Shown here: positions 1 through 64,000 of the stretch, in pieces
Numbering within the stretch: position 1 is the first letter of the stretch
Layout: each line of letters opens with the position of its first letter
Assembly: GCA_021513695.1 (NCBI GenBank)
Contig: CP084166.1
Coordinates: forward strand, 2,400,001 to 2,464,000
Direction: 5' to 3'
DNA length: 64,000 nucleotides
Source of the DNA: Candidatus Heimdallarchaeum aukensis
Lineage (GTDB): Archaea > Asgardarchaeota > Heimdallarchaeia > Heimdallarchaeales > Heimdallarchaeaceae
Made by a program: the position numbers and the translations under genes
The notes under the pieces: model-generated
What the model saw: only the letters and a program-made list of their open reading frames with translations
Databases searched by the model: none
What the model was told of the DNA's origin: nothing

Positions 1-219
1 GTTGCACAAGTTACAAATAGAACTTAAGTTACTAGGTGGTAATGGTGGAAGATTCTGTTTTTCTCTTGCTTTTTTATGAGCCTTAAAGATATATTCTTCT
101 GATTGTATAGGTCGCTCTTTTAAACAAGAATTACAAATAGTAAGAATTTGAGCTATTAGTTTTTTTTCTCCACATATGCCACAATCACGTCTTGTGTTTC
201 TTTGGTCAGTGAAAAACAT
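1..219 (-). CDS. hypothetical Cys-rich protein (two CxxC pairs), N-terminal part only; continues past window start
   Basis: Minus-strand ATG at 219-217. Translation MFFTDQRNTRRDCGICGEKKLIAQILTICNSCLKERPIQ... stays open to position 1. Zinc-ribbon-like CxxC-x17-CxxC. Confidence 0.35.
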   Translation of the reverse strand, partial: MFFTDQRNTRRDCGICGEKKLIAQILTICNSCLKERPIQSEEYIFKAHKKAREKQNLPPLPPSNLSSICNLCN

Positions 220-305
220 TCAATATAACTAAGTATTACATATTTCTTAATCTTTTGTTGCAAAATAAGAGTAGCAATAGTTCTAAAAAAAAAAGAAAAA
301 TAATT

Positions 306-506
306 TTAAATTAAATTAAACAATTTTTTTCTTTTACGGATAATAATAACCATAGTCATTAAAAACATAATAGCCGTTAAAGAGTAATTCAGTGAGTAAT
401 CTAAAGGAAATGTGTTTAATATGTCAGTATTTGTATCAGTTGTATTTCCACTTGGTTCCTCTCCTTCTCCCAAAATTCTTAGTTCGTGAATAGCTAGTGC
501 AGGCAT
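306..506 (-). CDS. C-terminal membrane-anchor segment (TM helix followed by RKRKK); possibly the 3' part of a disrupted gene continuing from 690..1463
   Basis: Listed 66-aa ORF ends ...LTAIMFLMTMVIIIRKRKKLFNLI, a hydrophobic helix plus basic tail. It lies in the same minus-strand frame as 690..1463, separated by in-frame TGA (690-692) and TAA (561-563). The intervening peptides look protein-like. Confidence 0.3.
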   Translation of the reverse strand: MPALAIHELRILGEGEEPSGNTTDTNTDILNTFPLDYSLNYSLTAIMFLMTMVIIIRKRKKLFNLI

Positions 507-689
507 GCTTTCGTTGTTATATGCTACATCGAAATAGTTGGGCCCTTCTAATGATTGATATTAAGCTAAATTTGTGAAGTATATACTTTCTCCCAAATTA
601 GTTTGAAAATCTCCTCCGTTAATATCTTCTGATCTTAAAGGCTTTGAAAACTCTATTTGTCTCATGTTTTGGTTATAAATAAATGTGGC

Positions 690-1463
690 TCATCCATCAA
701 TTGTTCCTCCGACATCAATGTCACTAATAGGTTCTCCTTTAGTTTGATCAAAAACCATATCTTCGTATGATTCTGGGGTCATTACAGCAAGATCTGTTCC
801 TCTATCAACTTCCAACATATTTGCTGTTTGACCAAACATGAATATATTCGCATCTCCTTCATCATATTTCTCCTCATAGATCTCAAAATAGATATATGTT
901 GTGTATCCATCAGTAACAAAACGAATTTCTCCATCAAAGCGATTATCCTCTTGGATATAGTTATTTTCCCAATCAACAAAATATATAGTAACATGGTATG
1001 TTACTGCTCTATCCCAAAAATCTTCATTTGCATAACCGTCATAAGTAATATCCACCGAAGAGAGATAAACACACTCATAGACTTGATCTGAAAGCAACCA
1101 ATTAACCTTTCCTCCTATTTCTGGAGTGTGGATAATATCTCCATTATCAGTACCAAGTGAGAGACGAATAAATTTGAATGTAGAACCATCCGCAATAGAC
1201 CGATTAGGTCCTCCAGGAGCAGTTGTGTCAATCCAAGCTACAATGAAAACACCAATTGAGTTGCCATAACCTAGATCAAAATCAAAGCCATTGATATCAT
1301 TAGACTGTAATTCTTTTTGAAATTCAAAATATGAACCGTCGTTAGTCATTTTCGTGAATGCATTAACATTATTTTGCCCTCCCCTATCTCCATCGTTAAA
1401 AGGTTCTACGAAAAAAGAATCAAAGCCATGGTCTTCGACTCTATTATCTGAAGCGTTCATCAA
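690..1463 (-). CDS. hypothetical acidic D/G/N-rich protein (possible surface or repeat protein); probable start ATG at 1460
   Basis: 257-aa ORF with non-repetitive composition and many DG/NG motifs. Upstream in-frame TAG at 1518-1520 limits the N-terminus. No signal peptide seen. Confidence 0.5.
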   Translation of the reverse strand: MMNASDNRVEDHGFDSFFVEPFNDGDRGGQNNVNAFTKMTNDGSYFEFQKELQSNDINGFDFDLGYGNSIGVFIVAWIDTTAPGGPNRSIADGSTFKFIRLSLGTDNGDIIHTPEIGGKVNWLLSDQVYECVYLSSVDITYDGYANEDFWDRAVTYHVTIYFVDWENNYIQEDNRFDGEIRFVTDGYTTYIYFEIYEEKYDEGDANIFMFGQTANMLEVDRGTDLAVMTPESYEDMVFDQTKGEPISDIDVGGTIDG

Positions 1464-1757
1464 CTTAATTTTTGTACAATATTCTTGTACGCCAATCTTG
1501 CTCTCGGAAAGATCTGTCTAGGGGGGAGATCTAAACACTCATTAAGCCAGAGGAGAAGGTTGAGCACTCCTCCACCGTGGAAACTGGATGAATAAATCCT
1601 CTCACACGGGAAAGTTAAGTTGTATTTAACTTTTCTTTGATTTCTTTCTTTATGCGCATGTTTTTTTATCCTGACACACCGTGCCAGCTTAGAGAGTAAG
1701 TATTTTTCTTAACATTTATCTTTTTTTTTCACTCTCTACATTACTAATGTCTTTTCA

Positions 1758-2180
1758 CTATTTAAACACCAATTTTTTAATTTGACAAAAATGTACAAAA
1801 AAGTAATCCATGAATATTGCATCAATTGTTTCTCCTTGCTCTTCTCTTCCAAAGAACATTATCTCTGTTGCATAAACTTGTCCTTCTAGATTAGGAATAT
1901 AAACAAAACCATAAAGAAATGAGTTGTCATATGCAAAATTTACTTTTGCAGAAACAATTATGGGTGGATCGTGGGGTTCTATTGGAACCAAATTTATCTC
2001 CACAAGGGAACTATTATCCCATTCTTGAAAGATTCCATCTAATACAATGGTGTCATTATAAGGAGCAATTATTGAGGGATTATCTGTTGTTTCCCCAGCA
2101 TAAAGTAAATTGATTTTTATAATTAATCCAATTAGAAGGCAAGCGAAAAAAATTATTGAAAAAATTTTTCTTTGCTTCAT
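1758..2180 (-). CDS. hypothetical small secreted protein with N-terminal signal peptide/TM
   Basis: N-terminus MKQRKIFSIIFFACLLIGLIIKINLLYAG has a basic n-region, hydrophobic core and AG cleavage-like site. Ends with tandem stops TAG-TGA. Confidence 0.5.
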   Translation of the reverse strand: MKQRKIFSIIFFACLLIGLIIKINLLYAGETTDNPSIIAPYNDTIVLDGIFQEWDNSSLVEINLVPIEPHDPPIIVSAKVNFAYDNSFLYGFVYIPNLEGQVYATEIMFFGREEQGETIDAIFMDYFFVHFCQIKKLVFK

Positions 2181-2307
2181 TTTATCACCAACTATGTTTG
2201 CTTAGACAATGTTTTGATAATATATATTTTTTTCAAAAAGGTAAATTGTAAAAAGAAAAAAACATTTGTTTCTTTTTGGAATATAGGTCGTGAAATGGCT
2301 TTTTAGA

Positions 2308-3465
2308 TTAGCTTTTCTTTTTTTGAGTGATAAGGATTATAACAACTGTTGCTACGATTAGTCCTATTCCTCCTATAATAAATGCTGGATATATGGGTTT
2401 GGAAGGAATAGGTATTTGTTCATCTTCAATTCCCATTAATTTGTTAAGTGCTGCAGTAGCATTTATCAAACCATAACCGAAGTAATTATCTTTCCCCACA
2501 TCTCCAAGATCAGTAGCTGTTTCATGAAAAATGTTTCTTATTTCATCGACAGAGATGGTATTGTTTAGAGATTTCATTAGGGCTATTATTCCTGAAACTT
2601 GAGGGGCAGCAAAAGAGGTTCCCCAGCCGAACATATACCCCTCGGATAGGTAAGGGCCTTTTATTCCTGTTCCTTCATCTCCTACTGGAGCTACTAATTC
2701 AGTCCACTCTCCATAGTTGCTGTAATCAGCTTTTTCTTTGTCATAGTTTGTTGCTCCTACGGCAATTACTTCCTCATAAGCTCCAGGGTAAGACATTATT
2801 TCTTTTCCTCCCCCATATGAAAGCCAAGAGTTACCAGTTATTGAGACTATTGCAACATTATTTTCTATAGCATAAACTATATCATCGTGATAATCTTCAC
2901 TTTCAGAATAGTATTGTAAACTTAAATTAATTACGTCTGCTCCATTATCTACGGCATATCTTATTGCATCACCTAATCCTTTTAACGTAGTTCCTTGATA
3001 ATTATCTGACTTGAGTACTCGAATATCCATAATAGTTACGTTAGGAGCTACTCCTGCGATTCCCTCATCATTGACTGGAGATGCGATAATTCCTGCAATA
3101 AATGTAGCATGCCAATGAATAGGGTCGTCTTCTTCTGGACCAGGGATGCTGTCATTAGAAACAAAATCCCAACCGTGTATATCATCAATATAACCATTAT
3201 TATCGTCATCAATAGAATTGTTTGCAATTTCGTCTTCATTGATCCACACCACATCTTGTAACTCCGGATGTGAAAAATCTATTCCACTGTCAATAACAGC
3301 TATAGTAATATCTCTTGAACCGTTAGTTAATTTCCAAGCTCCATATATGCCTATTTGCTCAAAATACCATGGATTTTCACTAGAAATAGCAAAAGTGTCG
3401 AAATAATAGTTGAATTGATTTAAAAGGAATAGTAAAAGAATCCCAATCACAATTTGTTTTTTCAT
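2308..3465 (-). CDS. subtilisin-like serine protease (peptidase S8) with signal peptide and C-terminal TM anchor
   Basis: Catalytic triad motifs AVIDSGID (Asp), HATFIAGIIAS (His) and GTSFAAPQVSGIIAL (Ser). N-terminal hydrophobic signal. C-terminal hydrophobic stretch followed by KKKS. Confidence 0.9.
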   Translation of the reverse strand: MKKQIVIGILLLFLLNQFNYYFDTFAISSENPWYFEQIGIYGAWKLTNGSRDITIAVIDSGIDFSHPELQDVVWINEDEIANNSIDDDNNGYIDDIHGWDFVSNDSIPGPEEDDPIHWHATFIAGIIASPVNDEGIAGVAPNVTIMDIRVLKSDNYQGTTLKGLGDAIRYAVDNGADVINLSLQYYSESEDYHDDIVYAIENNVAIVSITGNSWLSYGGGKEIMSYPGAYEEVIAVGATNYDKEKADYSNYGEWTELVAPVGDEGTGIKGPYLSEGYMFGWGTSFAAPQVSGIIALMKSLNNTISVDEIRNIFHETATDLGDVGKDNYFGYGLINATAALNKLMGIEDEQIPIPSKPIYPAFIIGGIGLIVATVVIILITQKKKS

Positions 3466-3554
3466 ATTTTATAACTAGATTATGGAAATATATAAGACTA
3501 TAGAAAAATGAAGAATAAGTAATAGAAACGTTCGTTGAAATAATTTAAGAATGA

Positions 3555-6692
<3,138 letters not shown>

Positions 6693-6728
6693 GATAAATA
6701 ATAAAAATAACAACAAAAATTTTGTTCT

Positions 6729-7550
6729 ATGAATGGAAAGAGAGGAAAAAACTTTCGTGTAGTTCCCTTTGAGAAAAATCGGAAAATTATTCTAGATTTA
6801 CTTGAGCAAGGAAAGAAAAGAAATCATGTGAAAGCTTTAGTTGAAGTTGATGTGACTGATGCTAGAGAGTTTTTTAAGAGATACAAAGAAATTAAAGGAG
6901 AAAAACTATCTTTTACTGCATGGATTATATATTGTGTAGCTAAAGCAATAGATGAGAATATAGAAGTAAATGCATATAGAAAGGGAAGAAGAAAAATAGT
7001 TATCTTTGACGAAGTTGATGTGGGAACAATTATTGAAAGAGAAATTGAAGGAAAAAAAATACCCAGAAAATACATAATCAGAGGAGCTAATAGAAAGAGT
7101 TTGATAGATATTCATAATGAAATAAGAGCTGTTCAAAGAAAAGAGATTAGTGGCCCCATACTAGGAAATAAAAAAGAAACAAAATTTGTTAACTTTTTTG
7201 CTTCATTACCTAAGTTTATCAGAAAAATTTTCTGGTGGTGGACAAAACAAAAGCCTGAATTCAGAAAGAAAATGTTAGGGACAATTACAGTTTCATCTGT
7301 TGGTATGTTTGGAAGAACAGGAGGTTGGGGGATAGTTATTTCTTCTGAAACTGTTCATGTTATGATTGGAGGGATTGCTAGAAAACCTGGAGTGGTAGGG
7401 GATGAAATCTCGATTAGAGAGTATTTAGATCTTACATTAATGGCTGACCATTCAATTATTGATGGAGGACCTATAGCCAGACTTCTTCAAAGACTCATTG
7501 ACTTGATAGAAAGCTCTTACGGCTTAGATGACAATCTACTAAAAACTTAA
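6729..7550 (+). CDS. 2-oxoacid dehydrogenase E2-type acyltransferase catalytic domain protein (stand-alone, no lipoyl domain)
   Basis: C-terminal motif LMADHSIIDGGPIARLLQRL matches the DHRxxDG catalytic motif of the E2/CAT-like acyltransferase fold. 273 aa with no lipoyl or E3-binding domains. Confidence 0.6.
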   Translation: MNGKRGKNFRVVPFEKNRKIILDLLEQGKKRNHVKALVEVDVTDAREFFKRYKEIKGEKLSFTAWIIYCVAKAIDENIEVNAYRKGRRKIVIFDEVDVGTIIEREIEGKKIPRKYIIRGANRKSLIDIHNEIRAVQRKEISGPILGNKKETKFVNFFASLPKFIRKIFWWWTKQKPEFRKKMLGTITVSSVGMFGRTGGWGIVISSETVHVMIGGIARKPGVVGDEISIREYLDLTLMADHSIIDGGPIARLLQRLIDLIESSYGLDDNLLKT

Positions 7551-7576
7551 TAAAAAATGAGAAGAAGAGAAAAAAT

Positions 7577-8119
7577 TTACACTTTGTCTGTTATGTGGTC
7601 AACAATTCTGAAAAGCATAGCAAAAGGAGTTAAGGCTCCAAGAATGTAAACAAAGAAGTTAATAATTATAACCACTATTGGAACAGGAATGTATAGAGAT
7701 CCAATTGATAAACCGATCAGGATAACTAAGAATATGATAAATCCTAAAAGTATTTTTAAGGCTCCACCAAACGCACCAAAGAAACTAACCTTCTTAGAGA
7801 ATTTAGGTCCTCTTGTTGCAGTGAAAATAAAAGCTGCAAAACCACCGATCATTATGAACAAAAATCCTAAAATTATTAGTACAAAACCAATAATGCTTGC
7901 TACATTTCCGAAGAAAGCTGTTGGATCTAATAATACACTGAAGTCTCCTCCAATCAAAGCTAAAAGCGCTGTAAAGTCAAACAGGAAAAATCCTCCTACA
8001 ACTAACCCAAAACCAATTATGTTGTAAACTATTGATATTAGTATGTAGATGATTGCTCTTCCATACGATTCAAAAAAATTCGAGATTCCCGACTGTTCTT
8101 TATAAACCATTTTTTTCAC
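7577..8119 (-). CDS. hypothetical polytopic membrane protein
   Basis: 180 aa with 4-5 hydrophobic helices rich in G/F/I/L. Confidence 0.5.
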   Translation of the reverse strand: MKKMVYKEQSGISNFFESYGRAIIYILISIVYNIIGFGLVVGGFFLFDFTALLALIGGDFSVLLDPTAFFGNVASIIGFVLIILGFLFIMIGGFAAFIFTATRGPKFSKKVSFFGAFGGALKILLGFIIFLVILIGLSIGSLYIPVPIVVIIINFFVYILGALTPFAMLFRIVDHITDKV

Positions 8120-8183
8120 CTAATATTTTATTTTTGTAAAGATTTAGTAGAAGAGACATATAAATCTTTGCTATCTTGGAGGA

Positions 8184-8199
8184 GGTAGTGTCTAGTTTT
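8184..8199. repeat. IS left terminal inverted repeat
   Basis: GGTAGTGTCTAGTTTT, the perfect reverse complement of 8930-8945. Confidence 0.85.
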
Positions 8200-8238
8200 C
8201 TTCCGACAAAATATTTGTGGGGACTCTAATAGTAAGAT

Positions 8239-8937
8239 ATGAAAACACAAAAACTATCTACTCTTTTTAAGAGATGCAGAGTCCCCAAAAAAATAATAAT
8301 AAAAGCTATTTATGAATATATTGGTTCAAAGAATGGTTTGAGGACAGTAGCATGGAAGAATGGTTTAACGCATCAAACATTATGGTATTGGGTAAAGAAG
8401 TTCAGGCTCTTTAGGGAAAGTTTACATAGAGTTGTAGCAGAGAGAGGGGGAATACCAGAGATTATAGTAGTAGATGAAACAGAGATTAGGACCTCTCAAG
8501 GCTCAATATATCTGTGGTTCGCGTTAGATCCTTACAACAAGACTTTACTGGGTTTTAGTATTACTAAAGGACGGAGTAATCTTGAATGTTTACTAACTTT
8601 CCGTTATTGGTTCAAATGTTGGGGTTTTAAGCCCCGTATTGTCGTTACAGATGCAGGAGTATGGTATCCTGTCTTACTTCGTCTCGGTATCAAAATCTCT
8701 GTTATCAAAGGTGGTTTACGCTCCTATATTGAACGTTTTAATGCTACTCTTAAGAGTTATCGTTGGTTTCATTCTATTCTCCACTGCACTTGTCCTATCC
8801 GTGCCGTCTATGGCTCTACTCATCTTTCTGGTTTCCTTACTCTCTTTATGCTCCATTATAATTTCGTTCGTCCTCATCAGAGCTTGGGACATCCTCCCCT
8901 TAGTTCCTTTTTACCTAGGAGGTGGTATAAAAACTAG
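8239..8937 (+). CDS. DDE transposase, IS6-family-like
   Basis: 232 aa. VVDETEI...LWFALDP...YIERFNATLKSY resembles the IS6 DDE organisation (DETY..., AID, IEqdHR.iK). Bounded by the TIRs. Confidence 0.75.
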   Translation: MKTQKLSTLFKRCRVPKKIIIKAIYEYIGSKNGLRTVAWKNGLTHQTLWYWVKKFRLFRESLHRVVAERGGIPEIIVVDETEIRTSQGSIYLWFALDPYNKTLLGFSITKGRSNLECLLTFRYWFKCWGFKPRIVVTDAGVWYPVLLRLGIKISVIKGGLRSYIERFNATLKSYRWFHSILHCTCPIRAVYGSTHLSGFLTLFMLHYNFVRPHQSLGHPPLSSFLPRRWYKN

Positions 8938-8945
8938 ACACTACC
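8930..8945. repeat. IS right terminal inverted repeat
   Basis: AAAACTAGACACTACC. Confidence 0.85.
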
Positions 8946-8970
8946 CTTGGAGGAAGAAATATTGTACTGT

Positions 8971-9396
8971 CTAAAAAACAATTGGTGTAATGTAGAGTTT
9001 TCCTCCGATAACAGCTTTGAAGGAAAGAATGTTCTCGGAAAATTCTTTTATTTGCCTTGCTTTTCCTTTAAGAAAAATCGTTTCCAAACACAATTCGTGC
9101 GTAATATGGGCATGCATGGTTGATACAATTATTTCATCATTATCATGTTGTATTTGAGTTAACTTCTCGGAGCTATTAAAAGAATGGTGGTCGTATAAAT
9201 AAGTTAAACTTCCAACAACTTGAACATTAGGGTCAACGTTAAGTTCAGATTTGGCTAAATGTTCCCTTACTATAAATCTAATAGCTTCAGACCTGTTAGG
9301 GAATTTTTTTTCTTTTATCCATTCATCAAGCTTTGAAAGTAACTCTGGTTCGAAAGACACTCCTGTCCTAGTGACATAGGTCTTTTTTTCTTTCAT
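8971..9396 (-). CDS. nikR: nickel-responsive transcriptional regulator NikR
   Basis: N-terminal ribbon-helix-helix VSFEPELLSKLDEWIKEKKFPNRSEAIRFIVREHL. C-terminal metal-binding motif HAHITHELCLE (H-x-H-x3-H-x2-C, as in E. coli NikR HVHLDHDNCLE). Confidence 0.8.
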   Translation of the reverse strand: MKEKKTYVTRTGVSFEPELLSKLDEWIKEKKFPNRSEAIRFIVREHLAKSELNVDPNVQVVGSLTYLYDHHSFNSSEKLTQIQHDNDEIIVSTMHAHITHELCLETIFLKGKARQIKEFSENILSFKAVIGGKLYITPIVF

Positions 9397-9702
9397 AATT
9401 TTCTAACAGCTTTTGAGATTAAAGAATATTTCCTTAAATGAACTTTATATTTAGTTGATTATAAGAGAATACCTTTAATAGAGAATAAAAGTCAATTTGT
9501 TTGCAATTTTATAAAGATGAGAGTGATACTTGTAATTAATTTTGCTTAATTTTATGAAAAATGAAAAGTTTAATTTTTTAACTGTTGTGTGTTTTAAACT
9601 TAATTTTTTTAATAGATAGTATTATTACTTACCATTACTAATTTGTTTTAGTTAAAATGTTTAATGAAAACTTAATCATAAAATCAATTGGAGGATTATC
9701 AA

Positions 9703-10089
9703 ATGGAGCCTGGTGAACACATGATGGATTGGTGGGGTATTCCTTTTATGGGTTATATGATGATTGGAGCAGCACTCGTGCTTGTATTAATTGCATTTCT
9801 GATATATTTAGATGCAGAAAAACGTGGAATGAATGGTTTATTATGGTTTTTCTTGGTTATTGTACCAATGATAAGCGTGGTATCTATTATAGTCTACCTC
9901 ATAATAAGAGTTGATTATCCTGTACAGCAACCAGTTAAAGAAAGCTTATTACACAAACCACAAGTTTATCAAGAAAGCCCAACATCAAAGATTACTGCTT
10001 TAGCAAAGCTTGATGAACGCTATGCTAATGGCGAAATAACTCGTGAAGAATACTATCAGATGAAAAGAGATATTGAGTTATCCCCATAA
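9703..10089 (+). CDS. membrane protein with C-terminal SHOCT-like domain
   Basis: Two TM helices, then LAKLDERYANGEITREEYYQMKRDIE, which is typical of the SHOCT short C-terminal domain. GGAGGA at 9691-9696 precedes ATG 9703; the track start 9688 is TTG. Confidence 0.55.
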   Translation: MEPGEHMMDWWGIPFMGYMMIGAALVLVLIAFLIYLDAEKRGMNGLLWFFLVIVPMISVVSIIVYLIIRVDYPVQQPVKESLLHKPQVYQESPTSKITALAKLDERYANGEITREEYYQMKRDIELSP

Positions 10090-10214
10090 AAATAACCAAT
10101 TTTTTTATTTTTGTCTGTAGAGACTATTAACAAGACCAATAAAAATAGACTTTATATATAAAGCAAAAAGTTTCTGCTTTTTCTTTTTTTATTCTTTTTC
10201 ATTTTTTTGAAATT

Positions 10215-10931
10215 TTAATTTCTTTTTGTTTCTTTTTCAATTACTCCATCTCTCATGTGAATGGTCCTTTTTGCCACTTTTGCAGCAGATAAGTTGTGAG
10301 TAACCATCAAAATGGTTGTATTCTTTTTCTCATTTAATTCTTGTAAAAGTTCTAAAACTCTTTGTCCAGTTTGTGAATCAAGGTTTCCTGTAGCTTCATC
10401 ACATAATAATATGACAGGGTCGTTTACTATACTTCGCATTATTGCTACTCTTTGTCTTTCTCCAGAACTTAATTCTTCAGGAAACTTGTGTTTTAGATGA
10501 TTTAAATCAAAATCATCAAATAGTTTGTTTACTTTTTTTCTTCTCTCGGAGTAATCTTGATAGTCAAAAATGAGTGGAAGTTCCACGTTTTCGTAAGCTG
10601 TTAAACCATCAATTAGGTTGAAAAATTGAAAAACAAATCCTATCTTTCTTCTTCTAAATTTTGCTAGTTCGTTTGGAGAGAATTTAGTTACATTCTCTCC
10701 GTCAATTATTATGGATCCTTCAGTTGGGTGTTCTATTGTTCCAATTAGATTTAGTAATGTGGTTTTTCCACTCCCTGAAGGTCCAACACATGAAACAAAT
10801 TCTCCTTTGTCAATTGAAAAACTTATATCTCTGACTGCTATAACCTCATTTTCTCCAACAGTAAATGACTTTTTTACGTGTTCAACTTTCACAATAGGAT
10901 TCATTCTCGAGAAGACTTCTTTAATATGCAC
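10215..10931 (-). CDS. ABC transporter ATP-binding protein (MacB/LolD-like ATPase subunit)
   Basis: Walker A GPSGSGKTT, Q-loop, signature LSSGERQRVAIMRS, Walker B ILLCDEATGNLD, H-loop VTHN. No adjacent permease gene. Confidence 0.9.
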   Translation of the reverse strand: MHIKEVFSRMNPIVKVEHVKKSFTVGENEVIAVRDISFSIDKGEFVSCVGPSGSGKTTLLNLIGTIEHPTEGSIIIDGENVTKFSPNELAKFRRRKIGFVFQFFNLIDGLTAYENVELPLIFDYQDYSERRKKVNKLFDDFDLNHLKHKFPEELSSGERQRVAIMRSIVNDPVILLCDEATGNLDSQTGQRVLELLQELNEKKNTTILMVTHNLSAAKVAKRTIHMRDGVIEKETKRN

Positions 10932-11087
10932 TAATAAAGTTGTTTAAAAAACATTAAAACTTATCTTTGAGAAATACTGTGCTTCATTTATTTTTCCTTA
11001 AGATTCCTTTTATTTTATGAGCAAAAGTTAAAAAGCATAGACTTTTTTCCACTCAGTAAAACAAAATTTATGGAGTGAATAAATAAA

Positions 11088-11690
11088 ATGGCAGAATTTC
11101 ATTTAACAACACCGATTCATCCAGAAAAACTGGAAGAAATAAAGGTTGGAGATATTGTGTATATCACGGGAACTGTAATTACTGCTCGTGATGAAGCACA
11201 TTTAAAAGCCTTAGAATTGCATAAAGAAGGAAAAAAACCTCCTGTAGACTTCAAGGGCAATGGACTTTTCCATTGTGGACCAGTTATGAAAAAAAACGAA
11301 GATGGTTCGTGGACAGTTGTCGCAGCGGGGCCAACTACTTCTGCAAGAATGGAAATTTTCCAAGATAAGTTCATTAAAGCTTTTCATCCTGGAATCATTA
11401 TTGGTAAAGGGGGAATGATGGAAAGAACAGCAAAAGCATGTCAAGAAGAAAAATGCATTTATGGTTATTTTACTGGGGGAGCAGCTCTTCTAGCTGCTGA
11501 TAGAATTAAAGAGGTAAAAGATGTTTTCTGGCTGGAAGAATTAGGTATGCCTGAGTGTTTGTGGGTCTATCAAGTAGAAAACTTCGGTCCTTTAACTGTT
11601 ACCATTGATGTTCATGGTGGAAACCTTACAGAGGACAGTAAGAAAAATATTATGAAAAACAAAGAAAAAATTTTGGAGGAGATGAAATAA
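11088..11690 (+). CDS. fumB: class I fumarate hydratase / L(+)-tartrate dehydratase beta subunit (C-terminal catalytic domain)
   Basis: 200 aa matching the beta subunit of split Fe-S hydro-lyases (..GTVITARDEAHLKALE..GPTTSARMEIF..). Stop overlaps the next start (TAATG at 11688-11692). Confidence 0.85.
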   Translation: MAEFHLTTPIHPEKLEEIKVGDIVYITGTVITARDEAHLKALELHKEGKKPPVDFKGNGLFHCGPVMKKNEDGSWTVVAAGPTTSARMEIFQDKFIKAFHPGIIIGKGGMMERTAKACQEEKCIYGYFTGGAALLAADRIKEVKDVFWLEELGMPECLWVYQVENFGPLTVTIDVHGGNLTEDSKKNIMKNKEKILEEMK

Positions 11691-12568
11691 TGAAAGATAT
11701 TGCCCAAGTTGTTGAAGATACTGCTTTTGAATTACTCAAAGTTGCAGCAACCAAATTACCAAGTGAGGTTAAAGAAGCTCTAGTAAAAGGAAAAAATGAG
11801 ACAAAAGGGAGCCTAGGAAAGGCACAATTGAGTGCAATTGTAGAAAATGTTGAGCTTGCTGAAACAAATATCAAGCCAATGTGCCAAGATACAGGTCTGG
11901 TAGCTTTTTTTGTTAAAATAGGTGATAAATTTCCATTAAGATCAGAAGTTAAAGAAATTCTAAAGAAAGCAACTGAAAGAGCAACAAAGGAAGTTCCCCT
12001 TAGACCTAATGCTGTGGATATGTTTGAAGGAAATACAAAAACAAACATAGGATTAAGAGGGTATGTTCCTTGGTTTTATTTTGATCTAGCTGAAGGCGAT
12101 AAACTTGAGATTATAGCTATGCCTAAAGGTGGAGGGAGTAGTAATGTTGGTAAAATGAAAATGATCCCTCCAGGAAAAGGAATAAAAGGTGTGAAAGAAT
12201 TTGTTGTAGAAGCTTTAGCTGCAGCAGGACCTCTCGCTTGTCCTCCTTATACTGTAGGTGTAGGAGTTGGTGGAGGAGAAGATATGTGTATGAATCTAGC
12301 TAAAAAAGCTCTTCTTCGCCCCCTTTATCACTATCACGAAGATGAACGAATAGCAGCTATTGAAAAAGAATTACTTCAAACTCTTAACCAATTAGAGATA
12401 GGAGCTATGGGACTAGGTGAAGGACCATCTGTTCTAGATGTTCATATGGAATTTGCTGCACGTCATCCAGCCAGTTTGCCTGTTGGTGTCGTTATTTCTT
12501 GTTGGGCTTTAAGACATGCTGGAGCAACAATTGACAAAGATGGAAATGTTGAATATCATCCTCATTAG
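11690..12568 (+). CDS. fumA: class I fumarate hydratase / tartrate dehydratase alpha subunit (Fe-S cluster domain)
   Basis: 292 aa. Conserved MCQDTG motif (cluster Cys), CPPY and further Cys residues. Translationally coupled to the beta subunit gene. Confidence 0.85.
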   Translation: MKDIAQVVEDTAFELLKVAATKLPSEVKEALVKGKNETKGSLGKAQLSAIVENVELAETNIKPMCQDTGLVAFFVKIGDKFPLRSEVKEILKKATERATKEVPLRPNAVDMFEGNTKTNIGLRGYVPWFYFDLAEGDKLEIIAMPKGGGSSNVGKMKMIPPGKGIKGVKEFVVEALAAAGPLACPPYTVGVGVGGGEDMCMNLAKKALLRPLYHYHEDERIAAIEKELLQTLNQLEIGAMGLGEGPSVLDVHMEFAARHPASLPVGVVISCWALRHAGATIDKDGNVEYHPH

Positions 12569-12597
12569 GATATCTCTTTTTCTTTCTTTTCTATTTT

Positions 12598-14271
12598 TTA
12601 ATTTGCACAACAGGACAATTTTTCAACATCTTTATCAAGAGCTAATATTGCCAATTTTATTGCTTCAACTTGAACTAGATAGGGGAAAAACTCTGTTGTA
12701 ATATCAGTTAAAGTCACTCCATATTTTTTCCCGAAACTAATAATTAAAGAGGCTGTTTGAATAATTTCTCCTGCATTAACAGTAATGATATGTGCACCGA
12801 TTAAGTAATCTGTTTCCTTATCTGCTATCAATTTTACAAATCCTCGAGTATCAAAGGAAGTAAGAGCATGTGGAACATATTTCATGGGTAAAAGGCTAGT
12901 TTTTACTTTGTATCCTTGATCGATAGCTTGTTTTTCAGTTAATCCAACAGTAGCGATTTGTGGGTCGGTAAAAATAACTGAGGGAAGTGTAGATAAATCA
13001 ATTTTTTTAATATTCCCTTTCACTGCATTTTCTGCTGCAATACCTCCCGAAGCAGCAGCAACATAAACAAATTTAGGTAAAGTAGTTACATCTCCTGCAG
13101 CATAGATATTATCAATATTAGTTTGCAAGTGATTATTAACAACAATAAAACCATCCTTGTCAGTCTTTAAACCAATATTTTTCAATCCAAGTTCTTTAGT
13201 GTTGGGTGTCCTTCCAAGAGCTACCATTATCTCCTCTGCTTTAAATTCTCTTTTTTTTCCGTTAATTTTTGCAATTATACTCTTTTCTTCTTTTTGTTGA
13301 TAAGCATCAACAATCTTAACACTAGTAAAGATTCTCAAACCTTCTTTCTTTAAAATCTCTGTTATCTCATGAGATAATTCTGGTTCGTGAACTGGGATTA
13401 TAGTAGAACTTCTTTGAAGTATTGTTACTTTAACTCCCAACCGATGAAACATCTGTCCTAATTCTAAAGCAATTGCTCGTCCACCTAAGATAATTAAGGA
13501 TTTGGGAAGAGATTTCAGTTGCATTGCAGTTGTGCTTGTAAGAACATCAACTCCTTTTTTTTCTAAAATAGAGAGATTTTTCGGTTTTGCTCCAGTTGCG
13601 ATAATTATTTTTTCTACTTTAATTATATGTTTATTATCAATTTTTATACTATTTTTTCCTATAATCTCTGCTTTTCCTTGTATAAGCTTTATTCTTTCTT
13701 TGTAGCTGTTTAGAACATTAATATATTTGTCTTTCCTTAATTCGTTAATTAGTGCATTTTTTTGTGAAATAACTTTCTGCCAATTAAATTCTTTAATATC
13801 TGCTGTTAATCCTTGAATAGGGTTATATTGTAATTTATGCTTAAATCCTGCAACCTTAATGAGAGTCTTTGAAGGCACACAACCTATATTTACACATGTT
13901 CCTCCTATCGTTCCTTTTTCGATAATAACAACATTTTTACCCAATTCTGCAGTTTTAATAGCTGCAGCTACTCCTGCGCCTCCAGTACCAATTACAGCGA
14001 TATCAAAATCAGCATTTCTTACCTTATTGATTTCATCTGAAAAAATCTTTACTCTCTTAATTTTTTTGAGCTTATATCCGATGTTTTCAATTGATGTTTT
14101 TATTGTTTCATCATTAATGATTTTTGAAGTAATAACTTCGGCTTTTCCTTCTTCCCATTTGGAAACATGAACATTATTTATACCATCCAATTTAGATAAA
14201 GCCTTTTTTACATGTAATTCACATGATGCACAGGACATTCCTTGTATTTCTAATTCGATCTTTTCTTCCAT
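12598..14271 (-). CDS. merA: mercuric reductase MerA with N-terminal heavy-metal-associated (HMA) domain
   Basis: N-terminal GMSCASCELHVKKAL (GMxCxxC HMA motif). Redox-active disulfide GGTCVNIGCVPSK. FAD/NAD(P) Rossmann motifs VIGTGGAGVAAA and IILGGRAIALE. C-terminal vicinal Cys pair ...LSCCAN, characteristic of MerA. Confidence 0.88.
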   Translation of the reverse strand: MEEKIELEIQGMSCASCELHVKKALSKLDGINNVHVSKWEEGKAEVITSKIINDETIKTSIENIGYKLKKIKRVKIFSDEINKVRNADFDIAVIGTGGAGVAAAIKTAELGKNVVIIEKGTIGGTCVNIGCVPSKTLIKVAGFKHKLQYNPIQGLTADIKEFNWQKVISQKNALINELRKDKYINVLNSYKERIKLIQGKAEIIGKNSIKIDNKHIIKVEKIIIATGAKPKNLSILEKKGVDVLTSTTAMQLKSLPKSLIILGGRAIALELGQMFHRLGVKVTILQRSSTIIPVHEPELSHEITEILKKEGLRIFTSVKIVDAYQQKEEKSIIAKINGKKREFKAEEIMVALGRTPNTKELGLKNIGLKTDKDGFIVVNNHLQTNIDNIYAAGDVTTLPKFVYVAAASGGIAAENAVKGNIKKIDLSTLPSVIFTDPQIATVGLTEKQAIDQGYKVKTSLLPMKYVPHALTSFDTRGFVKLIADKETDYLIGAHIITVNAGEIIQTASLIISFGKKYGVTLTDITTEFFPYLVQVEAIKLAILALDKDVEKLSCCAN

Positions 14272-14400
14272 TTAACTCAGTAGTACAGATGATGATAGGT
14301 TAATAATATGTATGCTTTAAATTTTAAAGTTTGAAAAGGAGCTATTTTTTATTTCAGATGAATTAGAAATGTTTATATCATAATAATCCAAATTTAGCTT

Positions 14401-15327
14401 ATGAATAATGAAGAAATTAGAGAAATTACTCCTGAAGATGTTGACGAAGGAAGAGAACAAAGTGTCAGAGAAAAAAGAAAAAAAGAAAAAAATCTAAATA
14501 AAAATGAAACTGAAGAAGATAAAGAAGCACAAAGATTAATTGAAGAAAAAAAACTTAGAAAGACTGTTTACAAAAAAATCATCGTCGATTTAAGGGGAAC
14601 AAAATTTCATGCCGATGAATGGGGCATAAGGCTTGACCAACAAAGGCAATCTAAATCAAGACAATGGACAAAAGATATGGATACAATTGGTGACGTTAAG
14701 ATTAACGATAAACCTTGGGGAAAATTAGGTATAAGAGAAGAAAAATGGAAAACAGTTGATCCACTAAAAAAACGTTTTGTGATGAAACTCTTTACTAATA
14801 GTTTTTACTGGAGAGGAACAATAGAGTTTCTTCAGGGAGAAAGCGTATTATTATCTTATGTCACAAATGAAAACTGTCCTGTATATATGTGTAATATTAG
14901 TACTAGTTTAAATTTAGTGCGTATTAGACGTCTCCCTCATAAACCTAGATTTAGGGGAGAAGTATTTGGTTTTGATATTGTAGATGATGATGGAATACAC
15001 AATGTGTTTATGATTGATGACAAAAGGTTTACACTAGGTTCTGATTGGTATGTCAGAGATGTTCATAATAATGTTGTGGCCATTATAAATGGAAAATTCT
15101 TTAATGTAGGTGGGAGATACGATATTGAAATATATGACAAAAAACTTGCCTCAAATAAAGAATTTTTCTATGTATTGATACTTTTTGCTTCTACATTGCG
15201 TTGGCATAAAGACATAAAAAAGCTCCTAAAGAAAGTGTTGTACGAAATAAGGAAAAAGAATCAAACCTTAAAGTTGCAAGAGAGCGAGGCAGACTTGTAT
15301 CTGAACCCAAGAAAAATGAACTATTAA
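14401..15327 (+). CDS. hypothetical protein; K/E-rich N-terminal region plus C-terminal beta-rich domain (possible LURP1/tubby-like fold)
   Basis: 308 aa. C-terminal half has alternating hydrophobic strands with GxDxxV/I patterns (FGFDIVDDDGIHNVFMID.., VAIINGKFFNVGGRYDIEIYD). Fold assignment is a guess. Confidence 0.45.
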   Translation: MNNEEIREITPEDVDEGREQSVREKRKKEKNLNKNETEEDKEAQRLIEEKKLRKTVYKKIIVDLRGTKFHADEWGIRLDQQRQSKSRQWTKDMDTIGDVKINDKPWGKLGIREEKWKTVDPLKKRFVMKLFTNSFYWRGTIEFLQGESVLLSYVTNENCPVYMCNISTSLNLVRIRRLPHKPRFRGEVFGFDIVDDDGIHNVFMIDDKRFTLGSDWYVRDVHNNVVAIINGKFFNVGGRYDIEIYDKKLASNKEFFYVLILFASTLRWHKDIKKLLKKVLYEIRKKNQTLKLQESEADLYLNPRKMNY

Positions 15328-15344
15328 TTTTTTATATCTTCTTT

Positions 15345-16100
15345 CTATTCTATTTTTCTAAGCTCTTTTTCCAATTCTGGAAGAGTATGTTGAACATTTC
15401 CTTGGACAAAATATTGTATCGTGTTCATATTAGATATAGCAGTATAGTTAAATAAAACACGAGTAGCTTTCTTGTTCTCAAAAAAGATATATGAAGCAGG
15501 GTAAACCTCCAGACTCGTACCTACTGCAATTAGTAGGTCACACTTTCTTGAAATATCAATGGCAGCAGTGTATACATCCTGAGGAAGATATTCACCAAAA
15601 AGAATAACTTCTGGTTTTAGTGGATTGTTGCATTTTGGGCATTGTGGAAAAGGTTTTTCACTAAGATGTTTCTCTTCATTAACAAGCTCCTCGTATTGAC
15701 ACCAAAGACAGTGTAACTTTCTTGTTGTTCCATGTATCTCAAAAACATTTTTTGTATCTGCTTTCTGATGTAAGGTGTCAATATTTTGCGTAGCGACAAA
15801 AACTTTTTCTTCACCAAGAATTTTTTGTATATTAGATATTGCATAATGTGCTTCGTTGGGTTCTGCAGATTTGATAATAGAAAAAACTTCTAAAAAGAAT
15901 TTCCAGACTTTTTCAGGATTCTTTTTAAAAGCAGTTATCGTAGCATATTCGTTAGGGTCAAATTTTTGCCATATCCCGTTAGTAGAACGAAAATCAGGTA
16001 TCCCACTAGGGGTACTAATACCAGCACCAGTAAAGAAAAGTATTTTTTTGGCCTTTTTTGCTAATCTAGCTATATCACTAATGTCTTCTACATCATTCAT
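15345..16100 (-). CDS. cobB: NAD-dependent protein deacylase, Sir2 family
   Basis: GAGISTPSGIPDFR, TQNIDTLH, HG catalytic His, and zinc-binding CLWC...CPKC tetrad. Confidence 0.9.
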   Translation of the reverse strand: MNDVEDISDIARLAKKAKKILFFTGAGISTPSGIPDFRSTNGIWQKFDPNEYATITAFKKNPEKVWKFFLEVFSIIKSAEPNEAHYAISNIQKILGEEKVFVATQNIDTLHQKADTKNVFEIHGTTRKLHCLWCQYEELVNEEKHLSEKPFPQCPKCNNPLKPEVILFGEYLPQDVYTAAIDISRKCDLLIAVGTSLEVYPASYIFFENKKATRVLFNYTAISNMNTIQYFVQGNVQHTLPELEKELRKIE

Positions 16101-16199
16101 TAAGTGATATTATCTCTATAGGTAAAAAATATTCTTACACTTTTTGAAGAGAGTTTTAACAACAAACCAATTTAGAGCTTACTCTCTCTTTATCTTTTA

Positions 16200-16460
16200 C
16201 TATTTTTTAATAGACGTTGTAAGTAGCTGCTTGTAGAGTTTTCTATCTAATAACTCTCCTCCAACACTTAAGTAATTTGAAATAAGCTTATCACTTATTT
16301 TCTTGCTTATACCTGTTTCTTCTACAAATTTTTTAGATAAAAATTTAGTTACAATCCTTTTTCTTCTATCCATCGTTCTGAAGTACCAGAATAATTTAAT
16401 TTTGACAATTATAAAGAAAAAAAGAGCCAAAGGTGCATCTATTATTTTTTTTATTCTCAT
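16200..16460 (-). CDS. hypothetical small membrane-associated protein
   Basis: 86-aa ORF with one hydrophobic helix. Abuts 16461..16790 (stop/start adjacent). Confidence 0.3.
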   Translation of the reverse strand: MRIKKIIDAPLALFFFIIVKIKLFWYFRTMDRRKRIVTKFLSKKFVEETGISKKISDKLISNYLSVGGELLDRKLYKQLLTTSIKK

Positions 16461-16790
16461 CTATTCACCTTTGCCATTCTTTAAGAATGAGATCATCTTA
16501 TTCAAATTTCCAGAGAATTCTAAAACTATTTTCTCCACTGTTTCTTTTGATATTCCTTCATCTAATAGTTTTTGATAAACTCTAATTACTGCATCAGCAT
16601 AATTTTCAGCTACATCTACATTATATATGGAACCTAATAACTGTTCAACTATTGTTCCTATTTCACCTGAAAGAACTTTTAAGAACTCCTTAGTTTGGGT
16701 TTTGTCGTCAATGCTTATTTTTTCTTTATCTAGTGCATAATCATTAATGTGGCTTTTTCCATTAGTTGAAGAGTTTCGTTCTTTCGTCAT
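16461..16790 (-). CDS. hypothetical protein
   Basis: 109-aa ORF with non-repetitive composition, in an operon-like arrangement with 16200..16460. Confidence 0.35.
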   Translation of the reverse strand: MTKERNSSTNGKSHINDYALDKEKISIDDKTQTKEFLKVLSGEIGTIVEQLLGSIYNVDVAENYADAVIRVYQKLLDEGISKETVEKIVLEFSGNLNKMISFLKNGKGE

Positions 16791-16983
16791 TAAATCACAC
16801 TCTACGATTACATCGAGTTTTCATTTAAAACCTTTTCCTAAGTCCTTTATTTCTACAAAAACATTGTTTATAAAATAAATAAAGATAAATTTACATACCT
16901 TCTCAATAAAAATTACTCCGTTTCTAAATTAAGATTCTGACAAAATTAAAATAAAAAGAATTAGAAAGATGTAATGCGCCAAT

Positions 16984-17658
16984 TTACTGTGCTTCTTGGG
17001 GAACAGATACTTGTTTTTCTGCTTTAGATAATTGAATTGTTCCATAGATGAAACGTTGGATAACTGTTATGACACATAAACCTGTAAGAATCATGTAACC
17101 AATATAGAAGTATGTTCCGTGAGAAAAATTACCTATAGTGAAGAATGGGTTATCCTTAAAAGTTGGAATAAACAGGGAGATCACCATCAAGAAGAACAAG
17201 AATAGCAGCCTTTCACTTCTCTCCATCAAACCAACAGCCATTTTTTCTATTCCTATACTTTCACCTTTTGCACGAATATAGCTTATAAGTAAAGTAGAAG
17301 TAACCATTATTATACCTGTTACTAGATCTACATGAATGCTAAGTGCAACTCCTCCAAAAATTGCCAAGTCACTTATTCTATCTACAATGCTATCTAGAAA
17401 ACCACCTTTTCTTGTTGCGAGCCCTCTGTATCTAGCAACTCCTCCATCCAAGAAGTCCATAGCTGCACCAAACATGAGTAAAATTACAGCTGTAAGAAAA
17501 TTGTCTAAATAAATGAATACACCTGCAGCAATAGACAATAATACTCCTAAATAAGTGAAGACGTTAGGGTGGATTCCTAGTTTTCCAAAAAAAACAACAA
17601 TTGGCATTAGTATTTTAGTAACAGGTTCTCGTATTTGACTTGATACCATAATCTTCAT
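16984..17658 (-). CDS. CDP-alcohol phosphatidyltransferase family protein (archaetidyl-inositol-phosphate / -serine synthase-like)
   Basis: Full family motif DFLDGGVARYRGLATRKGGFLDSIVDRISD (D-x2-DG-x2-AR-x8-G-x3-D-x3-D) with flanking TM helices. Confidence 0.85.
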   Translation of the reverse strand: MKIMVSSQIREPVTKILMPIVVFFGKLGIHPNVFTYLGVLLSIAAGVFIYLDNFLTAVILLMFGAAMDFLDGGVARYRGLATRKGGFLDSIVDRISDLAIFGGVALSIHVDLVTGIIMVTSTLLISYIRAKGESIGIEKMAVGLMERSERLLFLFFLMVISLFIPTFKDNPFFTIGNFSHGTYFYIGYMILTGLCVITVIQRFIYGTIQLSKAEKQVSVPQEAQ

Positions 17659-17785
17659 ATTTCGTTAAGGAGAGTAGCAATTTAAACTTATCGCAACAAA
17701 ACATTATGCTTTTTTTTCTGTCTGTAATACACAATATTACATAACTACTAATATTTGCCGACAAAAATAATACTAGGGGAAAAAG

Positions 17786-18151
17786 ATGAGAGAAGAGTTA
17801 ACTGATTCAGAGATAAGTAGCTTCTTACAAAGATATGGAAAAGTTCGTTCTTTATCTTTGCCTAAGCAGAAGCTTAGTAGCAACATTTTACCTTATGAGG
17901 TAGAAAATGAAAATCAAAAATTTGCAGTTTTTGTGTATAATTGGAAAAAAAGTATAGGTACAGATGTACTTATAAGACTAGAAGACAAGGTTGCTGATTT
18001 GGGAAAGAAATATGATGGTATCATAGTTATCGGAAAAAAGTTCAGTGTAAATGCAAGAGATATTGTAGATGATATAAACAGAAGAGGAAAGAATCCTTTG
18101 ATTTTGATCCGGCGCTCTGAGATTTCTATGATCTTGGATTCAGCAAGATAA
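17786..18151 (+). CDS. hypothetical protein
   Basis: 121-aa ORF with good coding composition and no recognisable motif. Confidence 0.4.
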   Translation: MREELTDSEISSFLQRYGKVRSLSLPKQKLSSNILPYEVENENQKFAVFVYNWKKSIGTDVLIRLEDKVADLGKKYDGIIVIGKKFSVNARDIVDDINRRGKNPLILIRRSEISMILDSAR

Positions 18152-18186
18152 AAAATAATCTCTCTTAAAAAAGAAAGAGGAATTAT

Positions 18187-18474
18187 TTATTGTCTTTTCC
18201 TGAGCTCTAATCTCTCTTTGTCTCTTTTTTCCTCCACTTCATCTGAAGAATACTTTGTTTGTGTATATACTGATCTTTGCACAATAAGCATTATTCCTAA
18301 TCCTAATACTCCTAGTGAAATAAAGAATAGAATATCTGTTGCTGTTGCTTGAGAGATAATTAGTAAAACTACTCCCAGTGTTGCAGTAGAATAAGCCACA
18401 ATACTGTAAATCAAATTTTTTCTTTTCTTTTTTTCTTGTTCCTCTGAAATATCGTTTTTTCCTTTTGACTTCAT
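18187..18474 (-). CDS. hypothetical small membrane protein
   Basis: 95 aa with two hydrophobic helices and a charged C-terminus. Confidence 0.35.
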   Translation of the reverse strand: MKSKGKNDISEEQEKKKRKNLIYSIVAYSTATLGVVLLIISQATATDILFFISLGVLGLGIMLIVQRSVYTQTKYSSDEVEEKRDKERLELRKRQ

Positions 18475-18614
18475 TGTTTTTCAACTTTGTTCTAATTTTA
18501 AAAGTATTTCTTATTATATTCAAAAAAAATATTCGAAAAAATTCTACGTTTAAAGTGGGTATCTTCTTTCAAGAAAAATAAAATAGAAAGTTCAATAAAA
18601 AAAATGATTGACCA

Positions 18615-18995
18615 TTAAAAATCATAAACCCAATTTGTTTCGGGAATGTACAGCAAATTTAAGATAAGTGTCCATACTGCTATAGTTACAATAAAAAACT
18701 GAAAGATTGCAGAAGTATAAAATGATTTAGTTTTAAGTCCAGTATTTTTGTTTCTATAAATTAAAAACCAAACTGAAGATGTTAATAGAAATACTCCAAG
18801 TAATGTAAGTCCTGCTGGCCAGTTTCTAAAATTAGTTACACCAAAGATTATTCCTGTAACTATTCCCACTAAAACTTTTGAATAGTACATTTTATTTGTT
18901 AAAGGCATTTCTTTAATCTTTTCTAACCAGTTGACGGGATTCAAATTGTTTTTAACTTTATTCTTAATTTTGTTCATATCAATATTCAAACTCAT
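18615..18995 (-). CDS. hypothetical membrane protein
   Basis: 126 aa with 3 predicted TM helices. Confidence 0.4.
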   Translation of the reverse strand: MSLNIDMNKIKNKVKNNLNPVNWLEKIKEMPLTNKMYYSKVLVGIVTGIIFGVTNFRNWPAGLTLLGVFLLTSSVWFLIYRNKNTGLKTKSFYTSAIFQFFIVTIAVWTLILNLLYIPETNWVYDF

Positions 18996-19011
18996 TCACC
19001 CAGGTGTTAAT

Positions 19012-21027
19012 ATGAAATCATCATTAACTTCATTAGATATCAATTGTCTTGTTGAGGAACTGAGACCCGAAATTATCGGCAGTTGGCTCAATAACGTCTA
19101 TAACATTGGAGAGAAATTACTTATTTTAAAGTTTCGAAAGTCTAGCAAAATTAATTTTGAGCTTATTATTGAACTAGGAAAAAGGTTTCATATAACAAAA
19201 TATGCCCGAAGTAAACCACCTGCTCCGAACAACAAGGTAGCAATGATGCGTAAACATATAAAAGGACTTCCTGTTGATGATTTTTATCAAATTGGTTTAG
19301 ATAGAATTATAGTATTTGAGATAGCTTACAAAGATTCACATTATAAGCTAGTTATTGAGTTGTTTGGAGAGGGGAATTACATTCTAGTAGATCCTGCAAA
19401 CAGGATATTGGTTGCTCAAACATATAGAAAAATGCGAGATAGAGATATTCATCCCGGAAAAGAGTTTTTCTTACCTCCACAACAAGAAAAAGATATTCTT
19501 TCAATTAGTAAGGACGATATTCTGGAATCTCTATCAAGTAAAGAAGAAAAAATCATCCCACTTCTCAATAAACTTTTAGGGTTAGGCCCTAAATATTCAA
19601 AAAATATTCTGGATAAGGCAAAAATCAATAACAAGGTAACAACTGAGTTAACCACCAACGAAAAAGAGTCACTCATAAAAGAAATACTAGAATTAAAGAA
19701 AATAATAGAAGAAAAAAGATATTCTCCTGTTGAGTATTTTGATGGTGAAGAAGTTATTGATATATCGCCTATTCCAATAGAGAAGTATAATGATTTAGAA
19801 AAAAAAGAACTAGATTCATTTAATGATGCTCTAGATGACTTTTTCACTGAAAATGAAGAGACACCAGAGTTCGAGAAAACAGAAGGAAAAATAAAGAGTA
19901 CTCAGTCAAAACATGAAAAAATTCTCCAGAATCAAATTGAACATAAGAAAAAACTAGAATTACAAGAGGAGTTAGAAAGAAAAAAAGGTGATTTACTATA
20001 TGCTCACTTCTCATTAGTTGATGAATTGCTAAACACCATTATAAAAGCGAGGAAAAATAATGTTCCTTGGTCTGAAATAGAGAAAAAAATGGATGAAGCA
20101 AAAAAGAAGAATATTCCTGCAGCATTAATCTTACACAAGATCAACCCTAAAACAAAAGAAATATGGGTAAAATTGGAAGATTTAGAAACTGGAGAAAATG
20201 AAATAATTGTACTAGATTTCACTCTTTCTGTTGCCGATAATGCGAATAAATTTTATGAAAAAAGTAAGAAGGCAAGGAGAAAAATACCAGGGGCCATCCA
20301 AGCAATAGAACGAACAAAACAACAAATTGAGAAAATGAAAGAGAAAGGAGAGCAACTTCTTACTGAAAAAGAAACTAGAAAAATGGTTGAAAAACGTCCA
20401 AAACGATGGTTCGAAAAATTTCACTGGTTTTTATGCGATGACACTGTAATCGTTGGAGGAAAAGATGCTAAATCCAATGAAAGATTACTTAAAACTTATC
20501 TGGAAGACGATGATCTCTTTTTCCATGCAGATGTGCATGGAGCCCCTTATGTTATAGCTAAAGACGGTAGGAAAAAACTCTCTGATGAATGTGTTAAAGA
20601 AATAGCAGCTTTTGCTCTATCGTTCTCAAGTTTGTGGAAAGCAAAAAAATTAGTGGGCGATGTCTATTACGTAAATCCTGATCAAGTGAGCCTAAGTGCT
20701 CCTTCTGGACAATATCTGGCTAAAGGAAGTGTAATGATATATGGAGAAAAGAATTATGTTAAGAATGTGGAAGTCAATCATGTGTTGGGATTAATCATTC
20801 ATGAAAACTACGCTCAGGTAATTGGAGGACCTATGAGAAGTGTTGACAATAAAACTGACATGATAATAAGATTAAAACCTGGCGAAATTAGTAAAGGAAA
20901 AATAGCAAAAATAATAAAGCAAAAGTTTATTGAGATGTGTCCAGAAGAAGATAAGTACAAAGTTGAAGCTCTTGATATTAATGAAATAATGGACTTCATT
21001 CCTGGAGATTCAGAGATAATAGAATAA
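19012..21027 (+). CDS. NFACT-family protein (Rqc2/NEMF/Tae2/FbpA-like, ribosome quality control homolog)
   Basis: NFACT-N-like N-terminus (MKSSLTSLDINCLVEELRPEIIGSWLNNVY..). Long K/E coiled coil. NFACT-R (DUF814)-like FLCDDTVIVGGKDAKSNERLLKTYLEDDDLFFHADVHGAPYVIAK. Track start 18931 overlaps the upstream gene; ATG 19012 is in frame. Confidence 0.8.
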   Translation: MKSSLTSLDINCLVEELRPEIIGSWLNNVYNIGEKLLILKFRKSSKINFELIIELGKRFHITKYARSKPPAPNNKVAMMRKHIKGLPVDDFYQIGLDRIIVFEIAYKDSHYKLVIELFGEGNYILVDPANRILVAQTYRKMRDRDIHPGKEFFLPPQQEKDILSISKDDILESLSSKEEKIIPLLNKLLGLGPKYSKNILDKAKINNKVTTELTTNEKESLIKEILELKKIIEEKRYSPVEYFDGEEVIDISPIPIEKYNDLEKKELDSFNDALDDFFTENEETPEFEKTEGKIKSTQSKHEKILQNQIEHKKKLELQEELERKKGDLLYAHFSLVDELLNTIIKARKNNVPWSEIEKKMDEAKKKNIPAALILHKINPKTKEIWVKLEDLETGENEIIVLDFTLSVADNANKFYEKSKKARRKIPGAIQAIERTKQQIEKMKEKGEQLLTEKETRKMVEKRPKRWFEKFHWFLCDDTVIVGGKDAKSNERLLKTYLEDDDLFFHADVHGAPYVIAKDGRKKLSDECVKEIAAFALSFSSLWKAKKLVGDVYYVNPDQVSLSAPSGQYLAKGSVMIYGEKNYVKNVEVNHVLGLIIHENYAQVIGGPMRSVDNKTDMIIRLKPGEISKGKIAKIIKQKFIEMCPEEDKYKVEALDINEIMDFIPGDSEIIE

Positions 21028-21257
21028 ATAATTTCTAGAATTACATAAAAAGTGTTCAGAGAATTAGATTAGAATAATAATAATAACATTTCTATCAACT
21101 TCCTTCTCTTTTTTTATAATGTTTTTTTGATTTAATTTAGATTTTATGCATTAAGTCCTAAAACAAGTACAAAATATTGCTAAATATGTTTTAACTAAAA
21201 AACAGACAATATGTTGTAGATATTACATGAGATTAAAATTATTATTCGAATAATTAG

Positions 21258-22538
21258 TTGGTGAGTCCTATCACTCAAAAGAAGAAATGCCCTGTATGTG
21301 GATATGTGACAAAAGATCATCGTTTAATGAATTGTCCTAATTGTGGAACAGAGCTTATTTTAGATGTTGTTCTTCCAAGCCTAAATGTTCAGGATTCTTT
21401 TTTTGATATACAAGGAAACGAGTTAAAAGAAACACATAATCTAGGGAACAATAGTAAAAAAATTGACCAACCAGCTTGGCAAATAATGGATCAGGAAGGT
21501 GGAGCGACACAATATCCACTATTTGTAAAAAAGGAAGTAAATCTGTATCCTGTAATTCAAATACCCAGAGTTTCATTTGATTTTTTTAAGCAATATAGAG
21601 TTATATATCTAATTCTAATTTCAATACTCTCAATGTTACAATCAGCTTCTTTTTTGTTCCTAATATCGAGTTTATATGTCATGTTAAATCGAATTAAGTC
21701 GTCTAGCGCTGTTTCTATTATTCCATTTTTACTAGTAGGATTAATCTGTTATTCACTATTTTCTTATTTACAATTTAAATTTATATTTCATATAAAGCAA
21801 AAAAACTTCCCAGAAAGAATATTAGAAAAAGATTCTTCCTTTACTAGTTTTGTTCTAATTAATGCTTTACAATTGTTATTTTCCGCTATTCTCTTAGGAG
21901 TAATTTTCTTATTAATAGCAAAATCGGGAGCAAATATTGAGAAACCAATTATTTCTCAACTTATGTTGGGATTAGGGCTTCTACTAATTGTTCCATTGTT
22001 ACTAGTCTTTAGAACAGCAAAAATTTTAAGCTTGATGAGGAAAACAGGGATCTTTCAAAACATGTACGATGCCATTCAATTTTCAAAATTTTCATTAAGA
22101 AGGGGATACGGGATTCTCTTTGTAAGTATATTATTACCTATTTTCATAGTTACTCTTGGGGTCGGATCTATAACTACATGTTTATCTTCTCTTTTCAGAA
22201 TTTCTGGTTACACAGTGTCAGTATTGCATATTGTTACTACTGTATTTTTACTTATATTGGTGTCTGGATTATTCCTTATTTCAAATAATGAAGATGTTGA
22301 TATTTTGTCCATCTATGAATCATACTTGTTTGCTTTCTCCGTTCCACCTAAAATAACTTGGTTAAATAAAGAAACCAATATCGAAAGCTCGAAAGAAGAA
22401 AAACAAGAATTTGAAGATTTATTTAATCTAGACAATGTTGACTCTTTAGTTGAAGTAAAGTACTGCCCAGTTTGTTCAAGTAAATTACCTGATGATGTTG
22501 ACTATTGTGTGAGCTGTGGTCACCCTCTAAGAGAATGA
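21258..22538 (+). CDS. polytopic membrane protein with N- and C-terminal zinc ribbons
   Basis: N-terminal CPVCGY...CPNCG and C-terminal CPVCSSKL...CVSCGH Cys4 ribbons flank about 8 TM helices. Confidence 0.5.
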   Translation: MVSPITQKKKCPVCGYVTKDHRLMNCPNCGTELILDVVLPSLNVQDSFFDIQGNELKETHNLGNNSKKIDQPAWQIMDQEGGATQYPLFVKKEVNLYPVIQIPRVSFDFFKQYRVIYLILISILSMLQSASFLFLISSLYVMLNRIKSSSAVSIIPFLLVGLICYSLFSYLQFKFIFHIKQKNFPERILEKDSSFTSFVLINALQLLFSAILLGVIFLLIAKSGANIEKPIISQLMLGLGLLLIVPLLLVFRTAKILSLMRKTGIFQNMYDAIQFSKFSLRRGYGILFVSILLPIFIVTLGVGSITTCLSSLFRISGYTVSVLHIVTTVFLLILVSGLFLISNNEDVDILSIYESYLFAFSVPPKITWLNKETNIESSKEEKQEFEDLFNLDNVDSLVEVKYCPVCSSKLPDDVDYCVSCGHPLRE

Positions 22539-22567
22539 GAAAAGGATAATAAAAGATGAATTTTCTC

Positions 22568-23305
22568 TCACTTGAATTTTTTTACGAGTTGTTTTAGAAT
22601 TGTTTGTATTGTTTCTATTTTTTCTTCTATTTTCTCCACTCTTTTAACAAGCTTATTGAATTCGTCAGCTGATACTTCTACTTCTCCAGAGACTGATTCC
22701 ATCATCGATTCTTTAATATCTATAATTCCAGGAGCAAGTTCTTTTTTCTTTGTTACTTTAACGTTATTTGCTTCGAGAAGTGTGTAAGCCAAGAAATCAA
22801 ACGTTTCTTGGATATTTTGTCCTGTTAATGCCGATGTTTCACTATAGTAGAAGTTTATTCCCGTTTCAGTCATTAGTCTCTGACAAAATTCTATAGCCAT
22901 TTTCTGTGATACTCTCCTATTTTCTGGAGGAAGATCGATCTTATTAGCTATTACAAAGTAAACTAGAATTCCAGAATTTGAACCTTCAATACTCTCTTCT
23001 AGCCATGTTCGTAGATTAGTCATTGTTTGTTGATCTTGGATATCAAATACCAACAAAGCAGCTATAGCTCCTTTATAAAAAGTTGACCTAACAGCTGAAT
23101 AGCTATCTTGTCCTGCAAGATCCCATATCTGAAAAGTGATGTCATTGTCTTCTACTTTTACTTTTTTTGAAGCAAAGTCAGCCCCAATTGTTTTAAGATA
23201 GTCTCCTGTAAATCCTTTTCCCATATATCTCTCTCTAATAGAGGTCTTTCCTACTGCTCCATCTCCAGCCAATACAATTTTAAAATTCCATTTTTTTCCT
23301 GTCAA
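22568..23305 (-). CDS. Ras/Rab-like small GTPase (eukaryote-type) with C-terminal coiled-coil extension
   Basis: G1 GDGAVGKT, G2 Thr region (TIGADF), G3 WDLAGQ, G4 NKID, G5 ETSA. TTG start 4 bp after the upstream gene's stop. Confidence 0.85.
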   Translation of the reverse strand: MTGKKWNFKIVLAGDGAVGKTSIRERYMGKGFTGDYLKTIGADFASKKVKVEDNDITFQIWDLAGQDSYSAVRSTFYKGAIAALLVFDIQDQQTMTNLRTWLEESIEGSNSGILVYFVIANKIDLPPENRRVSQKMAIEFCQRLMTETGINFYYSETSALTGQNIQETFDFLAYTLLEANNVKVTKKKELAPGIIDIKESMMESVSGEVEVSADEFNKLVKRVEKIEEKIETIQTILKQLVKKFK

Positions 23306-23309
23306 GATT

Positions 23310-23996
23310 TCACCCTTGTTGTTTGTATTTAGCTAATTCTTCTTCTAGCTCATCTATTCTTCTCTGAGCTTCAAGTAATCTCTTTTGGAATGTTTCTCCT
23401 ACTTCCTGCTGAGTTCTTTCAAAGTGTGCTTTTGCTTCTTCTAACTCTTTCCTCATTTTTTCTCTTTCCTCACGAGCTTTCTTTATTTCTTCACTCTCAC
23501 GAACTGTTTGAACAGCCTTTTTGAGCAATGTTTCCAAGTCATCTTTTGAAACATCAAAATTTGAGGAAGTAAGCATCTTTAGAGCGTTAAATTCATCAGC
23601 AGAGATTGTAGGTCTACTTTTCATTAGGTCTTCAACCTTCTCTTGTAGAGCTTTTTTCTCGATAAGTAGATCAGAAACCTGTGCTTTCAGTTGTCTATTT
23701 TCTTCACTTAATTGAGTAGAATTTTGTGTTTCAATATCAAGTGATCTTCTAAGATGTTCAATCTCATCAGAACTTTCTCCTAATTGCTTTATGTATCGAA
23801 CTAGCATAACTATATATTCACGCAAAAGAGGATGGATTAAATGCCAATATTGATGGATTTCTCGTTCAATATCAGATAATCTCGGATCTTTCATGTTTGG
23901 AGGGAGTTTTACAAAAACAGGGTTTTCAACATCAATTTGGGGATAATACTCTGGAATATAATTGTAGATTGTTTCTCCTTTATACTTTTTAAACAT
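23310..23996 (-). CDS. coiled-coil protein co-transcribed with the small GTPase (putative GTPase partner)
   Basis: 228 aa. Globular about 90-aa N-terminal region, then a heptad-rich E/K/L/Q coiled coil. 4-bp gap to the GTPase gene on the same strand. Confidence 0.5.
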   Translation of the reverse strand: MFKKYKGETIYNYIPEYYPQIDVENPVFVKLPPNMKDPRLSDIEREIHQYWHLIHPLLREYIVMLVRYIKQLGESSDEIEHLRRSLDIETQNSTQLSEENRQLKAQVSDLLIEKKALQEKVEDLMKSRPTISADEFNALKMLTSSNFDVSKDDLETLLKKAVQTVRESEEIKKAREEREKMRKELEEAKAHFERTQQEVGETFQKRLLEAQRRIDELEEELAKYKQQG

Positions 23997-24151
23997 AGTT
24001 TAACCTCACTTTTTTAATCAATTATATGTATCAATTACATTTAATAAAAGTTTTATGTCAAAGGAAAAACTAATGAAAGTTAAATTGAGAATGTTTTTTA
24101 AAGTTAGTTAGTAATTCTAAGTAGGCCTAAATAATTTACAAATCTACGATT

Positions 24152-25576
24152 GTGAAAGAAATGAGTGAAGAAAATAAAGAACAGTTTTTTGAGTTAGTGA
24201 AAGAGATAGATGAGATTGTTTTCCAACACATGAAAGATAAAGCTACATCAATAGAGTTTAAACAAGTCTTAAAAAAAGAAAAAAGTGATATTAAACCTAT
24301 TAATTCAATACTTGATGCAGAAAATGAGGAAACAGAGATATCATCAGTTATGGATAATATAGGTATTAATACAAAAAAGGCAAATATTCTTGAAGAAGAG
24401 CAGTTGTTATTAGAAGAAGCAGAGGAAAATAAAATATTTTTACAATTAAAGGACAAGTATCCTGACTATAATATCTATATAAAGCAGATATATTGTTCAA
24501 GTAGCTATCAAGAGGACAGAGTAATTCAGCTTTTACAAAAAGATCTAACCTCGCTCAAAGACATACGAATTAAGAAAAGTGAGATCAAGTTTTTTCCATT
24601 TTTATTGCATAATATTAAGTTTGTATTAGAAAAACCATTTTCTATTAGTTTTTACGATTATGAAATCCCTATCTATAGAACTTTACAAGAAGAAAAACTG
24701 CGTTTTTATCCAATAGGAGAATATCCTTTTGAAGAAAGAGAGAAAATTTTTGAAAATAAGTGGATTCCACTAATAAGTAGTTTGCAACACTCATTAATAA
24801 AATCAATTAATGATGGAAAGTTAGCTGAAAAGAGAGTAGAAAGAATAGATAAAAAAAATATTTCACCTGTTGATTTTAGTAAATTACAAGAATCAATCAG
24901 TGCTTCTATAGATAGTGCAAAGAAAGCTTTTTCAAATCCTAATAAAGAAAACACGTCTAATTTTGAAACATTTTGGCAGAATGAGAAACAGTTCAACAAT
25001 GCTATATTACAATTAAAAAAACAGTTAGTAAATATAGAGCATGAGTTAAAAGAAGAAGATGATAGGATAAAAGAAGAGTATCTAGAATTAAAGAAAAAAC
25101 AAGTAAAATTGAATAAAGAAGCAAAAATGTATAAGCAACTTGAAAATCAAGGAATAAAAATTGAACGAGAAAAAAAAGAAAAAGTTGCAAAGATGTTATC
25201 TGAATTTCAAAGCAAAAAAGAATCAGTTCAGAAAAAACTCTTTGAATTTAAGAAGAAAAAGAACTTGTTGGAGCAACTGACAGAGCTTATTAAAAATAAG
25301 AATATGACTGATTTTGAAAAGAACTTTAGAATGCTCTTCAAGAAAGATGTTGACAATGCATTAGAAGCAATTAAAACAAGCATCGAAGAGCAAGGATCTA
25401 ATATAAATTTAGTTGAAAGTAACCATCTTGAAAAAAATATTAGGTTACATGTTGTTTGGGTTCCAATATTCTTAATAACCTTCAAAGCATCACAAGAGGA
25501 ACGTAAAATAGATGGAAAAGCATTTTATTCAGATTTTGATAATAAAGTCTTCATTATTTCTCCTACCACAAGTTAG
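24152..25576 (+). CDS. hypothetical K/E-rich coiled-coil protein
   Basis: 474 aa with extended charged helical segments and no enzymatic motifs. Confidence 0.45.
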   Translation: MKEMSEENKEQFFELVKEIDEIVFQHMKDKATSIEFKQVLKKEKSDIKPINSILDAENEETEISSVMDNIGINTKKANILEEEQLLLEEAEENKIFLQLKDKYPDYNIYIKQIYCSSSYQEDRVIQLLQKDLTSLKDIRIKKSEIKFFPFLLHNIKFVLEKPFSISFYDYEIPIYRTLQEEKLRFYPIGEYPFEEREKIFENKWIPLISSLQHSLIKSINDGKLAEKRVERIDKKNISPVDFSKLQESISASIDSAKKAFSNPNKENTSNFETFWQNEKQFNNAILQLKKQLVNIEHELKEEDDRIKEEYLELKKKQVKLNKEAKMYKQLENQGIKIEREKKEKVAKMLSEFQSKKESVQKKLFEFKKKKNLLEQLTELIKNKNMTDFEKNFRMLFKKDVDNALEAIKTSIEEQGSNINLVESNHLEKNIRLHVVWVPIFLITFKASQEERKIDGKAFYSDFDNKVFIISPTTS

Positions 25577-25817
25577 ACAATAGTGACTAGATAGCTTTCT
25601 GATTCATTGATTTTTTCTGGATATGTTAGTAATAAGGCTCAAGAGACTAAAACGCAGATATTTCTGAATTCATATTTGATTAAACTTTCGTTCTATTTAT
25701 TAAAAAAATAACAAATTCTTGTGTAAATTAACCATGTGTATATATAATTCAACGTTCTTATCTGAATCTAAAAGTTTAAGAGTTTCTAAACTAGATATTT
25801 TCGTAGACAAAGTGAAA

Positions 25818-26420
25818 ATGATGAAAACGCTTTTCGATAAATCAAAATTCGATATGAAAGTAGAAGAAATTATGACAAAAGGGGTAATTTCTGTTGCCCC
25901 AAAAGCAAGTGCAGAAGTTTGTGCCAAACTAATGATCGATAATAAGATTGGCTCTGTCGTAGTAATAGACAGTAGTAAAAAAATTCTAGGTATCATTACC
26001 AAAGAAAATCTAATTAAACATGTTATAGCACAAAATGCAAGTCCAGAAGAAGTAAAAGCTTTTGAGATAATGTCTGCGCCAGTAATTACAGCTAGAGAGA
26101 CAATAACTATTTCAGAAGCTATGCGAAAAATGTTTAAAGAGAATATCCGCCACTTGGTGATTACTGATTCACAAGGATTTGTAATAGGAATATGTACAGA
26201 TACAGATCTGTTTAAAGTAGTTCCCACTTTAATTCTGATAGAAAAAGAATATTTGCAACTGATGAGAAATGAAGAGGAAGATACTAAAAATGAAGAATTA
26301 GTATCAGGATATTGTGATGACTGTGGAGAATATTCAGATTCACTAATGGAAATTGATGGCCAATTTAAGTGCCCAAGATGTGTCCCAGAAGATATAAACA
26401 TTATGCCACCTGAAATATAG
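25818..26420 (+). CDS. CBS-pair domain protein with C-terminal Cys4 zinc ribbon
   Basis: Two CBS motifs (IMTKGVISVAP...KIGSVVVID..LGIITKENL; FEIMSAPVITA...IRHLVITD..GICTDTDL). CDDCGEY...CPRC ribbon. Start uncertain; in-frame alternatives at 25719 (TTG) and 25734. Confidence 0.75.
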   Translation: MMKTLFDKSKFDMKVEEIMTKGVISVAPKASAEVCAKLMIDNKIGSVVVIDSSKKILGIITKENLIKHVIAQNASPEEVKAFEIMSAPVITARETITISEAMRKMFKENIRHLVITDSQGFVIGICTDTDLFKVVPTLILIEKEYLQLMRNEEEDTKNEELVSGYCDDCGEYSDSLMEIDGQFKCPRCVPEDINIMPPEI

Positions 26421-26447
26421 TCAAAAAATATTCTCTTAAGGGTAGAA

Positions 26448-26930
26448 ATGAAATTCTATGTTGATGCGATGTTTGGAAATCTGTCAAGATTTTTAAGGGT
26501 TTTAGGTTACGATTGCTTGCTACGTTCCAATACTCAAAATACAGATGATTATTTTTGTAAGGTTATAGAAGAAAATAGGATAATCATAACTCGCTCTAGG
26601 GTTCTTTATAACCAAGCTCGCAAAAGAGATATTAAAGCCATTTTCATTAATAAAGAAGGAATTGTAAATATCTTGTGTGAACTGAAAAGGAAAATAAATA
26701 TCAACCTTACTTGTGACCCTAATAATTCCCGTTGTTCAGATTGCAATGGTTTATTAGTTAAAACTGATAAAAACCTTATAAAAAAAGAAGTTAATAGTGG
26801 AACTTTTGAGCACTTTGAAGAGTTCTGGAAATGTAAAAGTTGTGGGAAAATTTATTGGGAAGGAGCTCATTGGGCTGATATAAGGAGAAAAATAAAACAA
26901 GTAAAAGAGTGTGTTGGAAATGAAAATTGA
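26448..26930 (+). CDS. Mut7-C RNase domain protein (PF01927-like)
   Basis: N-terminus MKFYVDAMFGNLSRFLRVLGYD matches the Mut7-C consensus. C-terminal CSDCNG...CKSCGKIYWEGAHW zinc ribbon, as in the family. Confidence 0.75.
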   Translation: MKFYVDAMFGNLSRFLRVLGYDCLLRSNTQNTDDYFCKVIEENRIIITRSRVLYNQARKRDIKAIFINKEGIVNILCELKRKININLTCDPNNSRCSDCNGLLVKTDKNLIKKEVNSGTFEHFEEFWKCKSCGKIYWEGAHWADIRRKIKQVKECVGNEN

Positions 26931-27534
26931 ATTTGAGACAGGAGAATACCTTGTGAAACTAGCTAGAAAAGCAGGAGAAAGTTGGGTTAAGTATAATAAA
27001 GCTATTGACCCTATAGAACCCATTCCTGAGCAAGCAAAAATGAAAACAGGAGCTTTTGTAACAGTAAAAAAGTATAAATTTACTTTAGAAAGCCTAAGAG
27101 GATGTATCGGTTACGTAGAAGGCATTGCTCCTTTATATGAAGAAGTGATAATGCTTGCAAAATCTGCAACACAAGAAGATCCCAGATTTCCCCCAGTAAA
27201 ACCAGATGAGTTGTCAAATTTGCTTTTTGAAGTAACTATAATGACTGTACCAAAAATAATCAATTATAACTCAATTGAGGAATTAATAAGTCAAATAAAG
27301 ATAGGGAGGGATGGATTAATAGTAGAAAAAGGGTTTAACAGAGGACTTCTCCTACCTCAAGTCCCAGTAGAGCAAAATTGGTCTGTTGAAGAATTCTTGT
27401 CTTACACATGTAGAAAAGCTTATCTCCCTACTGATGCTTGGAAAAAAATGGATCTGAAAATTAAGAAATTTCAGGGTGTAATATTCAAGGAGATAGTTCC
27501 TGAAGGAAAAATTGAACAGGAAGTTATTCAATAA
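26911..27534 (+). CDS. AMMECR1 domain protein
   Basis: LRGCIGYVEG motif and overall AMMECR1 length and pattern. Overlaps the upstream gene by 20 bp (operon). Confidence 0.85.
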   Translation: MLEMKIEFETGEYLVKLARKAGESWVKYNKAIDPIEPIPEQAKMKTGAFVTVKKYKFTLESLRGCIGYVEGIAPLYEEVIMLAKSATQEDPRFPPVKPDELSNLLFEVTIMTVPKIINYNSIEELISQIKIGRDGLIVEKGFNRGLLLPQVPVEQNWSVEEFLSYTCRKAYLPTDAWKKMDLKIKKFQGVIFKEIVPEGKIEQEVIQ

Positions 27535-28459
27535 TTTTAAGAATTTTATCAATCTTTTTGAAATCTGGCCTTTCAGCTATGTCAGGAACAAAAATTGGTA
27601 TAGTAACTGGAAGCTTTTGTTCAATTTGGTAAAATAGATTTTTTGACATAACTATTGCTTTAGAATTACTACGTGAATAAAGAGAAAGTATCTCTTCTAC
27701 TCTATCTTTTTGACTTTCAATAAATAGCAAATGTTGTTCCTTAGAACTTTTAGATTGGAGGTCTAATATCAATTCAATAAAATTAAGAAATGTTTTGTTA
27801 AAATCATCCCGAGGTTTGAAAGAACAGATTGTAGTATTTGCTCCACGTTGATACATTTTCAGGATATTAGCTAAATCTTCTTTTTTTCCTTCAACTAGAA
27901 TTAATACTCTTCCTTGGCAACCTACAGGTAATCCTCCTAAACCTTCTTCTTTTGCATGAAACAGGTATGCATCTTTTTCTCTAACCTCAATGAACAGTGT
28001 ATATTCTGGAGAAGTTAAATCCACTTTTAGTTGTTTGCTAGAACATTTTTCTAAAATAAACGATCCAATTTCAGCTGCAAGTTCCATGCTGGTGAAAGGG
28101 TGAGTTCCTACTCTTTTTACTCTTACTGCAAAAGAAGAGTGGGTCTGAATTTCATTAAGTAGCTGCTTTTCAATAACATTTTTGATTTCCTCTAATTCTG
28201 AGGGACATTTTATTGTTTTACTTATACTTTTGACTCCTGGAACAAAAGCACTAACAATTCTTTCAGCTTTTTCCAACTCGTCTGTTGACACAAAAATTCT
28301 GCTATATTGGTTTGAAACCCTAAAATCTTGAATGTTGAAATAGTTTAAACAATATCTAATGTGATTTAATAGAATAGATGTAAACCATTGTCTAGTTTTT
28401 TTACTTTTAATTCCAATTTCAGAGAAACGTACTAGCAGTAAGTGTGGATAGTCATTCAT
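27524..28459 (-). CDS. THUMP domain protein, ThiI-like with degenerate PP-loop
   Basis: THUMP region ...SSFAVRVKRVGTHPFTSMELAAEIGSFILEK. The position where ThiI has the SGGxDS PP-loop reads GRVLILVEGKKED. No SAM-binding motif. Confidence 0.5.
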   Translation of the reverse strand: MNDYPHLLLVRFSEIGIKSKKTRQWFTSILLNHIRYCLNYFNIQDFRVSNQYSRIFVSTDELEKAERIVSAFVPGVKSISKTIKCPSELEEIKNVIEKQLLNEIQTHSSFAVRVKRVGTHPFTSMELAAEIGSFILEKCSSKQLKVDLTSPEYTLFIEVREKDAYLFHAKEEGLGGLPVGCQGRVLILVEGKKEDLANILKMYQRGANTTICSFKPRDDFNKTFLNFIELILDLQSKSSKEQHLLFIESQKDRVEEILSLYSRSNSKAIVMSKNLFYQIEQKLPVTIPIFVPDIAERPDFKKIDKILKIIE

Positions 28460-28507
28460 TAGTTTTACCTAGAATGAAGGAAGAAACGAAGAATATAAGA
28501 ATAACTA

Positions 28508-28765
28508 TTATTCATTAAAGAAATCTATGCCCTCGATGAATCTTTCTCTTCTCTCTTCTTTTTCTGCTTCGCTAATTTCTATTTCTTCTTCCTCGATTAT
28601 GACATCACCTAATTCACTAGATTTGTGTTCAACTTCTTCTTGTATTTCGTATTTTGAAGTATCGTCGATATCTTTTTCAAACTTACACTTAGGGCATATA
28701 AGAATGCGTTTTTTACCCTTCTTTGCAGGGATTAACATTTTTCCGCAATTTTCACAGAATTCCAC
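28508..28765 (-). CDS. small zinc-ribbon protein (TFS/RpoM N-terminal-like) with acidic tail
   Basis: MEFCENCGKMLIPAKKGKKRILICPKCK resembles the N-terminal Zn ribbon of RNAP subunit M/TFS. The C-terminus is E-rich and lacks the second ribbon. Confidence 0.4.
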   Translation of the reverse strand: MEFCENCGKMLIPAKKGKKRILICPKCKFEKDIDDTSKYEIQEEVEHKSSELGDVIIEEEEIEISEAEKEERRERFIEGIDFFNE

Positions 28766-28956
28766 GTGCTACTCACTTTTTTATCTTGTGATTTTTGGTA
28801 TGTCGCTTTTCACTTTTTAACTTTTCTCTTTAAAACTTTTTTAGCAGATTCTTTATATTTTCTTGTAAATTTTCTAACAATTTTGTAAAATAACAATTCC
28901 AATAACTGCAAAGAGATAAACTTTTGAACTGCTTTTTTTTTACTTATCTGAAAAGA

Positions 28957-30000
28957 ATGCCTAATAAAACTTCTCCTAGAAAAGATGAGCATCTAAAGAT
29001 ATGCAATGAGTTAGACGTAAATTATGATCTAATTTCTCCTGGTTTTGAGAAAGTAAGCATCTCTGATGAGCTTTCAAACTTCTCAGATGTTACTCCTGAT
29101 ATGGTTAAACTTGAAACTTCACTATTTGGAAAAAAAATAGATTTTCCAGTGATTATCTCAGGAATAACTGGAGGTTCAGAAGAAGGAAAAAAAATTAACA
29201 AATCTATAGCTAAAGTTTGTAATGAATTTAATATCGCCATGGGTGTAGGAAGTCAGAGAGCAGCAATTGAAGATCCACAATTGGTATCTACTTATCAAGT
29301 TCGAGAGTATGCTCCTAATATTCCTTTAATTGGGAATCTTGGGGTAGCTCAACTCTTAGATAAAACAAATGGAGAAAAGGTAAAACTTGCTGTAGAAATG
29401 ATTGATGCAGATGCTATAGCTTTGCACATAAATCCTTTACAAGAATATGTACAATATGAAGGAGACAAACATTTTACTAACATGATTCCATCTTTAAGGC
29501 ATATAGTTCAAAACAGCAGTTTTCCTATAATAATAAAAGGTGTTGGTTTCGGATTTAGTTTTAAGGATATGCAAATAATTGGTAAAATAGGCGCAAAATA
29601 TGTAGACATTGCTGGTGCAGGAGGAACAAATTGGACGAAAATAGAACTTTATAGACATAAAAAAGAATTTGGTTTTTCTAATGATTTTGTAAATCTGGGC
29701 ATCTCAACAGTAGAAACACTAAGAAACGCCGTACTTGTGCAACAGACTTATCCTTACAAAATTATTGCATCTGGAGGAATATGGTCAGGAATAAATGCTG
29801 TAAAAGCTTTGCTTTTAGGTGCTGATTACGTGGGTTTAGCTCTACCAATCGTAAAAGCTTTCTATCATAAAGGAGAAGAAGGAATAAAATCTTTTCTTTC
29901 AACTTTCATAACTGAAATGAAAATAGTTTTAGCTATGATGGGTATTAGAGACTTAAGTCAACTAAATAAAAGAAAAAAGAAATTCTTATCCCACCAGTAA
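28957..30000 (+). CDS. fni: isopentenyl-diphosphate delta-isomerase, type 2 (FMN-dependent)
   Basis: N-terminal RKDEHLKI. TIM-barrel FMN oxidoreductase pattern (AMGVGSQRAA, GAGGTNW, IIASGGI). 348 aa. Track start 28924 is TTG; ATG is at 28957. Confidence 0.88.
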   Translation: MPNKTSPRKDEHLKICNELDVNYDLISPGFEKVSISDELSNFSDVTPDMVKLETSLFGKKIDFPVIISGITGGSEEGKKINKSIAKVCNEFNIAMGVGSQRAAIEDPQLVSTYQVREYAPNIPLIGNLGVAQLLDKTNGEKVKLAVEMIDADAIALHINPLQEYVQYEGDKHFTNMIPSLRHIVQNSSFPIIIKGVGFGFSFKDMQIIGKIGAKYVDIAGAGGTNWTKIELYRHKKEFGFSNDFVNLGISTVETLRNAVLVQQTYPYKIIASGGIWSGINAVKALLLGADYVGLALPIVKAFYHKGEEGIKSFLSTFITEMKIVLAMMGIRDLSQLNKRKKKFLSHQ

Positions 30001-30011
30001 ATAGGCTTTAA

Positions 30012-30054
30012 AGTTAGGAATCAGCCTAACTATGATTCGTCATTGTCTTTTTAG
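30012..30054. terminator. hairpin plus T-tract between convergent genes (putative bidirectional terminator)
   Basis: AGTTAGG-aatcag-CCTAACT 7-bp stem (30012-30031), followed by CTTTTTAG. Confidence 0.3.
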
Positions 30055-30139
30055 ACTCAGCAATGCCTTGCTCATCACTTAGGATCAAATGATTTTTGGA
30101 GTATATCTTTCTTCCTATCTCTCCCTTATTTTAAAAAAA

Positions 30140-31072
30140 TTAAAATAGATTAGTACTTAACATTAATGGTGGAATAATAATTAGTACATTGGCGGCTAAT
30201 ATTGCTGCATAAGCAAATTTATTCCAGTTAAGAATTTTTTTTCCGTCTAGCTGCCATAAGGGAATGCAATTAAAAAGCGCAATAAGTCCGTTGAATAGAG
30301 TTATTTTCAAAAAGATATTTTCAAATATAGGTGAAAAAGTCAAAGGTAGAATTGCAAATTTGATAAGTAAACCAATAATTAGACTAACTCCTCCAATAAT
30401 TGCATTTATAGCTGGACCAGCTAAAGCTACAAGTCCGCCTTCTTTTTTAGTCATTTTTCGTCTAGGATCTAAGGGAACAATTGCTACAAAGCCAGGAACA
30501 ATTAAACCTATTTGGAAAATTAAAGTAAATAATGTGAATAGAATACCTTTTGTCCATAGAACATACCTTGCAAATTGTCCTTTTTTAATTGCCACAAATT
30601 TATGAGCTAGTTCATGAGGTAGAAAAGCTGTACCAATAAGGATTCCTGAAATAATAAATCCCCAGTAGTTTCTTTCGAAGATAAATTCTGATATCCCAAA
30701 TACAAGTATAATTAGTCCAAAACCAAAAATCAGGTCTAAAGCTTCTGAACCTAAAGAAAAAATATCAGGAGAAGCTAACAATCTTCTAGTTATTAATTCT
30801 TTTTTCGATTTATTGTCTAAACGAGATAATTGGTCATAGTATGCTTGTTGGGCTTGTTTTTGAACATATTCTGCAGCTTTTTGTATTCCCGTCATTATAG
30901 CAGAAGTTGCTTGCGCTACTGTCTCTGCTTGTTCTGGGAAAGATTGACCTAAAAAGATGGGGCATTGATGATTTTGGGGATCACGATGCTCCTCACAGAA
31001 AGAGTGGTGACAATATCTACAATAAAAGAGTATATCTTCATCTCTATTACAGTTAGGGTAATCGCATTTCAT
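30140..31072 (-). CDS. AN1-type zinc finger fused to M50 site-2-protease-like membrane metalloprotease
   Basis: N-terminal CDYPNC-x9-CRYC-x4-C-x2-H-x5-H-x-C (AN1 spacing). TM-embedded HELAH (HExxH). Distal N-x2-P-x3-LDG motif NCIPLWQLDG, typical of M50/S2P. Confidence 0.65.
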   Translation of the reverse strand: MKCDYPNCNRDEDILFYCRYCHHSFCEEHRDPQNHQCPIFLGQSFPEQAETVAQATSAIMTGIQKAAEYVQKQAQQAYYDQLSRLDNKSKKELITRRLLASPDIFSLGSEALDLIFGFGLIILVFGISEFIFERNYWGFIISGILIGTAFLPHELAHKFVAIKKGQFARYVLWTKGILFTLFTLIFQIGLIVPGFVAIVPLDPRRKMTKKEGGLVALAGPAINAIIGGVSLIIGLLIKFAILPLTFSPIFENIFLKITLFNGLIALFNCIPLWQLDGKKILNWNKFAYAAILAANVLIIIPPLMLSTNLF

Positions 31073-31248
31073 TAGTTAAACTCAATTTAACATAGGCATT
31101 TTAGAACCTATTCATTTAGCAGAAATTTTTCAATGTTCAAATCTAAAATTTTTGAATGAAATAGAATTTTAAAAAATTATAACTGTTTTATTCCAATAAA
31201 ACTTTTAAGGTAGAATCATCTAACATTTTTTAACAACTCAATTTAGGT

Positions 31249-32943
31249 GTGAAAATGAAACCCGATATTGAAATCTCACAAGAAAAAGCAAAAGATATGA
31301 AAGATATTAGAGAAATTGTAAAAAAAGTAGGTTTAACTGAAGACGATCTTCAGCTTTACGGTAAGTATATAGCCAAGTTAAGTCAAGAGGCCATTTCTCG
31401 CATTCTTAACTCAGATAAAGAAGAAGGAAAATTAATTTTCGTTACAGCTATGACTGCCTCAAAAGCAGGAGAAGGAAAGACAGTAACCAGTATAGGTCTG
31501 TCTCAAGCTTTCGCTAAACTAGGAAAAAATGTAATGTTTGCCATTAGAGAACCATCAATGGGACCAACTTTTGGAATAAAAGGAGGAGCAACTGGTGGAG
31601 GATATTCACAAGTCTTCCCAATGGTTGATATTGATCTGCACTTTACAGGAGATCTTCATGCAATTACATCAGCTCACAATTTACTCGCTGCACTGATTGA
31701 TAATCACATAACGAAAGGTAATAAACTAAACATTGATCCTACTAAGGTCACTTGGCCAAGAGCTTTGGATGTAAATGACAGAGCATTAAGAAACATCATT
31801 ACTGGGTTGGGAGGAAGAAGATTAGGCGGAGATATTCGTAATACTGGTTTTGTAATTACTGCAGCTAGTGAAATAATGGCTATTTTGGCACTTTCAATGG
31901 ATATGAAAGAATTGAAAGAAAGGCTAGGTAATATTTTAATTGGTTATACTTACGATGATAAGCCAGTATATGCAAGAGATCTAAAAGCTGTTGGCGCAAT
32001 GGCTTTAATACTGAAAGATGCAATTAAACCTAATATTGTTCAGAATTTCGAAGGCGTTCCTGGTTTCATTCACTGTGGACCTTTTGCAAATATTGCTCAT
32101 GGTAATAGCTCAATATTAGCAACTAAATTGGCTCTCAAACTAGCTGATTATGTAATAACTGAAGGAGGTTTTGCTGCAGACTTAGGATTTGAAAAATTCT
32201 GTGATATAGTTGCTAGAAAATACAATACAATTCCTTCTGCAGTAGTGCTTGTAGCATCAATTAGAGCATTACACATCCATGGTGGAGCTCCATTCGAAAA
32301 AGGATTTGAAAAGAACTTAGACGCTTTAGCAAAAGGAGTTGAAAATCTTGCTAAACACATAGACAATATGAAAAACAAGTTTAAAGTTCCTCCTGTTGTA
32401 GCAATTAATCGATTCCCACAAGATGATGATGAAGAAATAGAATGGCTACGTAATTGGTGTATTGAACAAGGTGCAGAATTTGCAGTCTCTGAAGTGTTCT
32501 CAAAAGGAGGAGAAGGTGGTATCGATCTCGCTAAAGCAGTTCTTGCTGCAATTGAAAAGGGAGAAAAACAACTAAACTACATCTATGAACTTGATGATCC
32601 TGTAAAAGTGAAAATAGAAAAAATAGCGAAACAAGTTTATGGCGCTGATGGAGTAGAATATTCGCCAAAAGCTCTTGATGACATAAAACTTATTGAAAAA
32701 CTAGGTTATGCTAATTTCCCAATTTGTATGGCTAAAACTCAGTTAAGTATAACTGATAAAACAGGTCTTTTAGGAGCTCCTACTGGCTGGAAATTGAATG
32801 TTGATGAAGTTAGATTGTATACTGGAGCTCAATTCATTGTTCCTGTAGCAGGAAGAATGTTCTTGATGCCTGGGTTACCTCCAGTACCTGCTGCAGAGCG
32901 TATGGATATTGATGAAAACGGTCATGTAGTTGGGTTGGAGTAA
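31249..32943 (+). CDS. fhs: formate--tetrahydrofolate ligase
   Basis: 564 aa. P-loop AGEGKTVTSIGL and full-length similarity pattern to FTHFS (…GGGYSQVFPM…, …AKTQLSITDK…). Confidence 0.95.
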   Translation: MKMKPDIEISQEKAKDMKDIREIVKKVGLTEDDLQLYGKYIAKLSQEAISRILNSDKEEGKLIFVTAMTASKAGEGKTVTSIGLSQAFAKLGKNVMFAIREPSMGPTFGIKGGATGGGYSQVFPMVDIDLHFTGDLHAITSAHNLLAALIDNHITKGNKLNIDPTKVTWPRALDVNDRALRNIITGLGGRRLGGDIRNTGFVITAASEIMAILALSMDMKELKERLGNILIGYTYDDKPVYARDLKAVGAMALILKDAIKPNIVQNFEGVPGFIHCGPFANIAHGNSSILATKLALKLADYVITEGGFAADLGFEKFCDIVARKYNTIPSAVVLVASIRALHIHGGAPFEKGFEKNLDALAKGVENLAKHIDNMKNKFKVPPVVAINRFPQDDDEEIEWLRNWCIEQGAEFAVSEVFSKGGEGGIDLAKAVLAAIEKGEKQLNYIYELDDPVKVKIEKIAKQVYGADGVEYSPKALDDIKLIEKLGYANFPICMAKTQLSITDKTGLLGAPTGWKLNVDEVRLYTGAQFIVPVAGRMFLMPGLPPVPAAERMDIDENGHVVGLE

Positions 32944-32982
32944 TCTCTAATTTTTTTCTCTATTTCTTTTTTTTAGAAAATA

Positions 32983-33993
32983 TTAGATGTAAAATATGTT
33001 GTTTAGAATAATATAAACAAAATAAATAATTATATTTGAAACCCACAGTCCCCATGCAAGATTTTTTTTCCATTCAAAAATATAATTTCCATCGGATAAA
33101 GGAAATAAAGGCATAGCATGGAAGACAAGAAAACCAAAAATAAATACAACTAAAGCACTTGAAAATGAATATAAAGCGATGATAAAACTAGATGCAGGAT
33201 AAAAAGCTCGCAATAATGTGAAAATAGCTGCAATAATTTCCCATCCAAGCAACCATGAAACACCAGCTAAAGCAGTTATTCCATATTCTCTCCTTACAGG
33301 GTTGATATCATTTAGATGAATAATGTTTCCTTGTGTTCTTCTGAATAATCTTTTTTTGAGGATAAGTATTGATGGAGGTAGTATGAGAACAGGAAACACT
33401 ATTGAAAGTAACGATATCAAAAATGCTTGCAACCATAAAGCATTTCTCGCACTTACTCCAGCTCTTTTACCTACAACAAAATGTATTACTTCGTGTAATG
33501 AATAAGTTAACCCAATTCCAATGAAAATAGTGGGTAAAATAATAAGAATTGTATTTCTGTAGAATTGGAGATTGACAGTGAAATATAGAGAAAGAATAAT
33601 AGAAATAAAAACTGTAGGGATTAAGATGTTAAAGAAATTCTTATCAAACGAATAAAGGGTGAAAAAAGCTGATCTCGCCAGAAATCTATCTTTTTTTTCC
33701 AAGTAAGAAGACGTTCGTTTAATTTTTTTGTTTGACATATCAATAGGAAAAACTTTCTCTTTTTTCTCTTCAGTTATAATTTTTACAGGAGTAGTAGCTC
33801 TACTGACCTTTGATTTTTTGTATTCATCAGATTGAAAATAGTTTAATTTTATACAATTATGTTGTTCTGGAAGTCGGTGTTTTGAACAATAATAATTACC
33901 ACAGAGTTTACACTTAAAAGGCAGCATCTCTTCTTCATTGTTACAATTTGGATATGAACATCTGGATTTTGGCATCTTAATCCTCCTCTTCAC
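32983..33993 (-). CDS. AN1-type zinc finger fused to M50 protease-like membrane protein (paralog of 30140..31072)
   Basis: N-terminal CSYPNC-x10-CKLC-x4-C-x2-H-x5-H-x-C. TM HEVIH (HExxH). Distal PLFPLSDG. Confidence 0.6.
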   Translation of the reverse strand: MKRRIKMPKSRCSYPNCNNEEEMLPFKCKLCGNYYCSKHRLPEQHNCIKLNYFQSDEYKKSKVSRATTPVKIITEEKKEKVFPIDMSNKKIKRTSSYLEKKDRFLARSAFFTLYSFDKNFFNILIPTVFISIILSLYFTVNLQFYRNTILIILPTIFIGIGLTYSLHEVIHFVVGKRAGVSARNALWLQAFLISLLSIVFPVLILPPSILILKKRLFRRTQGNIIHLNDINPVRREYGITALAGVSWLLGWEIIAAIFTLLRAFYPASSFIIALYSFSSALVVFIFGFLVFHAMPLFPLSDGNYIFEWKKNLAWGLWVSNIIIYFVYIILNNIFYI

Positions 33994-35221
33994 TATCGCT
34001 CTTTAGTGTGATTTCACAAATACGATGTTCTGTTTTTTCTAAAGAAATATCTGTCTTACATGTTTCAGCAATCCATTTTTCACAATCGTTACACATTATA
34101 TTATCTGGATGCTTCCAGAAACCACAGACAAGTAAAAATTTTTCTTCATCAAAATAAAAATCATTGATAAAACTACACTTGTTAAAAAGTTGAATCAGTC
34201 TTATCATTGGGTCAAGTTCATAGTAAATATCTTTTCCAATTTCCTGGTTGATTAATTCAATTGTTTTTTCTCTTTCTTTTAATCCCATTTCTCTTATTGC
34301 TTGAGTGCTAGCATGAACTGCTTGTTCTCTTCCTGCTCCTTCACGACTAATTTGAAAAAGACATTCTTGAATATAACCATACTCTGAAGCACATCGTGTT
34401 TCTTCGCAGAAAATTTTATCTTCAAAGATATGTGAAAAAATTGTTTCTAACATCCCTTCGATAAACGAACAAGTTTTTGTAGCAATAACTCCTAAAGAAT
34501 CTGTCCAAATAGAGTTTCTAACTGCTATTGAAGCTACTTTCTCTTCTGGGTCCAAATGCATCAGTGAAAATTTACCCCACCTGGCAACAATAGGCGATTT
34601 TAGAATCTCTGTAATTTTATCACGAGGTTTTTTAGCATTCTTAATGCTGATAGTTTGTATAATCCTTTTTCCTACTTCTTTGCCAATTTTATCTAAAACT
34701 TGTGATATAGGGTCTTCTTCACCTTCAAATTGCCCATAAAATATCATTTGTAAAAGTACAGTAACCTTATCTCTAAGTTCCCTTAAAGTTGTTGCCAAAA
34801 AAGGAAATTCTTCAAGGGTTGGAGAAGTATAATTAACCACATTTAACAATTCTGGTGATTCTTTTAATTTTGTGATAGATCTTTCCATTTCATCTTCAGT
34901 TGAAGAAATCATCAAATATTCTGTAATTGTTGGGTCAAAAATAACAACAGAGAGCATGAATTCTTCTTTTCCTCCCCTCGCAAGAGGATTTGGCACAGAG
35001 AAAAACATACTTGAGTAAACTACATTTACCATTGCATTGACAAAGGCTTTCATTTCTTGTAAAAAATTGAAGTCCATTAACCGTGTAAGGCTTGCAGTAA
35101 TTCTATCATCTTTTATTTCTGCTATGTGGAAAAGAAGGCGTGGACCTAATCTTTGGTCAAAGTGAAAAAGCATCACGTTTATTCTGTCTAGAAGATCTTT
35201 TGGTTCACTCATATTCTCCAA
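33977..35221 (-). CDS. hypothetical protein with C-terminal Cys cluster
   Basis: 414 aa. 17-bp overlap with the downstream AN1-M50 gene. C-terminal C-x9-C-x2-C...C. Confidence 0.45.
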   Translation of the reverse strand: MENMSEPKDLLDRINVMLFHFDQRLGPRLLFHIAEIKDDRITASLTRLMDFNFLQEMKAFVNAMVNVVYSSMFFSVPNPLARGGKEEFMLSVVIFDPTITEYLMISSTEDEMERSITKLKESPELLNVVNYTSPTLEEFPFLATTLRELRDKVTVLLQMIFYGQFEGEEDPISQVLDKIGKEVGKRIIQTISIKNAKKPRDKITEILKSPIVARWGKFSLMHLDPEEKVASIAVRNSIWTDSLGVIATKTCSFIEGMLETIFSHIFEDKIFCEETRCASEYGYIQECLFQISREGAGREQAVHASTQAIREMGLKEREKTIELINQEIGKDIYYELDPMIRLIQLFNKCSFINDFYFDEEKFLLVCGFWKHPDNIMCNDCEKWIAETCKTDISLEKTEHRICEITLKSDSEEED

Positions 35222-35256
35222 CTTTCAGATGATTAATTTCACACTTCTTTTGCAGT

Positions 35257-36297
35257 TTATAGTTTTTTTGTATAAAGATATCCTATTGCAAATGCAGGAC
35301 TAAATTCTACTGAAACAAAATCACTGCCTTTTACTATTTTAATATTTGCAAATTCTTCATCTTGTGACAAATAGTCAAATAATAAGTCTGCTCCAATTCC
35401 AAAAAGAACTATCTTATCTAACCCATATGCTTTAAGCTTTTGTTGAATTGCATTTTTAATTATGTTTAATATCTTTTGAATAAGATTATCAGTAATTTTT
35501 TGTAAAATATCCATGTTCTCCTTATAATTTGAGATACAAAACATCTTGCTTACATTTCTGTAGGCATTTTCTCTAATTTGATCAAGAGTTAAATTTGTGT
35601 CAGTTTGGGAAGTATGTAGATCATTTGAGATAAAGAAAAGATCTTCTGTTCTAGCATGAGGAAAAGAAGGAAGGTAGATTTTTTTACCATCAAAAATAAA
35701 TGGATTCTCGATATTTACTAAATTTGTTTCTAAAGTTCCAATAAACAATAGTTCATCATTTAACATTCTCTCATAATTATTTCTAGAATTTGCAGCATAT
35801 TTCCCTTCCTTTACAGGAGCTAGTGAAAAAGTTCTAGTCGAAAATTCTATAGCAAGAAAATCTTCTTTAACAAAATCATAAGCTGCTTCTGCTAAAGCTT
35901 TCCAACCAGCTGACACAACTTTGGAAGGGTTTTTCTCTGCTTCATCTGGAGATAGAAATGAATTATCCAAAGAATAATAACTTACATTATTTACGTATTT
36001 GTTAACAATTTTGCCAATAAAGGATACTGCTTCTTGATCAGAATCAAAAACAGGCTCTGCAGAAGTGGTTAATATGAAATCCCTGATTCCAAAGTCGCTA
36101 TATGAACGTAGAAGAGACTTAATAAAAGTTTCAAATTCATCTTTTTTCTTATTTAGAGAAAAAAGAATTCTCTGATAACTTAAAGGTGAATCAGGTTGGG
36201 AAGGGTCTATTACGCAAATTTTCTGTGTTGTGATTCCAATATCCAAGACTGCTATAGCATTATGTGATGTAAAAAAAGTAGAATTTGTGATATTCAT
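35257..36297 (-). CDS. hypothetical protein, possibly ASKHA (actin/sugar-kinase-like) ATPase fold
   Basis: N-terminal AIAVLDIGITTQKICVID resembles the phosphate-1 motif. C-terminal VLFGIGADLL resembles the adenosine motif. Weak. Confidence 0.4.
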   Translation of the reverse strand: MNITNSTFFTSHNAIAVLDIGITTQKICVIDPSQPDSPLSYQRILFSLNKKKDEFETFIKSLLRSYSDFGIRDFILTTSAEPVFDSDQEAVSFIGKIVNKYVNNVSYYSLDNSFLSPDEAEKNPSKVVSAGWKALAEAAYDFVKEDFLAIEFSTRTFSLAPVKEGKYAANSRNNYERMLNDELLFIGTLETNLVNIENPFIFDGKKIYLPSFPHARTEDLFFISNDLHTSQTDTNLTLDQIRENAYRNVSKMFCISNYKENMDILQKITDNLIQKILNIIKNAIQQKLKAYGLDKIVLFGIGADLLFDYLSQDEEFANIKIVKGSDFVSVEFSPAFAIGYLYTKKL

Positions 36298-36374
36298 TTA
36301 TATTTCTCCTTAACTTTATTTTAAAATGCTATACACGTTATTAAAAATAAGTTTTTGTTTAGTCTTTTTCATCC

Positions 36375-37019
36375 TCATCTATTTCTAAAAATCACTCCCT
36401 CTGGCTCGTCATCTTGTTGTTCTATTTTCGTTTTTTTCAGCTTTTTTTCGTTTACCTTGACATTCTTCAGATAAGTTTTATCTCCAACTAGTTTTGCTTT
36501 TGGATATATGTTTGAAATAGCTTGACAAATTTCAGCTAGTTTTCTATCCTCAATATATTCTCCTAAAAAGAATTCTTTTCCTTCTCTGGTATAAATGAGA
36601 AGCATACCTTTATTTTTATGTTTTCGAAGATCTAGCGATAACTTTCTAGGAATTCTTGACATACCATACCTTCTTATTTCAACAAGAGGTAAATTATTTT
36701 TTCTTATTCTAAATCCTGTTACAAGCATAGGAGTGGATCTATAAACTAAGTGCTTATCTTTTGTTATCTTAATAAAATCACGAGGATATGAAATCTCTTT
36801 AAACAAGCGATTAATGAAAATAATTGAAGGTATGATGATTACAACTATTGCTATAACCCAATCACCTATATTTGCTGATTTGAAATATACAACTGTTGCA
36901 ACAAACGCTCCTATCATTATAAATGTTGAAACAAGATTAAGAATGAAATCCTTCCAACCAAATCTCTTAGCTTGAACTTTAATTAATGCTTCATCTTCTT
37001 TTTTTGCCATTTTAATCAC
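36375..37019 (-). CDS. hypothetical membrane protein (two TM helices plus soluble domain)
   Basis: 214 aa. Hydrophobic helices at residues about 25-70, then a charged domain. Confidence 0.45.
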   Translation of the reverse strand: MIKMAKKEDEALIKVQAKRFGWKDFILNLVSTFIMIGAFVATVVYFKSANIGDWVIAIVVIIIPSIIFINRLFKEISYPRDFIKITKDKHLVYRSTPMLVTGFRIRKNNLPLVEIRRYGMSRIPRKLSLDLRKHKNKGMLLIYTREGKEFFLGEYIEDRKLAEICQAISNIYPKAKLVGDKTYLKNVKVNEKKLKKTKIEQQDDEPEGVIFRNR

Positions 37020-38032
37020 ATTTTCTTGTTAAAATCATTAACTAGTTTTACAATAAGGTCTAAACTTTCTTCTTCTACATCAAGAGGGATCACACAACCA
37101 GGAGCTAAAATGTTTCTCTTTATTTCCGCAGTCACTTCTAAACTTTTTATTATATTATTAATTATCTCTTCTTTATTTCCTTCGACTAATATTTCCTCGT
37201 TAATCCCTGCGAGGAAACCCCTTTTTTTTGTGATCTCACTTGCCTCTGAAAGAGATGGCCAAGTAAGCTGGTCATGCCAATTGTATGCGTGTGTTATTAT
37301 CCTCTCTGTTGCCTCTCTAAATAGAATGTTTTCTCCATGAATATGAAATACTGTTATTGGAGACTTTTTTCTTACACGTTTTATCAACTTCTCGATAAAA
37401 AACAACTCAAATTTATTTATTTCCTTATTAGTTAGTGAGCTAGGTCTTAGATGCTGTGAGGCAATAAATAAACCCTCAGCTCCAAAATCAAGAGAAGCCA
37501 TAGAAAATTCAGAAATAACCTCATAGAGAATATTTAATGCTTCAAAAATAATTTTAGGTTCTCTCTTGATGTGTTCCTCTATATTTCTATCCAATTTTGA
37601 AGCAACCATTAATGGGCTAAAAATAGTATTAATTTTGGGTAAAAATTCTAACTTTCTATTAATTAACTCGACTACGCGAAGTTGTTTACCAAATTCTCCA
37701 TCGTTCACGTCAACTTGTTCAATATTTTCCCAATCTTCGATTTTTGTTATTACTGGTTTAACACATCGCGTTGAACCACTCACAGGATCATATTCATCAG
37801 CTATTTGACATCCAAAGTCAACACAAGGATAACGTCCATGAAGAGAGATTTTCATTAAATCAAAGTTGAAACGATTGTAATAGTCAATATGTGCTTTGGC
37901 TAACTTGTCTGGGTCGAGATCGATTAAAGGAAAATGTCGCCAAAAAGAGAAAAGAATTCTTTCATCGTTTAAACCTGAAAAGGTGTCTAGAACTAGCTGC
38001 AGTTTATCCACTAGAAATCCCTCGGTTTGCAT
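37016..38032 (-). CDS. uroporphyrinogen decarboxylase (URO-D) family protein, MtaA/CmuA-like
   Basis: 338 aa with URO-D-like length and pattern, including C-terminal ILAPGCVIP. Overlaps neighbours at both ends (operon). Confidence 0.55.
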   Translation of the reverse strand: MQTEGFLVDKLQLVLDTFSGLNDERILFSFWRHFPLIDLDPDKLAKAHIDYYNRFNFDLMKISLHGRYPCVDFGCQIADEYDPVSGSTRCVKPVITKIEDWENIEQVDVNDGEFGKQLRVVELINRKLEFLPKINTIFSPLMVASKLDRNIEEHIKREPKIIFEALNILYEVISEFSMASLDFGAEGLFIASQHLRPSSLTNKEINKFELFFIEKLIKRVRKKSPITVFHIHGENILFREATERIITHAYNWHDQLTWPSLSEASEITKKRGFLAGINEEILVEGNKEEIINNIIKSLEVTAEIKRNILAPGCVIPLDVEEESLDLIVKLVNDFNKKM

Positions 38033-38562
38033 AATAGTTCTTTCATACGTAGGTCAAAGAATGTGCTTGTATGTGCAGGTTTAATTACCCAAGCAGTATC
38101 AGCTCCTCTTCCTGTTCCGCCTACAGAAATGACATCTTCCATTTTTATTAATCCTGCATCAGCAGCCATTAAAACTATCTCTGCTGCAACTTTTGTTCCT
38201 TGACCAAAAATGCGAAGGGTTTCAGCAATTAATTCCGAAATTTGCCAAGTACCATGCTTTTTTCGAATAGCTCTATCAATTCCCGCTAAAGCATGAGTAG
38301 CAGTTAATACTTCAACTCCTTTTTCTTTTAATGATATAATCATCTCTTCAGAGATCTCCATCTCTCCTGGAGAACGAAAACCAGCTTGATGTGTAACAGC
38401 AATAATTCTAGCATTTTTAACATTCTCAGCAGCATATAACGCAGTCTGGCCTTTTGTAGTAGCTACAATAACAGTATCAATTGAGCTTTCTTTTAGTTTC
38501 TGATTAACAATTTCGAAAACCTTCTCTGAATAATTTCCTGTTTTTTCAAAATATACTGTCAT
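38011..38562 (-). CDS. pyruvate-kinase C-terminal (PK_C)-like alpha/beta domain protein
   Basis: TVIVATTKGQTALYAAENVKNARIIAVTH resembles the PK_C core. 183 aa. Confidence 0.4.
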   Translation of the reverse strand: MTVYFEKTGNYSEKVFEIVNQKLKESSIDTVIVATTKGQTALYAAENVKNARIIAVTHQAGFRSPGEMEISEEMIISLKEKGVEVLTATHALAGIDRAIRKKHGTWQISELIAETLRIFGQGTKVAAEIVLMAADAGLIKMEDVISVGGTGRGADTAWVIKPAHTSTFFDLRMKELLCKPRDF

Positions 38563-38654
38563 TAAATAAAATAAAAAAAATTGTTTTATAAAGTTTCTAT
38601 AAAATTATTTTATTTCTGAGAAGATATATAAATAACTATTTTATTAGTTAAATT

Positions 38655-39071
38655 GTGGTAAATGTGTCGATGTCATTTGAAATTAATGAAGCAAAGTATA
38701 ATCCTTTGAAATTATCAGTAAGAAAAATAATCATACCAAAAGGCCAAGAAGAAATCATTGATAGATTAAAAGGTTGTATCTCTGCAGCATTAATAGGGTT
38801 ATCAAAAGAAGTAATTTACACACTGTTAATATTAGCAAAACGTGAATGGGAAAAAGCAAATATGAAACCATTAAATGATTTCAGATTTATGCATGTCAAT
38901 GAAAGAATCAAAGCGTTTGATGAAATGATAAAAACATTCATAGTACATTTAAACACTGTTTTGGTAAACCCATTAGATGAGAGTCAACAAGAATTTCTAA
39001 GAAAGAATGCTCTAACAAATTATAAAGATATACTAGAAACAGAAGGATACGTTGTTACCTATGAAATTTGA
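38655..39071 (+). CDS. hypothetical protein
   Basis: 138-aa ORF with no motif recognised. Confidence 0.4.
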   Translation: MVNVSMSFEINEAKYNPLKLSVRKIIIPKGQEEIIDRLKGCISAALIGLSKEVIYTLLILAKREWEKANMKPLNDFRFMHVNERIKAFDEMIKTFIVHLNTVLVNPLDESQQEFLRKNALTNYKDILETEGYVVTYEI

Positions 39072-39167
39072 TTTAAAAAAAGTTAAGTTATTTATTGTTC
39101 CAATCTATTAAAGGAAAAATACTGAAATTTGGGAAAAGCATAAATAATAAATTTCTTTTAAACTTGT

Positions 39168-41786
39168 ATGAAACTAAAGAAATTTATGGTATTTTTAGTT
39201 ATTCTATCTATTCTAACGATAAATTTTACTCTTCTACAAGGTATGGCTGACACACCACAAAATATTCTGATTTTATCGGAAGAAATAGATGATTCTCTAA
39301 AGGATAGATTTCAACTTGATCCTTCCTTTTCTGTAACTATACAATCACAACTCACAGGTTCACTTGATGGTTATTCTGGAATAATCTTGTATGATTATGC
39401 TCCTAAAAGTTCAGAATATAACCAAATTTTATCTTTCTCTGGGGGTATTGCTAGTTTCATTGGTGCTTCATTATTGTCTAACAGCTCAATTTTACTTGGT
39501 CTAAATATGATATCGGACTCTGTTGGAGAATTAATTAATACAACAGCTCTTCCAGAACCAATAGATCAAAAATCAGAACATGAACTCATAGCAAATATTA
39601 GATGGAACTCTGTTGTTCAAATTAGAAACTTTACGAGCTTACCACTGGCAAACACAATTCTAATTGAAACTTCTTCAGAAAGTAAAACACCAAACATTCC
39701 ACTTGTTAGTACTAATAATGATAATTCACGTATAGCTATTAATTTTCTTCCCAGTGAGCAGGCAAATAGCGAATTTATCCAATGGCCCTATTTTAATTAC
39801 TTCTTAAACATAATACTTAATCTAATTACGTCACAAAAACCACAATCTTACGCAGATTGGCCTTATTCTCCTGTTCCACATAAGTCAGCAACGATAGGTT
39901 TGGGTTTAATGGTATTACTCACTTCAGCTATCACTATTGCTGTGTATATTTTTGTAAAACGCTATTCCTCTAGGAACCCTATCAAAGAAGAAGACTTAGA
40001 AGAAATAAGTAAGGAAATAAAAGAAGAAAAAGACTGGGAAGATATTGGAATGCATAGACAGTTGGCAGGTTTCTTTGTCCAACTGTTTATTGGTTTGCTT
40101 ATAATTCTCCCCAATGTTGTTATGTCTTCTCTAATTTTTCCTCTCTACATTCTTCCAAGTCCTCAAGCAGCAGGATTTTATGATTTTACAATTCGGTTTT
40201 TTGAAGTATTATGGTTGATGTTTGATATTGGTACCTCTGTTGTACTCGTGAAATTCTTTAGTCAACATAGAGTAAAAAACCCACAACAAGCAGTAAAATA
40301 TATTCAAATTTTTATTTATTATCAGATGATTAGTGGGGTACTTCAACTCTTCTTAGTTTCCTTTATTGGTTCAATTTTCTTTCCTCGTTCCTTCTTAGCT
40401 CATTTAAGCTGGCTCTTTGTGACCCATGCTTTCTTCCAGTGGCCTGCGTTTTTTGTTGTTTTCATGCTAATTTTCCAAGCAATGAATCGACATGACATGT
40501 ATCAGATTCTCAACATTCTCCTATATGGAGTATTCAATATCACAATTCAGTATGGTGTTATAGTTATTTTTAGAGTTACTCTAGGAAAAAATCCTATTTT
40601 TGGTGATGGTTTAGCTGGAGCAATTGGATACAGTGTTGGAAATTATGTGATACAAGTAGTTACATTTCTTTTAGGACTATGGATGTTTAAACGCCAAAAA
40701 TTCTCTCTCAAAAGTATATTCAGAATCGATTTTTCTATGGCCGAGATTAAGGAGTCTCTAAGTTTCGGTTTTAAGTGGATGATAGGAAATATTCTTCCTC
40801 CATTAGGTTGGTTTGCGCAAATGTTTCTCCTTTCAACTTTTCTCCCTAACTATACTGAACAACAAGGTTATTTCTCTCTTGCATGGAATTTTGCATTAAT
40901 AGTCATGATAGCTGGGTTGTTTGCACAATCAATTTTACCTGGAGTTTCAGAATCATATCATGGAAAGAAAAAAGTACTAACAAGATACTACACACTAAAC
41001 TCTTTGAAGTGGGGAGCATACTTTGACTGGTTCTTTGTTTCTGCGCTATTAGCTATTGGTCCTCGTTTCATCATAGGAGGAGCGGGAGAAGAATGGGCTT
41101 CTGCAGCAATTATTATACGGTGGATACTCTTATTCCATTTCTTTGGATATTTATCTTGGATTGGAGATTGGATGTTTGCAGGTTCTGATCGTCCTGGTTG
41201 GGCTGCAATAAGTTGGGTAATAGAACAAGTAATAAGAACAGGATTACTTGTTGCGTTCATTCCAGCATATAAATTCTTTACAATTCACTTCAATTCTCCT
41301 ATGATTGGAGTACTTTTTGCATATATTCCCGCTCTAATTATAAAGAATGCATTTATGTGGTGGGGTATACGTAGAGACGACTTTTTCAAGTTCAGATGGA
41401 AAGACCTCTGGTATCAAGGTGTAGTAACTCCTTTACTTTCTGCTCTAGCATTGTTTAGTGTACTTGAACTACTATTTACAGTAATTTGGAAAGGAGAGAT
41501 AATTACATCAGTCGTAATTCTGTTAATTGGAATAATACCAGGACTTTACCTTTTTGCGTTCTTTATGGGACTATTCGGTGGATTTGATGATAACACATTA
41601 ACAGAACTCAAGAGAAGTACAGATATGGTTAAAGGAGTAGGATTTATGGCTAGACCCCTTTACAAACTTACAGAATGGGGGACGAAGATTTCTCCACTTC
41701 ATAACAGATTCCCTATCTCTATATACAATGAGGCCATTAAAGAAGCAGAGGAATTAACAAAAGAAAAAGCTAAACTCGTAATATAG
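39168..41786 (+). CDS. large polytopic membrane protein with N-terminal signal/anchor and about 220-aa extracytoplasmic domain (possible MOP-type flippase/transporter)
   Basis: 872 aa with at least 14 hydrophobic helices after a soluble N-terminal domain. Confidence 0.5.
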   Translation: MKLKKFMVFLVILSILTINFTLLQGMADTPQNILILSEEIDDSLKDRFQLDPSFSVTIQSQLTGSLDGYSGIILYDYAPKSSEYNQILSFSGGIASFIGASLLSNSSILLGLNMISDSVGELINTTALPEPIDQKSEHELIANIRWNSVVQIRNFTSLPLANTILIETSSESKTPNIPLVSTNNDNSRIAINFLPSEQANSEFIQWPYFNYFLNIILNLITSQKPQSYADWPYSPVPHKSATIGLGLMVLLTSAITIAVYIFVKRYSSRNPIKEEDLEEISKEIKEEKDWEDIGMHRQLAGFFVQLFIGLLIILPNVVMSSLIFPLYILPSPQAAGFYDFTIRFFEVLWLMFDIGTSVVLVKFFSQHRVKNPQQAVKYIQIFIYYQMISGVLQLFLVSFIGSIFFPRSFLAHLSWLFVTHAFFQWPAFFVVFMLIFQAMNRHDMYQILNILLYGVFNITIQYGVIVIFRVTLGKNPIFGDGLAGAIGYSVGNYVIQVVTFLLGLWMFKRQKFSLKSIFRIDFSMAEIKESLSFGFKWMIGNILPPLGWFAQMFLLSTFLPNYTEQQGYFSLAWNFALIVMIAGLFAQSILPGVSESYHGKKKVLTRYYTLNSLKWGAYFDWFFVSALLAIGPRFIIGGAGEEWASAAIIIRWILLFHFFGYLSWIGDWMFAGSDRPGWAAISWVIEQVIRTGLLVAFIPAYKFFTIHFNSPMIGVLFAYIPALIIKNAFMWWGIRRDDFFKFRWKDLWYQGVVTPLLSALALFSVLELLFTVIWKGEIITSVVILLIGIIPGLYLFAFFMGLFGGFDDNTLTELKRSTDMVKGVGFMARPLYKLTEWGTKISPLHNRFPISIYNEAIKEAEELTKEKAKLVI

Positions 41787-41789
41787 CCA

Positions 41790-42263
41790 CTATATTTTTT
41801 TACTTTTATTTTTTTTATATTTTAGAATTGTTTGTTTTACCCAATTTTCGACCTCTTGATCATTTAACAATTCGTCACAATAATCCCAATATTCTCCTGC
41901 TAAAAGTCCCATCAGAGCAATTTTTTTGAATTTGCTAGGTTTTTTTGGTGTCAATACAAACAAGAAAAGGTATCTTGCTGCTTTATTTCTTATTTTTTTA
42001 ATATCTACATTATCTGAAAAAATTATTTCCTCATCTCGTATAGTTACAGCAACATCAGCACTCATAGTAGTTAAATTAGCTATCTTAACTAAAGAGAGTA
42101 AAGCATAATTTCGTATCCAATCTATGCGAGAAAAAGTTAATGCATGGTGATAAAGAGAAGAAACACAACCATTTTTTATTAACTCTCGCATAGCTTGTTT
42201 CCTTGTTTTGTCTCCTGATGAAGGTCTTACAATTAACTCATCAAACTCTTTACAATTGTTCAT
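41790..42263 (-). CDS. hypothetical protein
   Basis: 157-aa ORF with helical-repeat-like composition. Confidence 0.4.
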   Translation of the reverse strand: MNNCKEFDELIVRPSSGDKTRKQAMRELIKNGCVSSLYHHALTFSRIDWIRNYALLSLVKIANLTTMSADVAVTIRDEEIIFSDNVDIKKIRNKAARYLFLFVLTPKKPSKFKKIALMGLLAGEYWDYCDELLNDQEVENWVKQTILKYKKNKSKKI

Positions 42264-42314
42264 TGTTATTAGTTGATTTTTTAAAAAGATAAAAGTTGCT
42301 GTGGAATAGAATAA

Positions 42315-44492
42315 TTATTTTTTATATTCAAATTTTTCTGACACTCTAATGTCTCTAGATGAGAAACCTATAAGCAACTCAAATGTTCCTTCTTCTACTT
42401 TCCATTGATGTGATTGGGGGTCGTAGTATTGTAAATGTTCTCTGTTGAAATTAAACTGAATTTGTTTTTCTTCTCCTTCTTTAAGTGATATCTTAGCAAA
42501 ACCTTTTAGTTCCTTAAAGGGACGAATTAACGAGCAATCAACATCTCGAATATAAGCTTGAACCACAACTTTTCCACCTCTTTTCCCTGTGTTTCTAACC
42601 TTAAGTGTTGCTTGTATGGTTTCATTTCCTTTGAAACTTTTCTTGTTCAAAGTAAGGTTGTCACAATCAAAAGAAGTGAATGATAGACCATGACCGAACG
42701 GAAATTGGGGTTCTATATTCTGAGTATCGAAGTGTCTGTATCCTATCATTATTCCTTCCTTATAATTCATTGTTGTTGAAACAAAAAAGCGGTTTTTTTC
42801 TTTTGTATTTTGCTTTAAATGTTTAATTTTTTGATTAAGGTAGTCATCTGCATAATTTTTGACAGTAGAAAAGTCATTCCATCTCTTTGCCATTGTGAAA
42901 GGAAGTTTGCCTGAAGGGTTAACTTTTCCTAAAATAACTTCTGCTACAGGAATTGCTGCATTTTGCCCAAGGTAAAAACTGTGAATAATAGCTTCGACTG
43001 AGTTTAACCAACTTTCAGTTTCAAATCCTCCTCCAGCATTTACTACTACGATTATTTGTTTATTCAGTTCTGCTACTTTTTTGATCAATTTGGATTGATT
43101 TTGAACAAATTCCCAAGGTCTATCTAACGTTTCTGTTTCTTCCCATTCAGTAAAACCTGTACAAATAATAACTTTATCTGCTTCTTTTATTAGCTGTTGA
43201 TCCTTTTTTGTGATCTTATCTCTGTTTGACTTAATTGGAATAAAGTTGATGTTTGGAGCTAATTCCACTAGAGCTTCAAAAATACTCTTAGAATTAGGCA
43301 CATGAACATAGCATGACCCTCCTCCACTTGTGGGTGTTTTAAATGCGTTTCTTCCCAAAACAGCTATATTCTGTTCTTTCAGTGCATCAATTGGAAGACT
43401 ATTTATTTCATTTTTTAGCAAGACAATACTCTCTCTTGCAATTTCAAGGGCGATTTCATTATTTTTTTCTATCAAACTTTCAAAGTTTATTTTTTCTTTT
43501 CTCCTTCCGTATACACCCATTTCGAAAAATACTTTGAGGATATTTCTAACTTTAGAGTCAATCTCATCAAAGGAAGAAATGTTAGTACTCATGTGTTTCT
43601 TTTGTAAGTAATTAAGAATCTTTGTAACTGTGTAATGTTTAGCTTCTGGCATTTCAATATCTAAACCAGCTTCTAATGGTCCTTCAGTACTATAAACCGA
43701 ATCCCAATCAGATATTATAATTCCATCAAATTTCCACTTATTTCGCAAAATTTCAGTAAGTAGTTCTTTGTTCTCACTACAATGAACTCCATTAACTAAA
43801 TTGTATGCAGACATAATAGCTTTGGCTTTTCCTTTTTGAACAGCAGCTTTGAAAGCTGGAAAATATATCTCGTGAAGAGTTCTTTCATCAATAATAACGT
43901 TAGTTGAATGTCTTTTGTATTCGGAGTTGTTTGCTACAAAGTGCTTAACTGTTGCTATAATGCCTGTTTCTTGTAATCCTTGGACATAAGGAACAACAAG
44001 CTCAGAAGCTAAAAAAGGATCTTCTCCCATATACTCAAAATTTCTTCCATTAGTAGGAACTCGATAAATATTTACTCCTGGACCAAGTAAAACAGATATG
44101 TCTTTTGCTCTACACTCCTCACCTATTGCCTTAGCAACTTTGAAAATCAAATCTCTATTCCAACTTGCAGTCATAGCTATCAATGATGGAAAAGCCGTTG
44201 ACCTTCCATAAGTTCGAATACCAGAAGACGCATCTGTAGTCCAGACACGAGGAAGTTTTAAACGTTCAACACCAGAAATAGCAAAAATTTCTTCTCCAGA
44301 AAGAAGATTTATTTTTTCATTAAGTGTTAATTTATTTATAAGATATTCAACTTTTTCTTCTGTTGTTTCGAGTGAAAAAAATTCCTGTTTTCTAATTTCT
44401 TCATTAAGTTTAATGTCAGGTTCAAGTTTCTGGCTGAAATCAGGAGGAGAAGTAAAGATATGGTGAAGTATAACTTTTAATAATTTGTTCAT
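42315..44492 (-). CDS. bglX: beta-glucosidase, glycoside hydrolase family 3
   Basis: GH3 N-terminal KHFVANNSEYKRHSTNVIIDERTLHEIYFPAFKAAV. Nucleophile region GIIISDWDSV. C-terminal FnIII-like domain. 725 aa. Confidence 0.9.
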   Translation of the reverse strand: MNKLLKVILHHIFTSPPDFSQKLEPDIKLNEEIRKQEFFSLETTEEKVEYLINKLTLNEKINLLSGEEIFAISGVERLKLPRVWTTDASSGIRTYGRSTAFPSLIAMTASWNRDLIFKVAKAIGEECRAKDISVLLGPGVNIYRVPTNGRNFEYMGEDPFLASELVVPYVQGLQETGIIATVKHFVANNSEYKRHSTNVIIDERTLHEIYFPAFKAAVQKGKAKAIMSAYNLVNGVHCSENKELLTEILRNKWKFDGIIISDWDSVYSTEGPLEAGLDIEMPEAKHYTVTKILNYLQKKHMSTNISSFDEIDSKVRNILKVFFEMGVYGRRKEKINFESLIEKNNEIALEIARESIVLLKNEINSLPIDALKEQNIAVLGRNAFKTPTSGGGSCYVHVPNSKSIFEALVELAPNINFIPIKSNRDKITKKDQQLIKEADKVIICTGFTEWEETETLDRPWEFVQNQSKLIKKVAELNKQIIVVVNAGGGFETESWLNSVEAIIHSFYLGQNAAIPVAEVILGKVNPSGKLPFTMAKRWNDFSTVKNYADDYLNQKIKHLKQNTKEKNRFFVSTTMNYKEGIMIGYRHFDTQNIEPQFPFGHGLSFTSFDCDNLTLNKKSFKGNETIQATLKVRNTGKRGGKVVVQAYIRDVDCSLIRPFKELKGFAKISLKEGEEKQIQFNFNREHLQYYDPQSHQWKVEEGTFELLIGFSSRDIRVSEKFEYKK

Positions 44493-44601
44493 TTATATTA
44501 TAAAAACTAAAAGAATAGTTAAGTGTTATTATTACTATAGTTTGATTATTTATTAAAAAAAAAGACAAATGTTTTTAATAAAAAGTGCAAATTAAATAAC
44601 G

Positions 44602-45675
44602 ATGATAACTCCTTCAATATTTGCATTTTCTTTCCTAATAGAATCAACATTGTTGCTAGGATTTACTACCTATATTTTCATGAAAACCTATCTACAAATC
44701 AAGCACATATCTAATCTTCTAATGAGTATTGGGACAGGATTAGTGATGATTTCCTATTTCGTATCTTTTGGAATGGATTTTATTGATCAAACTGATGTTC
44801 AATCAGCTAAAATAATTTTGTCAATTACAAACATGATAATAACCATAGGTCTATTTTTTATTGCTCTATCTTTATTCTATATAAAATCAAAATATTTCAA
44901 CATCGCAGCAATTGTAGGTTCTTTTCTTGTTGGAATTGCGTTTATTACAGTTTCAAACACTGATAATCTAAGAATGTATTACAATGAAAAAGTTAATTTT
45001 TGGATTAATGACTATACAAAATATGCTAATATATTAATGAGTTCTATTTTTCTTGTTATTTTTATTTTAATTGCTTTGTATGTTACTGAAAAAATAAGAT
45101 ACATAGTAAATAAGAAAAAATTGTTCTCTTTCACTGTTCTTGGAATTTTTATTGCTTTTATATGGTTAGCAATAATTTCTATTCCTGGAGTATATATTTA
45201 CAGAGTCTATATTCTTCCTTTAGCACTATTTTTTATTGGTTTAGATAATTTATTTAATCCTCTAAGTCTGATAGTTTCTCATAACAAGCCAAGAGAAATC
45301 TTTCTTCTTTCAAGAACAAATGTTCCCCTTGTTGGTTATGACTACAGAAAACAAGAGAAAATAAATGATTTGAGTGATATTCGAATACTTAGAGTAAGTC
45401 AGCTACTTATAGAAGAGAAAGTAGGAGAAACAAAAGATGCCCACTTCTCTGCGAAACAAGGAGAATTAATATCCATAGCTTATGAGTGCTTTATTTTAAC
45501 AACAATTGCCAAGGAAATAGACCCTAATTTAAAATCTGTGCTCTATCTAACTTTGCAGAGGTTTTGTGATTGTATAAATTATTCAGTGTTTATATCTTCT
45601 GAAGTTTTAAAGAAAGATGAAGAAGAAAAGTTTCTTATGATTCTAAAAAGCAATCTAGATGCAATATTGTATTAA
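44602..45675 (+). CDS. membrane protein: N-terminal 7-TM domain plus C-terminal soluble domain (possible roadblock/LC7-like); paralog A
   Basis: 357 aa. The C-terminal region EIFLLSRTNVPLVGYDY...GELISIAYECFILTTIAKEIDPNL shows the alternating pattern seen in roadblock/LC7 domains. This is tentative. Confidence 0.5.
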   Translation: MITPSIFAFSFLIESTLLLGFTTYIFMKTYLQIKHISNLLMSIGTGLVMISYFVSFGMDFIDQTDVQSAKIILSITNMIITIGLFFIALSLFYIKSKYFNIAAIVGSFLVGIAFITVSNTDNLRMYYNEKVNFWINDYTKYANILMSSIFLVIFILIALYVTEKIRYIVNKKKLFSFTVLGIFIAFIWLAIISIPGVYIYRVYILPLALFFIGLDNLFNPLSLIVSHNKPREIFLLSRTNVPLVGYDYRKQEKINDLSDIRILRVSQLLIEEKVGETKDAHFSAKQGELISIAYECFILTTIAKEIDPNLKSVLYLTLQRFCDCINYSVFISSEVLKKDEEEKFLMILKSNLDAILY

Positions 45676-45825
45676 AAAGCAAGTACATTCTTTTTTTTAT
45701 TAAAACTAAAAAATGTCTACACTTGTTAATTGAATACATAATTGAAAAAGTTTTAAAAAATTTTAAGAACCTGAACTTGCCTATAAACAAAAAAGAGCAT
45801 AATTTTTTTAAGTTAATTTCAGCAT

Positions 45826-46905
45826 TTGATGATGATGCTAGTTTCTCTATACTCCTTATCATACTTTATCGAAGCTATTCTGTTTTATGGCTTTACATCG
45901 CTTATTTTCATTAAAAGCTACTTGAAATTAAAGCATGTTTCTAACCTATTTATGAGTATTGGAACATTTTTTGTTCTGCTTTCTTATGGTCTGTCTTTTT
46001 CATTAGCTTTTATTAGCCCAGAAAATTTAGAAAAAGCTAAAAAAATTTTGGTAAGTACAAATATGTTACTTATACTTGGTGTTTATTTAATTTCTATAGC
46101 ACTCATCTATATAAAATCAAAATTTTTCAATGTTGCGGCTATTACGAATTCTTTTTTGATAGGAGTCGCTTTTATAACTCTTTCTCACATTGAAAATTTA
46201 ACAATGACCTACAATGAAAGGGTGAAATATTGGGAAACAGACTATTCAAAACATGCGACTATATTACTATGTTCAGCTTTTTTGTTTATCGCAATTATAA
46301 TCTCTCTTTATGTGGTTGAGAAATTAAAGTATGACATTAAAAAAAGAAAATTCATTTCATTAACAACATTGGGGATATTTACTTGGTTCATATGGATATT
46401 AATAGTTCCTATTCCCAGATTATACCTATATCGGATATTTATATTGCCTTTAGCGCTTTTTTTTGTTGGTTTAGATAATTTATTCAATCCTTTAAGTTTG
46501 ATTGTATCTTCAAACAAGCCAACAGAAATCTTTCTTCTTTCAAAAACTAATATCCCTCTTGTTGGTTATGATTATAATAAAAGAAAGAAAATAGAAGATT
46601 TAAACGATATTAGAATACTTAGAGTTAGCCAACTAGTCATAGAAGAAAAAGTAGGAGAAACAAAAAATGCGTACTTTCACGCAACAGAGGGAGAATTACT
46701 CTCAATTGCTTACGGAAATTATATTTTAACAACTATCGCTAAAAAAATAGATGCTAACTTGAAAACTGTGCTTTCTCTAACTTTAAGAAAGTTTAACTCA
46801 TATATTAATGTCTCATCAGAAAAAAATGCAGAGGAGTTAAAACAGGATGAAGAAAAGATGTTTCTTACGATTCTAAATAATTATCTGGACACAATCTTAC
46901 ATTAA
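45826..46905 (+). CDS. paralog B of 44602..45675 (7-TM plus C-terminal roadblock-like domain)
   Basis: 359 aa, collinear with paralog A, with about 50-60% identity by eye across the TM and C-terminal domains. Confidence 0.5.
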   Translation: MMMMLVSLYSLSYFIEAILFYGFTSLIFIKSYLKLKHVSNLFMSIGTFFVLLSYGLSFSLAFISPENLEKAKKILVSTNMLLILGVYLISIALIYIKSKFFNVAAITNSFLIGVAFITLSHIENLTMTYNERVKYWETDYSKHATILLCSAFLFIAIIISLYVVEKLKYDIKKRKFISLTTLGIFTWFIWILIVPIPRLYLYRIFILPLALFFVGLDNLFNPLSLIVSSNKPTEIFLLSKTNIPLVGYDYNKRKKIEDLNDIRILRVSQLVIEEKVGETKNAYFHATEGELLSIAYGNYILTTIAKKIDANLKTVLSLTLRKFNSYINVSSEKNAEELKQDEEKMFLTILNNYLDTILH

Positions 46906-47169
46906 AGAATCTTTTTTCTGCTGATTTTCTAATTTGGAAATATTTTTAAGTACTCAATAAGAACCTATTGTGATAACAATGGATCTCATCCTCTCCTTAT
47001 AGTGTGTTGCGAGGGGAACTCGCGCTAAGAAAAAATGTCATGAATTTTGATTAGATTAGCGGCGAGTAGAGAAATTGTTAGAGTTTTGTTTTTACTTAAA
47101 CTGAGCTACAATTTTACTTTTCTCATACTAGCTGTTTTCTAATCAAATTTTGTTTAATCAAAAACGGAG

Positions 47170-48162
47170 GTGAAAAAAGTGTCAAATTACACAAAATTAA
47201 AGTGGTATCGCTTTGATATTGCAAGAAGAATCAGAGCGCTTGATGGAGAAGAACTAGTTGCAGAATTGGAAAAAATAATAGAAGAAATCAAAAGAAAAAA
47301 GTTAGATCGATTAGGCGTATTTAAAGTACAGATTAGAGAATTGGAACAGCTAATAGAAAATGAAAAAGCTCAACCAAAGAGAAAAGGAAGACAATACGAC
47401 CCCTTCTTTATTCCATATGGAGGGGATGGAAGAGTTGCACTTTTTGGTTTGTCAAATGTCGGAAAAAGCTCGCTTATGAATGCTATAACTAACGCAGAAG
47501 TAGCTACAGGAAATTATTTGAACACTACGAGACAAGCATTAGCAGGGACGTGTGAATACGAGAATGTAAAAATTCAGATTATTGATTTACCCGGTTTCCT
47601 AGACTTTAAAGAGGATTGGAACATTAGTAAACAAATCTTAAGGGTTGCTCGAACTTGTGACTCTATAACACTTGTAATAGATTTGTCAATGAATGTTGAA
47701 AGACAATATAACTTTCTTATCCAACAATTAGAAAACGCTAGATTAATTAAAGATGGAGAAACAATCTACAAATTTGCCATTATTGCAACAAAAGGTGATC
47801 TTCCTTGTACAGAAGAAGCTTTCAAGAAATTGAAAACAATAACTGATTTATCCATATGCCCAATCTCAATGAAAAATAAGGATTCTTTGGACAGATTAAA
47901 GAAAATGCTCTTTGAAACATTAAATGTAGTAAGGGTCTATACCAAGAAACCTAAAAATCAACCTGATATGGAGCATCCTCTCGTTCTACCAAAAGGTTCA
48001 ACAGTTAAAGATGTAGCACTGAAATTACACAAGGATTTCCTTAAATTTTTCAAATATGCTAGAATTTGGGGTAAATCTTGCGATTTTCCTGGTCAAAGAG
48101 TAGGGGTTGAGCATATTCTTGAAGACGAGGATATAGTAGAAATTTCAACTTCACAAAAATAG
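47170..48162 (+). CDS. DRG/Obg-family GTPase with C-terminal TGS domain
   Basis: G1 GLSNVGKSS, G3 DLPG, G4 ATKGD. TGS-like C-terminus VRVYTKKPK...KYARIWGKS...QRVGVEH..EDEDIVEI. GGAGG at 47166-47170. Start is GTG 47170 or GTG 47179. Confidence 0.85.
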   Translation: MKKVSNYTKLKWYRFDIARRIRALDGEELVAELEKIIEEIKRKKLDRLGVFKVQIRELEQLIENEKAQPKRKGRQYDPFFIPYGGDGRVALFGLSNVGKSSLMNAITNAEVATGNYLNTTRQALAGTCEYENVKIQIIDLPGFLDFKEDWNISKQILRVARTCDSITLVIDLSMNVERQYNFLIQQLENARLIKDGETIYKFAIIATKGDLPCTEEAFKKLKTITDLSICPISMKNKDSLDRLKKMLFETLNVVRVYTKKPKNQPDMEHPLVLPKGSTVKDVALKLHKDFLKFFKYARIWGKSCDFPGQRVGVEHILEDEDIVEISTSQK

Positions 48163-48258
48163 CCTAATTTCTACTTTTTTTTATTTCTAAAAAAAAGATT
48201 GAACGAAACTTTTAGTTCTGGATAAAATTTATAACATATTAATATCTTTTCGATTTCA

Positions 48259-48777
48259 ATGGATTCAGTAAGCCATGGAAGCGTTTCCACTCTTATCGGT
48301 TTTATTTTCATTCAATTTTATGACGTACCGTTTTTCCCCTTGCTGGCTATATTGTTTGTATGGGGAGTTTTAGTTGATTATGATCATGCAATATATTATA
48401 AGCAAAAACATCCTGAAGCAAAAATATGGAATATTCCTCAACTAATTAAGATCTATTTCAGTACTGTGGATAACAATGATGAATTTATTTATCATACATG
48501 GTTGCATGAACCATTAGGGGTATTGTTTGTAAGTGCAATAACAGTTCCAATTTTTTATTTCACTAAATATCCTGAATTTATAATTCTAGCAATAAGTTGT
48601 TACTTTTTTCATTTTTTACTAGATTTATTTTCTGGAAAGATGAAACCTTTAGCTCCCTTTAACGAAGAATTCACAATAAGATGGCAAATTCTTCCACGAA
48701 ATTCATTTACTGCTGCTTCAATATCATTGTTAGTATTTTTAGTTACATTGTCTATACAAATATTCATAGGTTTCTAA
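48259..48777 (+). CDS. hypothetical membrane protein (possible DUF457/YdjM-like metal-dependent hydrolase)
   Basis: 172 aa with 4 TM helices and conserved His/Asp near the helix ends (VDYDH, HTWLHEP). Confidence 0.4.
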   Translation: MDSVSHGSVSTLIGFIFIQFYDVPFFPLLAILFVWGVLVDYDHAIYYKQKHPEAKIWNIPQLIKIYFSTVDNNDEFIYHTWLHEPLGVLFVSAITVPIFYFTKYPEFIILAISCYFFHFLLDLFSGKMKPLAPFNEEFTIRWQILPRNSFTAASISLLVFLVTLSIQIFIGF

Positions 48778-48823
48778 TTTTTCAAAAAAAGCTTATTTAG
48801 TTAGAAGTTAAATGTAAATTGAA

Positions 48824-51217
48824 ATGTCAACAGAATTTGTAGGTAAAGTTCCTACTAAATTGGTAAAACTAGTGCTAAATCATGTTATAAGAAAAAAACA
48901 CTTTAAAAATAATCAAGTTATTCCGCCAGAGAATTGGCATTCGTTAGGTAATTTTGTAGGAATAGATAAAGAAAAGATGGAGATAAAACTAGAAAATGGT
49001 GAAATGAAGATAGAATATATCAAGCCCCATATAGTCAAGATTTTTTATGGTCTAAAAAAAGAAAAAAAGCCGTTAAGTTTTGCTATTGAGAAAGATCTTG
49101 ATTCATTTACACAAATTTTTGTTAGCGATAGAAAAGAAGTAGTAGACATAAGCCCTAAAGGAAGTAAGAAACAACAGAGTATTTCCATTATTATTGATAA
49201 AGATAATAATCTCTGCATTTTTAAATCTCCAAGAGGAGAGATTTATTCTGAAACTATACCAATTTATTCAGAAGAAAAGTGGTATAGAAGTTTAAAGATA
49301 TCAAATAAAACAAGAGAACATTATTTTGGTTTTGGAGAAGCTACAGGAGAGTTAGATAAAGTTAATAATACTGTTGCATTTTGGAATACTGACAGTCTAC
49401 CTTATGACAATAAAAGAAAAAATCTCTATCAAAGCCAGCCAATTCAAGTTACAATTCAAGAAAATGGTTTAATTTATGCAATAATTTATGATAACCCATA
49501 CAAATCTACAATTTCTGTTGAAAAAAACGAAGCAGGTTACATAACTGAATATTCTGTCGCTGGAGGAGGAATAATTTATTACCTTATAGTCAGTTCATCA
49601 ATTTCAGGCCTGTTTTCTGAATTAACATACATTTTAGGAAAAGTACCTCTTCCTCCATTAAATTCTCTAGGTCACCATCAAAGCCTATGGTCATATAAGA
49701 ATGAAGAAGAAGTGAGAAAAGTCGCAGAAACTTTCAGAAATAAGCAAATACCTTGCGACTTTATTCATTTAGACATTGATTATATGGATGGCTATAGAAT
49801 ATTTACGTGGAATAAAGAACGATTTCCAAATATTAAAGAATTATCGTCTGAATTACTCGAAAAACACAACATTAAACTTCTCGCTATTACCGATCCAGGA
49901 ATAAAAGTTGATCCCGAATATTTTATGTATAAGGAAGGAATAAAAGATAATCATTTTGTCAAAAATGAAGATGGAAAAACACTATTCGAAGGAGAAGTAT
50001 GGCCCGGACAATGTCATTTTCCTGACTTTAGCCAGCAAAAAACAAGAGAATGGTTTGGTAGTAAGTTTAAGATTTTAGATGAGTGTGGAATAGAAGCTTT
50101 TTGGATAGATATGAATGAACCTTCAGTTTTTTCAGAATTAGGGACTATACCAGAGGCTGCAATTCATCCTTGCGATGGAAAAAACAGATCTCATGCAGAA
50201 ATGCATAATCAATATGGACACTTGATGTCAAAAGCGGTTTATGAGGGATTAAAAAAAATCAATGAAAATAAACGTGTATTCATTTTAACTCGTTCAGCCT
50301 ATATTGGAACACAAAGATATGCTGGGAGCTGGACAGGAGATAATAATGCTGAATGGGGGCACCTAAGAATGAGTTTACCTATGTTGATGAATATGGCTAT
50401 AAGTGGACAAGTAATGATTGGTCCTGATATTGGGGGTTTTCTAGGAAAACCTTCTGCAGAATTACTCATTAGATGGTACCAAGCAGGATTATTCTATCCC
50501 TTTTTCAGAAATCATAGTATAAATAAAAATTGCCGACATGAGCCATGGGTATTTGGAAAGCGTGTAGAAAAAATTATCCGCAAAACAATCCAATTAAGGT
50601 ATCAGTTATTACCCTATCTCTATACTTCGCTGGTGGAAACTTGTAAAACTGGTATACCTCTCTTTAAAGCTCTTTTCATTGATTACATAAACGACGAAGA
50701 GGTCTATAATAAACAATGGCTTAATACTGAGTATTTAGTGGGAAATTCATTACTTATTGCACCAATTCTTAAAAAATGGAGAAGAAAAAGAAAAGTATAT
50801 TTTCCTAAAGGGACAAAATGGTTTAGTTTTGATGGTAGTCAAATTTATGAAGGAGGAAAAACATATACTATCTCTATCCCTCTTGATTCCTTCAATTTTA
50901 TTTTTATAAAAGAAGGTTCTATAATTCCAATAATTGATAAGGATATTCAATCAACAGAAGAAGTGCTGAAAGAGCCATTAACTATCCTAATTTGTGGAGA
51001 AAAAGAAGCAAAAGGAGAAGTTTACCTTGATGATGGTTATACTATGAATTATGAAAAAGAAGACTTTGAAATTGCAAGATTCGAAGCAAAGCTACAAGAG
51101 AAAGAATCATGGAATATTTACCTCTCTAGAGAAGGGAAAAAGAAGAAATACATCAATGTTGAAAATGTAAAGCAGGTAGGCCATAGGACTATAGGTTTTG
51201 CAATATTTGAAGAATAA
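48824..51217 (+). CDS. alpha-glucosidase, glycoside hydrolase family 31
   Basis: GH31 nucleophile motif FWIDMNEP. Acid/base region YAGSWTGDN. 797 aa. Confidence 0.9.
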   Translation: MSTEFVGKVPTKLVKLVLNHVIRKKHFKNNQVIPPENWHSLGNFVGIDKEKMEIKLENGEMKIEYIKPHIVKIFYGLKKEKKPLSFAIEKDLDSFTQIFVSDRKEVVDISPKGSKKQQSISIIIDKDNNLCIFKSPRGEIYSETIPIYSEEKWYRSLKISNKTREHYFGFGEATGELDKVNNTVAFWNTDSLPYDNKRKNLYQSQPIQVTIQENGLIYAIIYDNPYKSTISVEKNEAGYITEYSVAGGGIIYYLIVSSSISGLFSELTYILGKVPLPPLNSLGHHQSLWSYKNEEEVRKVAETFRNKQIPCDFIHLDIDYMDGYRIFTWNKERFPNIKELSSELLEKHNIKLLAITDPGIKVDPEYFMYKEGIKDNHFVKNEDGKTLFEGEVWPGQCHFPDFSQQKTREWFGSKFKILDECGIEAFWIDMNEPSVFSELGTIPEAAIHPCDGKNRSHAEMHNQYGHLMSKAVYEGLKKINENKRVFILTRSAYIGTQRYAGSWTGDNNAEWGHLRMSLPMLMNMAISGQVMIGPDIGGFLGKPSAELLIRWYQAGLFYPFFRNHSINKNCRHEPWVFGKRVEKIIRKTIQLRYQLLPYLYTSLVETCKTGIPLFKALFIDYINDEEVYNKQWLNTEYLVGNSLLIAPILKKWRRKRKVYFPKGTKWFSFDGSQIYEGGKTYTISIPLDSFNFIFIKEGSIIPIIDKDIQSTEEVLKEPLTILICGEKEAKGEVYLDDGYTMNYEKEDFEIARFEAKLQEKESWNIYLSREGKKKKYINVENVKQVGHRTIGFAIFEE

Positions 51218-51260
51218 TTAATTTAATTGTAATAACTAAAAAATATTAGTTTATTTACTT

Positions 51261-51587
51261 TTAGCTTTCAGGGATAGAACGAGGAATAGATGGGTCATCA
51301 GCTTCGTGATATATCTTTCCTTCTCTACCAAGGGAGATTTGCTTTTTTCCTAAATATTCTTTACACCAACCATTAACAATACTAACTACTTGTCCAACTT
51401 TGTAATCTTCTCCCGCTTTAGGACCCCAAAGAGTTAGAACAGTTGAACCAGTTTGGTCAACTAATAATAAATCCCAAGCATAAAGCCATCTTCCTCGAGA
51501 GTTAATTTTTCGTGGACCTTGTTTAGAAATTATTCTAGCTTTTATCTCGTCAAAATTGCTATTTGCTTTCAGTTCATTAATTTTCAT
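51261..51587 (-). CDS. OB-fold nucleic-acid-binding protein (RPA/SSB-like, small)
   Basis: 108 aa. LLLVDQTGSTVLTLWGPKAGEDYKVGQVVSIVNG is typical of the OB-fold anticodon/ssDNA-binding pattern. Confidence 0.5.
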   Translation of the reverse strand: MKINELKANSNFDEIKARIISKQGPRKINSRGRWLYAWDLLLVDQTGSTVLTLWGPKAGEDYKVGQVVSIVNGWCKEYLGKKQISLGREGKIYHEADDPSIPRSIPES

Positions 51588-51679
51588 AAATTTTATTTTA
51601 AATTAAGGCACATAAACTTTTTTGTACATTCTTCTTTGTCTTAGAAATAGAAAAAAAATAATAATAAAAAAATAAGAGA

Positions 51680-52354
51680 CTAGTTTCCTGTTTCAGCTAA
51701 AGCTATCTGGATTGCTCTTTCTATATTCTCATCTACTCGCAATCCTTTATTCCTATCTTGGGGGGAAACAACATTTATGATAGCGATGTCTGCTCCATTG
51801 AAGTAAGCTTCTTTTACCTTATTTACCACTAAACCTCCTGCAACTGAAATAAGTGTGTCAAATTTTGATCTTATTTTAGTTATATCTTTATATCGAATGA
51901 TACTTCTTGGATTGTCTTCTTCATCTCGTCCTTTATGAATAACTACCGCATGGGGTTTAAAACGTAAAGGCATCATTTTGCGTAGAGGGTTAGTTACTCC
52001 TAACATGTCAATAACGGCATACAAACCATTTTCTCGACAGAATTTACAGAACAAGTTTAGGGTGTCTATAGGTGCTGAACCTAATACTGTTACTGCATTT
52101 GCTCCAGCTTTTGCTGCTATCATTGTTTCACTAAAAGCACCATCTGTTAGTTTTAGATCCGCTAAAAGTAAACCTCTCCAATGTCTCCGAATATAGTGAA
52201 CACCTCTCATCCCTTCGAGTTTAATAAAAGGTGTTCCTGCCTCAATTATAATTCTTGGATCGTTAGGTATTCTAGGGAGAATAGCTCTGACTTGTGATAA
52301 GTCACCGTTAAAAGCTATCTGGACATACCTACGATGCGAATCCAAGTTTATCAT
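51680..52354 (-). CDS. 3-hexulose-6-phosphate synthase / OMP-decarboxylase-family (KGPDC/HPS) TIM-barrel protein
   Basis: IIIEAGTPFIKLEGMRGV...LLLADLKLTDGA...AGANAVTVLG matches the HPS/OMPDC suprafamily signature (D-x-K-x-x-D). Confidence 0.65.
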   Translation of the reverse strand: MINLDSHRRYVQIAFNGDLSQVRAILPRIPNDPRIIIEAGTPFIKLEGMRGVHYIRRHWRGLLLADLKLTDGAFSETMIAAKAGANAVTVLGSAPIDTLNLFCKFCRENGLYAVIDMLGVTNPLRKMMPLRFKPHAVVIHKGRDEEDNPRSIIRYKDITKIRSKFDTLISVAGGLVVNKVKEAYFNGADIAIINVVSPQDRNKGLRVDENIERAIQIALAETGN

Positions 52355-52358
52355 GTTC

Positions 52359-53141
52359 TTACTCCTTTGATTTATTTACTTTGTGAATGATATCAGTTAT
52401 TTCTTCAGTTAAACCTCCAGGCATGAAAATAACAACTTTCTCACTGGGGTCTTGGGCTATATCTCTTATGGTTTGCAATGTCCTAAGTTGTAAACCACCT
52501 TTTGTTTTAGTTAAAATTGTAGCAGCTTCAGATAGCTTTTTAGCTGCGATGAATTCACCTTCAGCTTTAATAATAACTGCACGTTTATCTCTTTCTGCTT
52601 CAGCTTGGATAGCAAAAGCTCTTTTCATTTCAGCTGGAAGTTCAATTTCTTGCATTTTAATTGCTTCAATATCTACTCCCCATTCACTTGTTTCTTTATC
52701 AACGATTTTCTTGATGTCTGCAGCTATTTGATCTCTCTCAGTTAAAACTTGGTCTAATTCCATTGTTCCAATGGTGTCTCTTAATGCAGCTTGTGTGTAT
52801 TGCTGAACTGCATAACGATAGTTAGCTATTTTTATCACTGCATCCTCCGGTCTTTCTACTTTGAAATAGACTACAGCATTAGTCAGAACAGGAATATTGT
52901 CCTTTGTCATAACTTCTTGTCGAGGAATATCTTGGGTAATTATTCTTAAATCAACTTTTACTCCTTTCTCTAATATAGGGATAACATACACGAGTCCTGG
53001 TCCTATCGTTCGTACATACTTACCAAGTCTAAAGACTACTATTCTTTCATATTCATAGGCTAATTTCAAACCAGAGATAAAAAATAAGCCAATTAAAACC
53101 ACGGCTACACTAATAATAACAATAAGCACTTCTTCTTCCAT
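52359..53141 (-). CDS. SPFH/band-7 (stomatin/prohibitin-like) membrane protein
   Basis: N-terminal TM helix, then VVFRLGKYVRTIGPGLVYVIPI...DLRIITQDIPRQEVMTKDN and a coiled-coil A/E-rich C-terminus. Confidence 0.88.
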   Translation of the reverse strand: MEEEVLIVIISVAVVLIGLFFISGLKLAYEYERIVVFRLGKYVRTIGPGLVYVIPILEKGVKVDLRIITQDIPRQEVMTKDNIPVLTNAVVYFKVERPEDAVIKIANYRYAVQQYTQAALRDTIGTMELDQVLTERDQIAADIKKIVDKETSEWGVDIEAIKMQEIELPAEMKRAFAIQAEAERDKRAVIIKAEGEFIAAKKLSEAATILTKTKGGLQLRTLQTIRDIAQDPSEKVVIFMPGGLTEEITDIIHKVNKSKE

Positions 53142-53434
53142 TTTCTATCAACTCTTTAGTCTAAGTTCTTTACATTAATCCTCAATTTTAAATCTATCCA
53201 AATAAAGTTCAATTTTTCTGATGTTCCAGCTGTGTCTTTAATTAGAATTAATATTTTTACCTACTTTCTAAAATCCAAAAATCGTTAATTTGCAAATGCT
53301 TTTAAATGAGAACAGTTTTACGTAACTTGAAGTTTTAAAATAATTCCTTATTTGTTTCAAAATAATGCAATTGTTTTAAACACTATGAAACACTAACTAC
53401 GATACAACACGATGTTAGATAAAACCAGTATACG

Positions 53435-54727
53435 GTGATAAAAATAAAATTCAACGAATTACCATTGACACATGAAACCATGCTAGCGATAGAAAAAATT
53501 GGTTTCACAACATTAACAGATATTCAAGAACAAGCTATTCCTCAGATACTTGAAAGAAATGACACTCATGTTTTAGCTCAAGCAAAAACAGGAACAGGAA
53601 AAACACTTTCTTTTGCAATTCCTTTGGTAGAAAAACTTGATCCAAAGAAGAAAATTGTTCAAGCAGTAATTATTGTTCCAACAAGAGAGCTGTGTAAACA
53701 AGTTCATTCAGTTATTAAAGAAGTATCAAGATATAGACGCTTTAAAACAGTAGAAGTCTATGGAGGAGTATCTATAAACAGACAAATAGAAAAAATAGAA
53801 TCAGGGGCACAGATTGTTATAGCTACCCCGGGGAGACTAATTGATCTTTACTATAGAGAGGTAATAAATCTAGATAAAGTAAGATTTGCCGTTTTAGATG
53901 AAGCAGATAAAATGTTAGATATGGGATTTTTCCCAGATATAGAGTTTATCTTGTTTGAAGCAATGAAAAATGCTAGACCACATTTAATGCTATTTTCAGC
54001 AACAATTATAGACACAATAAGAGAAATCGCTTTTGATTTCACTATTGGTCAAAAGTTATTGGAAATTGACGTATCTCATGACTCATTAACAGTTGAAAGT
54101 TGTGAACAATATTATTATAAAGTAAATGACCAAAGATACAAATATTCTACATTCAAACAGATTCTAAAAAAAGAGAACCCTAAATTTAGTATTATTTTTG
54201 TAAATACCAAAAAAATGGCAAACATTTTAGCAAAAAGATTACGACATGAAAAGGATTTATCTCTAAGAGTAGACATGCTACACGGTGATATGACACAAAG
54301 ACAAAGGGAGATAGTTACTAATCGTTTTAGAAAAAAACAATTAAATTGCTTGATTGCAACAAATGTAGCAGCAAGGGGATTAGATTTTCCACATATTACT
54401 CATATTTTCAATTATGATATACCTGACACAGTAGAAAACTATGTTCATAGGGTAGGTAGAACATCAAGAATGGGTTCATCTGGGACAGCTATTTCTTTAG
54501 TAGTTGATGATGGTAAACAATTAAGCCAGTTATATGCGATAGAACAATTTATTGATCTAGAAATAAAGAGACAACACATAAAATTCTCAAAAAGTGAACA
54601 TTCGGCTTCTAGTAATAGAGAAAAAAAACATAATGAAAATTCTAGTAATAGGTATAAAAATAAAAGTTCTAAAAAATCCAAATCTCCCTATTACAAAAAG
54701 GTCTATTCACAGATTGAAAGAAACTAG
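53435..54727 (+). CDS. DEAD-box ATP-dependent RNA helicase
   Basis: Q motif (F..LTDIQEQAIP), I AQAKTGTGKT, Ia PTREL, II DEAD, III SAT, VI HRVGRTSRMG. Basic K/N/S-rich C-terminal tail. GTG start. Confidence 0.93.
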   Translation: MIKIKFNELPLTHETMLAIEKIGFTTLTDIQEQAIPQILERNDTHVLAQAKTGTGKTLSFAIPLVEKLDPKKKIVQAVIIVPTRELCKQVHSVIKEVSRYRRFKTVEVYGGVSINRQIEKIESGAQIVIATPGRLIDLYYREVINLDKVRFAVLDEADKMLDMGFFPDIEFILFEAMKNARPHLMLFSATIIDTIREIAFDFTIGQKLLEIDVSHDSLTVESCEQYYYKVNDQRYKYSTFKQILKKENPKFSIIFVNTKKMANILAKRLRHEKDLSLRVDMLHGDMTQRQREIVTNRFRKKQLNCLIATNVAARGLDFPHITHIFNYDIPDTVENYVHRVGRTSRMGSSGTAISLVVDDGKQLSQLYAIEQFIDLEIKRQHIKFSKSEHSASSNREKKHNENSSNRYKNKSSKKSKSPYYKKVYSQIERN

Positions 54728-54782
54728 TTATTCTACTTTTTCTATTTTATTTTTTTAAATAGTCTTTAGGAACTCATTAATT

Positions 54783-55601
54783 TTATTTTTCCAATTGCGA
54801 TGTCAAGATTAGCAAATCTTTTTGGAATTTTTGGTATTTGTTATCACTTTTTTCTGAATCAGAGATAAGAGAAAGGATTTTTTGAAGATTCATTCTATGT
54901 ATCTCCTTCTCTTCAGGAGTAAACTTAGAGAAATCTACTTTTCCTGATTTCAACCCTTGTAAGTAATCCAAGTTTCTTTTTATTAAACTCCTGTCTTTTT
55001 GTATTTCATCGTGACCTGTGATTAACCACCTATAGTCAAAAGAAAGATATTTTTCTAATGTGTCGACATAAGATTCAAAATCTAAATTGTTAATGTAAGG
55101 AAAGGGATATTCAACATTATCTCCAACAAACAGAGCTTTATCCTGAATGTCAAAACAAGAAGCCGATTCTGCTGTATGTCCTGGACTACTAAAAAAGACT
55201 ATTTGATCCTCAGGGAAAAAAAGTTTTGAATGAAACAGAAGGTTGGGTTTAACTAATGAGACTTTTCCCTTCTGATGTTTTCCATATTTATTCAATTCTT
55301 TTTCTGCTTTTGTTCTGAACACTTTCTCAAAATGTTCTTGGGCTATAATTATTTGTTCTGTAAAAAAGCAGTTTCCCCAAATATGGTCATAATCTGCGTG
55401 AGAATTAAAAATAATAACCTTTCTAGGAAAAACCTTTTTTTGTTCTTTCAGATGTTTAAAGACACTTTCCATTGATTCTGGACCCAAAAACGTATCACAA
55501 ATGAATGTATGTTTCTTTCCAATAATCACGAAAACATTTGTTCTATATGGTTCTGAAAAGGTGAATAAAATCCCCCTTTTTCCTATCTCTTGAATTTCCA
55601 T
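54783..55601 (-). CDS. MBL-fold metallo-hydrolase
   Basis: HADYDHIWG (HxHxDH). Downstream His/Asp ligands (SPGHTAES, GDNV, TGHD). Confidence 0.7.
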   Translation of the reverse strand: MEIQEIGKRGILFTFSEPYRTNVFVIIGKKHTFICDTFLGPESMESVFKHLKEQKKVFPRKVIIFNSHADYDHIWGNCFFTEQIIIAQEHFEKVFRTKAEKELNKYGKHQKGKVSLVKPNLLFHSKLFFPEDQIVFFSSPGHTAESASCFDIQDKALFVGDNVEYPFPYINNLDFESYVDTLEKYLSFDYRWLITGHDEIQKDRSLIKRNLDYLQGLKSGKVDFSKFTPEEKEIHRMNLQKILSLISDSEKSDNKYQKFQKDLLILTSQLEK

Positions 55602-55816
55602 TATTATAACACAAATTAATGTTCTCTTTAATTTTTCTTTTTAGTAATAAAAAAATTGTTCATTACTAAGAAATGCTAAAAAGCAATTTATAGTTTCAAT
55701 TATTTTATGATTTTTGGCTTTATTGACGTTTTTATGTCAGTTTTATAAGAGTTGTTCGAGTTTTTGCAAAAACGAAAATAGTTATAAGATGGTCGGTGTC
55801 ATCTCCTATGACGTAA

Positions 55817-56113
55817 ATGATAGAACGAATGCGCTTTTGTGCACAAGCATTAATATCTGCTTTAGAGAATAATCAAACTCCTACAACTTGTCTAGATGAA
55901 TTTATTAGTTCGGTAAGAGATGCTTGGATAAAATTTGAACAGGGTCAAATAACAGTAGCAATAAATCAACTTCCAAGACCGATGTACATGTTTGTTATAG
56001 AAGAATTACCAAAAGTGATTAATGACCCTTCACAAAAAGAAAAAATAATTAAAGAATTAAAACTTTTTTTGAATACAATTGATTTAATTATTCAACCTAA
56101 AGAAATTAATTAA
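55817..56113 (+). CDS. hypothetical protein
   Basis: 98-aa ORF in AT-rich accessory-looking DNA. Confidence 0.35.
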   Translation: MIERMRFCAQALISALENNQTPTTCLDEFISSVRDAWIKFEQGQITVAINQLPRPMYMFVIEELPKVINDPSQKEKIIKELKLFLNTIDLIIQPKEIN

Positions 56114-56134
56114 GACAGTTTAAACACTTTCAAT

Positions 56135-56180
56135 AATTTTTTTGAATCTATTCAAAATCTATTCAAAATCTATTCAAAAT
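56135..56180. repeat. tandem direct repeat: four perfect copies of an 11-bp unit AATCTATTCAA
   Basis: Read directly: gAATCTATTCAAAATCTATTCAAAATCTATTCAAAATCTATTCAAaa. A degenerate fifth copy (AATCTATT) sits at 56869-56876, 20 bp upstream of the 56897 operon start. Confidence 0.9.
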
Positions 56181-56280
56181 CTATTCAAAATAAGCTTAAA
56201 AAATAAAAAAAATGATTGTTAGTTCCTTAAAACAATGTTTTAAGTTATTCTTATTCTATAATAAAAAAGATGATTTGTTA

Positions 56281-56415
56281 TTAATAACGATTATATCTTC
56301 TATTATTTTGTCTATGTTTTCTATAACAATCTTGACAATAGACGGGTCTTTCACCATCTGGTTTGAAAGGTACCTGTGCATTTTTTCCACAGTCATCACA
56401 AACGATGTCAAACAT
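56281..56415 (-). CDS. small (44 aa) Cys4 zinc-ribbon protein, not in the 60-aa ORF track
   Basis: Minus-strand translation MFDIVCDDCGKNAQVPFKPDGERPVYCQDCYRKHRQNNRRYNRY: CxxC-x19-CxxC with basic tail. Lies antisense to the listed low-complexity + strand ORF 56212..56493. Confidence 0.4.
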   Translation of the reverse strand: MFDIVCDDCGKNAQVPFKPDGERPVYCQDCYRKHRQNNRRYNRY

Positions 56416-56896
56416 TTCACGATTGTCTATGTAATTTTCTCTACTCAATATATTTCACCGATTATTGATTGGTTATACTTGAAAGTTCATTAGGATCCAA
56501 AAAATAGTTGAGACTAATTTAATGATTCTAAAAGTGAACTACAAATATACTAAGTTAATGAAATATATGTAGTATTTAAATTCTAGGTTTGAACTCAAGA
56601 ATTATTTATTTGATTTAAACTCAAAGTAAAAAGTCCTTCTAAACTTTCAAAGTTACTCTTATTGTTATTCTTAATGCTTTATTTTTCTTTTTTATCTGTT
56701 TTCTAGTCATATAATTTTTTTATCAAGACACATTTGTATTTGAAAAAAGAGAACTTTTTTTACATTAGTAGGAGAACTAACATTTTATTGATAAATTCTT
56801 GGATTATATATTAGCAAAAAATAATTATAAAAAAAACAGATTTTTCTACAATTTTCTTTAAATTTCAAAATCTATTTAAGTGAAAATGCATTCTTT

Positions 56897-57166
56897 TTGT
56901 TAGTACAATTGGTGAGTAAAGTGGATAGTTCTGATTCTTCTATTATAGTTGAAAAAATTAAAAAAGAAATAAATAGTTATGAATCTTCGAGGGCGAAAGG
57001 AAAAAAACTTATTTTTGAGAAATCTACTCCTGAACTTCTAAATAGTTTAGTACAGTTTCTAAATGATTTTTTTGATAAGTATTCTAAAACAGAAAAAGTA
57101 GAAGAAATTAACGAATTTGTCGATCATCTATATTCTACATTAAGGTGGAAGAAAAATGATTACTAG
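56897..57166 (+). CDS. small hypothetical protein, first gene of three-gene operon
   Basis: 89-aa ORF (TTG/GTG start region). 11-bp overlap with the following ATPase gene. Confidence 0.4.
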   Translation: MLVQLVSKVDSSDSSIIVEKIKKEINSYESSRAKGKKLIFEKSTPELLNSLVQFLNDFFDKYSKTEKVEEINEFVDHLYSTLRWKKNDY

Positions 57167-58982
57167 TGTAAGCGTGAAAAATTGGAAAAAGTTTGATCAA
57201 CAAAAAGAATGGACTTTTGATAAAGGAATCCAACTTATTTATGGTCCTAACACAAGCGGTAAATCTTCTCTCCTCGAAGCTATCTATTTTGCTTTTTTTG
57301 GAGTAAATGAGAAGGTAGATGGAAACCCTACTTATAATTCGAATGAATCTGCAATTGTAACTGTTGATTTCATCTCTGATACTGGAGATAAGTATAGAAT
57401 AATCAGGAGTTATAAGAAAATTAAAAGAAAAGAAGAATCTTTTACACTTTACAAATTGGTTGATGGAAAAGAGGAGTTTTTCTCTGAAAACCCTCAAGAT
57501 GCAATTAAACTCTACGGAAAATTTGAAGATATTTTTACTCACATAATTTTTCTAAAAGAAGGAGAAATATACAGAACGCTATCGCGGATGAAAAGTAACT
57601 TAGATGAAGAACTATCCTATTTGTTGAACTTACAACGATTTGACGTTCTTCGTGAGAAATTGAGAGAAACAAGACTTAAGGTAATTAAGAAACAGAAAGA
57701 AAGTGTAAAGAAAGATCCAGCGTATTTGTCTGAAAAAGAGATAAACGAGTTTAAAGAGAAGTTGCATAGTCTAAATAATGAAAAAGAGAAGTTGGAAGGA
57801 AAGAAAAAGAAAGTAATCCACGATAAGAAACTTGCTGAGAAAAGATTTTCATTAAATAAAAAGTTGAAAGAGCTTGATTCTGAAAAACAAAAATATGGTG
57901 AAACAATAAAAAATATTAGAACCAAGTATGAAAATAAAGAATCTTTGATTGATTTTTTGAACAATGAAATTGCGGTATTAGAAAATAAAAATGAACAGTT
58001 AGATATAAAATGTTCTAAACTTAGCAGCGAAAAAGCTGAAAAAGAAGGAGAAAAAAGGAGACTAAATAAATTAATTAATGAAATTAACTCATTCAAATCT
58101 TCTGGAACTACCACATGTCCTACTTGTTATCAAAAAGTCGACCCTATGATTCTTCAAGAAGCTATTGAGGGTTTCAGCAAAAAAGTTAAAGATTTAGAAA
58201 ATGCATTGTTTCAACTTAATTCTTCCATAAATGAAATTAATGAAGAAAAGAGAATAATCTCTCAAAAGATAAGGGAAATTAAAGAAGACTTATTTGATCT
58301 TGAAAATGCTAAAAAAGGAATCAGTTTCATTCAACAGGAGATAAATGAGATAAACAATTATCTAAACTCACTTCCCCACACTGAAAATATTGAAAATTAT
58401 TCAATGCAGATAGAAGATCTAGAAGACGAAATAAGTAACATTAATGTGGAAATAAGAACAGTAGAGAAAAAGTTGAGTTCAAGTAAACAAGAAGGGATAA
58501 TGATTGACGAGTTAGAATTTCAAGAAAAGTTTATTGAATTAGTTGAAAATAAACTGAGTGAATATAAAGATGAGTTGCTTGAAAGAAAATTAAATGAAAT
58601 TAAAGGAGTAATAAAAGAAAAATGGGCAGAAATATGGGATAAAGAAATTTGGTCCATAGAATTTGATGACAATTTAGTTCCTACAATTAGCTTTAAGTAT
58701 AAAGGAACAACTATTCAACAAAATTTGCGCAGTTTTTCAGCGAGTGAAAAAATACTTTTAAGTGTCATTTTACGCGCTGCTTTAATTGATAAACTTTTAA
58801 GCGTAAAAACAATGATTCTAGATGACCCCTCAATCTTTTTAGACCAAGAAAGTGTTAAAATTGCTGCTCGATTCTATCGTGAACTTATAGATAATAAACA
58901 TGTGGATCAGATAATTATGACCACATTTGATGAATCTTTCAAAGAATTATTAAAACCTGAAAAAGTGATAAACCTTGAGTAA
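57156..58982 (+). CDS. Rad50/SbcC/SMC-like ABC ATPase with central zinc hook (short, 608 aa)
   Basis: N-terminal Walker A GPNTSGKSSLLEAI. About 480-aa K/E-rich coiled coil. CPTC zinc-hook motif at about residue 321 (nt about 58116-58127), at the coiled-coil midpoint. Degenerate signature SASEK. Walker B TMILDDP. D-loop and His (HVDQIIMTTFD). Confidence 0.8.
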   Translation: MITSVSVKNWKKFDQQKEWTFDKGIQLIYGPNTSGKSSLLEAIYFAFFGVNEKVDGNPTYNSNESAIVTVDFISDTGDKYRIIRSYKKIKRKEESFTLYKLVDGKEEFFSENPQDAIKLYGKFEDIFTHIIFLKEGEIYRTLSRMKSNLDEELSYLLNLQRFDVLREKLRETRLKVIKKQKESVKKDPAYLSEKEINEFKEKLHSLNNEKEKLEGKKKKVIHDKKLAEKRFSLNKKLKELDSEKQKYGETIKNIRTKYENKESLIDFLNNEIAVLENKNEQLDIKCSKLSSEKAEKEGEKRRLNKLINEINSFKSSGTTTCPTCYQKVDPMILQEAIEGFSKKVKDLENALFQLNSSINEINEEKRIISQKIREIKEDLFDLENAKKGISFIQQEINEINNYLNSLPHTENIENYSMQIEDLEDEISNINVEIRTVEKKLSSSKQEGIMIDELEFQEKFIELVENKLSEYKDELLERKLNEIKGVIKEKWAEIWDKEIWSIEFDDNLVPTISFKYKGTTIQQNLRSFSASEKILLSVILRAALIDKLLSVKTMILDDPSIFLDQESVKIAARFYRELIDNKHVDQIIMTTFDESFKELLKPEKVINLE

Positions 58983-60579
58983 AACTAAATTTTTATTCGT
59001 TTTTGACACTTCTTTTTTTTGGTCTCTTTTAAATGTTAATCGGCATCAATTGATCCAAGATATTAAAGAAGTATTTGACTATGTTCCAAATATTCAATAT
59101 ATTGCTCCCAAAGTGATTTTAAAGGAACTATCTGGAAAATATAAAGATAAATGTCCTTTTCTAGAGCGGCATATTCAATTTACAGACATTGAAATTACAG
59201 AGGAGGAATTAAAAGAACTTAAAAAATTGAATAGTTCCTTGCCTAATCATGCATTTGAGAGAAAGGAAAAAGGTGATTACATAATAATTAACACTGCAAA
59301 AAAGTATGATGATTCAGAAGCAGTCAAATTTGTTGTAAGTAATGACGAGGGAATTCATCTGTTTCTTGATCAAGCTATCCCAGAAGAGAAAATAAAACCA
59401 ATCTGGGTAGCTAGATTTTTATCCTTTTTAGCCAAACAATCCTTAACTAAAAACCAAAAACGAAGGTTTACTCAAGCATCTGAAATGCTAGAAGAATATA
59501 TTGATACTTATCGTATAAAATCAAAGAGAGGAGAAACACCCTTTTACGATATAGAAAAAATACTAATGTCAGCTAAATTTTTACCTGCTGAAGAACAAAT
59601 TAATAGATTGCAAGAAGCTCTAGAAAATCAGATAATTACAGGAGAAAAAAGTGATACACTTCCTTCTTTTATTAATCAAATAGGCTCAAAACTGCATCAA
59701 ATCTTTTCCTATATAGATTTAGGTGAAACAAATGTTATTGAATCTCAACTCGAATCTGTAGAAGTAATAATTATGAATTTAAGTTTAGAGCAACGAGAGA
59801 CAGTTTACAAAATTATCAGTTTTTACCTGATTACAATTTTAAATCGGTTAGCTTCAATTTATGACCAAAATGGAGCTTTTTCTGGAATTGTTTCTGCATT
59901 AGAAAGAGCAAAGTTTTACTTAAAATATGTTGATGAATATGAAGACAAAAGTCAACTTTATGCAATTTTAAGTTGGATACACCTATTAAATAATTCAAAC
60001 GATTTATCACGGTATTATTTTTCAAAGGTAACAGATAAAAACTTTGAACTAGCAAAGAAACTAACAGCGTTGTTGGAACTGTATGATACTCCATTGGCAA
60101 AGATCGATACAAGATTGTATGAACTAGTTCCATCAGAAACTTGGAAAAACCTTAACGAAACACTAGCTATCTGTCCCAATAGACTACTACGAGAGAAAAT
60201 AGCCTATATTGTGAATACCTTTGAAATAAAACCCTCATTTGTTTTTGATGCAAGGCATTTTAATTTAAAAAATATGGAAATAAAAGAAAACTCTTTGCTT
60301 TCATTTCTAAAAGAGCAGTTTAGAATATTGAATATAATAAAAAAAGAAAGTTCAGTAGTAATTGAGTGTCATGACAGTAAAATAGGTCAAATTGAACTTC
60401 GTTTGCCTATCATCAGGACTATACTTAAAGTGTCACCTGGTGATTTAATAAGCTTTAGAGGGGGAACAATAGCAAAAATAAAGAAACCAAGTCCTGGAAA
60501 AAAACATTCTGCAACAATATATTTCAGTAAATTAGAAGAAGATGATTGTATTATTTCAAAAGATAGTAAACTGATTTAG
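58975..60579 (+). CDS. hypothetical protein with PIN-like N-terminal domain and long alpha-helical C-terminal region; partner of the Rad50-like ATPase
   Basis: 8-bp overlap with the upstream gene. N-terminus FLFVFDTSFF... (PIN motif-I-like Asp). DYIIINTAKKYDD and FVVSNDEGI resemble the PIN distal acidic motifs. The remaining about 400 aa is helical. Confidence 0.45.
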   Translation: MSKTKFLFVFDTSFFWSLLNVNRHQLIQDIKEVFDYVPNIQYIAPKVILKELSGKYKDKCPFLERHIQFTDIEITEEELKELKKLNSSLPNHAFERKEKGDYIIINTAKKYDDSEAVKFVVSNDEGIHLFLDQAIPEEKIKPIWVARFLSFLAKQSLTKNQKRRFTQASEMLEEYIDTYRIKSKRGETPFYDIEKILMSAKFLPAEEQINRLQEALENQIITGEKSDTLPSFINQIGSKLHQIFSYIDLGETNVIESQLESVEVIIMNLSLEQRETVYKIISFYLITILNRLASIYDQNGAFSGIVSALERAKFYLKYVDEYEDKSQLYAILSWIHLLNNSNDLSRYYFSKVTDKNFELAKKLTALLELYDTPLAKIDTRLYELVPSETWKNLNETLAICPNRLLREKIAYIVNTFEIKPSFVFDARHFNLKNMEIKENSLLSFLKEQFRILNIIKKESSVVIECHDSKIGQIELRLPIIRTILKVSPGDLISFRGGTIAKIKKPSPGKKHSATIYFSKLEEDDCIISKDSKLI

Positions 60580-60732
60580 CATTGTTTCTATTCATTCACT
60601 ATCGAATTATTTTACTTTGGAAAGAATAAGATGTAATGCAATAAATTATGCAGACTTAAAAAATAACATGCGTGTTTGCAATCATTTAAAATATACTTAT
60701 ATACTCTCTTTAAAAGAACACATGATGCATAT

Positions 60733-63075
60733 ATGCGGATAAAAGTTAGGAATATATTATTAATCTTTTTAATAGTTGTTGGAAGTATATACGTTTCCAA
60801 CATAGCAAATTCTAATATTGAAGGAACAAATATTATAATAACGGAAGTATTATATGATGCTCCTAATTCTGATTCGACTGAAGAGTGGATAGAATTATAC
60901 AACCCTACAGATCAAATTATTTCTATAGACAATTGGATAATTGAAGACAATTATGACTCTTTTACTCTTACAGGAACTTTAGATGCCTATGGATATTTTG
61001 TTATTGCTAAACAATCCTCTGCGTTCAATAGTTTATACGGCTTTAACCCTGATTTGGATGGGATGACGTTAGCTTTGAGTAACTCTGGAGATCAAGTAAG
61101 ACTCAGTGATAATACAGGAGCTGAAGTAGATTTTGTGGCTTGGGAAAATTATGTAAGCGGATGGTCTGTTTCTGCAGTAGATGCTACAATCAGAAGAATA
61201 ACAGCAACAGATACTGATTCTGGTTCTGATTGGGAAAATAGTGGCAGTTTGGGTGATCCTGGAACAGGAAGTTATAGTTCGGGGGGAGAAGATACCACCC
61301 CTCCTACAGTCACTATTACAAGTCCAATAGATGGAGCTACAGTCTATGGGACTGTTCAAATAACTGTTGATGCCACGGATGCAAATGGTATCTCAAGTTA
61401 TGAGATCTACATCGATAATGTTCTAAGAGCTACTTCGTCTTCTTATTCTTGGGATACAACGGTAGAAGAAGATGGAAGCCACACGATCGTTGCTAAAGCC
61501 CAAGACCCATCTGGAAATTGGGGTGAAGATACTATTACCGTTAACGTCGACAACACGAACCCTCCTCCTTCTCCTCCAAGTGATTATGCTAAAATAATGA
61601 CATATAATATAGAACAGAGTGGACTTGATCCAGATTGGAAACAAGTAGTAAAAGAAGAAAATCCCGATATTGTTATTTTCGTAGAAACAGGAACTTGGGA
61701 TGATAACAATAACGAGCTTCTAAATCAGTATGTTAATGAGTTTAATAGTTATTTTGTCGATGAAGCACCCTATGTAGGATATACAGCTCAGGATATAACT
61801 TATTCTACAAGTGGAGAAGCAATAATGAGCAGATATCCCATAATAGAGAATACTCAGATACCAATTGTATCATTAGATGATGGTTCCAGTTATGATGTTA
61901 CCCATGATTTTATGTCGTGGAAGGTAAATATCAGTGGAACACCAGTATATATTATTGGTGCTCATCTTAAGGCAAGCTCAGGCTCTGATAATGAATGGAG
62001 AAGAGAACGTGAACAAGAAGGAATCATTAATTATATGGATAGTTTGGGAGAAGTACCTATAATCTACATGGGTGATCTTAACTCTTTTTCTCCAGAAGAT
62101 ACAGGAGACTTAGCACCTTTAGGAGATTTAGGTTATGGTCCAATGACAATGACTATTTGGCCTGATGATCCAACTTATGGACAATATTCTTCGCAAAATC
62201 ATCTTTTCACTGATGTTTTCAGAACCCTCAATCCTACAGAACCAGGATACACCTATGGACACCAAGATCCTCAATACAAATCAAGAATCGATTATATAGT
62301 AGTGAATGATCACTTGGATGACTTCTTAATCAATTCAACCGTGGGAGATACACCTACAGCTGATACTGGTTCTGATCATTACTGTGTGGATATGTTCATT
62401 GATGTTGCAGCTCTTAATAATGGTGCTCCACCTGATACAACTCCACCTGCAAAGGTTACAGATCTAACTGCTACGCCCATTAGTTCCTCTCAAATTGATT
62501 TATCTTGGACCGCAAACACTGAAGGAGATCTAAGCTACTATAAAATTTATAGAGATGGAGTATTTATTGCTCAAACAACTACAACAGATTACAGTGATAC
62601 AGGATTAGAACCTTCTACAACTTATACATATGAGGTTTCTGCAGTAGATACAAGCAATAACGAAGGAGTGAAATCTGACCCTGTTTCTGCTACAACGGAT
62701 TCAGTAACAACAGAAACAATACATGTAGATAGTATTGTAACAGGACTGTATGTTGGTAGAAAAGATCCTGTTTTTACTGAAACAAATTCCTTCCAGCCTA
62801 AAGATATAGTGATAATACGTGTAAAAATAGTTGATTCCAATGGTATAGCTGTTGAAGGAGTCTCTGTAACTATAACAATTACTGACTCTGAAGGAGATGT
62901 AGTAACACTAACATCAACAACTGACAGCCAAGGTATCGCAGAGTTTTCCTACAGATTAAGTCCAAGAGCTCCTCTAGGTACATATACAATAAATGTAACT
63001 GATGTAAGCTTAAGTGGATATACTTATGATCCTACAGCAAATGTAGTTTCAAGTGTTGATTTTACAGTTAGTTAA
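60733..63075 (+). CDS. secreted/surface protein: lamin-tail domain (LTD) + Ig-like + endonuclease/exonuclease/phosphatase (EEP) + fibronectin-III + C-terminal beta domain; ExeM/NucH-like extracellular nuclease
   Basis: N-terminal signal/anchor MRIKVRNILLIFLIVVGSIYVSN. LTD pattern IIITEVLYDAPNSDSTEEWIELYNPTD...ALSNSGDQVRLSD..VDFVAW. EEP pattern IMTYNIEQSG...PDIVIFVE...GSDHYCVDM. FN3 ...LSWTAN...YKIYRDG...TTYTYEVSAVD. AT-rich TATA-like TTTAAAAT about 28 bp upstream. Confidence 0.75.
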   Translation: MRIKVRNILLIFLIVVGSIYVSNIANSNIEGTNIIITEVLYDAPNSDSTEEWIELYNPTDQIISIDNWIIEDNYDSFTLTGTLDAYGYFVIAKQSSAFNSLYGFNPDLDGMTLALSNSGDQVRLSDNTGAEVDFVAWENYVSGWSVSAVDATIRRITATDTDSGSDWENSGSLGDPGTGSYSSGGEDTTPPTVTITSPIDGATVYGTVQITVDATDANGISSYEIYIDNVLRATSSSYSWDTTVEEDGSHTIVAKAQDPSGNWGEDTITVNVDNTNPPPSPPSDYAKIMTYNIEQSGLDPDWKQVVKEENPDIVIFVETGTWDDNNNELLNQYVNEFNSYFVDEAPYVGYTAQDITYSTSGEAIMSRYPIIENTQIPIVSLDDGSSYDVTHDFMSWKVNISGTPVYIIGAHLKASSGSDNEWRREREQEGIINYMDSLGEVPIIYMGDLNSFSPEDTGDLAPLGDLGYGPMTMTIWPDDPTYGQYSSQNHLFTDVFRTLNPTEPGYTYGHQDPQYKSRIDYIVVNDHLDDFLINSTVGDTPTADTGSDHYCVDMFIDVAALNNGAPPDTTPPAKVTDLTATPISSSQIDLSWTANTEGDLSYYKIYRDGVFIAQTTTTDYSDTGLEPSTTYTYEVSAVDTSNNEGVKSDPVSATTDSVTTETIHVDSIVTGLYVGRKDPVFTETNSFQPKDIVIIRVKIVDSNGIAVEGVSVTITITDSEGDVVTLTSTTDSQGIAEFSYRLSPRAPLGTYTINVTDVSLSGYTYDPTANVVSSVDFTVS

Positions 63076-63217
63076 AGATATTCCCCTTTTTTCTTTTTTA
63101 TTATTTAGCAGAATTTGCTGAAGAATATGCTCAAATTTAAAAATTTGAAACCCACTTTCTTGATTACCTTCAAATTTGTACAGTAAAATATTTAGATTAT
63201 AAAACAAGAGAAATTTT

Positions 63218-64000
63218 ATGGTTTCAATAACATTTTATGGTGCAATTAATGAAATAGGTGGAAATAAAATTCTTATAGAAGGAACCGAGACAAGAGTTTT
63301 CCTAGATTTTGGATTATGTTTTAATCGCTACGGGAATTATTTTTCGCCATATATTACTCCTCGACAAGGATTAAAATTAAAAGATTTTATAGAATTAAAG
63401 CTTTTACCTGATCTTGAAGGTTTATACAGACAAGATTTTGAACAACGTTTTCGAGAAAGTTCTAAAGAACCATTATTTGATGGTGTAGTGCTTTCTCATC
63501 CACATATTGATCATGCAGGATTTATTCCTTTTATACGTTCTGACATTCCTTTTTATGCTTCTGAGGGCTCATTAGCTATACTAAAGGCAATAGAACAGAC
63601 AAGTCAAGGATTTTACGAATTTTTAAAACTTAAAGAGAAGTTCAAAATAAGAGAAAGTAAAAGAGAAAAAGGTAAATATGTACGAGATAAAGATTCAAGT
63701 GTTCAAAGAGAAATTACTACTTTTAAATCAAGTTTTAAAATAGGTGAGTTCACCTTTCATCCTTTTTCTGTTGATCATTCTATTGTTGGTGCAACAGCTT
63801 ATGTAATTGAAACCTCTGAAGGAGCAGTTGTTTATACTGGAGATATACGTTTTCATGGAAGAAAATATGACTTAAGTTGGAAGTTTGTAGAAGAAGCAAG
63901 TAAATATGATCCAATCCTAATGATAACGGAAGGAACAAGAATTCACGAACAGACAACTGTGACAGAACTGCAACTAGAAGATAATTTAAAACGTATAATT
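63218..64000 (+). CDS. MBL-fold beta-CASP ribonuclease (RNase J / aCPSF-like), N-terminal part; continues past window end
   Basis: ATG at 63218. Translation MVSITFYGAINEIGGNKILIEG...VVLSHPHIDHAGFIPF...VDHSIVGATAYVIE...VYTGDIRFHG shows metallo-beta-lactamase motifs HxHxDH, H and D. Open to position 64000. Confidence 0.75.
   Translation, partial: MVSITFYGAINEIGGNKILIEGTETRVFLDFGLCFNRYGNYFSPYITPRQGLKLKDFIELKLLPDLEGLYRQDFEQRFRESSKEPLFDGVVLSHPHIDHAGFIPFIRSDIPFYASEGSLAILKAIEQTSQGFYEFLKLKEKFKIRESKREKGKYVRDKDSSVQREITTFKSSFKIGEFTFHPFSVDHSIVGATAYVIETSEGAVVYTGDIRFHGRKYDLSWKFVEEASKYDPILMITEGTRIHEQTTVTELQLEDNLKRII

Follow-up and report, generated by a model that had tools for sequence, protein, structure and literature searches.

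A Rab-like small GTPase and a helical partner protein encoded side by side across two classes of Asgard archaea

Described GTPase systems

Asgard genomes encode dozens of Ras-like GTPases. In MK-D1, the GTPase genes generally lie outside operons with the candidate regulators that were examined, namely roadblock, longin and TRAPPC3 proteins (PMC10933270), and consequently almost no Asgard Ras-like GTPase can be matched to a partner. Functional studies of the archaeal origins of membrane and cytoskeleton control in eukaryotes are limited by this. The GTPase described here, encoded in a 64,000-nucleotide stretch of Candidatus Heimdallarchaeum aukensis (the window), differs in having a conserved operon partner.

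Its closest solved relative by sequence is the Thorarchaeota Rab (PDB 7EZB; Tran et al. 2024, PMC10933270), at E=1.5e-34, which is also a structural match. The two share the same G motifs, the DLAGQ switch II, an Asgard origin and the lack of a prenylatable cysteine. According to published descriptions, however, a C-terminal extension is lacking in the Thorarchaeota Rab and in the archaeal Rab-like proteins known to date (PMC10933270, PMC4915359), whereas the window GTPase has approximately 65 extra residues with a heptad helix at the end. Eukaryotic Rabs (Rab7, Rab11 and Rab8) resemble the window GTPase in their Rab-like G domain, at 30-36% identity, in the flexible region that follows it and in having helical partner proteins, such as RILP, the Rab11-FIPs and Sec2/Rabin8. 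They differ from it in that the window GTPase has no C-terminal cysteine or prenylation motif, and for the window partner no homology to effectors, GEFs or GAPs of eukaryotes was detected.

In the mglBA operon, a prokaryotic small Ras-superfamily GTPase likewise lies directly downstream of a dedicated partner, but MglB is a roadblock-fold GAP, whereas the window partner is all-helical, and the window GTPase scores as Ras/Rab rather than MglA. Identity with an MglA/MglB module was rejected, as the AF2 model of the partner contains no strands and no roadblock/LC7 matches were found in Pfam or the PDB. The Arco system (the GTPase ArcoA, the SepF-like ArcoB, and ArcoC), also present in Heimdallarchaeia (bioRxiv 10.64898/2026.07.23.738820), is similar in that an archaeal Ras-superfamily GTPase is encoded beside dedicated partners. 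This identity was also rejected: ArcoA is Arf/SR-beta-related with an N-terminal amphipathic helix, whereas the window GTPase is Ras/Rab-like, has no such helix (only approximately 8 residues precede strand 1, which is placed from residue 5 in the AF2 model) and scores far lower against the Arf profile than against Ras, and the window partner is not SepF-like.

The locus and its GTPase

The window is collinear with Ca. Heimdallarchaeum endolithica at 84.7% nucleotide identity, which bears out the Asgard origin proposed for the contig in a preliminary description of this DNA. The NFACT protein and AN1 fingers named there are likewise present, the latter in two proteins. The features of the locus, in window positions, are as follows.

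22568..23305, minus strand: Rab-like (Asgard Ras-like) small GTPase gene, 245 aa, TTG start
22769..23305, minus strand: G domain, residues 1-179, with G1-G5 and catalytic Gln66 (alignment, AF2, Foldseek)
22670..22768, minus strand: linker, residues 180-212, with a conserved P(D/E)GI(I/V)D(I/V) element
22574..22669, minus strand: C-terminal four-heptad helix, residues 213-244 (AF2 and heptad analysis)
23310..23996, minus strand: partner gene, 228 aa, ATG start, all-helical product (AF2) without a Pfam family
23886..23996, minus strand: partner residues 1-37, conserved, predicted non-helical and low-confidence (AF2 pLDDT <50 for residues 1-23)
23319..23885, minus strand: partner helical body, with helices at 38-53, 56-126, 133-146, 154-168 and 170-226 (AF2)
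23306..23314, minus strand: gene junction, with a GGTGA Shine-Dalgarno-like motif overlapping the partner stop TGA (23310-23312)
23997..24151, no strand assigned: AT-rich intergenic region of 155 nt, common to the partner gene and a divergently transcribed 474-aa gene
21258..22538, plus strand: 426-aa neighbour with a zinc ribbon at each end (Pfam Zn_Ribbon_1)
24152..25576, plus strand: 474-aa Lys/Glu-rich neighbour, no family or PDB match

The two minus-strand open reading frames were recovered at exactly these coordinates, with 2606 homologues of the GTPase and 72 of the partner, many at 54-99% identity, and on sequence evidence both are real genes. The reported layout, in which the GTPase starts 4 bp after the 228-aa protein on the same strand, was read directly as the partner TGA, the 4-nt spacer 'aatc' (23306-23309) and the GTPase TTG at 23305; translational coupling and co-transcription of the two genes are probable. 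The two-gene unit is presumed to have its promoter in the intergenic region upstream of the partner, where two elements noted by eye precede the partner ATG, a TATA-like TTTTATTAAA by approximately 44-53 nt and a GAGG by 7 nt. The 426-aa gene is convergent with the GTPase gene, with 29 nt between them, and has a homologue in the same position at 24 of 25 species loci (23-32% identity); the central region of its product is hydrophobic, with putative transmembrane segments as judged by eye. The 474-aa gene stays in the cluster within Heimdallarchaeaceae, its position varying between genera.

All five G-box motifs are intact, as had been described (GDGAVGKT at 14-21, T39, WDLAGQ at 61-66, NKID at 121-124 and ETSA at 156-159), and their positions are invariant among 36 homologues. 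Across the family there is almost no variation in the alpha1/switch I stretch, SIRERYMGKGFxGxYLKTIGADF. The protein matches Pfam Ras PF00071 over profile positions 1-159 of 162 (E=9.7e-40), scoring 136 bits against 56 for Arf and 33 for Gtr1_RagA. Its AF2 model (pLDDT 84.7, pTM 0.74; G domain approximately 90 except for switch I) has the Ras-type alpha/beta fold, with Foldseek matches at TM-scores of 0.75-0.85 (Rab target chain as the basis of normalisation). Sequence matches in the PDB are led by the Thorarchaeota Rab, followed by Rab7, Rab11 and Rab9, with Rab8 also among the closest solved relatives, and the top 60 sequence matches and top 50 Foldseek matches are all Rabs. Grouping with MglA-type proteins, which the preliminary description had named as an outcome that would count against it, was thus not observed. 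By similarity ranking, the GTPase would belong with the Asgard Ras-like (RasL) proteins, being nearer to Rab/Ras/Rho/Ran than to Arf, RagGtr or MglA.

The earlier label of a eukaryote-type Ras/Rab-like GTPase therefore stands as far as 'Rab-like' is concerned, on the Pfam, PDB and Foldseek matches, but does not extend to a Rab proper, given the missing prenylatable cysteine and published phylogenies, in which Asgard Ras-like GTPases fall outside the eukaryotic Rab clade and none is sister to Rabs (bioRxiv 10.1101/2024.02.28.582541). The tree made here is a rough neighbour-joining tree of close homologues only. As compared by eye, the RabF motifs are partial: RabF1-like IGADF agrees at 4/5 positions (as in Rab7), TFQIW at 3/5, RabF4-like FYKGA at 3/5 and RabF5-like LVFDIQ at 4/6, whereas SYSAVR is a poor match and the RabF3 region is not conserved. 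The RabF1-RabF5 motifs were reportedly defined by Pereira-Leal and Seabra in 2000 as IGVDF, KLQIW, RFRSIT, YYRGA and LVYDIT. The C-terminal cysteine motif for geranylgeranylation is absent, the protein ending in LKQLVKKFK with no cysteine after residue 141. A 41%-identical GTPase of H. aukensis is a paralogue that is unlinked and has a different context.

Where a eukaryotic Rab has its hypervariable tail and prenylated cysteines, the window GTPase instead has its linker and terminal helix. The linker element is predicted with high confidence as a strand (194-196) and a helix (197-205) in the AF2 model. The C-terminal coiled-coil extension claimed earlier is well supported, the modelled helix having hydrophobic residues at 8/8 a/d positions in 31 of 36 homologues, with a median net charge of 0 (range -3 to +5) and 0-2 aromatics. 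Anchoring of the GTPase to lipid by this helix, in the manner of the Arf/ArcoA N-terminal helix or the MinD C-terminal helix, is highly improbable: the helix is amphipathic (hydrophobic moment approximately 0.4), the window protein terminates in KKFK and the conserved zinc-ribbon neighbour has a hydrophobic central region, but a coiled coil fits better because the hydrophobic residues form a narrow seam confined to a/d positions, the charge is near neutral, aromatics are few and many orthologues have acidic ends.

The partner family and conservation of the pairing

The AF2 model of the partner is all-helical with no strands, at moderate confidence (pLDDT 68, pTM 0.26), and the best heptad-like stretches are at residues approximately 97-127 and 201-226. 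Three conserved signatures were found, at the N-terminus (KGETI(F/Y)xY(I/V)P), at residues 50-61 (YWxx(I/L)HPxx(R/Q)(E/D)Y) and at residues 192-205 (FE(K/R)TQxEVGxxFQK); the partner's conserved motifs are not of a coiled-coil kind. Invariant columns within residues 1-37 include K6, G7, T9, Y17, L31 and P32, and from the model this segment is a candidate fold-on-binding motif. Only 18 matches to the partner were found in 1.84 billion representatives, every named one of them Asgard, and the partner defines, as its founding member, a small Asgard-only family without a Pfam model.

Searches for a known fold returned only coiled-coil noise (E approximately 0.3) from PDB profiles, no Foldseek match to the model at E <=0.001 and, in NCBIfam and PADLOC, only sub-threshold coiled-coil matches to Rad50, SMC, HlyD and JetC. 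A below-cut-off Pfam match to 'Rab11-FIP3-like' (E=0.002) was treated as coiled-coil composition rather than homology. SNARE proteins have been reported in Heimdallarchaeota, the criteria being a zero-layer Q/R motif and a C-terminal membrane anchor. A SNARE identity for the partner was rejected, as there were no SNARE-family matches and the protein ends in a charged helix, EEELAKYKQQG, without a hydrophobic tail.

Adjacency of the partner and the GTPase is conserved across two Asgard classes. In all 25 species-representative genomes, a Rab-like GTPase comes next after the partner on the same strand, the spacer being -1 to +25 nt, and GGTGA or GAGG recurs before the GTPase start. The same order on one strand is found in a divergent Heimdall lineage, with a 2-nt gap, and at 4/4 loci in Helarchaeota, with gaps of -4 to +23 nt and a partner identity of only 20-26%. 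A lack of co-occurrence across genomes, which the preliminary description had also named as counting against it, was thus not observed. All the partner-linked GTPases share SIRE(R/K)YMGKGF..YLKTIGADFAS and the terminal heptad helix, and the genes around the pair change completely between lineages while the short-spacer adjacency persists. There do not appear to be any natural fusions of the two among the longer homologues. The partner family and its linkage to a Rab-like GTPase appear, from these sequence comparisons, to be a new result; full-text literature searches returned no description of the pair, which is no proof of absence.

That the genes are merely co-transcribed and their products act separately, with the partner as a generic structural coiled-coil protein, is very unlikely. 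The generic character of the sub-threshold matches would suit this explanation, as would two divergent partner homologues that have no GTPase directly after them, one (P0195) having a GTPase 2.5 kb upstream and the other (P0196) none within 4 kb. Against it stand the very short-spacer adjacency, which is maintained down to approximately 22% partner identity in two Asgard classes with the surroundings replaced, and the conserved motifs of the partner.

Possible arrangements of the two proteins

The preferred explanation, to which we assign a probability of roughly 0.55, is that this is a conserved two-gene Asgard operon for a GTPase and a dedicated helical partner, the products of which most likely form a physical complex. 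Both proteins would be translated from one mRNA and, with the GTPase start beside the partner stop, would be produced together. The second gene would provide a Rab-like GTP/GDP switch in which the approximately 30-residue linker joins the G domain to the four-heptad coiled-coil helix. Within the complex, the partner would act as a scaffold or effector of the GTPase, or possibly as a regulator, and an effector, GAP or GEF role may each be envisaged. Its contact surfaces would probably include the conserved N-terminal peptide and the YW..HP and FEKTQxEVG motifs, and the GTPase C-terminal helix could add a coiled-coil tether.

In addition to the two unlinked partner homologues, the lack of a natural fusion and the moderate confidence of the partner model, two observations count against a module of this kind. 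The a/d occupancy in the long helices of the partner is only approximately 75%, and the heptad helix is retained in GTPase relatives at 45-49% identity that have no adjacent partner, which argues for a role of the helix that is independent of the adjacent partner gene. An approximately 208-aa protein encoded beside two GTPases in this identity range (L029 and L030) was considered as a diverged partner and rejected, at an hhalign probability of 0.2%; it has no homologue in the window.

These relatives bear on a second explanation, in which the heptad helix makes GTPase homo-oligomers, comparable to how Rag/Gtr GTPases dimerise at their C-termini or to the Arl13b coiled coil, and the partner, a classical GTP-dependent effector, binds nothing but the switch surfaces. 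Retention of the helix without an adjacent partner is consistent with this, as is the finding that many Asgard Ras-like GTPases have the same layout, in which an acidic linker and a heptad helix follow the G domain. However, it overlaps with the complex preferred here, the only difference being what the helix binds, and we regard it as a doubtful but possible variant.

Somewhat less probable, and in our view unlikely, is that the partner is a coiled-coil GEF of the Sec2/Rabin8 type, a helical dimer that would open the switch regions and activate its co-expressed GTPase. Eukaryotic Sec2 and Rabin8 demonstrate that a bare coiled coil can serve as a Rab GEF, the partner is purely helical in its model, the near-invariant switch I/alpha1 stretch is what would be expected of a conserved regulator contact, and the structural matches to the G domain include the Rab8:Rabin8 complex (4lhx). 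There is, however, no similarity to Sec2p or GEF families in Pfam (none to Sec2p at E<=0.01), NCBIfam or the PDB, the Foldseek search with the partner model was empty, and stoichiometric co-translation is more in keeping with a stable complex than with a regulator that acts catalytically.

With regard to the proposed complex, it may be speculated that in Heimdallarchaeaceae it acts at a membrane together with the zinc-ribbon neighbour, the central region of which looks membrane-spanning. An extension of this, which we consider rather unlikely, is that the four-heptad helix is a protein address tag replacing prenylation, plugging the GTPase into a partner that is itself docked on the zinc-ribbon membrane protein. 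If true, this would represent a pre-lipidation localisation of Rab-like GTPases in the archaeal lineage ancestral to eukaryotes. The heptad helix indicates, more generally, that some archaeal Rab-like proteins carry a C-terminal extension of the targeting type that is a coiled-coil helix and not a lipid anchor. One Rab-like GTPase and one specific co-encoded partner, conserved from Heimdallarchaeia to Helarchaeota, would provide a rare matched GTPase–partner pair that can be tested directly in the archaea most closely related to eukaryotes.

Gene structure and family of the GTPase

Two tightly packed minus-strand ORFs, a partner gene followed by a GTPase gene, were found exactly where the preliminary description had placed them, and the 4-bp distance it gave between them was likewise borne out, the spacer from the partner stop to the GTPase TTG being the four bases 'aatc'.

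The gene pair and its flanking genes (positions in the window)
21258-22538 (+): zinc-ribbon protein, 426 aa, zinc ribbons at both ends, hydrophobic centre; convergent with the GTPase gene
22568-23305 (-): GTPase, 245 aa, TTG start at 23305
23310-23996 (-): partner, 228 aa, ATG start, stop TGA at 23310-23312
24152-25576 (+): Lys/Glu-rich protein, 474 aa, no Pfam, NCBIfam, PADLOC or PDB match

The GTPase ORF has its earliest in-frame ATG beyond the P-loop, so a TTG start is required, and the same start (TTG) is called in the Candidatus Heimdallarchaeum endolithica genome annotation. A Shine-Dalgarno-like GGTGA, matching the 3' end of archaeal 16S, overlaps the partner stop codon. The two genes appear to be co-transcribed, since the 4-nt spacer leaves no room for a promoter and since, read by eye, the partner is preceded by a TATA-like element and a GAGG motif and the GTPase stop is followed by T-runs.

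The GTPase matched the Pfam Ras profile (PF00071; E=9.7e-40, profile positions 1-159 of 162), with other profiles far weaker (Arf 56 bits, Gtr1/RagA 33 bits). All five G-box motifs proved intact, as previously described, and the positions they occupy do not vary among 36 aligned homologues.

Elements of the GTPase (residues)
1-179: G domain (AF2 model/alignment)
14-21: G1, GDGAVGKT
39: G2, T39
61-66: G3, WDLAGQ, with catalytic Gln66
121-124: G4, NKID
156-159: G5, ETSA
194-196 (strand) and 197-205 (helix): conserved P(D/E)GI(I/V)D(I/V) element, confidently placed by AF2
213-244: C-terminal helix (AF2)

The best PDB sequence match was Thorarchaeota Rab 7EZB (E=1.5e-34), followed by Rab7, Rab11, Rab9 and Ypt, with Rabs accounting for 60/60 matches listed. 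A Foldseek search of the PDB with the AF2 model (36 homologues as input; pLDDT 84.7, pTM 0.74, low confidence in switch I only) also returned Rabs alone among its top 50 matches, including Rab11a, Rab8a, Rab10, Rab1b, Rab43, Rab30 and Thor-Rab. By eye, RabF1 (IGADF), RabF4 (FYKGA) and RabF5 (LVFDIQ) are Rab-like and RabF3 is not, and the sequence has no C-terminal cysteine. The GTPase is therefore taken as Rab-like, belonging to the Asgard 'RasL' group, rather than as a bona fide Rab. In keeping with this, a published phylogeny recovered no Asgard sequences as the specific sister of eukaryotic Rabs (bioRxiv 10.1101/2024.02.28.582541). An MglA or Arf/ArcoA identity was rejected for want of resemblance, and with it the bacterial MglA-like clustering that the preliminary description had named as contrary evidence. 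Relatives are publicly annotated as 'Rab family GTPase' or 'GTP-binding protein', and the protein is a new member of a known Asgard Ras-like group.

The partner family and its linkage to the GTPase

The partner had no match above noise in Pfam, NCBIfam, PADLOC or the PDB, so that the longin, roadblock, GAP or GEF fold proposed for checking was not recovered in the PDB profile search; Foldseek with its AF2 model also returned no matches. The model, of moderate quality (pLDDT 68, pTM 0.26), is entirely helical (helices at residues 38-53, 56-126, 133-146, 154-168 and 170-226), with heptad-like stretches of approximately four heptads each at about residues 97-127 and 201-226 (a/d occupancy ~75%). 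Residues 1-37 are unstructured in the model, and the N-terminus is strongly conserved, with K6, G7, T9, Y17, L31 and P32 invariant in 26 homologues. Two signatures, YWxx(I/L)HPxx(R/Q)(D/E)Y, in whose region only W51, H55 and P56 remain near-invariant once distant homologues are included, and FE(K/R)TQxEVGxxFQK near the C-terminus, are not those of a generic coiled coil. Annotations of family members go no further than 'hypothetical' or 'coiled-coil domain-containing'.

A single-sequence search recovered 72 partner homologues, those named being from Heimdallarchaeaceae or Heimdallarchaeota MAGs except for one record labelled Pacearchaeota. When a profile was run against 1.84 billion representative proteins, a library without organism names, it gave only 18 matches at E<=0.001, a few of them spurious long coiled-coil proteins, and no credible homologue beyond these; a second profile with distant matches added recovered approximately 15 Helarchaeota proteins at 20-26% identity.

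Across one genome per species, the partner was present in 25 genomes and was directly followed by a same-strand Rab-like GTPase in all 25, with spacers ranging between a 1-nt overlap and 25 nt, and usually with GGTGA or GAGG ahead of the GTPase start. The same arrangement was seen for the divergent partner P0193 (profile E=7e-42, <50% identity), which has a 266-aa Ras-like GTPase 2 nt downstream, and in 4/4 Helarchaeota loci (spacers -4 to +23 nt), and the co-occurrence across genomes anticipated for the pair is thereby upheld. All linked GTPases share an SIRE(R/K)YMGKGFxGxYLKTIGADFAS stretch and a terminal heptad helix. Exceptions among partner homologues were P0195 (GTPase 2.5 kb upstream, same strand), P0196 (no GTPase within 4 kb) and P0194 (a 1.5-kb contig on which the next gene is not a GTPase). 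The GTPase relatives P0085 and P0105 (45-49% identity) keep the helix and have no adjacent partner; both instead adjoin an unrelated ~208-aa protein. In a rough neighbour-joining tree without support values, linked GTPases fell in at least three subclades, a pattern that would fit an ancestral linkage with later loss in some lineages.

The ~208-aa protein, at L029:4156-4779 (+) and L030:5817-6446 (-) in other Heimdall lineages, is conserved without a Pfam match; its two copies are 45% identical, and it is absent from the window. The closest relative of the GTPase in H. aukensis (41% identity) is an unlinked paralogue with its own C-terminal helix. At L040:4364-5735 its gene comes immediately after that of a 186-aa protein having a weak Pilin_N match, which may represent another GTPase-neighbour pairing.

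The surrounding gene cluster

The second-best match of the partner is a hypothetical protein on the 3.33-Mb H. endolithica chromosome, of which a 12.7-kb stretch is collinear with the window at 84.7% nucleotide identity, with the shared order ThiI, AMMECR1, Mut7-C, CBS, 475-aa unknown, partner, GTPase, zinc-ribbon protein and NFACT. This collinearity bears out the proposed Asgard origin and places the window in a Heimdallarchaeum species other than H. endolithica. NFACT and two AN1-finger proteins were confirmed as well. A zinc-ribbon homologue (23-32% identity) occupies the same convergent position after the GTPase in 24/25 Heimdallarchaeaceae species loci; its hydrophobic centre looks membrane-spanning by eye, and the protein may serve the module as a membrane component. 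A 474-486-aa Lys/Glu-rich protein occurs in 21/25 loci, i.e. wherever the flank is long enough, and both flanking proteins are only 21-32% identical to the window versions. In Heimdallarchaeum the 474-aa gene is found on the opposite flank of the pair, divergent from the partner gene across a 155-nt intergenic region, which indicates that the cluster survived rearrangement. Both neighbours are absent beside the pair in the divergent Heimdall lineage and in Helarchaeota, leaving the two-gene pair as the conserved core.

Elsewhere in the window, the two AN1 zinc-finger proteins are encoded among 30140-31072, 32983-33993 and 33977-35221 (all -), one being fused to a Peptidase_M50-like region and the second gene overlapping by 17 nt that of a 414-aa protein whose V4R domain match is sub-threshold (26.8 bits, cut-off 31); the V4R superfamily includes TRAPPC3/Bet3. 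The NFACT ORF (18931-21027, +) gives 698 aa from a TTG start, against 671 aa in the H. endolithica annotation, and translation probably begins at the internal Met of 'MKSSLTSLD'. A 232-aa ORF (8239-8937, +) with a sub-threshold integrase core match (rve_3, 24.8 bits, cut-off 26.5) may be a mobile-element remnant. The 233-aa antisense ORF at 25700-26401 (-), mirroring the real CBS-domain gene at 25719-26420 (+; Pfam CBS E=3e-26), is a spurious by-product of AT-rich codon usage.

The C-terminal helix and a possible complex

The C-terminal coiled-coil extension noted previously was also recovered, as the predicted helix 213-244, in which all eight a/d heptad positions are hydrophobic in 31/36 aligned homologues. 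Archaeal Rab-like proteins have been described as without any C-terminal extension (PMC4915359; PMC10933270), a description from which this architecture departs. Longer relatives are laid out in the same way, with an acidic linker and a heptad helix after the G domain. A lipid-binding role for this helix was considered, but its hydrophobic a/d seam, median net charge of 0 (range -3 to +5) and rarity of aromatics across the same 36 homologues are characteristic of a short coiled coil, not of an amphipathic helix that binds lipid.

A near-identical (I/V)SADEFN(A/K)L stretch occurs in the partner (residues 130-140, 23577-23609) and the GTPase (residues 210-220, 22646-22678), where it has sub-threshold matches to the MtrG N-terminus (E ~3e-4). 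The (I/V)Sx(D/E)EF..L pattern is conserved when both proteins are compared with their orthologues in Heimdallarchaeaceae, though not in Helarchaeota, and may reflect a helix N-cap, a docking site common to the two, or chance.

In the GTPase an intact Rab-like switch is followed by a flexible linker and a terminal helix of coiled-coil type, its partner is helical with conserved non-repetitive motifs, and their minimal-spacer adjacency is kept across two Asgard classes while surrounding genes turn over. The partner and GTPase would be translated together from one mRNA and form a complex, in which the partner would serve as a dedicated scaffold or effector of the GTPase, a reading to which we assign a probability of roughly 0.55. 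A weaker component, that the four-heptad helix of the GTPase joins the heptad segments of the partner, is less probable. Of the roles first suggested for the partner (effector, GAP or GEF), a coiled-coil GEF of the Sec2/Rabin8 type is a rival to the scaffold or effector reading. Alternatively, the helix may drive homo-oligomerisation of the GTPase, with the partner a classical switch-binding effector, or the two genes may be merely co-transcribed. An arginine-finger GAP seems less likely, as no partner arginine is invariant with Helarchaeota homologues aligned, where the alignment is uncertain.

The closest organisational analogue of the pair is the mglBA operon, whose partner has a roadblock fold, unlike the helical partner here; the Arco system, an Arf-like GTPase with a SepF-like partner, is different. 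According to a structural study, the GTPase genes of the Lokiarchaeon MK-D1 do not, as a rule, share operons with genes for roadblock, longin or TRAPPC3 proteins (PMC10933270), and no description of the present pair was found in the open-access full texts searched. For a specialist the pair is no startling finding; it does provide a GTPase and a partner, conserved together in evolution and open to direct testing, in the archaea most closely related to eukaryotes.

Follow-up and report, generated by a model that had tools for sequence, protein, structure and literature searches.

In the analysed window, a 64-kb stretch of Candidatus Heimdallarchaeum aukensis DNA, three open reading frames on the plus strand (56897-57166, 57156-58982, and 58975-60579) encode a small protein, a short Rad50-like coiled-coil ABC ATPase, and a partner protein with PIN, TPR-like, and OB-fold domains (Table 1). 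Re-measurement gave overlaps of 11 nt between the 3' end of the small gene and the ATPase start, and of 8 nt between the ATPase and partner genes, as the preliminary description had reported, and this overlapping, co-oriented arrangement supports its proposal of a translationally coupled three-gene module. The mechanically delimited first frame opens at TTG 56897 and would specify 89 residues; judging from the sequence, GTG 56921 is most likely the true start, because the TTGs farther upstream have no conserved counterparts in Ca. Heimdallarchaeum endolithica. Relative to the latter species, dN/dS is 0.092 for the ATPase, 0.105 for the partner, and 0.25-0.40 for the small gene. Given these low values and the recurrence of the trio at other loci, all three genes are taken as genuine and as maintained by purifying selection. 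Two of the three are frameshifted in H. endolithica.

Table 1. Features of the three-gene locus, in window coordinates
Feature	Position	Strand	Remarks
Conserved 14-mer CAAAATCTATTTAA	56866..56879	+	~42 nt upstream of the small gene's probable start
Small accessory protein, 81 aa	56921..57166	+	Start taken as GTG 56921
Short Rad50-like coiled-coil ABC ATPase, 608 aa	57156..58982	+	One zinc hook, degenerate catalytic site
Walker A / P-loop GPNTSGKSS, aa 30-38	57243..57269	+	Intact; G, N, and GKSS family-invariant
Q-loop region FLKEGEIYR, aa 132-140	57549..57575	+	Glu135 in place of canonical Gln
Zinc-hook region, with CPTC at aa 321-324	58113..58145	+	CP[TS]CxQ invariant
Degenerate ABC signature FSASEK, aa 527-532	58734..58751	+	Family S-x-[SA]-E versus Rad50 SGGE
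Walker B MILDDP (hhhhDD), then D-loop FLDQ	58812..58847	+	Asp in place of catalytic Glu
H-loop position IIMTTFDES, aa 586-594	58911..58937	+	Switch His replaced by Phe
Partner protein, 534 aa, PIN-TPR-OB	58975..60579	+	TTG start, 8-nt overlap with ATPase stop
PIN-fold nuclease domain, aa 1-156	58975..59442	+	Acidic tetrad
TPR-like helical repeat domain, aa ~205-420	59587..60234	+	
C-terminal OB-fold beta-barrel, aa ~430-530	60262..60564	+	

The ATPase is derived from Rad50 but is not a canonical Rad50. A profile search of the PDB returned Rad50 and SMC chains, with Methanocaldococcus jannaschii Rad50 at the top (151 bits) and no LmuB or DdmC chain among the top 60 matches. NCBIfam Rad50 models gave 53-91 bits against cut-offs of 700-1087, the bacterial SbcC model gave 36.5 bits, and the window holds neither an adjoining Mre11 or SbcD gene nor a second Rad50 homologue; the sub-cut-off scores and the neighbour check support the original view of a short, noncanonical, Mre11-less zinc-hook ABC ATPase. 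The match to the PADLOC LmuB model PDLC03859 (111 bits) is non-discriminating because genuine Rad50s score 114-150 bits with it, and the matches to PbeC (56 bits) and DndD (37 bits) in PADLOC lie well under the Rad50-type scores. The Rad50 of archaeal Rad50-Mre11 complexes is the closest sequence relative of the ATPase head and shares with the protein a zinc hook, an antiparallel coiled coil, and head motifs of the FALFG and QGEI kind. In contrast to Rad50, which has ~880-900 residues, the ATPase has 608, and the catalytic residues of its Q-loop, signature, Walker B, and H-loop are all substituted.

The protein had been credited with every hallmark of the family, which holds for Walker A, the CPTC hook, SASEK, ILDDP, and the FLD of the D-loop, but not for the H-loop, whose His is gone, or the Q-loop, whose Gln has become Glu. 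The coiled coil, put at ~480 residues, measures ~330-340, in two arms of ~155-165 each. Glu135 is family-invariant, with LKEGEI aligning with IKQGEI of Rad50 5f3w; the H-loop His is Phe or Tyr family-wide, with MTTFD aligning with Rad50 IITHH; and the family alignment shows no variation at D556, D557, L562, and D563. By its motifs, then, the ATPase is catalytically degenerate, and the presence of four family-wide degenerate motifs suggests a switch rather than a motor, so that the protein is presumed to act as a sensor or switch.

A different role, that of an ASRP-type chromosome-organisation factor (such as coalescin ClsN or Sph) whose two accessory subunits are lineage-specific, would agree with the NCBIfam ASRP model being the top NCBIfam match, over the full length, at 101 bits. 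ASRPs (coalescin ClsN, Sph1/Sph2) are ~600 residues long, carry, as seen here, a zinc hook together with a signature of the SxSE type, and are found in Heimdallarchaeota (PMC9389158). However, 101 bits is far under the cut-off of 300, and head-only HMMs gave the ATPase family 51-82 bits for Rad50 and 21-40 for ASRP, the latter lower than the scores of true Rad50s (41-75) and much lower than those of ASRP members (206-279). The N-terminal head motifs FAFFG and KEGEI are likewise Rad50-like and missing from ASRPs. ASRP genes also lack conserved neighbours (PMC9389158), whereas the operon is fixed here, and a compaction factor is not expected to have a PIN nuclease partner. An ASRP or coalescin identity of the ATPase was rejected on its head scores, and a chromosome-organising role is regarded as very unlikely.

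The partner is the presumed effector. Its AlphaFold2 model, built from an 18-sequence alignment (pLDDT 89.7, pTM 0.75), and the structural matches of that model bear out the earlier suggestion of a PIN-like N-terminus as a genuine PIN fold. Among the acidic motifs first proposed, FVFDTS (D11) and SNDEG (D124) stand, but the aspartates of KKYDD do not; the conserved set of putative catalytic residues is D11, E51 (KELS), D101 (GDY), and D124. The best structural matches of this domain are VapC-type RNases, not FEN/Exo1-type DNA nucleases. The TPR-like domain is probably a protein-protein interaction scaffold, and the OB fold, resembling those of RPA32 and Stn1, probably binds single-stranded nucleic acid. 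No PADLOC, Pfam, or NCBIfam model and no PDB sequence matched the partner, and an exhaustive HMM search of 1.84 billion representative proteins yielded only 19 relatives. In eukaryotes, PIN proteins acting on RNA include SMG6, Nob1, and Dis3-type proteins. Since the best Foldseek match for the TPR and OB domains is ribosome-bound TTC5 and the host is an Asgard archaeon, the trio might be read as an RNA-surveillance or ribosome-associated factor, in which a TTC5-like TPR-OB unit would read a protein or RNA cue, the PIN domain would degrade RNA, and the ATPase would serve as a scaffold. Yet TPR, OB, and PIN are common domains whose fold likeness is a poor guide to function, such a reading offers no reason for the close operon linkage to a Rad50-like ATPase of DNA type, and a core RNA pathway would not be this rare; this role appears extremely improbable.

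The small protein is a tiny helical protein that belongs to no known family among the Pfam, PADLOC, and NCBIfam models searched and carries no RHH, AbrB, PHD-type antitoxin, or DndE signature. Homologues with 32-49% identity occupy the same position at metagenomic loci L003 and L016. At L004, L005, and L008, a small ORF of weak similarity overlaps the start of the ATPase gene, and at L015, where the small protein and the ATPase are found but the partner is not, such an ORF abuts it. These two proteins form the conserved core of the system. This arrangement bears on the view of the locus as a three-part toxin-antitoxin or addiction module, persisting selfishly with or without host benefit from aborted infection, in which the PIN protein would be a VapC-like toxin, the small protein its antitoxin, and the ATPase a regulator. 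Both the PIN fold and its acidic tetrad correspond to those of VapC RNases, VapC toxins being the nearest structural relatives, the first gene of the operon specifies a small protein of labile appearance, the module is self-contained in variable contexts, HEPN-MNT toxin-antitoxin pairs adjoin two loci, and frameshift decay has occurred in one lineage. However, it is the ATPase, not the PIN protein, to which the small protein is coupled, the pair persists without the latter at L015, and in Freyarchaeum a PIN-TPR-OB protein stands alone without the small protein. VapBC systems, moreover, do not feature a 608-residue coiled-coil ATPase, the PIN domain at this locus forms the N-terminal part of a 534-residue protein, no VapB-type antitoxin is adjacent, and the antitoxin signatures sought in the small protein are missing, making an addiction module distinctly unlikely.

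The closest parallel is with Lamassu (also DdmABC or ABC-3C), which likewise consists of a Rad50-like ATPase, a small accessory protein, and an enzyme-headed effector. LmuB is a Rad50-like coiled-coil ABC ATPase of ~600 residues, often with a CxxC zinc hook, and its ATPase activity is slow (PMC12663957; PMC10586767; 10.1101/2025.03.14.643221). The Walker B consensus of long Lamassu LmuB is hhhhDD (PMC12663957), a divergence that implies slow ATP turnover, and both ATPases combine a length of ~600 residues with a single CxxC and hhhhDD. LmuA has its enzymatic domain at the N-terminus and non-catalytic domains C-terminal to it (10.1101/2025.03.14.643221), and Lamassu effectors are modular, certain variants having none (PMC12663957; PMC10586767; 10.1101/2025.03.14.643221). 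The likeness to an SMC-ATPase-plus-effector layout proposed in the preliminary description is therefore upheld. Its statement that gene order, zinc hook, and PIN partner match no nameable system goes too far: no model recognises the partner or the small protein, but the composition, size, hook, and hhhhDD motif fit LmuB (PMC12663957). The differences are nevertheless substantial. Lamassu genes run LmuA-LmuC-LmuB (effector, small protein, ATPase), whereas the order here is small protein, ATPase, effector; the effector here is a PIN protein, a type outside the nine effector domains counted in Lamassu, of which Cap4, Mrr, a protease with a hydrolase-like protein, Sir2, FMO, HNH, SMEK, and lipase are named (PMC12663957); no LmuA or LmuC model picks up the partner or the small protein; and the small protein has merely ~80 residues. 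Lamassu has been traced to bacterial SbcCD, and the survey in the same study recorded it in just seven archaeal genomes, with no Asgard archaeon among them (PMC12663957). The ATPase head here is nearest to archaeal Rad50, possibly reflecting an origin from archaeal Rad50 independent of that of Lamassu.

Taken together, these comparisons favour, at a probability of about one half, a self-contained, Asgard-restricted, three-component module of Lamassu-like (LmuACB/ABC-3C) design in which a Rad50-derived sensor controls a nuclease effector, most likely a conflict or defence module whose effector and gene order are new. Because its build is Lamassu-like and no partner proteins are detectably shared, the system is probably an undescribed archaeal variant of the Lamassu kind, and is better called a variant than a categorically new system. 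In such a module, the ATPase would dimerise through its zinc hook and ATP-engaged heads and would bind ATP with slow or no hydrolysis, from which a role as conformational switch is inferred. The switch may sense aberrant nucleic-acid structures, such as DNA ends or virus or plasmid replication intermediates, while the small protein would clamp or stabilise the resting complex in the fashion of LmuC and the TPR array of the partner would dock on the ATPase and small protein, holding the PIN domain inactive. Upon sensing, the partner would be freed or re-arranged, its OB fold would engage single-stranded nucleic acid, and the VapC-like PIN domain would then cut RNA (tRNA or rRNA) or ssDNA, arresting the infected cell or destroying the invader. 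Against this reading, the protein-protein contacts within the trio are conjectural, and an OB fold linked to a nuclease and a Rad50-like ATPase would also suit a repair machine.

The trio order is kept at no fewer than six other metagenomic loci, with partner identity falling to ~20%; small protein, ATPase, and partner follow one another at L001, L003, L004, L005, and L008/L009. Start/stop overlaps are retained in the window and at L004, L005, and L008, and the ATPase-partner junction is a short gap at most other loci. All named relatives are Asgard archaea (Heimdall-, Frey-, and Sigynarchaeia), and flanking genes vary from locus to locus. The module is thus rare and patchy, accessory in character, and dispensable in the lineage carrying the frameshifts. 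The solo partner-like gene of Ca. Freyarchaeum lies beside DISARM genes (DrmA 773, DrmB 229, and DrmC 117 bits) and a HEPN-MNT pair, and the L008 trio adjoins a DrmC-like PLD gene, a HEPN-MNT pair, and a TnsA-like gene; the contexts of L003, L004, L005, and L015 contain no recognisable defence genes. In the window itself, the neighbours are ordinary genes (DEAD helicase, MBL hydrolase, Band 7, and zinc ribbon proteins), no defence gene adjoins the locus, and the neighbourhood is not a defence island. The locus lies at the corresponding chromosomal position in the sister species and is therefore not a variable island at that scale. The earlier proposal of a defence system draws on the Lamassu analogy, the patchy rarity, and the two of about nine relatives located by DISARM, PLD, or HEPN-MNT genes, but not on the syntenic, defence-free window, and the defence function is putative.

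The same observations could point to an accessory DNA-end processing or repair complex serving host genome maintenance rather than immunity, in which a Rad50 paralogue without Mre11 would act with a PIN-OB nuclease, the OB fold gripping ssDNA and the PIN domain trimming flaps or ends. Synteny, strong purifying selection, and the lack of defence neighbours in the window would agree with such a complex, as would a head nearest archaeal Rad50 and an OB fold like those of RPA32 and Stn1. A PIN-domain relative (P0023) also adjoins an AddA-like UvrD-PDDEXK helicase-nuclease and an RQC-domain protein. However, the ATPase residues that Rad50 requires for end processing are all degenerate, the PIN matches favour RNases over DNA nucleases, the module is very rare and patchy, the trio is frameshifted in H. 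endolithica, and certain relatives occur in DISARM or HEPN-MNT contexts. A repair role is therefore considered unlikely, though to be kept in view.

Besides the Lamassu-like reading, precedents for the separate parts exist elsewhere. In Pbe systems, a core of a CxC-type ABC ATPase and DndE has variable nuclease partners, including HEPN and PIN endoRNases (PMC10853773). DndD and Pbe thus share with this locus a zinc-hook coiled-coil ABC ATPase paired with a small protein, but the hook here is CxxC rather than CxC, the small protein lacks a DndE or RHH signature, and those systems are bacterial and phosphorothioation-linked. RloC reportedly offers a precedent for a Rad50-like zinc-hook ATPase controlling an RNase (Davidov & Kaufmann 2008, as cited in PMC12663957). 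RloC, however, is bacterial and consists of one polypeptide, and its nuclease does not belong to the PIN type.

Several features described around the operon were revised. GC in the window is lowest in the 56-57 kb bin (0.229), in keeping with the AT-richness noted earlier, but the operon itself has 0.291 against 0.315 across the whole window. The downstream gene said to encode a secreted nuclease specifies a 799-residue protein with an Exo_endo_phos domain, for which nuclease is just one possible activity. Of the flanking tandem repeats, a single convincing array was found (56145-56191), upstream and beyond another gene, with none on the 3' side. This array comprises three of the four copies of the 14-mer CAAAATCTATTTAA in the window, against 0.54 expected. 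The remaining, operon-proximal copy is invariant in H. endolithica and contains a TATA-like ATTTAA; the element may be a promoter or operator and is tentatively included in the system.

Judged from their sequence, the three co-oriented genes of the operon, which encode a small protein, a 608-aa Rad50-like ATPase, and a 534-aa partner, are real. Their ORF coordinates confirm the overlaps of 11 nt between the small gene and the ATPase gene (junction sequence ...AAAAATGATTACTAG...) and of 8 nt between the ATPase gene and the partner gene (junction sequence ...CTTGAGTAA...) that had been read in the preliminary description, whose observation of a three-gene module is upheld overall, with corrections. 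The source organism is a member of Candidatus Heimdallarchaeaceae (Asgard), and an NCBI MAG contig carries annotated proteins 99-100% identical to the three products. In the sister species Ca. Heimdallarchaeum endolithica, orthologs with 83% amino acid identity occupy the same chromosomal position, and comparison with them yields dN/dS values of 0.092 for the ATPase, 0.105 for the partner, and, from few sites, 0.25-0.40 for the small gene. GTG 56921 is the probable start of the small gene, giving an 81-aa product; TTG codons 5' of this position are not conserved in H. endolithica, and the orthologs begin at the GTG position. The operon had been placed in the most AT-rich stretch of the window, and the GC minimum (0.229) does lie at 56-57 kb, whereas the operon itself has a GC content of 0.291 compared with 0.315 for the window overall.

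Coordinates of the operon, adjacent elements, and related features
Feature	Sequence	Coordinates	Orientation	Basis or counterpart
Small gene ORF	window	56897-57166	co-oriented with the other two operon ORFs	ORF call
ATPase ORF	window	57156-58982	co-oriented with the other two operon ORFs	ORF call
Partner ORF	window	58975-60579	co-oriented with the other two operon ORFs	ORF call
Perfect 11-nt tandem array	window	56145-56191		
Single 14-mer site	window	56866-56879		
55-aa zinc-finger protein gene	window	56281-56448	-	same position in H. endolithica
799-aa protein gene	window	60676-63075	+	
DEAD-box helicase gene	window	53435-54727		
Deletion site, small gene	H. endolithica (L001)	~9900-9946		window 57068-57074
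Deletion site, partner gene	H. endolithica (L001)	~11820-11876		window 59020-59022
Paralog with PIN-like domain	H. endolithica (L013)	6843-8612		
Paralog with PIN-like domain	L010	6001-8190		

Tandem repeats had also been reported to flank the operon, and a single one in the window is convincing, an array of AATCTATTCAA in 4.3 copies. The array and a single site located ~42 nt upstream of the probable start of the operon have the 14-mer CAAAATCTATTYAA in common, and together they account for all 4 of its occurrences in the 64-kb window, compared with 0.54 expected. In H. endolithica, the proximal copy is invariant and the tandem array is absent. The 14-mer may represent a promoter or operator element, or a coincidence. 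A bacterial promoter scan was uninformative (26 sites vs 21.8 expected), and a bacterial terminator scan found 0 terminators.

The ATPase had been credited with every hallmark of the Rad50/SMC family, a description that holds for the intact Walker A (GPNTSGKSS), the CPTC zinc hook (TCPTCYQxVxP, aa 320-330, invariant and single copy), and the D-loop (LD), but not for the H-loop (MTTFD), where His is replaced by Phe or Tyr, or for the Q-loop (FLKEGEIYR), where Gln is replaced by Glu135, a residue invariant in the family formed by this ATPase and its relatives at other loci. In Walker B (MILDD), Glu is replaced by Asp, both Asp residues being invariant in the family, and the signature reads S-x-[SA]-E, the Rad50 counterpart being SGGE. 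The coiled coil measures ~335 aa in two arms of ~160 aa each, instead of the roughly 480 aa first estimated. With this set of motifs, the ATPase should bind ATP and hydrolyze it poorly.

Pfam recognizes nothing in the ATPase beyond the generic N-terminal SMC/AAA P-loop region, and sequence searches of the PDB match it to Rad50 heads. With a 7-sequence profile of the ATPase family, M. jannaschii Rad50 ranked first (151 bits), ahead of further Rad50s and, after these, SMCs; among the best 60 matches to this PDB copy, which may lack LmuB chains, there was no chain of LmuB or DdmC. Assignment to canonical Rad50 is rejected by length (608 aa vs about 880), by the NCBIfam archaeal Rad50 models (53-91 bits against cut-offs of 700-1087), and by the four substituted motifs, and the NCBIfam bacterial SbcC model gives 36.5 bits. 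The failure of the Rad50 equivalog models and the absence of Mre11 among the neighbors of the operon in the window bear out the earlier view of a non-canonical Rad50 without an adjacent Mre11; a second Rad50 homolog is likewise lacking within the window. A repair complex in which a PIN-OB protein takes the place of Mre11 is considered unlikely and, if true, would be a Rad50 paralog with a PIN nuclease replacing Mre11, likewise undescribed.

The top NCBIfam match is the ASRP model NF045487 (101 bits, cut-off 300), and an ASRP (ClsN / Sph) assignment on this basis is rejected by head-only ASRP and Rad50 HMMs built from the trimmed alignments in the PMC9389158 supplement. The ATPase family scores 51-82 bits on the Rad50-head HMM and 21-40 bits on the ASRP-head HMM, compared with 264-303 and 41-75 bits for Rad50 members and 19-54 and 206-279 bits for ASRP members. 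Because its ASRP-head scores fall below those of true Rad50s, the family is assigned from these head-domain comparisons to a separate lineage derived from Rad50 and not to ASRP, and an ASRP-like chromosome organizer is a quite improbable reading of the module. DndD/CxC-DndE is also rejected, as the hook is CPTC (not CxC) and the PbeC and DndD scores are 56 and 37 bits, respectively.

The PADLOC LmuB model PDLC03859 matches the ATPase over its full length (111 bits), as well as all other members of the ATPase family. In a control scan, however, three genuine archaeal Rad50/SbcC proteins reached 114-150 bits on this model, above the short Rad50-like proteins of the family, and Lamassu membership on the basis of this match is therefore rejected. 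Since genuine Rad50s score higher, the match denotes "Rad50-like" rather than "Lamassu", indicating architecture and not clade membership, and PDLC03859 by itself does not discriminate Lamassu ATPases from housekeeping Rad50. Whatever the function of the module, ATPases of this kind are indistinguishable from housekeeping Rad50 to current defense-finder models, a point that matters for annotation. As a check on the proposed resemblance to Lamassu, PADLOC returned a non-discriminating match for the ATPase, none for the small protein, and one weak match for the partner, the candidate model PDC-M07B (E 4.4e-4); the LmuA models did not match the partner at four loci.

The partner shows no sequence match in Pfam, NCBIfam, or the PDB. 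A word-indexed search of 5.8 billion proteins recovered three close relatives, to which its profile run added nothing, and distant ones were reached only when 1.84 billion representative proteins were searched exhaustively by HMM, which gave 19 relatives; those with organism names belong to Heimdallarchaeota, Ca. Freyarchaeum deiterrae, and Sigynarchaeota. Two short patterns derived from close relatives, and so blind to distant members, matched only Heimdallarchaeota among species-representative genomes. The AlphaFold2 model built from an 18-sequence alignment is confident (pLDDT 89.7, pTM 0.75); its best Foldseek match is TTC5/STRAP, in which an OB fold follows a TPR array (E 3e-4), and its C-terminal barrel resembles the OB folds of RPA32/14, Stn1, and HIN (probability about 1.0, E-values 0.03-0.2). 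Among 15 homologs, D101 and D124 never vary and conservation of D11 and E51 is at least 90%, and these four residues are the canonical PIN acidic tetrad; PIN_4 is the commonest Pfam family among the partner homologs (3/18, best E 1.8e-5). The alpha/beta/alpha fold with its four conserved acidic residues places the domain among VapC-like PIN nucleases, in agreement with the PIN-nuclease-like N-terminus originally suggested. A reading of the module as an RNA-surveillance factor is regarded as highly improbable.

The PIN-like domain is mobile, being found also as a stand-alone protein of ~200-260 aa and as the C-terminal part of unrelated helical proteins (P0020 and P0023). A paralogous PIN-like domain lies ~16 kb downstream of the operon in H. 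endolithica; in this paralog and in that of locus L010, the domain (hhVSNDEGI) is C-terminal of a different helical region (P0020-, P0023-like), and no paralog of this type occurs in the window. The neighbors of the L010 paralog comprise a UvrD-PDDEXK helicase-nuclease, an AAA ATPase, an RQC-domain protein, a VWA protein, and a VapB-like antitoxin.

The operon is fixed and translationally coupled, and at the same time rare, patchy, and dispensable. The order of small gene, ATPase (~610 aa), and partner (~520-560 aa) is kept in L001 (H. endolithica, CP084167.1), L003, L004, L005, and L008/L009, down to ~20% identity for the partner and 23% for the ATPase, and the flanking genes vary from locus to locus. 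A second 531-aa gene in L004, considered as a paralog, is unrelated. Every locus examined has a small ORF overlapping or abutting the start of the ATPase, and since L015 contains both genes without the partner, the small protein/ATPase pair constitutes the core. Across seven orthologous positions, the small protein belongs to no Pfam, PADLOC, or NCBIfam family; no antitoxin fold signature was detected in it, nor any DndE or RHH match. A VapBC type II system is rejected, given that it is the ATPase to which the small gene is coupled, that this gene is retained where the PIN protein is missing, and that the PIN protein itself is multidomain and 534 aa long; a three-part toxin-antitoxin or addiction module is improbable.

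Defense genes lie near family members in 2 of ~9 contexts. In Ca. Freyarchaeum (L006), a solo partner-like protein adjoins both DISARM genes (DrmA 773 bits, DrmB 229, DrmC 117) and a HEPN-MNT pair, and in L008 the three genes adjoin a DrmC-like PLD, a HEPN-MNT pair, and a TnsA-like gene; defense neighbors are absent at the window, L003, L004, L005, and L015. The window neighborhood, with genes for OMP-decarboxylase-like, Band 7, DEAD helicase, MBL hydrolase, zinc ribbon, and secreted LTD-EEP-MG2 proteins, is not a defense island. In H. endolithica, 1-nt deletions at poly-T homopolymer runs affect the small gene and the partner gene, leaving the ATPase intact; the partner loses its first 15 codons, including catalytic D11, with a stop at codon 19, and in the gene calls both frameshifted genes come out split or shortened. 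The same deletions are present in an independent Logan assembly, and they could reflect recent pseudogenization, phase variation, or a shared homopolymer error.

The concept of a Rad50-like sensor combined with an effector is already established, and searchable literature yielded no description of a Rad50-like plus PIN system in archaea. In Lamassu, an LmuB dimer and LmuC sequester the C-terminal domain of LmuA near the zinc hook, DNA-end sensing leads to release of LmuA and its assembly into an active nuclease oligomer, and ATP is turned over slowly (10.1101/2025.03.14.643221, PMC12663957); Walker B is hhhhDD in long and hhhhD[Q/S/T/E] in short LmuB (PMC12663957). The module shares the three-part composition, and its ATPase resembles LmuB (~600-800 aa, usually with a CxxC hook) in length, Walker A, coiled coil, and single CPTC, and long LmuB in its MILDD. 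LmuA combines an N-terminal enzymatic domain with a C-terminal domain that binds LmuB, and the partner follows an analogous domain logic, an N-terminal PIN domain preceding TPR and OB, without a match to any PADLOC LmuA model; PIN is not included among the effector domains listed in PMC12663957. In place of LmuC (types MC1-MC8) stands a small protein of ~80 aa that matches no model, the LmuA-LmuC-LmuB order is replaced by small/ATPase/effector in every locus examined, and the ATPase head is nearest to archaeal Rad50, not SbcC. The interpretation offered in the preliminary description is partly supported: the likeness to Lamassu stands for composition, hook, and Walker B, but not for gene order or matches to LmuA and LmuC models. 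By analogy, the module may be said to "work like" Lamassu in composition, ATPase size, CxxC hook, hhhhDD, and N-terminal enzymatic effector, while membership is not established; it falls outside canonical Rad50, ASRP, DndD/CxC-DndE, and VapBC.

A Lamassu-like mechanism, to which a probability of about one half is given, would have the ATPase and small protein restrain the PIN-TPR-OB partner until nucleic-acid sensing. The partner would be kept inactive via its TPR array and freed once an aberrant nucleic-acid structure is sensed, whereupon its OB fold would engage single-stranded nucleic acid and RNA or ssDNA would be cut by its VapC-like PIN domain. More tentatively, an Asgard archaeal-type Rad50 might independently have become an immune sensor, in which a dead-switch zinc-hook ATPase and an 80-aa clamp license a PIN-TPR-OB RNase; such an exaptation, somewhat doubtful at present, would parallel the derivation of Lamassu from bacterial SbcCD. 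If the Lamassu-like mechanism holds, the principle of a Rad50-derived sensor with a modular effector would extend to Asgard archaea, where a Lamassu survey found none (PMC12663957), PIN-TPR-OB would be an added effector type, and the principle would tolerate a permuted operon and an ATPase without all four hydrolysis residues and may have two origins, bacterial SbcCD and archaeal Rad50. The pairing in Asgard archaea of a degenerate zinc-hook ATPase and a PIN-TPR-OB protein is noteworthy to specialists and directly testable.

The upstream flank and a downstream MG2 remnant are syntenic between the window and H. endolithica. The downstream 799-aa protein contains an N-terminal hydrophobic segment followed by Lamin-tail, Big_7, Exo_endo_phos, fn3, and MG2 domains; as its H. 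endolithica counterpart is a 116-aa MG2 remnant, with a TnpB/Cas12f-like gene a few genes on, the sequence immediately 3' of the operon is variable. Upstream, the 55-aa protein is a treble-clef zinc finger (PF23477, E 1e-20), probably unrelated to the module because it is absent from the other loci with all three genes. Relative to H. endolithica, dS is 0.88-1.02 for the operon (57156-60579) and 0.53 for the DEAD-box helicase gene, a ~2x excess that recombinational allele replacement or differing codon constraints could explain.
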